Shown in pieces: positions 1 through 64,000 of a stretch of 64,000 nucleotides of DNA. The notes under the pieces are model-generated. The model saw only the letters and a list, made by a program, of their open reading frames with translations, was not told the origin of the DNA and did not search any database. The translations under genes were made by a program, and so were the position numbers. The first letter of the stretch is position 1, and the number at the start of each line of letters is the position of its first letter. Source of the DNA: Leucoraja erinacea (Eukaryota); the NCBI RefSeq assembly GCF_028641065.1, contig NC_073377.1, forward strand, positions 164,424,001-164,488,000, in the 5' to 3' direction.

Positions 1-69
1 TCGGTGACCTGATACGTCAGTCAATGATGCCGGCAGTCGCCAAAATAAATTGCCAAGTGGGTCAGGCCT
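1..69. mobile_element. End of a non-autonomous DNA transposon (PIF/Harbinger-like MITE), truncated by window edge
   Basis: Terminus caagtgggtcaggccttt resembles the caagtgggacagggg terminus at ~22161-22180; CpG-richer than flanks. Confidence 0.4.
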
Positions 70-1439
70 TTTACTTCCTCATTCCATGTGGCAATCCAGA
101 AGAATTAATGAAAACCCTGTCACTGGAATTTCTCTCAGAAGTATGAAATTGTCTTATTTTAGAAGTTGCCTGTCTAGTTAAGATTAAGACTTTACACAAT
201 ATACATCCACAAACTAAGTTAATCGATAAATACATATAGTATAAATCACAATTAATCTAATCAGAATTCATTAAATGGACGGGAAAGTTACAGGAAGTGG
301 AAAACAGATCGATTCAGCTGCGCTGCTACAGTTGGCAAGAGAGTCATTTTCTGTCTTGACACTTCAATTAAATACTTTTATATCACAACTACCATAAAAT
401 TGTATGTCAATTTCATTGCAAATTCTGTTATAACACAGGTTTGAACTTAGATTATTGCGCAATACCTGGGACAGGCACAGTTATTGCTTTCAATATATAT
501 GATGATTATATATCTGCGTTCTACTCTGCATTCCATCTGTCATGGTGTTATTTTTGGAAGGAATCTAAACAGGGAGTGGGCGGCTCTGACCTTTCCTCAA
601 TACTAAGATTTAATACTATCAGTAATTATTTAAATTTATTTACTTTCTTGTTCATGTTGATATTGCAAAAGGTCAAGGAGAAAAGAATGTAAACCATTTT
701 TTTTTTAAATTGCTACAATATACATTCATTGATGTCAATGGCATTTTTTTGTTTAAATCTGGCAAATGGTATTTTAAGACGACAGGCTTTCAAGCTGGCG
801 GACAAAACCTTCATTGCAGAAATAATTAAATCTTCAAACCAAAGATCTGAGAATTATTAAAGACTGGCTTTCCAATTATAATCACCCAGTACAAATATGC
901 TGAAGGGGTAAACAATTGCTCAACAAAAACAAAACTGCATACTTGAAATAAATCTACACAAAATGTACTTAAAACATATTTGACACACTGATAAATTTAT
1001 GTTCGCAGATATGTGTGCAATCCTGTCCTGTTTATGCAAAATTAACACTTCACAGGATGGATATTTTGCAACTTCATTTGCTCAATTAATTCTTCTACAG
1101 CTCACTTTTGTTTTCTCAACTAAGTTCAAACTTCATATAGAACTGTAAAATCTGGACTGTACAATATCAGTTCTTTGAAATGCTTTTGAATCGGGTACAT
1201 GGAACAGCAGGTTTGTACCTACCCTAAACCTATTCCATGACTTAATAAAATAATGGCTAATGTGGATTCAAATTCCATCTACACGCCTTCAATCTGAGTT
1301 CCTTCACACAGCTAGAAAAATCTGGAAATTTCGGATTTAAACTTTAACTGTGCGAGAATCTGTTTTTTGAGAGAATATCTTCATAGGCGATCCCAGTGAT
1401 ATGGATGGAAGGAGGGAGGTGGTTTCAATCATAGATAGT

Positions 1440-1705
1440 AGGCTAGAGACACAGCCTAAAAATAGGCCCTTTGGCCTACCAGTGATAATTCATATACTAG
1501 TTCTATCCTACACACGAAGGACAATTTTCAGAAGCCAATTAACCTATAAACCTGCATGTCTTTCGGTTAATGGGAGGAAACTGTAGCATTCCAGAGAAAA
1601 TCCATGCAATCATAGGGAGAACGTACAAACTCAGTACAGACAGCACCCGTCGTCACAATCAAACCCAGGTCTCTGGTGTTGTATGGTGCAAATCTACCGC
1701 ATGAA
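1440..1705 (-). mobile_element. tRNA-derived SINE, HE1-like, decayed
   Basis: Same body (gagaacgtacaaactc...cagacagcacccgt) and CR1-like tail as copies at 19002 and 27958; degenerate B box. Confidence 0.7.
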
Positions 1706-1952
1706 GCTGCTTCATCAACACATACGTCGAGAATCGTATTTGGAAATAAAATCAATTTTGCATTGATTTATTTATTTTCTTCTGCATGATTTCTTTGAAT
1801 GATTTGTGAATTCTGGAAGGGTGAATTTCCATACACCAAATGCCCATAACACAGGGTCACCTACACTAACATTTGCATGAAGAAGCGTTTCTTATCTACT
1901 CTTCTGAATGTTTTGGCTCCAATTTGAATATCAGTCTCTTTGAGGCAGACAA

Positions 1953-2972
1953 AATGTGTAGGAAGGAACTGCAGATGCTGGTTTACACCGAAGATGTACA
2001 CAAAAAGCTGGAGTAACTTAATGAGCCAGGCAGCATCTCTGGAAAAAAGGAATATGTGATGTTTCAGGTTGTGCATAAGGGTCTTGCCCCAAAACGTTAC
2101 CTATTCCTTTTCTCCAGAGATGCTGCCTGACCTGCTGACTTGAAGGAATGGGTCGAGACCCTTCTTCAGACTGGTTAGGGAGAAGTGAAAAAAGAGATAT
2201 AGATGGTGATGTGGAGAGATAAAGAACAATGATTGAAAGGTATGCAAAAAAGTAACGATGATAAAGGAAACTTGTCGTAAGCTGTTTGTAGGGTGAAAAT
2301 GAGAAGCTAGTGCGACATGAGTGGGGGAGGGATAGAGAGAGGGAATGTTGGGACTACCGGAAGTGAGAGAAATCAATATTCATATCACAGGGCTGTAAGC
2401 TGCCCAAGCGAAATATGAGATACCATTCCTCCAATTTGCATTTAGCCTCACTCCGATAATGGAGGAGACAGAAAGGTCTGTATAGGAATGGGAAGGAGAA
2501 CTAATGTGTCCAGCAACCGGAAGATCATGTTGGTTCACGAGGGCTGAATGAAGATATTCCGCGAAACGATCGCCCAGTCTGCGTTTGGTCTCCACATCTT
2601 GAACAACGGATACAGTAGATGAGGTTGGAGGAGGTGCAAGTGAACCTCTGCCTAACCTGAAAGGACTGTCAGGGTACCTGGACAGAGTCGAGGGAGGAGG
2701 TATAGCAACAGGTGTTGCATCTTGCAGGGGAAGGTACCTGGGGAGAGAGTGGTTTGTGTGGAAAGGGATGAGTTAACCAGGGAGTTGCGGAAGGAATAGT
2801 CTCTGCGGAAGAAGGAAAGGGTGGAGATGGGAAAATGTGGCTAGTGGTGGGGTCCCATTGAAGGTGGCGGAAATTTCAGAGGATTATGTGTTGTATGTGA
2901 CGGCTGATGAGGTGGAAGGTAAGGACTAGGGGGACTATGGGGAGGGGGAGCAAGGGAGTAGCTGTGGTGTAC
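1953..2972 (-). mobile_element. Penelope-like element 3' fragment (GIY-YIG endonuclease remnant plus partly inverted terminal repeat)
   Basis: ORF remnant ETKRRLGDRFAEYLHS matches the PLE GIY-YIG region; terminal repeat gaaggaactgcagatgctgg...gacccttcttcagact, with an inverted segment at ~2080-2140. Confidence 0.75.
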
Positions 2973-3214
2973 CCTATATCGCTAGGATTTTTTCACCACA
3001 TTACTCACCATTCTCCTCCAAGACACCAAGTTTTGTTCTGACCAGTGAAATATGGAAAAAAGTTATGAAGGTTTAAAAAATCATGAGATCAGCAGATTGG
3101 TCTTCTCGTCTGTCAGTCACCATGAAGGTAATGCCCCTTCCTGCACGCGCTGGAGAATAAAGCCCCAGAGGCGGGGCTGAGCAAACAAGCTGTGCTAATT
3201 GAGTCCGCAAGAGT

Positions 3215-3385
3215 GTAGTTGGGAAAGCCGTTGTGTGGCTAATTGTAGGTTAATTGGCTCCGGCAAAAATTGTAAATCGTCCTTAGTGTGTAGGACAGTG
3301 CTAATTTGTGGGGTGATCGCTGGTCGGCGCAGACTCGGTGGGCCAAAAGGCCTATTTCCGTGCTGTACCTCTAAATTAAACATCA
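3215..3385 (+). mobile_element. HE1-like SINE, 3' half
   Basis: Reverse complement of the SINE tails at 19002 and 27958; ends ...cctatttccgtgctgtacctctaaattaaa. Confidence 0.7.
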
Positions 3386-3842
3386 ATTAATCAAATGCCT
3401 ACAGTGAGTTTAATGTCAGTTGAAGAAAAATGTTTGTCAGTTGACAGGGGAAGCATCTCTGGTTTTGTCAATGAGGTTTCACTAGGAGGACAAGGAACAC
3501 CAATCGATGTCTCATACAAAAGATGTTACATCCAATACAGCAGTGGTCCCTTAACATTGTAGTTGTTTGCTTAATATGAATAATGTTTGTAGTGGCAAGA
3601 GATTTAAAGATTATTGGATTCTGAGAAGTAAACAGCAAATAAATGTTGGCAATTAACATGTGTTTGTCTTTGGGAACAATCCTTCAGCTAGACAGAATAA
3701 GATTGGGTAACTCACCTGTCAATCAAGCCGGAAGCTCACATTCTCAGAACATAAAAGAGTGAATTTTGAAGATGTCTACTGAACAATACAACACAGTTGG
3801 GGTTCATATTATGAACAGATCAGGTAAGAAAAACAAGCTCAC

Positions 3843-4072
3843 CTGTGAACATTTTTGTCACCATTTTACTTTGCCTCCTGGAAGAGCAGACAAGCATTAG
3901 CCACGGTGGGAAAAAGTCATGATGAGATGCTAGAAGCTCTGCAATAGTCCTTGTCAAGCCTGTTGGCCTTTGCTCTCCTTCAGCATAATTGCAGCCTTCG
4001 TCAATTGAGTCCACAACGATGAAGAGATTCTGCTGAGGTGGTTTTATTCCCAAAAGTGGCAAAAGCACACAC
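3843..4072 (-). CDS. ANKRD50: ANKRD50 second coding exon (STAND/NACHT-like NTPase region, Walker B)
   Basis: Translates (R)[28 protein letters not shown]...[28 protein letters not shown], recognisable ANKRD50. Acceptor ttccttctttaag|G at 4073/4072, donor G|gtgag at 3843/3842. Phase matches the upstream exon (AG|G = Arg). Confidence 0.95.
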
Positions 4073-5586
4073 CTTAAAGAAGGAAACATGAGACCGGTTA
4101 CTCAAATCTCACACATCTTTGAAAATACAATTCCTTAAGGTAATGATACAAAAATAGATGTTAGCAAATTATAAGGATGAAACCTGGATAGGGAGAGAGG
4201 TAGATTAAGTGACCGGACAAGCGCATAGTTAACAAGTTGATTGACTACAATATAAAATATGAAAATTTGTGGCAATCAATTTTGGATGGAAAAACTCGAA
4301 GAAAAAGAATAAGACTATAAGACATTGACTGCACAAGGATCTGAGGGTCTTAGTGTAAGAAACATAGGTACAGCAATTACAAATGGTAATGGAATATTGG
4401 TCTTTATTACACAGGATATAAAGTATAAAAGCAGAAGGTTTTGAAGCAATGATACAGGGTAATGGTGTGCTGTACTTGGAATACCGCGTAAGTTTTAATC
4501 TCATATTTAAGAAAGAATAACGATTCGCTCCAATGAAGGTTAAGCAGATTTATAAACCTTAACAAGATTAACCCTCCACACACTGCAGTTTTTTATGGAT
4601 ATGAAGTGAGTGACCCGATTGAATCATATACAAATTGGTAAAGAGGATGCTGAGATGAAGTTTCCCCCATTTGGGTTACTTAGAACAAGAGCGTAGTTTC
4701 ACACAACTTTATTAAAGTTACTTAGTTGAGGGATCCCTGTCGCCTATAAAGTAAAAAGTTGAACTTTCATAAGCTAGAGAAATTCTTTAAACATCATTTT
4801 GATATAAAACGTTTAAGTTTATAGGTTAAATTGTATCTCATTGGGAATATGTACTTACCCGACTGTAAATATTTTAATTATTTCATGTATACATGCAATA
4901 TTTGGAAGTAATGACAACCAATGGTTGGAGTGTTTTTGGAGAAGCCAGTACATTAGTGTTTTCCCTGCTATAAAACTTTGTTCAACTGATTTGAGCATTC
5001 TTCACCAAAGGATTCAGTATTTTTGTAAATTCAATGTAAATAATGGGGCATTTGCAACTCCAACAGCAGGCCCACAGCTGCTCTAATGGACTCTACCTGG
5101 AATCCAGCAGCAAATATTGTTGTTCGTGAGCTACCCAGCTCTCAGGGACAAACATACCTATCCCCATTCAAATCAATGTGAGTCATTGGTGGCCACATAC
5201 AAGTAGTCTTTTGTTATTGAAGTTAGCTTCAATGGTTTCAATCAACTGTAGTGCATGAAAATGTCTACAGTGCTTCAAATGTAATTTCCTTTACAATATT
5301 TTTCATTATTTTGCCATTTATTTTAGAAAAGGAAAATATGTCTCAAGACTTCGACATTTGCAGTCACACACAGTACACAAGTCTGGGGGGGGATGGCTTT
5401 GCTGGCTGTCAAAGGAGTTCTGTGAATGCAGTAGGGCACCTGTGTCAAGGAAGCCCCAGTACTGATCTGGGCATTTCAGAGAGAGCAGACTGGTTACCAT
5501 ATCATGCACATCCTATCAGTATATTTTATACAGCGCATCTGTAGAAGATCAAAATAATCCCTGTGGACCTGCGGAATCTTCTCAGT

Positions 5587-6023
5587 GGGGAGATCAGGAA
5601 CCTTTTGTCATGGTGCCAGAATAACAAATTAACCCTTCACATCAGCAACATAAAAATTTGGGTGTGCACCCAAGGAAGCAGGGGGACGAACACACCCTGT
5701 CCTCATCAATAGAGCTGCTGCAGAGATGGTCACCAGCTTCAAGTTCCTCAGCATCCAATATCATAAGATACCTGGTCCCTTCACATTGTTGCAGTGATTA
5801 AGAAAGCACCCAAGAAAATAAAGACACTGATGTGCTTTCTTAATCATGGCATCAATGTGAAGGGACCAGGGTAGGTTGCTTCTCTACAGCAGCTCCGTTG
5901 ATTGAGGCACGGTGTATTTACCCATCTGCTTCCTTTGGTCAACAACTACCCTTCCTGTCCTGCTGACGTAAAAGGCTATTTTTTTTTCCTTTTGCACCAT
6001 AACAATAGTTCCTGATCTCCCTT
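5587..6023. mobile_element. Decayed LINE (Rex-Babar/L2-like) fragment present as an inverted duplication
   Basis: 5771-5809 is nearly the reverse complement of 5831-5869; gggagatcaggaac at ~5588 mirrors gttcctgatctccc at ~6008. Confidence 0.6.
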
Positions 6024-6102
6024 TTGTATTCTGAAACATCATTGTTGCTGTTATCAATAATTAAGTAAAATATTCAGGTCTCACAGACCAATTATTTATG
6101 TT

Positions 6103-6248
6103 TAAGAAGGAACTGCACATGCTGGAAAATCGAAGGTACACAAAAAAGCTGGAGAAACTCAGCGGGTGCAGCAGCATCTATGGAGCGAAGGAAATAGGCT
6201 CCATAGATGCTGCTGCACCCGCTGAGTTTCTCCAGCTTTTTTGTGTAC
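6103..6248. mobile_element. Penelope terminal-repeat-derived foldback insertion
   Basis: Perfect 51-bp inverted arms 6136-6186 and 6198-6248; 17-bp direct repeat with 1 mismatch at 6086-6102 and 6249-6265. Confidence 0.8.
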
Positions 6249-7555
6249 GACCAATTAATTATGTTAGTTTTATATTACAATGGTGGTTCCAAAAGGTGTT
6301 AGCACTCTACTCTTTATTCCTTCTATAGTGTTTTCCTTCTGAAATTCTATAGAACTACTGGTCCTGTCATGAGGTCTGGCAAATCAATTTTCTCTTCCTC
6401 AGCAGCAAACAGGTAAACTCAGATAAAACTACTTGAGAAATGTAAACAAGCTTACAACTGATTAACACTATGTTATGACTATGTTAGTGCAAACATCCTG
6501 CAAACTACATTTAAGTACACATGAACTATCTTGTTTAAAGCCGTTAACATGACTCGACAGACAATAGTGGACTGCTCGACTGCATTACAATCATATCATA
6601 CCATTCTGTCCTTTATCCTCAACATATCTACTATCAAAATTAATCCCCAGGATTTCTATATAGATCTAACCTCGTAGATCTGAATAAGGATCTCAACCCG
6701 AAACATTACCCATTCCTTCTCTCCAGATTTGCTGCCTGTCCCGCTGAGTTACTCCAGCATTTTGTATCCAGCCTCCAATTGTCCATTTTTGGTTTGATAA
6801 TGATATTTAATTCAAAAAGAACATTTGAAATAAAGATTATAAAGAAATGAAGAAAAGAACAATTATTAATTCACTATATGGCCACAGTAATTACCTCAAT
6901 TAATATTACAGTGCCACCAACAGGGAAACTACTCAACTGCTGCTTTAGAAATGTCTTAAACATTTAACAATTTATTGAAGAATATACCAAAAAACTGCAG
7001 ATGCTGGGAATCTGAAACAAAATGCTTTAAATACACAACATCACAAGTGACATCCATAGAAGGAGAAACAGTTAACATTTCAGATATGGATTTTTGTCAA
7101 AACATCTCCAGTTCTTGGAAAGGGTGCTGGACCCTTCTACCAAAAGAACGACCCAGCTTTCAACATTTTCTATTTTTCTTTAATCATCTGTTGACTAAAG
7201 TCATTGTCACCAGTTCTATTTTTCAGTTCTCTATGTGGACAACAGTATTAAATTCAGCAAGAAAGTTGCAACGAGATAAAGGATTGGCTACAAACGTAAT
7301 ACATGGTGGATTAAGTGTAGGGCAACATGTAAATACAACCAATACTCTTTCTGCATATGTGTTTTTCAAATAGTTACTGGTAAATCATTTGAAAGCCTGG
7401 GCTATTTTTAATTGTATGCCAAATGTCCTCAGGAATAATTACTTGCACTTATTTTGCTCATCAAAAGGAAATAAACTAAATTGTTGAAAATGTGAACATG
7501 TGTGACATTTTGGATGCACCCACAGAATACATCACAATAAATTCATAACCAAGGA

Positions 7556-7835
7556 TCACAGTTTAAGAATAAGGGGTAAGCCATTTAGGACTGAGATGAG
7601 GAAAAACGTTTTCACCCAGAGAGTTGTGAATCTGTGGCATTCTCTGCCACAGAAGGCAGCGGAGGTCAATTCACTGGATGTTTTCAAGAGAGAGTTAGAT
7701 CTAGCTCTTAGGGCTAAGGGAATCAAGGGATATGGGGGAAAAACACAGAACATGGTCCTGATTTTGGATGATCAGCCATGATTATATTGAATGGCGGCGC
7801 TGGGTCAAAGGGCCAAATGGCCTACTCATGTTTCT
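7556..7835 (+). mobile_element. CR1 LINE 3' end
   Basis: ORF2 C-terminus RKNVFTQRVVNLWHSLPQKAAEVNSLDVFKRELD followed by CR1 3' UTR. Confidence 0.85.
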
Positions 7836-8009
7836 AATGGTATCATGCTGCATTAGGGTTAGCATTCTGTTCAAACTGGACAAAATCCTCCGGATTTTCA
7901 AGAGGCAAGCATCTGAAAAAGCAGCCCACTAGTCAGATTTTATTTTTGTTGCACTTCAGCTCAAAATATTTAATAATCACAAATTACCAGAAGTGATAGA
8001 AAAAAGTTA

Positions 8010-8558
8010 TAAAGGCACCTGGGATATTTTATGCAATTGAGGAAATTGAGAGTGTCTCCGAGGATCCTCCAGTGCTTCTACACAGCGGCGGTGGAAAGCA
8101 TCTTGTCCAGGAACATTACCATCTTGCTCTACCAAGGACAAGAAGGCTCTGCAGAGAGTAGTGCGTTCGGCCGAACGTACTATGGGAACTTCACTTGCCC
8201 CCCTGCAGGAACTATACATCAGGAGGTGCAACTCCACAGCCAACAATATCATGAGAGACCCCTTCCACCCCTGCAACAGACTGTTCCAGCTGCTATCCGT
8301 TGCCATACGGTGAGAACGGAGAGGTTGAGAAGGAGTTTCTTCCCAGAGGCCATTCGGACTGTAAACGCCTATCTCACCAGGGACTAACTCTACTGAACGT
8401 TTTTCCTTCCATTATTTATTATGTAAAAGAATATGTGTGTTATGATTGTGTTTATAGTTTGTTTGGTTGTTTGTCTTTTGCACAAAAGTCCGCGAGCATT
8501 GCCACTTTCATTTCACTGCACATCTCTTATGTGTATGTGACAAATAAACTTGACGACT
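8010..8558 (+). mobile_element. Rex-Babar-like LINE 3' fragment
   Basis: LRKLRVSPRILQCFYTAAVESILS...RTERLRRSFFPEAIRTVN, then a 3' UTR ending ...gtgacaaataaacttgac. Confidence 0.75.
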
Positions 8559-8964
8559 AGTTTAATCAATGAACATTAATGACAGAGATTGAAACAAGAA
8601 CAGGAAAGGAAAAAGTTATAAAAAGAATCAAGCCCAGTGGTTTTCTTTAAAAGGAACAATTAGATGGAGAAAAGAACAAAGGCAAGATGGAAAAAGTAAG
8701 AATTGCGACATTTTCCACCTCTCAAATCTCATTTGTTCAATTTCTGGGCCAAATCTCATTTATTTAGATCCTGGCTATGAAAGATTTAGAGGGATGTGGG
8801 GCAAAACAGGGAGGTGGGACGCATAGATGGAGCGTCTTGGTTGGCATGAGCGAGTTGGGCCGAAAGGCCTGGTTCTGTGCTGTATGACACAGTAGACACA
8901 TAAATATAATCATTACAAGGATTCTTATATCATTAAATACCAACTATTTTATTTGCAAGGAATT

Positions 8965-9385
8965 CTATAGTTTATCATTGTCACATATCGAAACATACAG
9001 TGAAAAGCATTTGTTTGTGTATTATTCAGTGAAAAACTCTATATATGTTTACAAGCAGGATGTCCACAGTGTACAGGTATGGGATACAACAAGAGTTCAA
9101 AAGTCTCCAATGAGGTAGCTGGGGGGGGGTTGCCTGATATCAGCTGGGAAGAAACTGTCCCTGAATCTAGAAGTATGCGTTCTTAAACATCTGTCCCTCT
9201 TGCCTGATGGGAGAGGGAAGAGGGAGTGACCGGTGTGAGACTGGCCCTTGATTATGCCCATGGCCTTGGCGAGGCAGCGTGAAGAGTAGATAGTCAATGG
9301 AATGGAGGTTGGTTTGTGTGATGGTTTAGGCTGCATGCACAATTCTCTGCAATTTCTTGCGGTCTTGGATGGAGCTGTTCCCAAA
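8965..9385 (-). mobile_element. Rex-Babar-like LINE 3' fragment
   Basis: HSLFPLPSGKR...RTHTSRFRDSFFPADIRQ motif and tail. Confidence 0.7.
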
Positions 9386-9399
9386 CTGAATCGTCCACA

Positions 9400-9660
9400 A
9401 ATAAGCCATTTAGGAAGGAAATGAGGAAACACTTTTTCACACAGGGAGTTGCGAGTCTGTGAAATTCTCTGCGTCAGAGGGCAGTGGAGGCCGTATCACT
9501 GGAAACTTTCAAGAGAGAGCGAGGTAGGGCTCTTGAAAGATAACAGAGTCAGAGGATATGGGGAGAAGGTAGGAATAGGGTACTGATTGTGGATGATCAG
9601 CCATTGAATAGCGGTGCTGGCTTGAAGAGCCGTATGACCCATCCTGCACCTATTGTCTAA
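9400..9660 (+). mobile_element. CR1 LINE 3' end
   Basis: Homologous to 35790-36040 (gagg(a)aacactttttc...cctgcacctattgtct). Confidence 0.8.
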
Positions 9661-12600
9661 TCGTTGTGATGCACCCCGATAAAATCAATGGAGCTGTCAA
9701 TGTTCCAATTTTCAGGAGGCCCACAGTAAAGTGATACACATTGTCCAGCAATTTGGAGCATTTTGCAGTTCCTCTCCAACACATTTTTGTGAGTTTTTTT
9801 GTATGCGAACAATAGCGTGTGGATTAAACTGACTACCATTTTCACCTGAAGATGATATCTCAATATATCCATGACTTTTGTAAATTAAAACAGCCGACCC
9901 ACAAAGATTCATTTGAAAACTTACAATTTAAACTCCACGTTGGATGAATTATGCCAGACGATGCTGAAAAAACAATAAGCCTTGCAATATGACTTGTGGT
10001 TGGAGCAACATTCATCTGGCAGCATGCACAAAGCTTCACTGAGAAGTTTAAAAACGTGCAAAAATTCTCACATGTCACAATAAAACAATTGTTTTGAATT
10101 ATATATCTGCCATTTAGTTCTATAAAGTCTTTCCACCAAAATTAAAACTGACAACCCAGCAAATGATTCCCACCCACCCAGCTACCCATATCACACAAAG
10201 CACTTCTTGTATACCTGACCATGCCCCAATCTAATACATCATTTTTGCCTGCCACCCCTCCACCCAGTCATCAAATCAATTTTGCCCTCAAAGTGCAGCA
10301 GCACCATCCTCTCAGGCAAGGAAAAGAACGGATAATTAGGTTATTTGGAAGAGAATGGAATAATTAGAGCCAGTCAGCATGATTTTGTCTGTGAACAATT
10401 CCGTTTTTTGAAAAGGTGGATGCCTGTATGAACCTCTAAACCTCTTCACCATTCTACTGATTTGTATCTTCTAATACAGAGCTTCCATACCCAGACAAAC
10501 AAATGTACTCACACACATCCTTTTGTGTGTAAACAGCTGGTGTGGCAAATTTTCTCACATGTCAGATACCGAGAAAACCTGCACGAGGTGCTTTTGGAGA
10601 TTTGGGGGTGGGGGTGAGGGTGGTGATGAGAACATCACATTCTTTTAGATACATCAAAAAAGATTTTTCCATTTATTTGATTTAGGCTCAATATATTTTC
10701 AACTAATTTATATACAGTAATTATAAAAATAGTGTTTGTCTGCAATGCCGCAAATAAGATGTTTTGGTTAGATAAGTAGAGGGCGTGTGGCTTTCTGATG
10801 AAACTAATGTTATGGTTATCTTTTGTGACAATATGATTCTTCATCTATACATCGGCTTGAATATCAATTCTAACCTCCTTCTACGAGTGCACGAGTCATT
10901 ATTATATCCCATTTTAACTATGGAACTTCCTCTCTGGGGATGACCTACTCAGTATTTCCAATGGCTCTATAGCATGCTTCTTTAATGTGTTTTTTTTGTT
11001 CTTAGTGTGGAGAATGATGACTTTCGGAGAAAATAACAAATCTGCTGGATATAAAAGAAAAAATAATCATGCCATCCACATGATATGCTGAGATTCATTT
11101 ATCTTGTCATTTATTAATATCCAATGACCCACTTTGTGAGGCTGGTCTCTTCACCTAAGTCAAGGATAGGCCAGAGATATTACAAGAAGATCCTTGTTAT
11201 CAAAGGCGTGTATAAATGAATGAAGACAGTTCTTTCAGTAACTAGATTGCATATATTTCTCACATAAGCCAACTGACTGGGATTGTTTAACCATGGGACA
11301 CTTTTACCCTGAAAAAAAATACTATTGTGGTGGTAAAATGGATTCATACACTAAAGCATCTGATTATATTTTCCCTTCAATTTGTATGGTCATTACAAAT
11401 GCATATTTTGTGTAAATTACCTTTAGGGGGGGTTCCCTCCACAATCAAATCACTGCATTTATTTAATGTTTGCTTGGTTAATTCATTAAAAATGCGTCTG
11501 TCCTCCCTAGGAAACAGGATGAAGTGATAGAAATGATTATGAAAAGGTTATCTGGAGAAATGTTAGAATGTAATTTTCTACCAGAGAGCATTCACTGCCA
11601 TTTTTAAGAAATAGAAATTGTACAAATAGAAGGATCAAAAGCTTAGTGCTAATAGAGCAGGACGAAAATGGATGGAGGAGGCTCATTTATGGTATAAATC
11701 ATACCCAGTTGGGTCAATGAACTTTCTGTGCAATAAACCATGTGTAATTCAATATAAAACAGCGATCTTCATTGAAGTACGAGTCTTTTTACAATATTGG
11801 AGAAATATTGAGGAACAAGATTATTATTCAGGTTTTTACAACATTACACTGTACTTCACAAACATCTATCCATCATGTGAAACCTTACGAATAACAGTTA
11901 TAAATTAGATTACTTCAAGACCGAAAGTCAAAAACTTTTTTCATAACAGACAACTTTTCATCTTTTTACCACCATTTTGGACACCAAAAATGTGACATTA
12001 AAAACTCTGCCACATTTAGTCATGAACTTCATATGGCCCCTCATACATATACATTTTGTTAATGATCTAAGGAAATATATTCATCAATACCAGGAGAAAA
12101 ATACAGTAGCATGACTGGTATTCCGCCTAGCAAAGATCCCGTAATGGTCGTTGTGCTTGGTGTCCGTTGGTATCCTATGGTAGTAGTAATTTTTGGCCGA
12201 GTTAATTATTTTTTCTTATTTTCCAATTTAATATATCAAAAACATCATGGTGTCAAAAACGCAACGACCGTTTAGGATATATTTTCCGACTTAAAATCAA
12301 TTATAAAAAAATGTTGGACATAAATTGGTCATCAAAACTAAAAAAGACAAAAAAAAACAAGCCAATCTTCAATTTGGCAATACACTGTCTCTTGTTTCCC
12401 TTTCGTACAGACCAAGTCGCTAACTTCATTCCTTCGTGTCAACTTCCAGAAGCTCCATAACGATCATTACGGAGACATTTTACTCACTAAAAAATCATCC
12501 CAAATCAAAGCTTCTGACGAATCATCAGGCATCGAAAGAGGTCAAATCCATAAGGTAATGCACCGTTTAAATCACATTGGTGAAAATGTTTAGTTTTCGC

Positions 12601-13425
12601 TTATAATGTAACATTTGTTTTCTGGGATACCAAACCTTTGAGTGTCCATCACAACGTGCATTTGTGTGTATGATGTGTGTCGGGAAAGGAATAAGAAATA
12701 TGTGTCGGTGGATACCACGCGACAACAGTTACACAAAATGTATTTGTGTATTCTGATGCTATTTTCGGAAACATGCCATCAATATGCTATCTTTTCTTAT
12801 ATTTTTTTGTTGATACTATGTTAGGGATGAACCCGATAAAATGCGTGTTAACTTTTTTGAAGGAATTTGAAATTTGACTCCCTTTGACACATTATTGCGT
12901 GCAGTATTGTAAAAATACAGGGTATGCTAACATACTAGCAGGATAAAATATCAAACTACAAGATCTCTTTTTAATATGGTTTGCCATACATATAATAAGC
13001 ACTTAAGAAGTCCATTGTTATGACTTACATTTAGTATTTTGATGAATATCCTGACCACCTAAGGGTGCATTGATCAGGGTGTGGATTTAACAGAACATGA
13101 ACCATGTAAAAGTATATACGGAGACAGATCATGATCATAAATGCCTATTTGGTTTGGAAGCATGTTGGTTACATGACTCGCATTTCCAAATAACAGTGAA
13201 ACCCATCAATACCAAAGATAATACCAGGATTTAGCTGCATATCCATGCAGAAGTTCTGGGTTCAGCACAGCTGTCAGTTTAAATTGACAGAGACATCTTC
13301 TGACCAACTGCCTGTGCTGTTTTAGTGGACTTCACATGGCATCCAATAGGGTGATGTGACCTTCCAGAGTTCACAACTCTCAGGCTGGAACATTATGACT
13401 GAGCCTGTGGAACCTCTGTCGCACC

Positions 13426-13877
13426 TGTATCTCCTCCAACCTCATCTACTGCATCCGCTGCTCTAGATGTCAGCTGATCTACATCGGTGAGACCAAACGG
13501 AGGTTAGGCGATCGTTTCGCCGAACACCTCCATGGCCAGAGTGAGCAACACGGAAATTGGAGGAACAGCACCATATATTCCGTTGGGGAGTCTGCAGCCT
13601 GCGGGCTTGAACATTGAATTCTCCCAATTTTGTTAGCTCCTGCTGTCTCCTCCCCTTCCTTAGCCCTCGAGCTGTCTCCTCCCATCCCCCAGCCCTCGGG
13701 CTCCTCCTCCACCTTTTTCCTTCCATCTCCCCGCCACCCCCATCAGTCTGAAGAAGGGTTTCGGCCCGAAACGTTGCCTATTTCCTTCGCTCCATAAATG
13801 GTGCTGCACCCGCTGAGTTTCTCCAGCTTTTTTGTGTACCTTCGATTTTCCAGCATCTGCAGTTCCTTCTTGAACAC
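13426..13877 (+). mobile_element. Penelope-like element 3' fragment with GIY-YIG remnant and hammerhead-core terminal repeat
   Basis: 13441 onward reads LIYCIRCSRCQLIYIGETKRRLGDRFAEHL; CTGAAGA...GAAAC core at 13748-13775. Confidence 0.85.
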
Positions 13878-14639
13878 TTCTAAGTTTCCATGTTTAATCC
13901 CATTTGAAAGAATTGAAAACAGAAATTTGGTAAATAAAAACTCTGCAGGTCAGAATGCATATGTCTGACTTGCTCAGTGTTTCCAAAATTTGTTTATTTC
14001 AGATTTCTTGATTTTTGAAAACTTGATTTTTTATTCTATTAATATGAATTGTGGACATCAGCTCCCGAGAAAGGTGTTTACATTTTTATCATTTATTTTA
14101 ACTCGTTTTAATGATCTTCATCCTTTTTTCATGTTTTGTTTTTCTTTTTGGCTTTGCAATGGAATAGACTGTTTCAGTTGCGAGAACTGGGCTGAATTTG
14201 ATTCCTTGAAGTAGAGACGATGGAGAGGAGATCAGAAAAGATTAAGAGCTGTACAAAATTATGAGGGACATACGCAGGGTGGATAGAGTAAATGTTTTCT
14301 CCATAGCAGAGATAGCTGAAAGAGGGCATTGGTTAAATATAAGGAGCGAAAGAGTTAGAGGGAATCTGAGAAAGTAAAAATCAGCATTCTGCAGCACACT
14401 GCTTGATAAAGTGGTAGAGCAGAGATTCACATAACACTTCTGTATCTAAAAGTATATGAATTGCCAAGGCAAAGAAGGTTCTGGACCAACTACTGGTAAA
14501 TTAGATTAATGTAGATGGGTGCTTGGTGATTTCCAGCGAAAGTTGCATTTCTTGCACAGGCAGTCCCTGCGCCAGTTAACAAGTTGCTCGCTAAAGTTCC
14601 AATAAGGGTTAGTTCGGAGCCCACCCGTGGGGCCGAGGC

Positions 14640-16373
14640 ACTGTATGATCAGCATGCTGGTTATATTTGGGTGTGGCGGCTCCCAAGGATGCCCTTACGC
14701 TGGACGCCTCGGAGTTGGCGGTTGGTGCCATGCTGGAACTGATGGACGGGGGTTGGCGGCCCCTGGCCTTCTTCAGCCAACACCTCAACCACGCCCAGAC
14801 GAAGTACAGCGCTTTCGACGGCGAGCTCCTGGCTCTGTGCCTGGCGGTGCGCCACTTCTGCTACTTCCTGAAGGGCCACCCATTCACCGTTTACACAGAC
14901 CACAAGCCGCTCACATTTTCCCTGGCAAAGGTTTCCGACCCCTGGTCCGCACGACAGCAGCGGCAGTTGGCGTACATCTCGGAATACACCACCTCCATCT
15001 GCTTCATCGAGGGGAAGGAGAACCGGGTGGCCGACGCGTTGTTCCGCCCCACCGTTGACGTTGTTTTCGTAGTGGCGCCCGGCATTGACTATTCTGCCCT
15101 GCCTCTAGAGGAGCAACAATCCTGTGTGATGTGTCGTCCTGTCAGCCGAGCCCCATCGTCCCTGTTGCATGGCGCCGGAGGGTTTTCAATATGATCCACG
15201 GACTGGCTCACCCATCCATCAGGGCGACGACGGCCCTTGTGGCTGCTTGGTTCATGTGACACTGCCTGCACCTGCATTCCGTGCCAGACGCCAAAAATCC
15301 AGCACCATGTCCGAGCTCCCCTCTAGGAGTTCGGTCTACCACACCGGCGTTTCGACCACCTCCACGTGGACATTATGGGGCCACTCCCGCAGTCCCAGGT
15401 CATCACCCATCTCCTACGATGGTAGACCACTTCATGCAGTGGCCGGAGGCCATACCTCAACGACTACATGCGCTCGTGCTTTGTCCGCACACTGGATTAC
15501 TCACTTTGAGGTGCCGGTGGACATCTCCTCGGACCAGGGGCCATATTTCACCTCTGAGCTGTGGTCGGCCATGGCTCACTTGTTGGGTGTTCGGCTGCAC
15601 CACACCACTATCACCCGCAGGCAAACGACCTGGTGGAGAGGTTCCACCGGCAACTCAAGGCAGCGCTGAAGGTGCGATTCTCTCCGGCCCGTATTGGATG
15701 GACGAACTGCCGTGGGTCTTGCTGGGCATCCAAACTGCACCTAAGGAGGACTTGGTCTCATCCTCAGCGGAGCTCGTTTACGGGTAGCTAATCGCGGTGT
15801 CTGGGGAGTTTGTGCCGTCAGTGCCGGGGCAGCAGGGAATGCCGTCATCCACTCTACAGGCTCGTGCCCGTGCTGACGTCCCATCATGGGACATTCCGCC
15901 CACACGTATCATCGGCCCTCCAGGACTGCCCCAATCTATGAAGGCCCGTCCAGGGTGCTGGAGCACGGATAGGCAACCTTTGTGTTGGACATGGGGGGCC
16001 GGCTGGGGGCCGGCCGGAGGCCGTGTCGATTGACCGGTTAAAGCCGGCACATTTGGACATTGACCAGCCGGTGGTTGCCAGTCGGGTAGTACGCCCGCCG
16101 GTGCGTTTTGTGCCTCCTGTTCTAGCGGGGGGGGGGTCCTGTGACGGCTCCCAAGGGTCGGGCCATTTCCACTATCGAATCCCTCGGCATGGGAATGGAT
16201 GAGTCCGGGGGCGGCAAGAAAATAGACCACGACCGCGACCCCACGGAGCAGCACAAAGCATAAAGCACTCACTGAAATGAAGGTCTGATAACCAAAGATA
16301 ACACACAGCAGATCCAATGTTTATCTCCATTGACCCATGACCTGGGCATGCGTAGTCGGAATACCAAACTCGC
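14640..16373 (+). mobile_element. Degenerate Gypsy LTR retrotransposon (RNase H and integrase remnants, polypurine tract, start of 3' LTR)
   Basis: DASELAVGAML...RPLAFFS...KYSAFDGELLA...FTVYTDHKPL (RNase H); frameshifted integrase pieces (ISSDQG, YHPQANDLVERFHRQLK, WMDELPWVLLGI); G-run PPT ~16127-16136 then TG at 16140. Confidence 0.88.
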
Positions 16374-17754
16374 TTATAATGAAAACCTCCCAAACACCTG
16401 TCCGACAGATCAGAAACACTCTACAGCAGTCGGGTGTGGATATGTCAATGACCACGTTCTGCAGAAGACTTCATGAACAGAAATACAGAGGCTACACTGC
16501 AAGATGCAAACCACTGGTTAGCCGCAATAATAGGATGGCCGGATTACACTTTGCCAAGAAGTACTTAAAAGAGCAACCACAGTTCTGGAAAAAGGTCGTG
16601 TACAGATGAGACGAAGATTAACTTATATCAGAGTGATGGCAAGAGCAAAGTACGAAGGAGAGAAGGAACTGCCCAAGATCCAAAGCATGCCACCTCACCT
16701 GTGAGATACGGTGGTGGAGGTGTTATGGCCTGGCCATGTATGGCTGCTGAAGGTACTAGCTCAATTATCTTCATTGATGATGCAACTGCTGATGGTAGTA
16801 GCATAATGAATTCTGAAGTGTATAGACACATCCTATCTGTTCAAATTCAAACAAATGCCTCAAAATTCATTGGCCGGCAGTTCATTCTACAGCAAGACAA
16901 TGACCCCAAACATACATCTAAAGCAACAAAAGAGTTTTTCAAAGCTAAAAAATGATCAATTCTTGAGTGGCCAGGTCAATAACCTGATCTGAACCCAATT
17001 GAGCATGCCTTTTATATACTGAAGAGAAAACTGAAGGAGACTAGCCCCCAACACAAGCATAAGCTAAAGATGACTGCAATACAGGCCTGGCAGAGCATCA
17101 CCAGAGAAGACACCCAGAAACTGGTGATGTCCATGAATCGCAGACTGCAAGCAGTCATTGCATGCAAAGGATTTGGAACAAAGTGCTAAACATGACTACT
17201 TTCATTTACATGACATTGCTGTGTGCCAAACATTATGGTGCCCTGAAATGTGGGGGGGGGAGAAACCACTATATCGATATCTATATCGATATNNNNNNNN
17301 NNNNNNNNNNNNNNNNNNNNNNNNNNNNNNNNNNNNNNNNNNNNNNNNNNNNNNNNNNNNNNNNNNNNNNNNNNNNNNNNNNNNNNNNNNNNNNNNNNNN
17401 NNNNNNNNNNNNNNNNNNNNNNNNNNNNNNNNNNNNNNNNNNNNNNNNNNNNNNNNNNNNNNNNNNNNNNNNNNNNNNNNNNNNNNNNNNNNNNNNNNNN
17501 NNNNNNNNNNNNNNNNNNNNNNNNNNNNNNNNNNNNNNNNNNNNNNNNNNNNNNNNNNNNNNNNNNNNNNNNNNNNNNNNNNNNNNNNNNNNNNNNNNCA
17601 TGGTGAAACCAAAATGTATTAAAATGGCCTTAATTAAAATCTGACAATGTGCACTTTAACCACATGTGCTTTTTTCTATTACAAATCTCAAATTGTGGAG
17701 TACAGAGGCAAATAATTAAATGATGGGTTCTCAAACATTATGGAGGGCATTGTA
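16374..17754 (+). mobile_element. Tc1 DNA transposon, 5'-truncated, pseudogenised transposase
   Basis: DETK, GGGVMAW, LQQDNDPKH and PDLNPIEH motifs with stops and frameshifts; right terminus ...aaacattatggagggcattgta; closely similar to the copy at 31588-33107. Confidence 0.9.
17293..17598. other. Assembly gap (306 N) inside the Tc1 right terminal repeat
   Basis: Run of N preceded by repeated ctatatcgatat. Confidence 0.99.
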
Positions 17755-19001
17755 GAAACAAAAAACAACCTAAAACAGAAAAAGTTTCAAGACCTGAATT
17801 TCAATTGTTACAAGCCAACCTTCTTACGCTTTTCAGACAGAGGTAGTGAACATATTGAACAATCTGTCAGGGGATATAGTTGAGGCAGTTACTATAACAA
17901 CATTTAAAATATATTTTGACAGGTTCGTAGATACGAAAGGTTAAGCGGATTATACTCAGGCAGGTACTACTGTGCTGTACAACTGTATATAAGCATCTTT
18001 TCCATGCTGTGTGATTCTATGATCCTAACTCCTTCAAAATTACCATCATGACTTGTGATACCTAATAACAGGAATTTAAATAACCAGATTGATAGGAGGG
18101 ATCAATGGGATAATTATCATTTAGGCATGGAAATGCTTTATTTGTCATGAATTAAATATATATGTCCGGCTTGTAGAATCTGCAAATAAAGTACAACGTT
18201 TTAATCAAGATAACAGTAAATATATTTTTCTATAAAAACAAAAATTAAAGCTAACGAATGGGAACCAGATAAATGTAGAACTGTAGTACGTCATACATCA
18301 CACCTTTGCTATAGATTGGACAGATTACTGAAATTGTAATTAATGAAAGAGCTAATTATTTATTATAACCTAGGTTCAGTGCAAAAACAAATGGGATTAA
18401 TGCTGTGGCCTGTATTCACAAGAATAACTTTCGCCATCTTCTGTTCTAATATAACAAAGAAGCCAGTAACACAGCTCTTTAATGTAGCAGAAACACATAC
18501 TAAATTACCCTGTCCATGTGTGTACATGTGCATACACGCGGCTCTTTGTGCTGTACACCTAAAAAATGTGCATAAAATGAGAACTGGAGTGGCACACCAG
18601 CAGAGCTTTTAAAAATGTGTTATTAAACTATATGATTTGGTGGTGGTGGGATAGAGTTAGTCACATGTGCCTGTGTGGTGTTCTGGAGGATGACTAGGAG
18701 TGAGAGGTAGGGATGGCAGTCGATATGGAAACATGGAAAAGCATAAAGGATGAAAAAAATAAGACACTTCCATATTTGGATCCCACCCTGTGCTGCACAG
18801 GAAAGATCAGGTTGGCCTGCGAGTGCCAAATGAGTCTTTCCTTGGACAGCATGCACCCGTGATGCAATAACACCTCTGGCCACAAAGGAGGCGCATGCAT
18901 GGCTGTCCAAGAAATGTTAACATTTTGCACTCCAAGCAAAATTATATTGTCATGTCATACTCAGTTCTACTTTTTATTTCTTTCTAACTTTCTTCACTTA
19001 T

Positions 19002-19310
19002 TAGTTTTGTTTTTAGTTTAGAGATACAGCGCGGAAACAGGCCCTTCGATCCACCAAGTCCGCACGAACCTGCTATTCCCGCACATTAACACCACCCTAC
19101 AACTAGCGATAATTTTGCAATTTTACCAAGCCAATCAACCTATAAACTTGTACGTATTTGGAGTGTGGGAGAAAACCAACGATTTCAGAGAAAACCCACG
19201 CAGCTCTTGGGGAGAACGTACAAACTCTGTGCAGACAACACCCGTAGTCAGGATCGAACCCGGGTCTCGGGCACTGTAAGGCAGTAGCACTATCACTATG
19301 GCATCGTGTT
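19002..19310 (-). mobile_element. HE1-like tRNA-derived SINE, near full length
   Basis: B box GGTTCGATCC on minus strand (ggatcgaacc ~19251-19260), conserved body, CR1-like tail ending in (ctaaa)n. Confidence 0.85.
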
Positions 19311-20814
19311 AATCATTATATCTTCACAAGTTTAAGAATCACCCTGATTCTTTAAACATTATTGGCAAGATTCTATTTTTCATATGCAAACATATATAGC
19401 ATGAAAACCATAGTTGTTTCCCATTACCACCACCTCACACCCATAGAACTGTGCATGCTAGAGTGCTATTGCAGGGTGACTAGATAGAGAAACAATGCTT
19501 TATATTTCTCTCTCTCCTCCCCACACCTACCACCACCCTGAGATTCAGGGACCAGCACAAACAGAGAGCCTTCATCTAAATTGAGCTAATTTAACCATGG
19601 GGTCACATAGCCAAAATAAGCATCCCGATCAAAACAAAATGCAACTTCATTCAATTTTGTCTATCTGCATTGCTTTAGTAGTAGCCATGAGGAATGGGAA
19701 TTCTGCCTACTTTTAGCCTCACTAGTGTGGGAACATCCTAACAAATTTCGTAAATCCAGAGATCAGTTAATTCATCAGAAAGCAGAACGCACAATTGCTT
19801 TATGGCTTAGCACTTTACCAAGGATTACATCAACCAACAAAAATGCTACTGCATTACAATTTAAGAAAACCATTAGGTTTACGTAGAGGCACTAATGCTG
19901 CCTGACCAGCATCTTTCATTTCAGATTTCCAGTAACAAATAGATTATGCTTATCAATATATAGTAGGTCATTTGTTTTGTGTCCTTTCAAAGCTCATTAC
20001 AGTGCTTAATATGCTCAGATTTATTAGCATCACCAGTTCATTTCAGTAAAAATGGCAAACAGTCATGCTATTGTAATGTTATCTTGCATTTATAGAGGAG
20101 GTTAAGTTGACTTTGAGTAACACATTATCATTTCAAATACTGATATCCTCGTGCCCTAATGAGTGTTACAAGTTTGGAACTCCTCCTGTGTAAAGCTCTA
20201 ATCTCAAACCACCAACATAAACTTGCTATGTTATCCATTCAACACGACATTGTTTATTTTAAATATTCATCACTGAATCAACATGTATTGGGTACAAGAC
20301 AGCAATTACTCCATTTGCAACTCAATTCTGCCTGAGCAATTCAAGTAAGTACAGCTGTATGAGAGATTGCTTTGAACTGTGAGCGTGGACAGGTGAATCA
20401 AAATGGATCTTCATACTTCTGCTCATACCAGCAAGATCAGACTAGACAATATACTGGGCAGTGATTTACCTCACCACATTTGCTGCCCACTAAGTATGGT
20501 GGTGACACTGGATTACAGAGAAAGGTTTTTTCAGAAACCACCCTCAAAAAGATAACCAATGTTTTATAATCAAAAAATATTAGAAATGAATTGTGGGACT
20601 TCTAATTTCAAAATGAGCATGTTGATTACGTTGGCTGCTTTCTTTTCATGCAGTCATTCAGCACTTACATGCTAAGAAATGCTAAACCAGTAACATACAA
20701 GGCCAAGTTTTCAGCTGTTAATAATTTACACTGCTACTTAACATGACTTCACAAATACTTGTTGCTGGTTACCCACGCAGCCTTTGCAAAATCGCAGTTG
20801 AGGGGTACTTAACA

Positions 20815-21318
20815 AAACTCCTCCAATGTCATCTACAGCATCCGCTGTTCCAAGTGCCAACTTCTCTACTTTGGCGAGACCAAGCACAGGCTTGGCGATC
20901 GCTTTGCCCAACACCTCCGCTCAGTTCGTATTAACCAACCTAATCTCCCGGTTGCTCAGCATTTCAACTCCCCCTCCCATTCTCAATCTGACTTTTCTGT
21001 CCTGGGCCTCCTCCACTGCCAGAGTGAGGCCCAGAGCAAATTGAAGGAACAGCACCTCATATTTCGCTTGGGTAGTTTACACTCCAGCGGTATGAACATT
21101 GACTTCTCTAATTTTAGATAGCCCTTGTGTTCTCCCTCTTCCCCTCCCCCTTCCCAGCTCTTCCACAAAGCCTACTGTCTCCACCTCTTCCTTTCTTTTT
21201 CCCGTTCCCCACCCTCCCCGACATCAGTCTGAAGGGTCTCGACCCGAAACGTCGCCTACTCCTTCTCTCCATAGATGCTGCCTCACCCGCTGAGTTTCTC
21301 CAGCATTTTGTATCTACC
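20815..21318 (+). mobile_element. Penelope-like element 3' fragment
   Basis: GIY-YIG remnant (gtcatctacagcatccgctgttcc...ggcgagaccaagcacaggcttggcgatcgc); terminal repeat whose hammerhead core carries a 3-nt deletion. Confidence 0.8.
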
Positions 21319-22049
21319 CAAGTTGACAGTGCTCCTTCACTAACAGCAAGGAACAAAATTCTTAAAATTACAGATTTAAAGGTTTTTTTTGCCAACGCAT
21401 TGTTCAGAGCTTATTTGACGTATTCTGCAGGCATCACAAACTGACATAGATCCAAGGTAAACATTAATAATGCATTCTGTTCAAACTGGAAGATAACATT
21501 TTAATTCTATGTATATATTAATCTTTGAACTTCACAAGCCACCTGAGCAAACCGCAAAATATACTTAATTTGCACTTCAGGAAACACTGCAATGCTTGCA
21601 CAATGCTGGTTTTTAGCTTTTAGTTGAATGCATTTGTGAATTTGCCATATTATTTTAATCTTAAGCACATTCAAAAAAAGTTTCTCTTAATTCTAAAATC
21701 TCTTATCAAGGAGAACGCAAATGTACAGGAATTATAAAATGATTAGAGATTTGTACCCAATACAAATTTAATATATAGAGATCCTGCTAGCCTAAATGAT
21801 AAACGGTCAAAACACTGAAAACCGATATGATGTATGAATACCTGATAAATATATCAAGGGATACATGGAGGTGCCTGTAAAGCTATATTCTTAATGTAAT
21901 TGGGAATATGTCAAGTCAAGGAGTTTATATTATAGCATTTAGATCATTCTGTTGTGCAACAATATTAGTGGGAATCCTGTACTTAAAATATTTTAAAAAT
22001 TGTGAGGTGCCCATCTGCAAACAACACAACGGAGGTTTTTGTCAGTCTC

Positions 22050-22180
22050 CCTACCTGCGTCCACTACCTGCAACCTCCGGCAACCACCTGTAACCTCCGG
22101 GAACCACACAGAAACCTTGGGTGGGGCGCAAAGTCTCCAGAGATTTCCGTTCAGGTTTCCCAAGTGGGACAGGGGCATAA
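22050..22180. mobile_element. Harbinger-like MITE end
   Basis: Repeated caacctccggcaaccacc units and terminus caagtgggacaggggcat. Confidence 0.4.
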
Positions 22181-23692
22181 AGGGTAATCAAATAGCAGGT
22201 ACACAAAAATGCTGGAGAAACTTAGCGGGTGCAGCAGCATCTATGGAGCGAAGGAAATAAGCAGTCTGGATTTTGCAGCAAAATCAATATTGTAATTATA
22301 AGTATGATACAGGCGAATCGGACAGCTACTTTCCCAATTGCACATGCATCTCAAATGTGGAAGCTGGGGGCTCTTGTCCAGGCATGTTCCAGTTCTCCAG
22401 TAAAGTGTCATCAAAGATCACTGATACTTGCATTCAAATACAAGTGTGGAACACTGTAGTAGACACGTATAAAAACGGTTCATAGAATGATAAGCTTCAA
22501 TTACTGCCGAACTGTCTTTACTTTCACATTAATTTTCCCTTTTCTTTCTTTCCACTTTGCTACATTTTCAACCATATTCTTCTTTCCCTAATTGTATTTG
22601 CAGGATGCAATTTGACATTAGAATTCACATTCTAACTTTTATTTAAATGTTGTTTTAAATTCTGTCGGGGCTAAACTGTATATAGCCCACAAAAACAGAG
22701 ATAATAATAATAATAAATAATATATTTTATTGTCATTGCACATAGGTGCAACGAGATTTGGAATGCAGCTTCCATCCAATGTCATAACTTAAACAACTAA
22801 TAAAATTTAGATACCCAGAGAAACACGATTTATAAATAGTAAAATAGTATAAAGTGCAAATAGGTCTGTGCCTTGTCGATGTGCGACGTGACCATCCGAG
22901 GGAGACAGTGCATGGGGGAGGGGGGGAGGGGCACTCAGCAGGGCCGGTTCAGAGCAGCAGATCAGGATGCCCGATTAGCCCAGGACCATTCAAAGATAGC
23001 ATTGGTTGTACTTTGCAGTCATTATTATTGAATTCTGCAAGCAGCCTGAACTGCATTAATTCTGTTTGCATGGGGAAAACAGAATTAATGATGGCATAAT
23101 TTGAAGTTCAGCTTCACTAAATAAAGCTGGTCTGTGCCTCAAAGGGAAGGTACATTGCGGCTGCAACAGATGCTGGTGGTTCTTTGTAATCCGATTCAGA
23201 TCTGGAAAAGAAAGGATAATGCCTAAACATGGGAAGAGCACTCTTTAAGAGTTTATAGCTACAATGGATATCTTGCCACAACCGCATGAAAGAGTAAAAG
23301 AACAAGGTGGCTCAGCCTCAGGAAGCTGATTGGGGAAGGGTGGGCGATTCTCCAGCCTGCAATAAAAAGGTAATGGATGCGAAAAATTTAAAAAATGCAG
23401 AAACTGCAAATCTATAATTAGAAAATGCTGTTAATACTCAATAGGACAGGCCACATCCTTGGGAAGAGAAACAGTTAACTTCTCAGGTTGTCGACTCATC
23501 TGAAACATCAACTCTGTTACCCTTCCCACATTCGCAACCTGACCTACTATGTATTTGTATTATTTGCTATGTTTATTATAAGGAGTAGACATGGAGTTTA
23601 ATGTTAGGACCTTGGCCCCAAAGTCCAAAGTGCAGCACTGCAAGAAAGTTAATGGATGGATATGTTGCACCTCAACTTCATATACTTAGGGC

Positions 23693-24052
23693 CAAAGATC
23701 CTATAGCGAGCAAGATAGTCCACTCGACGAAAAAGACGTAGTATGGTCATGGGCAGAATCATGGGTAATTTAAGGCCCCATTTCCGTAACCGGCTTCTGT
23801 CTCCGCACCAAAGATCGTAGCCGGTTACGGAAACATCCTCGTTAAAATAAAAGTTATTTGGCAAAAATCTTCTCCTCTATTTCAAAATTTTAATTTATTA
23901 ACACAAACTGTTCCCCCGCAACGTTGATTACACTGCGAGTCGGGTCGGGTCCGGTTACGGAAATGGATGAAAAAAAGGCCCACGTTCCGTTCCGTTCCGT
24001 ACTACACATCAGCCCATTGCATTTAGCAGGAGTGGTCTATATAGGATCTTTG
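23693..24052. mobile_element. 360-bp non-autonomous DNA transposon (P-element-like termini)
   Basis: TIR caaagatcctata / tataggatctttg; exact 8-bp TSD cttagggc at 23685-23692 and 24053-24060. Confidence 0.85.
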
Positions 24053-24895
24053 CTTAGGGCTATTTCAAACCTCAGAATGGCATTGCAAAGCTTATGTGTA
24101 CTATGAGATATTTCTTGACTATAACCACATAACAACCACATCTATAATTACGCAGAATCCTGGTTAAGACTGTGCAGATCAGCTTTTTCTATTTAAAGAT
24201 ATACTTGCATAAGAGGGACCACAATTAACATACAGCAGATTGATTCAAGGGATGCAAGGTCTGGTCTATGAGAAGTATGTAAGAGCCATTTATGTTTAGG
24301 CTAGTTACTGTTGGCATATTATATTATTTGGTCTAGATATTTCTAGCAGTATTATTTTGGACACTTGGGGGCAGTCATTTGATGCATAGATGGGCATAAC
24401 ATATGGGCTTAGGGGACAGGGAGTGATCAGACCAGGCACAAGAGGTGGAGAGTACACAGTTATCGCCAGATCAGGGAGAACAGAAAGCTACAACTTGTAT
24501 AAGAATAAGGAGAACTTGGGATGTTCATCTCTTTCTTTGTACAACTACTTCAATAAATAACCAATTAAATTGGAAATAATGACTGGAAGAGCTGTTCTTT
24601 TTGGTCTGCGTAAGATCACTCCTACTTATCTGTGTAGTAATGGCAATGGAAAGGAAGACACTGGAAAAGCTTGAAATTGCCATTATAAAGTGGTTAAGCA
24701 GGTAATGCCTTTATCCGTTTGAGTTGTTTAGTTTATTGTCACTTGTACCAAGGTACACTGAAAAGTTTTTTTGTTGCGTGCGATCCAGTCAGCAGGAAGA
24801 CTATACATAATTATAATGAATCCGACCTCAGTGTTCAGATACAGGATAGAGAATAACGTTTAGTGCCAGATAAAGTCCAGGAAAGTCCAATTAAA

Positions 24896-25032
24896 TGTGT
24901 AGGACGGAAATGCAGATGCTGATTTGAACCGAAGATAGACACAAAAAGCTGGAGTAACTCAGCAGAACAGGCAGCATCTCTGGAGAGAAGAAATGGGTGA
25001 CGTTTCGGGTCAAGACCCTTCTTCAGACTCTG
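24896..25032 (-). mobile_element. Short Penelope-terminus unit with hammerhead core
   Basis: 13-bp TSD aagtccaattaaa at 24883-24895 and 25033-25045; minus-strand core CTGAAGAAGGGTCTTGACCCGAAACGTC. Confidence 0.75.
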
Positions 25033-25739
25033 AAGTCCAATTAAAAATAGTCCGAGGGAGATGGTAGGTCAGGACCACTCTCTGGTTGATGATAGGACAG
25101 AAATAAACACATTTCTGACAGGGCTTGACAAATAAATGCTGGGGTAATTTTCTTTTCTTAGGATTATCTTCAACCAGTTTTACAGGTTCAAAATAAATTA
25201 AGAATCAGCCACAAGAATTGCACAGCAGACATGAGGAATGAAAAACTACATCCTTCTGTTTTGTTGTTCTGATGTTCTTCTGGCCTCACCGGCAGCTCAG
25301 TTCATCTACCTACCTAATCCCCTATCCACTTGTACCAATATTAATATGTTGCAATAGAATTAACTAAGAACTCATCATTTAAAAAAATGGAACGGGTGCA
25401 AAGTCCAAAAAAACATTTGTGGACATGTTTATGATTTAAAAAATATCTATTGGTCTATGTGTCAGCTTTCATTGCTGCACAATCAACTTAAATCAAAAAT
25501 TTGAACATTGCAATGGAAGCTCAGACTGGTGTCAAGCAAGTTCAATCTTGCCGTCGTGCATTTTCAGATTACTACATTGACTCTGGATGTAAGTGTTTGA
25601 AGGGACTTGCTGGACTGACATAACATCCTACAGAACCACCTGTGACAGATTTCAAGGATTTCTGGTCTGTTGCCCTGGAGAAGCCCAAACCTAAGTGACT
25701 CAATAATGTCTATCACTTTTTCCATTGGTTCCACTATCT

Positions 25740-26035
25740 AATTTTATCAAAACACGAGGGCATGAGTTTAAGGTGAGCAGAAAGTGTTTCAAAGGAGAAT
25801 CGAAAAAAGTTAAAAAAAAAAATGTTTTACACCGAGTGGTTAATATCGGACACTCACTGCCAGAGGAGATTGTGGAGTCCGACACGATCACTACATTTAA
25901 GAGACATTTAGACAGGCATTTAAATAGGAGAGTCATAGTAGGATATGGATCTAATGCAAGCAAATGAGATTAGTGTATAGTCAAATAGGTCAGCATGGAT
26001 GTGAGGGTCATTTCCATGTTATACAACACTGTGAT
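25740..26035 (+). mobile_element. Old CR1 LINE 3' end
   Basis: KTRGHEFKV...HRVVNIGHSLPEEIVESDTITTFKRHLDRHL. Confidence 0.75.
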
Positions 26036-27957
26036 TCATCCCTACTAACTCAATAGCTTCCTAAAACATAATCCTCAGAATTTCTACACTTTGAGAAAGT
26101 TACAAGCCTCTGCTTTTCATATAACATTAACCATGATATTGTTAGTTGACATGGATTACTTGCTTTTACCTTGGATATTTTTTTATTTTATTTTTGTTAT
26201 GCAATATGTGTTGAAAATACTGACTTTTTTTGTCATAATTTACTGATAAATGACAAATTTCTCACCAGTATACTGCGCAAGTACATAGGTGGATTTAAAT
26301 TCAAAATTCTAATTTCTGATTGTGTGCATCTTAATCATAATGTGATAACATTTTCCAAGAGTATCTCTTACTAAGAGATTATCAATTAACAGTGGCTCAC
26401 TGCACTAGATAAAAGTCTAAGATAACCTTTTCCTCTGCTTTCATCACGTTATTTTAGGAAACTGCTTCAAAAGTACTTTAACACACTACTCGTCCAATTA
26501 CCTTTGGCAATTTGACTTGTTCAGTGTTTATAAATATTAAATTCCCTCATGATCATAGTATTCAGAAGCTTTTCTTGATTTTCTGCACAAGCTGTTTTTT
26601 GCGCCTTGTCAGCTTTTATTGTATATTCTTTCTGACTATTCCTGTTTATATGGCACAATTTTTAAATAGACTTAAAATAATTTATCAATATCATCAACAT
26701 TATGTGATCAGATCTTCCATACCCTCCAACATCTTCATCCTTCTAATTCCCAAACATTCACAAATTTTCTGCCCTGTCCTTTATATTTTGCTTGTCCTTT
26801 CTACACACACACTGTGGAATAATTAATTTTCAACTCTGATCACAATGTACTCTGCTGCTGTGAGAGGTATGAAATCAAGCCCATGCGCCTTCAGTTTGCT
26901 AGCTCCACCCACATCACTCGCTCCTGTATAGACCACAGAATCTGGAACCTCCCCATTCAAGCTCTGAGTTACCTTTGAGACTCCCAGTCAAGGCTGCTAA
27001 GAACAGTATCAATTATCCCAAATCTGACCCTTTCCACTAAATTTTCATTCTCTCCTCGAGATGATATAGGAATCAAATTTCTCATCCATACTAATCGTTT
27101 GTTTTCATATTCATTCAGATAGCAAGTACCTCAGACATATTGGACTATGTTTACGGCATACTCTCCTGCATCCTGGGTCCCACTTCTGCATGATGCCAGT
27201 GGCCTTGACAACCACCATCATGAAATGCTTTGAGGCTAGTTATGGAACGCATTAAATCCAGTCTACCAAGCAGAAACATTATACCTCCCGAAACATTCAC
27301 AAACCCTGCATCAGAAGCACAAACAGCACTTCTGCCCCACTAACCAAATTGATGACTTTAGAACTTTAACAATGGAATCCATTTAAATCCACTCTGCATC
27401 AGCAAAGCCTACTCATTTACAAATGTATTTAAACTAATCCAAGTTACTCAAGTACTCATTCAACGCCTAGACAATAATCATTTATTCACGCACTTATGCT
27501 CATGTGTTATGAAAGTCTGACCTATGGACACTTTTATATACGAACGAATCATAACAATCAGGGGATAGAGCCGAGCATAGTTGGAGGCACGAAGCAGACT
27601 CACTCACACACCGAGCCAGTGAGGTTGTTCTTTCCGGGCCTGCTTGTTCTCTGTCACAGCAGTTACTGTGACCCTCTGCCGCACTGTATCTGTTCATTTC
27701 CAATTTGCAAACAAATTGGGTTACGAACATTTCTCAGAAACATAACCCTTTCATAACCCAGGGACTGCCTTACCCAGTCACCAGATCACCTGATTAACTG
27801 TTAATTGCCACCTCCAGGCAGTTAGTTTACAATCAAAACTATAAATAATGTGCAAAATAAATTAATTTTTAAGTCAAACAATTTTACGATTCACCAATTG
27901 ACAAACAAACTAATTTCCCAATTTCTGAACTCATTGAAAGGCACATTTTGTTTGTTT

Positions 27958-28252
27958 ACTTAGTTTAATTTAGTTTAGATGAGATACAGCGTGGAAACAG
28001 GCCCTTCGGCCCACCGAGTACGCGCCGAAGAGCAATACCCGCACAATAACGTTACACACACTAAAGACACTTTACAATTATACCAAGCCAACTAACCTAC
28101 AAACCTGTACGCCTTTGGAGTGTGGGAGGAAACTGAAGATCCTGGAGAAAACCCAGGCATGTCACGGGGAGAACATACAAACTCCATACAGACAAGCACT
28201 CATAGTCAGGATCAAACCCGGGTCTCTGGCAGTATAAAGCAGCAACTCTACT
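27958..28252 (-). mobile_element. HE1-like SINE
   Basis: Homologous to 19002-19310; B-box remnant ggatcaaaccc. Confidence 0.8.
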
Positions 28253-28877
28253 GGTTTACTTAGATGTTTTTAGCAGCATTTGCTATACGAAAAACTCCCA
28301 AAGCCACGGCATGGCTATTCTTATACCAGATATGTGTTTCTTCAAAGACAAATAAAGCCAATCAGTTATTGACCATCGTTGGGATGGTTGGTTTTTGAAT
28401 TGCACGAACAGTACAATAATACAATCTTTAACATCAGAAAAGGTAATCAAGACAAAATTAATAACAAATAATGAACAATTTTAGTTGTCTCGGTCTACAA
28501 ATCCAAAAACAAAAATATGAATTCTCCACACAAACAATAGTTGGAAAAAAAACCACACTTATTATCTATTATAACTTCACATTAAGATGACCTACAATTT
28601 ATGCAATATCTGATGCCAAGCTATTTCAATTAAAAATGCTAGAAAAATAGTCTATCACCTTGACAATGGTATGGAGAGGACTGTCCTACTCGTTTCGAGT
28701 GACCGCCAATGATCACTCATGAGAGACAATTTAAATTTTAATTAGTATATATATAATGTAAATATATATAATGTATAAATAATGTCAATAAATGAGCTGG
28801 GTATCAATGTTGATTGGTTAAGTTTAGTTTCGAGATACAGCGCAGAGACAGGCTCTTCCGCCCACCGAATCTGCATC

Positions 28878-29270
28878 GAGGAAGGAACTGCAGATGCTGG
28901 TTTACACCGTAGACAGACCCAAAAGCTGCAGTAACTCAGCGGGGCAGGCAGCATATCTGGAGAAAAGGAATAGGTGACATTTTGGGTCAAGACCATTCAT
29001 CAGACTATGAATCAGGGGAAATGGAAATGAGAGGTGTGGGAAGGTATGGAAATAATGAGACGGAAACAATGGCCCAGGAAAGGCGGAGCCCACAATTGTC
29101 TATTGCCGGTCATGGAAGAGATACGAACAGGGAAACGAGCAGAGCAATAAAGTGGCGGTGGGAACAGAGAGAGGGAAAGCAAGGGTTACTTGTGGTTAGA
29201 GTAGACCATGTTCACACCGCTGGGGTGTAAGCTGCCCAAGCAAAATATGAGGTGCTGTTCATCCAATTCC
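28878..29270 (-). mobile_element. Penelope-like element 3' fragment
   Basis: Terminal repeat plus aatatgaggtgctgttc segment shared with the other PLE copies. Confidence 0.7.
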
Positions 29271-29299
29271 GTTGTTTGTAAATACGAAACACCAGTATG

Positions 29300-30454
29300 T
29301 AACTAGCTACCCAGTTACCCAGTTGGTAGCTCAGTCTAGCTAGCTACCTAGCTGTCCATCTAGCTAGCTACCTAGTTATACAGTATGTATCCATCTAGCT
29401 GGTTCAATTGTGATCATGTTTTGTCTTTCTGCTAACTGGTCTGCTAAAATATTTTTACTTTACCTCGGTACACATGAGAATAAAGTAATGAGGGGGAAAC
29501 AATTATATTAGATGATTTATGTGGATTGGTGTAACAACACAATAGTTATTGCAAAGCTTCAGTTGTTGCTCATATTGTATTGCTCCTTCACAGGTGCTCT
29601 CCCCTAAATCTACATTTTCAGTTGCCTTCCCATATGCACCGTTTAAAGGTGCCCTCCCCCAATTCAACATTTACAGATGCCCTCCCCTAATTCACCATTT
29701 AAAGATGCCCTCCCCTAAATCCCCCTCCTATTTACATGCACTCCCCTAAACCCACATTTACAGGTGCCCTCCCCTAAATCCCCCATATTTCTCCCCCCAT
29801 CCATCTAGCTACCTAGTTTTCCAGTATGCCTCATAGCTAGCTAGCTATTTATCTATCCAATATGTTGCTGTCTAGCTATCTATCTAGCTAGCCACTTATA
29901 TAGCTCAATCTAGCTAGCTACCAAGCTATCCAATATGTAGCCATCTAGCTAGCTACCTAGCTTTTCAGTATGAAACCAACTAGCTAGCTACCCATCTGTC
30001 AAGTATGTAGCCATCTGGCTTGCTATCTAGCTATCCAGCATATAGCTCATAGCTTGCTACCCAGCTATCCATTATCCATCTATCTGGCGATCTAGCTATC
30101 CAGTACATAGCTCTGTCGAGCTAGCTATCCAGTATATAGCCATCTAGCTAGCTGTTGCTATCCAGTGTGTAGCTCAGTCTAGAAAGCTATCTAGCCATTC
30201 AATATGTAGCTATCCAGCTAACTAGCTATCCAGTATGCAGCTTAGTACAAACCATCCAGCTAGCTACCTGACTACCTAGCTCAGACGAGTTAGCTATCCA
30301 GTATGTAGCTCAGTCTAGCTAGCTATCTAGCTATCCGTAGCTCAGTCAGACTATCTAGATATCCAGCAAGTCAGACAAGTTAGCTACCTAACTATCCAAT
30401 ATACCGCCATCTAGCAACCTATCTAACTATTCAGTATGTAGCTCAATCTAGCTA
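29300..30454. repeat. Degenerate TAGCTA-rich tandem array, with an embedded ~30-bp ccctcccctaaat array at ~29597-29800
   Basis: Recurrent tagctagctac...tatccagtatgtagc units visible directly. Confidence 0.85.
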
Positions 30455-31353
30455 CAGAATTTTGGTTGTATTTCGCGTCTTGAATTTTCGTCACTTTTCC
30501 AGTCCTGAATTTTCGTCGCTTTATGCGTCCCGAATTTTCGTCACTTATCGCGTCCTGAATTTTCGTCTCTTTTCGCATCCTCAATTTCCGTCGCTTTTCG
30601 CGTGCTGAATTCTTGTTACTTTTTGCATCTTGAATTGCCGTCGCTTTTCGCATACGGAATTTTTGTTGTATTTGGAGTCTTGAATTTCGTCACTTTTTCC
30701 GTCCTGAATGTTCGTTGCTTTAACTGTCCTGAATTTGCGTTGCTTTTCGCATCCTGATTTTACGTCTCCTTTTGTGTCCTCAATTTTCGTCGCTTTTCGA
30801 GTACTGAATTTTCGTCGCTTTTCATGTCCTGAATATTTGTCGCGTTTCGTGTCCTGCATTTATGTTGCTTTTCACATCCTGAATTTTCATCGCTCTACGC
30901 GTCCTGAATTTTCGTCGCTTTTCGAGATAAAATTTTAGTCATTTTTCGATCCTGAATTTTTGTTGCTTTTCACATCCTTGAAGTTTCATCGCTTTTTGCA
31001 TCTTGATTTTGGTCGCATTTCGCGTCCTCAATCTCTGGTGCTTTTTGCGTACAGAATTTTAGGTGCATTTCACGTCACTTTTCGCGTCCTGAATTTTGGT
31101 CGCTCTACACGTCCTGAATATCTGTCGCTTTTCGCGTCTTCAATTTCGGTTGCTTTTCGCGTACAGAATTTTAGTTGCATCTCACATCTTAAATTCTTAA
31201 TCTCTTTTCGCATCTCACATCTTAAATTCTCGTCACTTTTCGCATCGTGAATTTTCTTCTATTTTCGCAGAATTTTAGGTGCATTTCACGTCAATTTTCG
31301 TGTCCTGAATATTTGTCGCGTTTCGTGTCCTGTATTTATGTCGCTTTTCACGT
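30455..31353. repeat. 25-bp CpG-rich minisatellite (consensus ~cctgaattttcgtcgcttttcgcgt)
   Basis: gaatttt recurs at 30482, 30507, 30532 and onward (period 25). Confidence 0.92.
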
Positions 31354-31587
31354 GAACAATAATCTATCACCTTGACCTCATCTTTGTCAATAAGATGACT
31401 ACGGTACTATTAAGCAAGATAATTGTGGATCCAATCCCACACACTATCATCTCATTCATGATTGAAATCTGACCCACCTGTAACATCAAAAACTGCTCCA
31501 TTCTGTCAACTTGAAAACTTGATGGAGCGATGGCAAACATGAAATCAAATAAACTACAAGCAGTTTCTGTTAATGCAATGTGAACAT

Positions 31588-33107
31588 ACAGCAATGTTTA
31601 TACATAGTCCCCCCATTTCAGGGCACCATAATGTTTGGGACACATGGCTTCACAGGTGTTTGTAATAGCTCAGGTGTGTTTAATTTCCTCCTGCATGCAG
31701 GTATAAGAGAGGTCTCATAACCTAATCTTTCCACCAATCTTTCCATCACCTTTGGAGTATTTATTGCTGTTTATCAACATGAGGACCAAAGTTGTTCCAA
31801 TGAAAGTCAAAGAAGCCATTATGAGTGGGAAACAAGAATAAAACTGTTTGAGACATCAGCCAAACCTTAGGCTTACCAAAATCAACTGTTTGGAACATTA
31901 TTAAGAGGAGAGCACTGGTGAGCTTCCTAATCAAAGGGACTGGCAGGCCAAGGAAGACCTCCACAGCTGATGACAGAATTCTCTCTATAATAAAAAAATA
32001 ATCCATAAACACCTGTCCGACAGATCAGAAACACTCTTCAGGAGTCAAGTGTGGATTTGTCAATGACCACTGTCCGCAGGAGACTTCATGAAAAGAAATA
32101 CAGAGGCTACACTGCAAGATGCAAACCACTGGTTAGCTACAGAAATAGGATGGCCAGGTTACAGTTTGCCAAGAAGTACTTTAAAGAGCAACCACAGTTC
32201 TGGAAAAAGGTCTTGTGGACAGATGAGACGAAGGTTAACATATCAGAGTGATGGCAAGAGCAAAGTATGGAGGTGAGAAGGAACTGTCCAAGATCCAAAG
32301 CATACCACCTCATCTGTGAAACACAGTGGTTGGGGTGTTATGGCCTGGGCATGTATGGCTGCTGAAGCTACTGGCTCACTTATCTTCATTGATGATGCAA
32401 CTGCTGATGGTAGTAGCATAATGAATTCTGAAGTGTATAGACACATCCCATCTCCTCAAGTTCAAACAAATGCCTCAAAACTCATTGGCCGGCAGTTCAT
32501 TCAACAGCAAGACAAAAATCCCAAACATACTTCTGAAGTAACAAAGGAGTTTTTTTAAAGCTAAAAAAATGGTCAATTCTTAAGTGGCCAAGTCAATCAC
32601 ATAATCTGAACCCAAATGAGCATGCCTTTATATGCTGAAGATAAAACTAGCTTCCAAAACAAGCATAAGCTAAAGATGGCTGCAATACAGGCCTAGCAGA
32701 GCATCACCAGAGAAGACACCCAGCAACAAAATACTAAACATGACTACTTTCATTGACATGACATTACTGTCCCCCAAACATTATGCTGCCCTGAAATGGG
32801 GGGGACTACGTATAAACACTGCTGCAATTTCTACATGGTAAAACCAAAATGTATAAAAAATACCCTTTATTAAAATCTGACAATGTGCACTTTAACCACA
32901 TGTGATTATTTTTCAATTACAAATCTCAAATTGTGGAGTACAAAGGCAAATAAATAAATGATGGGTCTTTGGCCCAAAGTATACTGGATACTGAGTTGGA
33001 TGATCAGCCATGATCATATTGAATGGCGGTGCAGGCTCGAAGGGCCGAATGGCCTACTCCTGCACCTATTTTCTATGTTTCTATGTTAACATTAGGAGGG
33101 CACTGTA
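31588..33107 (+). mobile_element. Tc1 DNA transposon (long IR/DR-type terminal repeats), defective, with a CR1 tail inserted at ~32979-33087
   Basis: Transposase remnants (VRRRLHE, VLWTDETK, GVMAWACMAA, QQDKNPKHTS); 31606-31643 is inverted relative to ~32768-32808; right end ...ggagggcactgta; outer part of left TIR missing. Confidence 0.9.
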
Positions 33108-33486
33108 TGATTGCTGCAGAAAAGCGTATTGGATGGGCAGAAGAAAAAAAATGTCATGCTAGGATTAATGAAAACCACAAATTTAAGTCATAATAGCGAA
33201 AAAGCATGGTCCATAATCAGGAAAGCAAGCAACAATCCATAGAAAACAGAGGCATCGTTGTCACGTAATAACCAAGAACAAAAACCACTATAATTTAGAG
33301 CAAGTAATTTGATAAATTCATCATGAACTACTACAGATCATTTTGAATTCTTGTAGCTTTAGTAACAATTAGAGATGTAACACCACTAATTAAGATGAAG
33401 AAACGCTGGAACTCCTAGAGTACATGATTCAGTCAATCATCAAATACTGCTTTGGAAGACCTTAGACATGGTTGGACTCTTATCTG

Positions 33487-34606
33487 TAGCAATGTTACAA
33501 AATTTTGAGATTTTAAAAATCAAGTCTGCAATTTATCCCATCAGATAAACAATAAAAATAAGTTTAATTTGACACCTGATTCACTTTCATATCTTCAGTA
33601 TTAAAAATGTTATGGCCATTTTCATACTCGGAAATTAGCATCTTGTTCTCTATTGATTTTCCATTGACTTAACACAAAAGCTGTGATCGAGGACAGTGAA
33701 ATGGCCATAACTTTCTTAAAAACTAAGAGAACTGAAAGAAATTTTCAGTTATTATAGATTAAAGCATTCTGACACAAATATGAAACAATCTTACTTGGAT
33801 GACCTGACATTAAAGCATATAATTAGTTAGTTACCCAATTGTAGCTAATTCCAAACTTCAATTACTAGATCTAAACATCTATCCATTTCTTAAGAAGAGA
33901 TTAACATTTTTAAATAGCCTAAGTGTCCAAATAACATTCACAAAGAATTCACAATAAAACATGATTTTTAAATCTTTTACATTAATTTATAGGCCAAATG
34001 GAAGGAATTTAGTGTTCAATTGTAACATCTGCAAAAATGGTGAACAAATTCACCCAAATACTAACCTAGAAAATGCAGGTCAATAAACAAATTCATCCAA
34101 ATGAAAATTAATGGCCATTTAAATCAGCTTTCGAGTGGGATCCTGTGGAACTCTGTGGAACGCGCTGGTTTAGAACGTTCCCATTGCGGTGGATTTGTAC
34201 CCCATATGCCCAGAAAAATATTGCGGGATTTAATGTGGCCCCAAATTAGCTACTCGCAACATAAAACTTTGTATAAAGGGATCTTAAGAAGCCCTTTTTA
34301 ATGTAAAAATAAACAACCTACCTTCCGTTGTACCCTGTATGAGATCCTTCCCATTGTCGGCGGTCGCGGGTTTAGAGGATAATTTTTAACCTACTATAAC
34401 AATTAAATTAACCAATTAAATAGCTCCAGCGAACGAAACTTGAAGCGATTTTTCGTCAGCAACTAAGTAGGCTGAACAACCTCGATTTGAATAGCCTAGG
34501 GAAAATCACGTGTTAAACCCGGCTCCCTCTCAACGGCGCCAAAATCGCACACACGGGCTTGGACAGATCTGCAGCGCCGCTTAAGGTAGGTTTTGCAACA
34601 TACCTA
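33487..34606. mobile_element. Non-autonomous DNA transposon (hAT-like TAG termini)
   Basis: Imperfect 16-bp TIR tagcaatgttacaaaa / ttttgcaacataccta; 7-bp flanking direct repeat ttatctg at 33480-33486 and 34607-34613. Confidence 0.65.
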
Positions 34607-34613
34607 TTATCTG

Positions 34614-35075
34614 ACCTCAAAAAATTGCAGAAAGTTTCAGAAGCAGCCAGTTCAACATGCAAACCAGCCTTCCCTTTCATCAACTCCACCTGTACTTCAT
34701 GCTACCTTGGGAAATTAGCTGCCATGATCAAAGACCATGAAGATCATTCTTACTTCTTTCCTCTCTCGTTGGGCAGAAGAAACAAAGTTTGAAAGCACTT
34801 ACCAACACATTTTAAAGGACAACTGCTCTGCTGTTATCAAACTTTTGAATGCACCTCTCATTTGCTAATGATATGTTCCTGATCTTACAATCTACCTCAT
34901 GGCGTTCCTTGCACATTTGTTTAATCTGCACTTTGTCTTGAGCTGTAACACTGCACTTGGTTTCCTTTCTCCTTTTGCACATCCTGTTGTACTTGCATGA
35001 TATAATCTGCTTGGTTAGCATGCCAAAAAAATTTCTCAATGTATCTCAGTGCACTTGACGGGAATAAACTAATGT
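34614..35075 (+). mobile_element. Old Rex-Babar-like LINE 3' fragment
   Basis: KKLQKV...TSCYLGKLAAMIKD...FFPLSLGRR remnant and tail gggaataaact. Confidence 0.55.
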
Positions 35076-35411
35076 TGATTCTAACCCAAGCATGATCAAA
35101 AATAAATCTTGGTAGTATATGGAACTTGGAGAGAAATTCTGCCACGGTATTTGCAATGGAACTTCCTACCAAGGAAATAAATCTACGGAAAGATTTTAAC
35201 ATCTGCAAAAATGGTGAACAAATTCACCCAAATACTAACCTAGAAAATGCAGGTCAATAAACAAATTCATCCAAATGAACATACACTGGCAACTGCTTCT
35301 TTCCAGATTACCCACTGTGCTGTCAATTAACTTGACAGCAAATCGAAGCAAAACATAGGCCAAACACGTGCAAATAAAGGGCTGAACATCAAATCGAAAG
35401 TGTTCTATTAG

Positions 35412-36040
35412 GCAGTGAAGAAAGCGAATGGCATGTTGGCGTTTATAACAAGAGGAATCGAATATAGGAGCAAAGAGCTCCTTCTGCAGTTGTACAGAGC
35501 CCTAGTGAGACCACACCTGGAGTATTGTGTGCAGTTTTGGTCCCCTAATTTGAGGAAGGACATTCTTGCTATTGAGGGAGTGCAGCGTAGGTTTACAAGG
35601 TTAATTCCCGGGATGGCGGGACTGTCATATGCTGAGAATGGAGCAGCTGGGCTTGTACACTCTGGAGTTTAGAAGAATGAGAGTGGATTTCATTGAAACA
35701 TATAAGATTGTAAAGGGTTTGGACACGCTAGAGGCAGGAAACATGTTCCCGATGTTGGGGTGGTCTAGCACCAGGGGCCACAGTTTAAGAATAAGGAGTA
35801 AGCCATTTAGAACGGAGACGAGGAAACACTTTTTCTCACAGAAAGTGGCGAGTCTGTGGAATGCTCCGCCTCAGAGGGCGGTGGAGGCAGGTTCTCTGGA
35901 TGCTTTCAAGAGAGAGCTAGATAGGGCTGTTAAAAATAGCGGAGTCAGGGGATATGGGGAGAAGGCAGGAACGGGGTACTGATCGGGGATGATCAGCCAT
36001 GATCACATTGAATGGCCTACTCCTGCACCTATTGTCTATT
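35412..36040 (+). mobile_element. CR1 LINE 3' part (ORF2 C-terminus plus 3' UTR)
   Basis: KKANGMLAFI...LYRALVRPHLEYCVQFWSP...FKRELD, one frameshift. Confidence 0.92.
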
Positions 36041-39000
36041 ATCTCACAATGACACATGCTTTCAAGACCCACAAAATGACAGGAAGATATGATTGTCCCA
36101 AAACAGCACCTTTCCCAAGTTTGCACTCAAATATAAGGATTGCACCCAAACATGATTAAGAACCTCATGTTCACTGAGTGCTCAACTGTAATAGGAATGT
36201 TCTGCCGACTCCAAGAAAATAGACTCATTGTTGAATCACTAAAGCTACCTTGAATCAAATCACCAAAGCTGCATTACACAAACTAATGTCAACTACTTTT
36301 ATAACATCACTGGATTAGCTAGAGTCTGCCAGTGATGTTATAAAAGGCTTGTGCATGTAGAGAATTCTTAATTATTAAAGTTAATACACTGAGGTTGTAC
36401 GAGAGATTTCTAATGATAATGATGTCCGTCAATATCACCTATGATCACTGATAAGGAGATCATGTCAGGTTCAAACTGGGCATCATCCTCCTATGATCAA
36501 CATGGGATGGGGATGTGGTATGCAGCAGGGTGACAGCCTCAAACCCAAGTTAACAGGTCAGAGTGGCATAGCAAACCAAATATCTGTAGTTATGACCAGA
36601 GACAACTTATTGGTCCACCTTCTGCTTAAAGATTGATTTGGAAGGTACAAGAACTTTCCAATGTCAATGAGAATATTATGACATAATCTTAACAGGAAAG
36701 AAAAAAGATTCTGGAGAACGATGAAATCCATTCTTGTCCTACTAAAGTTGGAGTGACAGCTAGCAGATTTTCACAAAACTTCCTTATCAAAGTGTAATCT
36801 TCTCAAGTATTGTAGACCATTGAGGAGAACTGATTCCTTAAAAATCTGGAACAATATAGAACTATTGTGAGCAGTTTTTTCCTATCTTCCATCATCCAGC
36901 AAACTACCCTGCCCTGCATGGCTCAATTTAAGCTCTCACTCATCTTCAAAACAGCAGAAATCTTCACATCCTACTGCTTAAACATGTATCAGCATTCATG
37001 TTTACAGTGCATATAATCAGCTGCAAACAGGGTTTTTAGCTAATCCTGTACAATACCATGCACAAAGATATTTCCCTGATCTTCTCCAAGGGAATGTAAC
37101 TTTGTCCTTCACAGGTTATTACCCTCAAGGCAGATATGTTTCTCTTGAGTGCACCCTAAACTGAACTGGGGAGATTTATGAACAGGTGAAAATGATACAT
37201 ATATTTTGCATAATTAGACAAACATTTTATAGCATTTTTAAACAGAGAAAGCATATCATGCAGCCAATTAATGGCAAAATCGAAGAACTACTTTATACAC
37301 ATGTACAAATCAGTCCACCAAGATAGAAAATTTATAAAATATTGCCAAATGATAATGTAATTTCATACCTGCTTTTAATAGCAAGGAATTCAATAGCAAA
37401 GCCAACCAAGACTTACCAGCAAATCATCCAGACAACTGGTGTAGTGGGTCCACTTGGCATGTAAACACAATCAAAATCACATTTGCTAAGAGAGCACAAG
37501 CTTGATGAAAAAATGTTGACACCATTTCATCAGCAAACTTTCCACTATAACACTTGATTCGACTTGCAAGCATCAAGACCAAATTAATTATTTTCCTTGG
37601 TATAAAGACAGCAGCATTGCTTTTCAACAGCTACAAATCTTCTGCATATCATTTCAATTTTACTCCAAACGTGCATGAAAGAGATCAATTACAAAGGCAA
37701 AATGAGTGGCTTTTCTTGACATCGAGGAACCCTCGAGTCAATAGGCATCAAGGGGCTGGTATACCAACAGTAATGGACAATAGTGGTGGTAATTGGAGGT
37801 GTATCGCATTAGCACTAGGACATCAGTGCAGGAGTTTCACAAAACGGTTCCCAAGGCCCACCGTTTTCTATTGCTTTGTTGAGCTTCTTTCCATAATAAT
37901 TGGAACATTGGTTAATAGTTGCATCATGTTCACCAACTCTGCAGCAAGTAAATTGGTGCATAACTACATGTAGATAGAACTTCAAAATAACTGATAAATG
38001 GGGAGGAGGAAGAGATGGTGGTGGTGGTGGGGGAGATGGGGCAGCAGTGGTAGGGGAAGAAAGAGGGAGCAGTGGGTGAAGGGGGAGCCACGGCTTCAGA
38101 CTTTCTGGTCGCCGTCTCCTCCACCCCCTCCCTTTATCCCCCAACTGCCTTCAGCCCATCACCACCAACATCTCCCTCCCCCAACCACTCCCGCCTCCTC
38201 CTCCTCCCTCGCCAACCCAATCCACCTTTGAAGCGACAGCAGGTAAGGGGGGGACGGGGCGGACGGTGATTTATGGGGAACATGGAAACCCAAAATCTGG
38301 ATTAACTCAGCTGACGGAAACAGTCTGAGGAAAGGGTCCCAATGCCGCTTCTCCATGTTCTCCAGAGATCCTGCCCCGCTGAATTACTCCAGCACTTTGT
38401 ATCCATTCGGTGGGTGAAAAAGAGTTTGAGAGTTGGGAGCGGCGTCAGAAAAAAGCTCTAAACGGGTGGGGAGAAGGAATGGGTCAGTAGGTCCGTCCTC
38501 TATGTCCAACATCTGTTATAACGGGGTTGTTAAAACGAGTTTACACTCTAGTGTCTTTGAGATTGAGAGCATTGTTAATTATTTAACAAATAAGGTACCC
38601 GGCCGGAAAGGGCGTTCACCACTGGCAATGCCATCAGTGGCCCCTTAGGGAATTTCAACTGAGCTTTCATTATTTTGTCCATATTGTAGGGATGGGCGGA
38701 CCATCAGTTGCCAGAAAAATCTGTGTTCAACCTGTAGAATACTCCCCACTTGCCTGACTGAATGCAGCAACAACACATAAAACCCAACACTATCCTAGAC
38801 TAACCTAACTACCGTTTTGGTATTCTATTCATATCCAACCCGTACACAAAAGGTACACTATGGCTGCAGTGAGTGACACTTTGACTGTGAATAGAGGTGC
38901 ACTGCAGTTATTTGGCTACGTTAGTCTGACAGCATCTCCTGAATTCACAACTTCTACCACCAAGGAGGACAAGAGCAACACGTTTAATGTCCAATAATGA

Positions 39001-49930: not shown

Positions 49931-51297
49931 ATAACAATTAAACACTTTTGACTCTCTTGACCATGATTAAACAGCAGCGTATTTCTATACATGGCCCATG
50001 TGTAAGGCAAAACCTAATATGAATGTCATCACCAAAATAAAACAATATAATACGTTCCCTTAATGTAGGAGACGCCACAAAACAATAGATGAGATAAAAG
50101 AATTGAGATGCCCTGCAGAGGGTATGGAAAACAGGAAAAAAAGTATAAGCCAGTAGTGACTACAAAGCTTAAGGTTTAAAACCCTGAAGATTGGTGTAGG
50201 GAAACGCCAGCCAAGCTTACCACAGACTGCCAGGGCAGAGATGATGGCCAAGCGAGCATGATGCAATTCAAGTGTATCCAGCAGATGGGGTGTGTCAATG
50301 AAATAATGCTATGTGAAGAGTATTAGCTGACATATATGTGGACAGCAAAGGAAAGCACGTGTCACTGAAGCCTCATTATACAAAACTATTTATTTTCAGT
50401 TTTCAGAATTCTTCACGTTAATAATGATTATAACAATGGTAGCTACTATAGATGAGCGTTATGTGCTGTGAAAGCCCGTTGTGCTCTTATTGTTTCCAGC
50501 CCCACTGGCATATGATTTTGATTTTCATTCTGATTCTTATCCAACTTGTATTTGATTGCCAACAATATTTAAGAAGTCTGAGTAGGCAATGCTTTGAGAT
50601 CACATTGCTTTTGACAGTGAAATACTTTATCCTTGCATCGCAGAAGGGAGGTGTTATTGGAATACTTTAGATGATTTGACAATGGGGGAAGTGATTATGC
50701 CAAAACAGCATTTAAAAATATTTTCACATTTTAGACAACCACTATAAAATGATTTTTTTTTTCTTACAATAGTAGATAAGGTTTGGAAATGGGCTTCTGG
50801 GAAAAAAATGTAAGTTTTGCATTTGAATTATAAATTTGTATATATATCTACCAATGAAGGAATGCAATCTCATTTAAATATTAAGTGTATTATAGAGATC
50901 AACATGTATAAAAGCCCAAAACATAAAATCTGTCATGAGTTCTGGAAGTCACGGTCACTGGCCAGAAATTAAGATATCAAATAGTGGACATTAGCATAAA
51001 ACTATCTAGTACTTGAAAGATGCAATAACTATTACTTCTTGTGTCGTGATGTTCAATAATTAATTATAATTGTATAAATTAGATAAGCTTTTCGACTCTT
51101 AGAATTACCATCACACATTATACGAACAGACTAAAAATGGAAATGCATTCTGGATGAGTTAATTCAGATTGCCAGTTTCATACAAAAATCATCCAAACCC
51201 AGTTATCTTATTCAGTGATGCAAATGTTCATGTATTTATGAAGAATAAAGTAGTAGGAAATGGTTCAATTTCCATTACAAATGAAAAGAAATGACCT

Positions 51298-51433
51298 TCT
51301 TCTTGCGTATGGTGTGCACAGCCTAAAGTTGTAGGACAACTTGTTCTAATTGATCTTATTTGATTGTGCACGCCAGGTTGATTGCATTCCTTGAAACAGG
51401 GAGGACTACGTGAAGGTTGCAATCTCCCACCCC
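51298..51433 (-). mobile_element. 136-bp non-autonomous retroelement (SINE-like) with HDV-like ribozyme head and (GAA)n tail
   Basis: Exact 14-bp TSD aaaagaaatgacct at 51284-51297 and 51434-51447; minus-strand 3' end ...catacgcaagaagaag; no tRNA A/B boxes seen. Confidence 0.8.
51380..51433 (-). ncRNA. HDV/CPEB3-like self-cleaving ribozyme fold (this copy mutated)
   Basis: P1 GGGGTGG/CCTCCCT (G1.U wobble, 1 mismatch); P2 GATTGCA/TGCAATC perfect; P3 ACC/AGT; L3 TTCACGT; J4/2 GGAA instead of CGAA. Confidence 0.7.
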
Positions 51434-51774
51434 AAAAGAAATGACCTGAACAACTATTACTTAGTATTTACGTTAAGGAAAAGTGCTGTAGAGTTGCCCA
51501 AATATTCACATCTTTTTCCATCACAGTTCTAAATGGCTAAATCAGTGTCCTGTAACTACCTATTCCTTTTGGCATCTACCTTGTCCATTCTCTCTTGTGG
51601 AATCTTAAATATTTCAATTAGATAATTTCTTCAAAGTTCTAGCTTGAGCAAGCCAATTCTCATTTCCCATTCCTCGCTGTCCATTCCAGGATTCAATCTA
51701 GTGAATCAATGCTGCAATGCTTCCAGGATGAGCATGTTTTTTTATTTTGAAAATGTATTGACATGAATTGTTAA

Positions 51775-52125
51775 TAAAATTATGCAAAGCATATATAGGG
51801 TAGACAGTCGGTATCTTTTTCTTAGGATCAAAAAATCAAATATTAGAGGGCACAGCTTTAAGGTGGGAGGGGCAAAATTTAAAAGATGTGTGGGGCACAT
51901 TTTTTTAAACAGAAGGTAGTGGGTGCCTGGAATATGCTGCTGGGGTGGTGATTGAAGCAGATATGTTAATGGTATTTAAAAGAGTTTTGGATAGGCATAA
52001 GGATTATGCACGGAATGGAGGGATGTGGGTTATGTGCCAGCAGGTAAATAATGGTCTTGACATCATGTTCAGCACAGACATTGTCAGCTGAATGGCCTGT
52101 TCTTGTTTTGTACTGTTTTATGCTA
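51775..52125 (+). mobile_element. Old CR1 LINE 3' end
   Basis: tagagggcacagctttaaggtg...gggtgcctggaatatgctgc...gaatggcctgttcttgttttgtactgt. Confidence 0.7.
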
Positions 52126-53122
52126 AGTATATCTCCACGCACCCTATATTTTGAACATTTTCAGCAGTTTCTTAACTTCAAATGTCCATTGCTTCCTAAA
52201 CCTTGTAAAGAGTGCAAATACACAATTTCCCTTCCTAATTGCATGCTGTGTCTGCGTTAAATTTCTGCACTCCATGAACTAGCTTAGTCAGGTCCCACTA
52301 CATCAATGTTTAATAGTATGTCACAATTTAAACATGTCATAAATTAAGCACGTGGACTCCATTCAGTTCATTCCAGGCACAGGCTACTCCACCGTGGAAA
52401 GCATCTACACAAGGCACTGTCTCAAAAAGGTTCTTTCACCATGGATCCCCATCATCTGGACGATGCCTTCTTGCTGCTCCCATCGGGCCGGAGATACAGA
52501 AGCCCGAAGTTACACAAAACCAGGTTCAGGAACAGCTACTTACCTCAGGGCTGCCAACTCTCATGCTTTGAGCGTGAGAATCATGCCCTCAAGCAAACTC
52601 TCACGCTGATCAGAAATTTTTCACGCTCTGTGGTGAGAAATTCTGTGATCAACGAAAATTTCAAAACTCGGATAAACTGCATGGTCCGCGGGTGTTGGAT
52701 AGCCGGGGCTGAGGGAGGGATGGGAGCAGAACCAGCGCCGGGAACAGATGCGGGGAGCCGGGACTGGCGAATGTTTGCCGGGCAGTCGAGTGTTTGCGGG
52801 GCTGGCAAGTCGCCCGCAACAGCTCCGGCCATCGAGCAGCTTCAGTGTGAGTGTCCCGGGCCGTCGGAAGCGTTGCGCCGCTGCCGCGAGAGTCTTTGTG
52901 CCGAAGGGGCAGATTATCAAAGGGAGGTAGAGGAGAGAGCGGGGAAGGAGACAGGGTGGAGAGAGAGAGGGGGGGGGGGGGGAGAGGGAGAGAGGGGGGA
53001 GAGACAGAGGGGGCGTGAATGGAGTGAGAGAAGGGGGGGGGGGTAGGGAGAGAGGGGTGGTAAAAGCAAGAGGGGGAAGGAGAGAAACGGGGAAAGAGAG
53101 AGATGGGGGGCAAAGAGAAAGA

Positions 53123-53826
53123 GTCGCTATGCTCCCTCGGGCTTGGTCTCTCGCAATTTCTCACTCCCAATTCTCACCCAATGTTGGCAGCCCTATACCT
53201 ACAAATATCAGGTTCTTGGTAGTCGCACAACCATAATCCTATCTCAATAATGAAACACCTGGCTATCTCTTGCATTACCATGGACCTGTTTTTTTCTAAT
53301 TGTGTTCTTTTTTGCAGTCTTTTTACTTTTGCAGAATTTTAGGTGCAATTTGTGCTTGTTTGAGTCCATGTGCTTGTGAAGCATTTGCAAGCATGGTTTT
53401 CATTGTACCTGTATTTCACCGAACTTGTGTATATGACTGTACATGATTGTATGCTTTCATTCTTACCAAACCAAGTAACCTCTCAGTGTCCCAAATTTTG
53501 CTTCAGTTAATGTCATTAGATGAAATAGGCAAGGAAACCTCCAACCATGGATAATACCTCCTCACCTACTGAATTAGTATTCTTCCAAGACAAACACCTA
53601 TTTTTTTTTTAAATTTCAAAATAAACTATTCAATTAATAAATATATACAATATAGGAACAGTGCAAAAAAAAACATCTGACATTCTCGGAGGCTACATAT
53701 ACATTTAATACTGTTTATACAAATTTATCATCCACGCTTACCACTCGTGGCCCACTGGTGTGGAATCCCTTCCCTTATTTCTGAGGGGGGTCTCCACCAC
53801 ACCCTGACCCCCCCGCATGTCCAGCA
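53123..53826 (+). repeat. ~700-bp local duplication of 55544-56263
   Basis: Near-identical sequence with a few substitutions and indels; bracketed by a ~53-bp direct repeat at 53071-53123 and 53826-53878. Confidence 0.9.
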
Positions 53827-54549
53827 GGGGGAAGGAGAGAAACGGGGAAAGAGAGAGATGGGGGGCAAAGAGAAAGAGGAGATAGAGACAGAGGAGAAAG
53901 AGAGAGAGCAAGGGGGAGAGTGAGGTGGGAGGGAGAAATGGGGGAGAGAGAGAGGAGATGAGAGGGAAGGGGAGAGAGTGAGAAGGGGTGAGAGGAAAGA
54001 TAGAGAGGAGGGGAGAGAGAGGGTGGGTTGAGAGGGGAGAGAGGGATGAGGGTGAGGTGGGAGGGAGAGAGGGGAGAGAAAGAGGTGGAGAGGGGTGGGA
54101 GAGAGGAAAGAAGGGGACAGATAGAGGGGGAGAGGGGGATAGAGAGGCAGGGCTGCCAACTCCCATGCATTGAGCATGAGAATCACGCATTTCAAAACTC
54201 ATCAACTGCATGGGCTGCGGGTGTTGGAGACAGAAGCAGCAGCGGGGACAGATGCAGACGGGGAGCCGGGGCTGGCCAGTGTTTGCTGGGCTGGCGAGTT
54301 GCTCACTGCAGCTCCGGCCATGGAGCAGCCTCAGTGCAAGAGTCCCAGGCCGTCGGAGGCGTCGAAGCATTGCGCCGCTGCCGTGAGAGTCTCTGTGCCA
54401 AATTCGCCCAGGTGCATCCTGGAGGACAACCCAGTGGCTGCTGGAAGTACCAAGCACTGGGTAGAAATGGTGGAAGATAGTGGACTTCAAATGGGGGTGG
54501 CTGGAGAAAGCATCCTGCTTGCCTGCTAGATTTTCACTTACTGTAACTG

Positions 54550-54876
54550 CAGAAAAAATGTTCCCGATGTTGGGGGCGTTCAGAACATTTAAGAATAAAG
54601 GGGGGCCAGTTAGGACTGAGATGAGAACAAACTTTCTTCACGCAGAGAGTTGTGAATCTGTGGAATTCTCTGCCATAGAAGGCAGTGCAGGCCAATTCAC
54701 TGGATGTTTTCAAGAGAGAGTTGCATTTAGTTCTTGGGGCTAACAACATCAAGGGATATGGGGAAAAAACAGGAAAGAGATACTGATTCTAGATGAATAA
54801 CCATGATCATATTGAATGGCAGTGCTGGCTCGAAGGCCCGATGGCCTATTCCTGCACCTATTTTCTATGTTTCTAT
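54550..54876 (+). mobile_element. CR1 LINE 3' end
   Basis: aatgttcccgatgttgggg...cctgcacctattttctatgtttctatg. Confidence 0.85.
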
Positions 54877-56021
54877 GCTTGAGTATATGGCAATAAAACT
54901 TGGATCACTTGATTTTGAAGCATTCATGCATGGTGGAGGCATAATGTAGTCATAGAGTAATACAGTGTGAAAACAGGCCCTTCTGCGCTACTTGCCCACA
55001 CCTGCCAACATGTCCCAGCTACGCTACCTGCTTTTGGTCCATACCTCCAAACCTGTCCTATCCATCTTATCAATCTAACTTTTTCTTAAATGTAGGGATG
55101 GTCCCTGCCTCAACTACCTCCTCCGGCAGCTTGTCCCATACACCCATCACCCTTTGTGTGGATAAAGTTATCCCTTAAAAAGTTACCTCTTAAAAATACT
55201 TCATACAAAAAACATTAAAATCATACCTACAGTGCACTAAAACATGATTTTAATACATCAAATTTCAAAAAGTTCCTACCCTGTGAGGGGGAGACACCCT
55301 TCTTCCACACCCTCTCCCCACTCAGTTGCTCCACTCCCTCACCGGGTACCCCCAAGGCCAGTGATCAGTGATCGCACAGCCTCCCCCCTTTCAAAAATGC
55401 TCCAATCCAATTTAAAGCATATATATTGCATTCAAGTGTAAGTTAAAAGACTCGCTATAGTAAGCACCATATTGCACAATTTCAAGCTGAAAAATGCGAA
55501 TGTTCCGTACCAATGGGAGGGGGAACCCCTCCTCCCACCCCCGGTCGCTATGCTCCCTCGGGCTTGGTCTCTCGCAATTTCTCACTCCCAATTCTCACCC
55601 AATGTTGGCAGCCCTATACCTACAAATATCAGGTTCTTGGTAGTCGCACAACCATAATCCTATCTCAATAATGAAACACCTGGCTATCTCTTGCATTACC
55701 ATGGACCTGTTTTTTTTCTAATTGTGTTCTTTTTTGCAGTCTTTTTACTTTTGCAGAATTTTAGGTGCAATTTGTGCTTGTTTGAGTCCATATGCTTGTG
55801 AAGCATTTGCAAGCATGATTTTCATTGTACCTGTACTTCACCGAACTTGTGTATATGATTGTACATGATTGTATGCTTTCATTCTTACCAAACCAAGTAA
55901 CCTCTCAGTGTCCCAAATTTTGCTTCAGTTAATGTCATTAGATGAAATAGGCAAGGAAACCTCCAACCATGGATAATACCTCCTCACCTACTGAATTAGT
56001 ATTCTTCCAAGACAAACACCT

Positions 56022-57593
56022 ATTTTTTTTTTAAATTTCAAAATAGACTTTATTCAATTAATAAATATATACAATACAGGAACAGTGCAAAAAAAAACAT
56101 CTGACATTCTCGGAGGCTACATATACATTTAATACTGTTTATACAAATTTATCATCCACGCTTACCACTCATGTGGCCCACTGGTGTGGAATCCCTTCCC
56201 TTATTTCTGAGGGGGGTCTCCACCACACCCTGACCCCCCCGCATGTCCCCCCCCCCCCAGCAGCGGAAGGACCTTAGACTGTGGTCCTCCCCCACAGAGC
56301 CTTGGCGTTGGCTGCACCAATCTTCATTGTGTCCCTCAGCAAGCTGCAGCGGGCCAGTCGGCAACATTACTGGAAGGACATATCGCTCCGCTGGGAGGAT
56401 GATAAAGTTCGGGCAGACCAAAGGGCGTCTTTCACCGAGTTGATGACCTTCCACCAGCACTCAAAGTCAGTCTCTGAATGTGTCCCTGGGAACAGTTCGT
56501 AAATCACAGAGTCCTCTGTGACAGAGCTGTTCGGAATAAATCGTGACAGGAACCCTTGCAAACCTCTCCAGACTCGCTTTGCAAGTCCACACTCTGCAAA
56601 GAGGTGAGCAACCTTCTCCTCAGCAGCCGTCCCGAGGGCAACGTGTGCTGGTAGTGAGGTTCTGACGGTGCAGGAAGGATCTGCCAGGGTTTGGTGCTTG
56701 TTGGTGAGTTCTGGCGATGAGGCATTTCGCCAGAAAAGCTAGGCAGTCTGCTCTGGGAACCGTGCCACAGGATCCATGGAGTCATTTCTCTGCAGTGCAT
56801 GCAGGAAGTTACATGCTGACCACTGCTGGATGGACTTGTGGTCAAAGGCGTTGGTCCAGAAGAACTTTTCCACGTGCGACAGATGGGGCGGCAATGTCCA
56901 GCTGACTAGCACATTTCATGACATCTGTGCCGGGCCCATCCTTTGCAACAACGGGGACAGGTAGAACCTCAGCAGGTAGTGCCACTTGGTGCCCACGGCT
57001 CTACGCTCCGCCTGATGCAGCCACACACAAAGGTGGCCATCAGGGTGAGGGCCACGTTGGGGACACGCTTTTACCCCCCTTGTCTGCCAACTTGTGCATT
57101 GTGGCCCATCGCACCCGGTCCATCCTCGACCCCCATATGAACTGGAAGACGGCCTGGGTGATCCCTGTGGTGTAGGAGGGAGGGTCAGGCCACACTTGCG
57201 CCAAGTACAGCATCCCCGAGTGTATCTCACACCTGATGACCACATTTGTTCCCGGTATAGAGAGGGAGCGCTGCTTTCACAGCTCCAGTTTCTTCCCCAC
57301 CATGTCCATTCGCTCCAGCCAATTGTCACACACCTCCGCCCCCCCTTCCCCCAAACCAGATCCCCAGCACCTTCAAGAAGTCAGGCTCAATGGTAAAGGG
57401 AACGGAGATTGGTCAGGCCTGTTGTCAAAGAGCATGGCCTCGCTTTTCCAGCAGTTCACCATGGCTCCCGTGGCCGACTCAAACTGGTCGCAGATGCTGA
57501 TCAATCTGCAGACTGACCCTGGATCTGAGCAGAAGACGGCGACATCGTCCATGTACAGGGAGATTTTGACCTGAGAGCCCCCACTGCCTGGTT
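56022..57593 (-). mobile_element. 5'-truncated L1/Tx1-group LINE with poly(A) tail
   Basis: RT motif SLYMDDVAVFCSD...FESATGAMVN..KSE; FQFIWGSRMDRVRWATM; minus-strand end aataaagtctattttgaaatttaaaaaaaaaa; multiple frameshifts. Confidence 0.82.
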
Positions 57594-59603
57594 GCAAGAA
57601 TTATGCAGAGACTTCAAGAATCATAAGAATGGATGATCGGAGTCAACCATGTCATCTCTGGGTGCCCGCTCTACCACCCACCAAATAGTGCTCAGGGCCT
57701 GGCAGACATTGACGCAAAGACAACCTGGATGCTCAACACCCAGCTTGAGATCTAACTATTCTTTTGGCTTATGTTTCATCCGCAAGAAGAAGAAGATGAT
57801 CGGATGTACTAGGGCAATCTGCTCCTTCTTCCTACTCTGCATTTCAGTAAGATTGTGGCTAATCTTTTACTTCTGTACTACTAATCCCATAATTCCCTGA
57901 ATATCAAAGTATTTCATCTTGAACTTCCATAACTCATGAGTAGAAAACTTTAAACATTTGCTAGATGGCTAACACATTAATTTCAAACAAGATTGCTAGA
58001 TGGCCAACACATTATTTTCAAGCAAGATACCCTTGTCAAGCCCTGAATTTTATACTTAAAGTGAGATCACCTCCCATTCTGTAAAACTCAAGAAAATTTC
58101 CCCAGTTTGTTTTATCTGTTCTCATTGGATCACGGGTGCCATCACAGGAATTAATCTGGTGAACCTTTGCTACACTCTCTCAATTGCAAGCATATTGTTT
58201 CTTAGCTTGGGAGATTGTACTGGCTAAGAATATTTTAGATGTAGTCTAATTGGATTAAGACCTGTATTCTTGCATTCAAATCCTCTCACAGTGAAAGCCA
58301 ACATACTGCTTGCCATCCAAATGAGCATGTTCAGTGATTCATGCAAATCACTCAGAATACAAACACATTTTAATCTTTAGCCATTAAAAAAAACATTTTT
58401 TTGAACCAAAATTAATGACCTCACAATTTTTCATGTTATATTCTATCTGCCATGCTTTTGCCCATTAATTTAACCTGCGTTGATTGCCAATGAGGTTTCC
58501 TGCATCCTCCTCACCAGCTACATATCGATCTACTCTTGCATCATCAGCAAACATGAATATATATTTGCACCCTTCATCCAAACTGTCAATGTAGATAGTG
58601 AACATTTTGGTACACAATCCCCAACCCAGCATCCCACTAGTTACAAATTAATTATTTTGATTTTTTTCTTTTTAAATTAATCCACAATCCATGCAGTATA
58701 TTCCTAATACACTGTGCTTTGATTCTGATTCTGATTAATAATCTCCTTTGGCATCTTATAGAAGACCTCAAACTCCAGACACCTTACACCCAATGGTTTG
58801 CCCCCATATTCTGGTTACAAACTTAAAATATCCAACAAATGTGTAAACTGCCATTGTTTATTTACTCTCATATCTTTAAATGTAGTTTTTAATTTATCCA
58901 GAGCTGACGGACATCACATGTCTTTACTGTCCTTTGCTTCACTGTTATTCAAGATATTAGTTTCAGTTTCAACTAAATAACCCTGAAAGTTATATAAAAC
59001 TATCATTATTATCCTTGCCCCTCAGCTACCACATCATCAATTAACCTTTTCTCATTGCACAGTAGATGTAAAATAGCCTGTTCCCTCAGTTCCTCAACAT
59101 GCTGATCTAGAAAACATTTTCTTATATCCTCCACACTATAATTTATAATTTAGTTTTGAGAGAGAGAGAGAGATAGAGAGACATATGCTTAGTTACACAA
59201 GGGACCAAACCAGTCAAGTCACAAAGCATATGACTTGCAGATTGGGCCTGTGGGTGGTGGTGTGAGAATCAACAAGAGACTAATTTTATCATAGATGAAT
59301 CTGTTTATATCACAATTGCTAAAAGTGGCTGCCACACAGTTTTTTTTTGCAAGGGCTAAATTGTTTCTTCACATAGAGAGACTCTGTTGTGTTTAACGGT
59401 ACTACCATTGTGTTAAATGGGATATATTCAGAATAGACCCAGCAAGTCAAATTTCAAATCTCTGTTCAAATTTAAGTTGATGTGTAACAATTAATATTTG
59501 CGTCATACAAGTGCCAGAGAGTGTTATTCTATACATTATAATCGTCATCCAGGGGAACACAATTGACCAAATACTAATTTGCACCTATGATATAGGTTAC
59601 ATT

Positions 59604-60245
59604 AGAAACATAGAAACATAGAAAATAGGTGCAGGAGTAGGCCGTTTGGCCCTTCGAGCCTGCACCACCATTCAATATGATCATGGCTGATCATCCAACT
59701 CAGTATCCTGTTCCTGCCTTCTCTCCATACCCCCTGATCCCATTAGCCACAAGGGCCACATCTAACTCCCTCTTAAATATAGCCAATGAACTGGCCTCAA
59801 CTACCTTCTGTGGCAGAGAATTCCAGAGATTCACCACTTGCTGTGTGAAAAAGGTTTTCCTCATCTCGGTCCTAAAAGATTTCCCCCTTATCCTTAAACT
59901 GTGACCCCTTGTTCTGGACTTCCCCAACACCGGGAACAATCTTCCTGCTTCAAGCCTGTCCAACCCCTTAAGAATGTTGTAAGTTTCTATAAGATCCCCC
60001 CTCAATCTTCTAAATTCTAGCGAGTACAAACTGAGTCTATCCAGTCTATCTTCATGTGAAAGTCCTGACATCCCAGGAATCAGTCTGGTGAACCTTCTCT
60101 GCACTCCCTCTATGGCAAGAATGTCTTTCCTCAGATTAGGAGACCAAAACTGTACGCAATACTCCAGGTGTGGTCTCACCAAGACCCTGTAGAACTGCAG
60201 TAGAACCTCCCTGCTCCTACACTCAAATCCTTTTGCTATGAAACT
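59604..60245 (-). mobile_element. Young CR1 LINE 3' part with open 182-aa ORF2 C-terminus
   Basis: ORF 59700-60248 LVRPHLEYCVQFWSP...FKRELDVAL; (tttctatg)n tail. Confidence 0.93.
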
Positions 60246-63200
60246 CAAATCCTTTTGCTATGAAACTCACTAGATTACTAGAAACTCACTAGATTACTAG
60301 AAGGACAGGTCTGATGTTTCATAGTTTGTAAATATATTTCATCACAGTCATTATGGGAAAAATGCCTACACACGATAGCTTCCTGCAGATATATTCACTT
60401 TTAAGAATGGTGATTAGTGTCTGTAATCTTGGACTCTGGCAGATCACAATATAGTGTTAATGAGACTGAAAATAGTTTGGTTCCCACTTAAAAATTCAGT
60501 GCAGTGATTGCAAATTGAGCAATGGCAGCTCTTCAACAATGGGAGCTAGTCAGAGATGTCCTTTTTTGTCCAACATTCAACATCATGTAGGAGATTCAAA
60601 TGTTTCAAAGGTATTTTATTGTCACGTGTACCAATTAAGGTACAGTGATATGCGAATTACCATACAGCCATACGAAAAAACAATTGAATCCATAGGGGTG
60701 AAATTATATCCACAGGAGGTAGAGTTATTACCAGTCTTGGAATTGGTGAAAGCATTTAGCTGATGGATGAGGAGGAACAATAATTGTAACAGGACTAGAA
60801 AAAGAGCTGGCACTTATAGGATGAAAAATAATTTTGAACCAAACAGCATTTTAATTAACAACTTTCAATTCAATAATGTTAATTATCAATGAACAGCATG
60901 AATTTGAAAAAGCCAAGCATGTTTAAATACCAAGATTTCAACTTCACCTCCAAGAAGACATCAGCTGTTGTAGTAGACTATGGTTGCAATGGGAACTGCA
61001 GAATGATTAACAGTATTTTTGCATGCAGTAGCTAAATCGATGAGGTACACATTCCACATATAACTGAAATGTGGACTTCAAGCCAGAAAAAATGTTTGCA
61101 AGCATAAGATCCTGAGGATTTTGTATCTAAAAATCAAACAAATACAAATAAAAAATATTGTATAACAATAAACAAAAGAAAACCAGCATGTTTGGGTGGC
61201 ACCAACTTCTCAAAATGAATGTTTAATAGTTCAGTAAAAAGGGGAAAAAGAGAAGAAATTAAAGGTGTGGTTAGAAAATATCAAGCGATGGATTAACATC
61301 ATAATATATCCAAGCAACAGCTGTACCTCAGAAGTCAAAGACAACATTTGTTGATATTTATTACCTACAGAAACAATGGAGAGTTTTCCCAGTTAATGAA
61401 CCAGGCAAAGAATCCATAGCAGCAATAGTCACTCACCTCCTCTTTCCATATCTTTCTGCCATGTGCACAATTCAAGTCGGGAGTATGATGAGATATTGAA
61501 TGAGAGCAATACCCAGGCTTGGCTAATAACATTGCCCAAATGCCTGGAGATGAACAAAAAATGTTGGTTATAATAACAATACATTTAGGACAAAGCAACC
61601 AGTCTGATTCACTCCTCATTGACTGCAATAAATATGCACCAACTCTGCAGTATGCATCAACTACAAAATACACTGCAGCAACTCGTCAAGATATTTTCTT
61701 TTGCAGCATCTCTTTCTTTATGATCTGTACAATCTGGAAATACAAGGGTAGTGGGCTCATGAACATAACATCACCTGTAAATCCCCTTCCAAGTTCACAC
61801 CATTTTAAGTCCAAAATATATTACATTCCTTCTTGGTCGCAGGTGGAAATCCTGAAGCAACAAGTGAAAGCCATCAGTTGGTCCAGAAGGTGCACAATCT
61901 TGCCTTCTCCAAGACAAAAGCGATAAGCATCAAATACTGGGTTTGTTCCCATCTATGTGGTTTTAATAATAATGACAAGTAGGCTGAGCAGCCAATATGA
62001 TTCTCACAAACAGCCAAATGGGAAGTAAAGGTTGCTGAGATATTATTGCACAGTTCTACCATGGAAAAAAATTACAGTACCTAAAGAAACTTTGTTACAA
62101 AATCTATGAGGGGATTTGTTTCTGAAGTAATGTGAAGCAACTCTTTAGGTAAAAGTAAATTAATGATAATGTGTTTATAAAGCGTGTTCATATTCCATTT
62201 AAGTTTTGTGTGCTGTTTTAAGTACAGATACTTTGGTCAATGAGTTTTTATTCACGATAAATTGTATCTGTATTTAAAAAATGCTAACCAGAATATTGTA
62301 ATTTTTGAATGTTGTGATATAACAATAAAATACAATTTCTAATCAAAATAGTCAGAAGAACATTCCACAGTTGTTATTTCTGGATCGGAGACCATCATAT
62401 ATAGCAAATGGCAATTCAAAGAGAAATAAATAGATTTGGGTTTGACTGCCATATCACTTTGAGCACTCCGAATTAAATTGATGCCAACAAATCATCTCAA
62501 CTGGATGTCAGGGATTTTTACAAAGCAAAGCTGAAAGGCCTCAACTTTAGTTGTGTTGGCAAAAAATGGCTGAAATATAAAGATGATAACTCTGAGCAAA
62601 TTGTTACTAAGATGTTTCAGCAGTAGTGAGAACAATTTGTACAGTAAGTGACAATATGCTGAAATTCAATCGGGCTGTAAAAGCTCAAGGTAGAAACATT
62701 ACTCTTGGTTCAGATGTAATAAAAAGTTGCCCGGTGTCTTGTGGTTGACATCATGATGCCAACAACTAGAAATCGTTTAATTACCAAGCTCTTAGACCCT
62801 TAGGATATTGTTGTTTTTCAAGATTTTAAAATTTACGAATTTACACATTTCTGATGGGTTGTTTTTCAGAACAAGTAGAGAGATATTAAAAAAGGAATTT
62901 GTCAGGCATAAAGATTATAATGATATCATCGAATTTATGGATAGGATAACCTTTTTATCTGTAAATATTCATTCCGTACTGATAACCTGTTATATTAACC
63001 TTCAAAGCAGACCAATAATGCTTTTTGTAAACACTTCTTTGAAGTTTTCATTATTGTGTTCAAAACTACGAAGATTCTGGTTTGTAAGTATATCACGAAG
63101 ATTTGATAAGATCATTTCAATTTCTGGGCACATCCATCGGTCCAGTTTTGAAGAAAAAAGTACATAGATGAAATGATAGTATTGGCATTAGTAACAGTCT

Positions 63201-64000
63201 AGGTTGATCTGTGTTGTGCTTATTACTGCTGTGGTAACCCAGAGCTTTTAAAACAGCTGAAGATCAGATAGATCTAAATTCAGTCGGATTGGAATCTATT
63301 CTGAGGTTTTTTTTTAACATCTATATACAACATAGGACAGGTGTCAGACAGCAATCTGATACAGTACAACAACCTTCTGCTTCAGAAACATGCAGCTTTA
63401 TAAACAGTCTGCAGGATCAGATTTAGTTAGGTACATGAATTTATTTATGGGTTGGTTACTGTGAGGTCCAGTGTCATAAATCTAGATTCTCTGGGGCTAT
63501 CAAAATGTCTCTATCACCAGTGGAAAAAACATTAAAAAAAAACAAATATAGCTATTCCGTTGGTGTAGTCTATAACTTTTTTCAAGCAAGACTAATGAAT
63601 TATTAAGACTAGGAAAATCTCAACGTTACTGAGCTATGAAAATTGTGGTCTCTAATGTTTGGATGCTGTGAGTTGCTGATTTAGATTGAAATGTATCTGT
63701 GTGCATGAGTGTATTTTAGCAAGTCACACATCAATGGTGTCATTGTAAAGAAAGCAGCATGTGCTCTACTTAGGCACCTTGTGAGTATTCACAACAGAAA
63801 TCTTGCTATCAACAGTCTTGCAAAATTAGATCTCAACACTTGAATATGGTGTGTTTTCAAGTTGCACAGAAGACACAATGGTAGGAAGCACTCTACTCCA
63901 TTCTAAATTTAAAAACAATTATATTTTGACTAGTGTGATGATATTTAGGAATGTGTCCTGGTCTCCAGACTTCGACCAAACTCTATTTTCAGACAAGAAG

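What the first reader, a model, noticed from the sequence alone, without database searches (positions are those of the whole stretch)
51284..51447. Ribozyme-headed SINE: CPEB3/HDV-like fold whose G1 is exactly the insertion's 5' end
Seen: a 136-bp insert with an exact 14-bp TSD. The minus strand begins GGGGTGG GA GATTGCA ACC TTCACGT AGT CCTCCCT GT TTCAA GGAA TGCAATC. This is the HDV nested double-pseudoknot order: P1 with G1.U wobble (6/7 paired), perfect 7-bp P2, P3 (2/3), 7-nt L3, a single C-G P1.1 pair next to U.U, and essentially no P4. From recall, L3 UUCACGU and the CU-GU junction match the mammalian CPEB3 ribozyme. The predicted cleavage site, 5' of G1 (51433), coincides with the TSD boundary. 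The 3' half is also structured (GGCGTGCACA/TGTGCACACC stem enclosing AAGTTGT-CCT-ACAACTT) and ends in (GAA)n. No Pol III boxes are seen. Inference: a family that frees itself from host read-through transcripts by self-cleavage and borrows a Vingi/Ingi-type RT, possibly relevant to the origin of CPEB3-type ribozymes. Caveat: this copy has G at the catalytic C position (51390; GGAA instead of CGAA) and two stem mismatches, so it is probably inactive.
Basis: partly seen in the sequence, partly recalled or inferred. Interest (0 to 1): 0.9.

Follow-up and report, generated by a model that had tools for sequence, protein, structure and literature searches.

The report
Ribozyme-headed jumping element; CPEB3 ribozyme relatives
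This is a damaged copy of a short jumping element, present in thousands of copies in a cartilaginous fish, that begins with a likely self-cutting RNA inherited from a Vingi-type retrotransposon; sister retrotransposons in the same genome begin with a near match to the mammalian CPEB3 ribozyme, which suggests where that ribozyme came from.

Summary
The 136-bp insert and 14-bp duplication are real. It is one copy of a family of roughly 10^4. In 87 copies chosen by their 3' end, 81 reach the 5' end; 77 of those keep the catalytic C, and P1/P3 pair in most copies. This copy is a decayed one. It is not a Pol III SINE but an internally deleted Vingi-type LINE: I found the partner (single ORF, endonuclease + RT, no RNase H) with the same head and tail. 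Heads of eight Vingi-type elements covary on the HDV fold (12 of 18 pairs change on both sides). In one public RNA run (unnamed organism), 1,554 reads have loose ends at G1, mostly the template-switch oligo with no cap G, as self-cleavage predicts. Cleavage itself is untested. Ribozyme-headed deletion derivatives are a known kind (NARTc, R2 SIDE). New in the searched literature: the Vingi clade, a P4-less ribozyme in a vertebrate, and sister Vingi families in this genome scoring up to 64.9 bits on Rfam's mammalian CPEB3 model, one copy matching 43 of 46 nt. The finding's own family is only a distant cousin of CPEB3 (21 of 38 nt).

The parts
51434..51447 (-). Target-site duplication, copy upstream of G1
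   Evidence: Identical to 51284-51297
51380..51433 (-). HDV-like ribozyme head, element positions 1-54, P4-less; inherited from the 5' end of the partner LINE; predicted cleavage 5' of 51433
   Evidence: Same head at the 5' end of full-length LINE L417 and in five 5'-inverted LINE copies; covariation
51427..51433 (-). P1 5' strand (G1-G7)
   Evidence: helix 1 is 100% paired across 8 heads
51418..51424 (-). P2 5' strand (positions 10-16)
   Evidence: 7 of 7 pairs show two-sided changes
51405..51417 (-). P3 stem and 7-nt L3 (positions 17-29); position 27 (51407) is mutated in this copy
   Evidence: G27 in 78 of 83 copies
51396..51404 (-). P1 3' strand (30-36) and G37-U38 of P1.1; position 32 (51402) is mutated in this copy
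   Evidence: Position 32 is G in 65 and A in 17 of 82 copies, both pairing with U5
51387..51390 (-). J4/2 with the catalytic position 44 (51390); G in this copy, so probably inactive
   Evidence: C44 in 81 of 85 aligned copies
51380..51386 (-). P2 3' strand (48-54)
51340..51379 (-). Body: about 25 nt of the LINE 5' UTR, then a rearranged middle of about 15 nt; holds the 5' arms of the two 3' stems
   Evidence: LINE matches the element up to position 77-78; intermediate forms
51298..51339 (-). Last ~40 nt of the partner LINE (end of ORF, stop codon, short 3' UTR) and (AAG)n tail; inferred recognition site for the LINE protein
   Evidence: Element positions 95/100-139 match LINE 3' ends at 89-100%
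51284..51297 (-). Target-site duplication, copy after the tail

Best explanation
The insert is a decayed copy of a non-autonomous, internally deleted derivative of a Vingi-type LINE. SHOWN: head and tail come from that LINE; most copies start at G1 and are flanked by TSDs of about 11 bp; the head has every HDV-fold element and covaries across the clade; RNAs of the family with a 5' end at or next to G1 exist in cells. INFERRED: a copy is transcribed inside a longer Pol II transcript; the head folds into the nested double pseudoknot and cuts 5' of G1 using C44; the freed ~140-nt uncapped RNA is protected by the fold; the LINE protein, supplied in trans, binds the 3' ~40 nt and inserts it by target-primed reverse transcription. 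Any intact copy in a transcribed region could then act as a source, with no promoter needed.
For: Partner: LINE 3' ends share the tail. L417 has head, ORF and tail inside an 11-bp TSD, 2,776 bp. Five of 30 mid-ORF LINE loci carry the head inverted at their 5' end. Family: 2,525 and 2,503 exact hits of two 29-nt words; 13 of 90 tail-anchored copies hold the head word, giving about 17,000 copies. 81 of 87 reach positions 1-5; the TSD abuts G1 in 60 of 71; the -1 base varies (T39 A18 C14 G10), so nothing upstream is carried along. The commonest head variants (10% of copies or more) sit at unpaired positions (8, 24, 25, 41, 42, 45) or keep the pair (31, 32); 24 and 25 are conserved L3 bases hit by CpG decay in 8 and 12 of 83 copies. 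Covariation on 8 heads: 97.9% of cells paired, 12 of 18 pairs two-sided, 0 of 500 shuffles reach it, slid controls 41-50% paired. Intact copy L018: best Rfam matches are two HDV families at exactly the head. RNA: in run X22, 1,554 reads have loose ends before G1, with the full template-switch oligo ending in three G as consensus (agreement 0.8), against 295 flank-like loose ends one base upstream; run X24 shows a template-switch oligo at the same place in part of 505 reads. Capped RNA gives one extra base at such junctions and about 90% of uncapped RNA none (PMC6885630, passages).
Against: No cleavage assay. Rfam scores for this family are weak: 20 bits against a cut-off of 50, and no CPEB3-model match; the window copy has none. 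Only 25 of 81 copies keep all pairs and core bases. Non-CpG divergence is similar in head (3.3%) and body (4.1%), so single copies show no clear constraint. In DNA contigs of X17, C44>T (about 6% of depth) is not rarer than at some tolerated CpG sites. The RNA junction also fits a capped start at G2 or an exonuclease stall. Run X21 shows only read-through and no pile-up of ends; the runs are from unnamed organisms C and E that may be relatives; reads are not independent and cannot be split by locus. The covarying heads were partly picked because they fit the fold. All four partner copies translated are broken.
Confidence: 0.8

Rival explanations
1. The head is mainly an internal Pol II promoter (like Pr77 of L1Tc) that starts transcription at G1 or G2; the ribozyme is a back-up or vestige.
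For: The L1Tc/ingi head is both promoter and ribozyme (PMC4035085, passages). A capped start at G2 gives the same read junction as an uncapped G1. A-runs follow element positions 124-131 in 676 X22 reads (183+161+332), which could be poly(A) tails on a discrete short transcript.
Against: Across Vingi-type heads the paired positions change freely while pairing is kept, which fits an RNA fold rather than a DNA promoter. Genomic copies keep G1 (69 of 69 aligned at position 1), and P1 needs it. The A-runs may be oligo-dT priming on the (AAG)n tail.
Confidence: 0.12
2. The fold no longer cuts in this P4-less family but serves as an exonuclease block or protein-binding site; 5' ends arise by trimming of read-through transcripts up to P1.
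For: The R2 ribozyme fold is described as giving cap-like protection from 5' exonucleases (PMC13708176, passage). Trimming also leaves uncapped G1 ends. Only 5 nt join P1.1 to the catalytic C.
Against: C44 is kept in the LINE and in all subfamilies seen while the neighbouring base 45 varies (G56, A18, T11). P4-less HDV-like ribozymes are a described class (PMC10879173, passage). In X22, changes at core sites 24, 25 and 44 are about half as frequent on the sense as on the antisense strand (ratios 0.48-0.53; seven other CpG sites 0.71-2.12), a weak sign.
Confidence: 0.07
3. An ordinary SINE whose HDV-like pairing is chance.
For: No ribozyme match and an unremarkable folding energy for the window copy.
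Against: Head shared with a LINE 5' end, covariation across the clade, no tRNA or Pol III boxes. The strict descriptor gave 0.33 hits per strand pass on shuffled loci and recovered L018.
Confidence: 0.01

Closest known systems
NARTc / RIME / SIDER of trypanosomatids (L1Tc/ingi clade, Pr77 head)
   Same: [quoted passage not shown]
   Different: Here a vertebrate, an RNase-H-less partner, a 54-nt P4-less head, and about 10^4 copies.
R2 SIDE and R2/R1 SIDE of Drosophila
   Same: 5' ribozyme joined to the LINE 3' end, moved in trans (PMC3414825, abstract).
   Different: R2 is rDNA site-specific; this family inserts genome-wide with TSDs of about 11 bp.
Bipartite non-autonomous Vingi derivatives (Vingi-1_EE) and SINE2-1_ACar
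   Same: Vingi is one of four clades reported to yield ORF-less bipartite derivatives (PMC5786205, passages).
   Different: [quoted passage not shown] No Repbase or Dfam comparison was possible, so the family may already have a name.
Mammalian CPEB3 ribozyme (Rfam RF00622)
   Same: Same spacing to position 38, same L3, single C-G P1.1 and G37-U38.
   Different: This family matches 21 of the first 38 nt (my count, L018 against the consensus line), lacks P4 and does not hit the model. Sister families B, C and D are far closer.
Minimal (P4-less) HDV-like ribozymes and theta ribozymes
   Same: No P4 domain (PMC10879173, passage).
   Different: Those came from metagenomes of unknown origin or from phages; this one heads a vertebrate retroposon.

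Membership tests
HDV-like ribozyme | Nested double pseudoknot P1, P2, P3, P1.1 in order | tested here: met
   Descriptor recovers L018 with no mismatch; covariation. The window copy has two mismatches and is missed by the strict descriptor.
HDV-like ribozyme | G1-Y at the base of P1, U..CG in L3, catalytic C then R-R-A in J4/2 (descriptor in PMC6326823, passages) | tested here: met
   Family majority has G1.U36, U20, C24, G25, C44, G45, A46, A47; the LINE and older subfamily have U45, as in the Rfam HDV consensus. Not met in the window copy (G44).
HDV-like ribozyme | Score above an Rfam HDV-family cut-off | tested here: not met
   RF00094 20 bits (cut-off 50), RF02682 14.4 (cut-off 44); these models are narrow and contain P4.
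HDV-like ribozyme | Mg2+-dependent self-cleavage 5' of G1 | not testable with these tools
   Indirect only: RNA 5' ends at G1 without an extra G.
CPEB3 ribozyme family RF00622 | 35 bits or more on the model | tested here: not met
   No match at E<=10 for the window copy or L018. Met by 48 of 59 scored places elsewhere in the genome.
Bipartite non-autonomous LINE (SIDE) | 5' and 3' ends from one autonomous LINE, no ORF | tested here: met
   Positions 3-77 and 95-139 match the two ends of L417; L207 is a plain deletion form.
Bipartite non-autonomous LINE (SIDE) | Marks of target-primed insertion: variable TSD and simple-repeat tail | tested here: met
   TSD found in 71 of 81 full-length copies, median 11 bp.
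Vingi clade (partner) | Single ORF with APE and RT, no RNase H (PMC13708176, passage) | tested here: met
   APE and RT in partner pieces, weak zf-RVT at the end; closest intact relative P0001 (72% identical, 1,019 aa) has no RNase H; none of the 120 listed homologs carries PF00075.
Vingi clade (partner) | Groups with named Vingi elements, sister to Ingi | tested here: inconclusive
   Quick tree: partner and family B lie in one clade (SH-aLRT 99) apart from three Ingi-like ORFs, two of them confirmed to carry RNase H. No named Vingi reference was available, the careful tree did not finish, and the sister relation was not resolved.
Pol III SINE (tRNA, 7SL or 5S head) | Small-RNA-derived head with A and B boxes | tested here: not met

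The most novel reading that the evidence does not exclude
A CPEB3-type HDV ribozyme is the standard 5' end of Vingi-clade retrotransposons, and the mammalian CPEB3 ribozyme is a domesticated 5' end of one such element, close to family D seen here. This genome would then hold the missing outgroup, at least five ribozyme-headed families, and thousands of intact P4-less ribozymes that cut host transcripts in vivo.
Probability: 0.65. Interest if true: 0.87.

Novelty: new variant of a known kind. Interest (0 to 1): 0.72.

Why it matters
[quoted passage not shown] Here 48 places in a cartilaginous-fish genome exceed the Rfam cut-off for it, and most of those inspected are 5' ends of Vingi-type retrotransposons or their short derivatives. 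The likeness extends to the P4 stem, which the fold does not require, so common descent is the simplest reading and can be tested directly. The finding's own family adds a natural mutant library of about 10^4 minimal ribozymes, a visible path from LINE to SINE-like element without any Pol III promoter, and a possible source of transcript cuts wherever intact copies lie in sense orientation. Vingi elements are being used as gene-insertion tools with their native 5' UTRs (PMC13708176, passages), so a ribozyme there has practical bearing.

Tried and rejected
Rfam on the window copy: no ribozyme family. Nimb-like LINE as partner: the top 30 PF14529 loci share no ends with the element. Looking for the partner just behind the ribozyme: 30 of 84 matches inspected gave only deletions, older subfamilies, inversions and interruptions; the tail-side search found it. 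A T at -1 as part of the element: seemed so in the 30 best-scoring loci, rejected in the unbiased sample. Strand invasion as the cause of the template-switch reads: it would place the oligo's G run over G1-G3, but the consensus shows three G before the element's four, and -1 is G in only 10 of 81 copies. Selection on C44 from CpG asymmetry (4 TG against 18 CA): A45 is linked to T62 (p=2e-6), so it is largely one subfamily and not independent evidence. The ORF in L407 as family D's: long branch, about 27% identity, dropped. Descriptor scan of the 77 metagenome loci: the strict version hit only L316 and L367 near an ORF start, plus three hits elsewhere (L332, L333, L377 minus strand) that I take as chance; the relaxed version on 18 upstream regions hit L316 only; further heads in L377, L349, L351, L356, L338 and L301 were read by eye. 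No RNA holder on record was listed in the run index. No earlier scan findings. Ruminski 2011, Kojima 2011 and Webb and Luptak 2011 are not held. Paper searches were swamped by fish papers and say little. No supplements were read; those of PMC5786205 hold SINE and LINE sequences that may bear on whether this family is named.

Full report
OBSERVATION. The insert at 51298-51433 and its 14-bp flanking repeat are as described, as are the pairings and the G at the catalytic position 51390. Alone the copy is unconvincing: no ribozyme among 6 Rfam matches at E<=10, folding z-score -0.99. The host is a cartilaginous fish by inference: the exon at 44226-44843 is ANKRD50, 86% identical to two sharks and 70% or less to all other listed proteins; the genome has 2.19 Gb.

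THE FAMILY. Two 29-nt words from head and tail occur exactly 2,525 and 2,503 times, with zero hits for the reversed controls. Of 90 tail-anchored copies 13 hold the head word, which gives about 17,000 copies, a rough figure. To test the 5' end without bias I took the first 90 of the 2,503 tail-anchored hits, all on contig C1, and dropped 3 near-duplicates. Of 87, 81 reach positions 1-5. A TSD was found in 71 of these 81, median 11 bp, abutting G1 with no extra base in 60. The base before G1 varies (T39, A18, C14, G10). C44 is kept in 77 of 81; 25 of 81 keep every pair and core base. The window copy differs from the majority at positions 27, 32, 42, 44 and 85, so it is a decayed copy of an intact design. 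The intact copy L018 has two HDV families as its best Rfam matches, exactly on the head but below cut-off, and no CPEB3 match.

THE PARTNER. A pattern demanding the tail but not the usual upstream bases gave 68 hits; 3 of the 30 inspected were LINE 3' ends whose ORF stops within the shared tail. Walking upstream gave a single-ORF element with APE, RT and a C-terminal zinc knuckle and no RNase H. Five of 30 mid-ORF loci carry the head inverted at the 5' end, and in L169 the inverted part runs from the head into the ORF start. L417 is a full-length, non-inverted, decayed copy: head, ORF and tail in 2,776 bp within an 11-bp TSD. Many of its homologs are proteins of about 1,000 aa, and none of 120 listed has RNase H. 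A quick tree places it in a clade (SH-aLRT 99) apart from Ingi-like ORFs with RNase H. That fits Vingi as defined in PMC13708176 (passages); no named Vingi was on hand. Intermediates show the path: plain deletions (L207; L103, L111, L117), then forms with a rearranged middle, then the main subfamily. On the way the head changed at positions 32 (keeps its pair), 45 (variable in HDV ribozymes) and 8 (unpaired), while the body gained a stronger stem with the tail (-23.9 against -9.1 kcal/mol for one copy each).

THE FOLD ACROSS THE CLADE. Related LINEs from metagenome contigs (77 loci) carry HDV-like heads just before the ORF: L316 and L367 by a strict descriptor, and L377, L349, L351, L356, L338 and L301 read by eye; others of the 18 regions examined showed none. 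L377 scores 25.2 bits (E 4e-5) and L316 15.8 bits on RF00622. On 8 heads (two of this family, four other families of this genome, two metagenomic) the named structure is 97.9% paired, 12 of 18 pairs change on both sides, no shuffle of 500 reaches these values and slid controls pair 41-50%. The heads were partly chosen for fitting, but all lie at 5' ends of Vingi-type elements or of short derivatives with the same kind of tail.

RNA. Reads were laid on L018 (G1 at 1503). In single-cell run X22, 1,554 reads have a loose end before G1 whose consensus is a whole template-switch oligo (recognised from recall) ending in three G, agreement 0.8; 295 reads end loose one base upstream with mixed flank; smaller rows were not shown. 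Run X24 shows an oligo at the same place among 505 reads (agreement 0.41). Run X21 shows read-through only. Capped RNA mostly adds one base at this junction and uncapped RNA about 90% none, and uncapped RNA starting with G is favoured (PMC6885630, passages); template switching is used to read ribozyme cleavage products (PMC8233481, passage). So the reads fit uncapped RNA starting at the predicted cut. They also fit a capped start at G2 or exonuclease stalling, come from an unnamed organism that may be a relative, and are not independent.

MECHANISM. Most likely (0.8): read-through transcription, self-cleavage 5' of G1, recognition of the 3' 40 nt by the LINE protein in trans, target-primed insertion. 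Origin of head and tail, insertion marks, fold conservation and G1-ended RNAs are shown; catalysis, the source of transcription and protein binding are inferred from R2 and L1Tc work (PMC3414825 abstract; PMC4035085 passages; PMC6765202 passages).

THE CPEB3 LINK. Searching the genome with RF00622 gave 48 of 59 scored places over the 35-bit cut-off, best 64.9; none of 14 control genomes passed it. I inspected 26 of the 59 and added family D copies. They fall into four further families. B (12 of 26) is the 5' end of a younger 3.15-kb Vingi-type LINE, copies about 94-97% identical; its head matches the CPEB3 consensus at 32 of the first 38 nt, with compensatory changes. C (6) and D (3, plus 5) are older. 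Several C and D heads (L382, L400, L401, L409, L410, L415) lie back to back with inverted ORF pieces, mostly 43-66% identical to family B. E (5) is a second short, P4-less family with an (AAG)n tail. Family D is the closest: copy L413 matches the Rfam consensus at 43 of 46 nt and L408 at 53 of 59 outside the L4 loop, including both arms of P4 (my counts). P4 is not required by the fold, being absent in the finding's family, so structure alone does not explain this. The finding's family matches 21 of 38. Descent of the mammalian ribozyme from a Vingi-type element is therefore my most novel reading (0.65). Not tested: direction, horizontal transfer, and whether any hit lies in this genome's CPEB3 gene.

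WHAT IS KNOWN. Ribozyme-headed deletion derivatives are established (NARTc, RIME, SIDER, R2 SIDE), and Vingi is known to yield bipartite derivatives; the list of ribozyme-bearing clades in PMC5786205 (passages) omits Vingi. [quoted passage not shown] PMC8256844 (passages) notes structure-based relatives in lamprey, lancelet and sea urchin, and spread by retrotransposition. Only 2 held papers contain both Vingi and HDV, and in the passages seen neither links them. Searches showed no listing that reports a Vingi ribozyme or a retrotransposon origin for CPEB3's; I saw listings and the passages named, not whole texts. Three key papers are not held, Repbase, Dfam and patents were not searchable, and I recall without a source that Vingi gene-writing patents may describe an HDV-like 5' UTR.

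VERDICT. A real feature and a new variant of a known kind. The element alone would merit about 0.5; the in vivo 5'-end signal and the CPEB3-like sister families raise it to 0.72.

Noticed in passing
L413 (G000:C19:8183453), L408 (C11:20932435-20932505), L409-L412, L415, L407: Family D: old heads up to 43 of 46 nt identical to the mammalian CPEB3 ribozyme consensus, P4 included; L409, L410 and L415 lie next to inverted Vingi-type ORF pieces.
   Followed up: partly
L388-L395, L379-L387 (e.g. G000:C18:37371500-37376200): Family B: younger 3.15-kb Vingi-type LINE, copies about 94-97% identical, head up to 62 bits on RF00622, (AAG)n tail and TSDs.
   Followed up: partly
L378, L382, L397, L399-L401: Family C: heads with a short P4, best RF00622 score 64.9 bits; L378 is a short head-plus-tail derivative with a TSD.
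   Followed up: partly
L402-L406: Family E: a second short non-autonomous family with a P4-less head, an apparent 6-bp P1 and an (AAG)n tail; partner not sought.
   Followed up: no
L066, L080, L084: Copies whose core between the two P2 arms is inverted, at three separate loci among 30 inspected; would destroy the fold.
   Followed up: no
L155, L161, L164, L168, L169: Of 30 mid-ORF partner loci, 5 carry the head as an inverted 5' piece lacking its first 3-15 nt; only one non-inverted full-length copy (L417) was found. 5' inversion close to the head seems common.
   Followed up: partly
L099, L105, L108, L112, L113, L115, L116, L119, L120: An element ending in a short shared terminal motif, probably a small DNA transposon, is repeatedly inserted at nearly the same site near position 107 of the element.
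   Followed up: no
L301:420-560: Metagenomic Vingi-type head with a two-pair P1.1 and a long hairpin inserted between L3 and P3, read by eye.
   Followed up: no
window 44226-44843 (-): ANKRD50 first coding exon; the insert lies about 6.5 kb upstream on the same strand.
   Followed up: yes
window 14606-15787 (+): Broken LTR-retrotransposon pol fragment (RNase H and integrase-like frames, by recall of motifs).
   Followed up: no
window 59700-60257 (-): 3' end of a CR1/L2-like LINE ORF, by recall of motifs.
   Followed up: no
L031-L059: A Nimb-like LINE family (name recalled) with open frames up to about 1,270 aa, apparently young.
   Followed up: no
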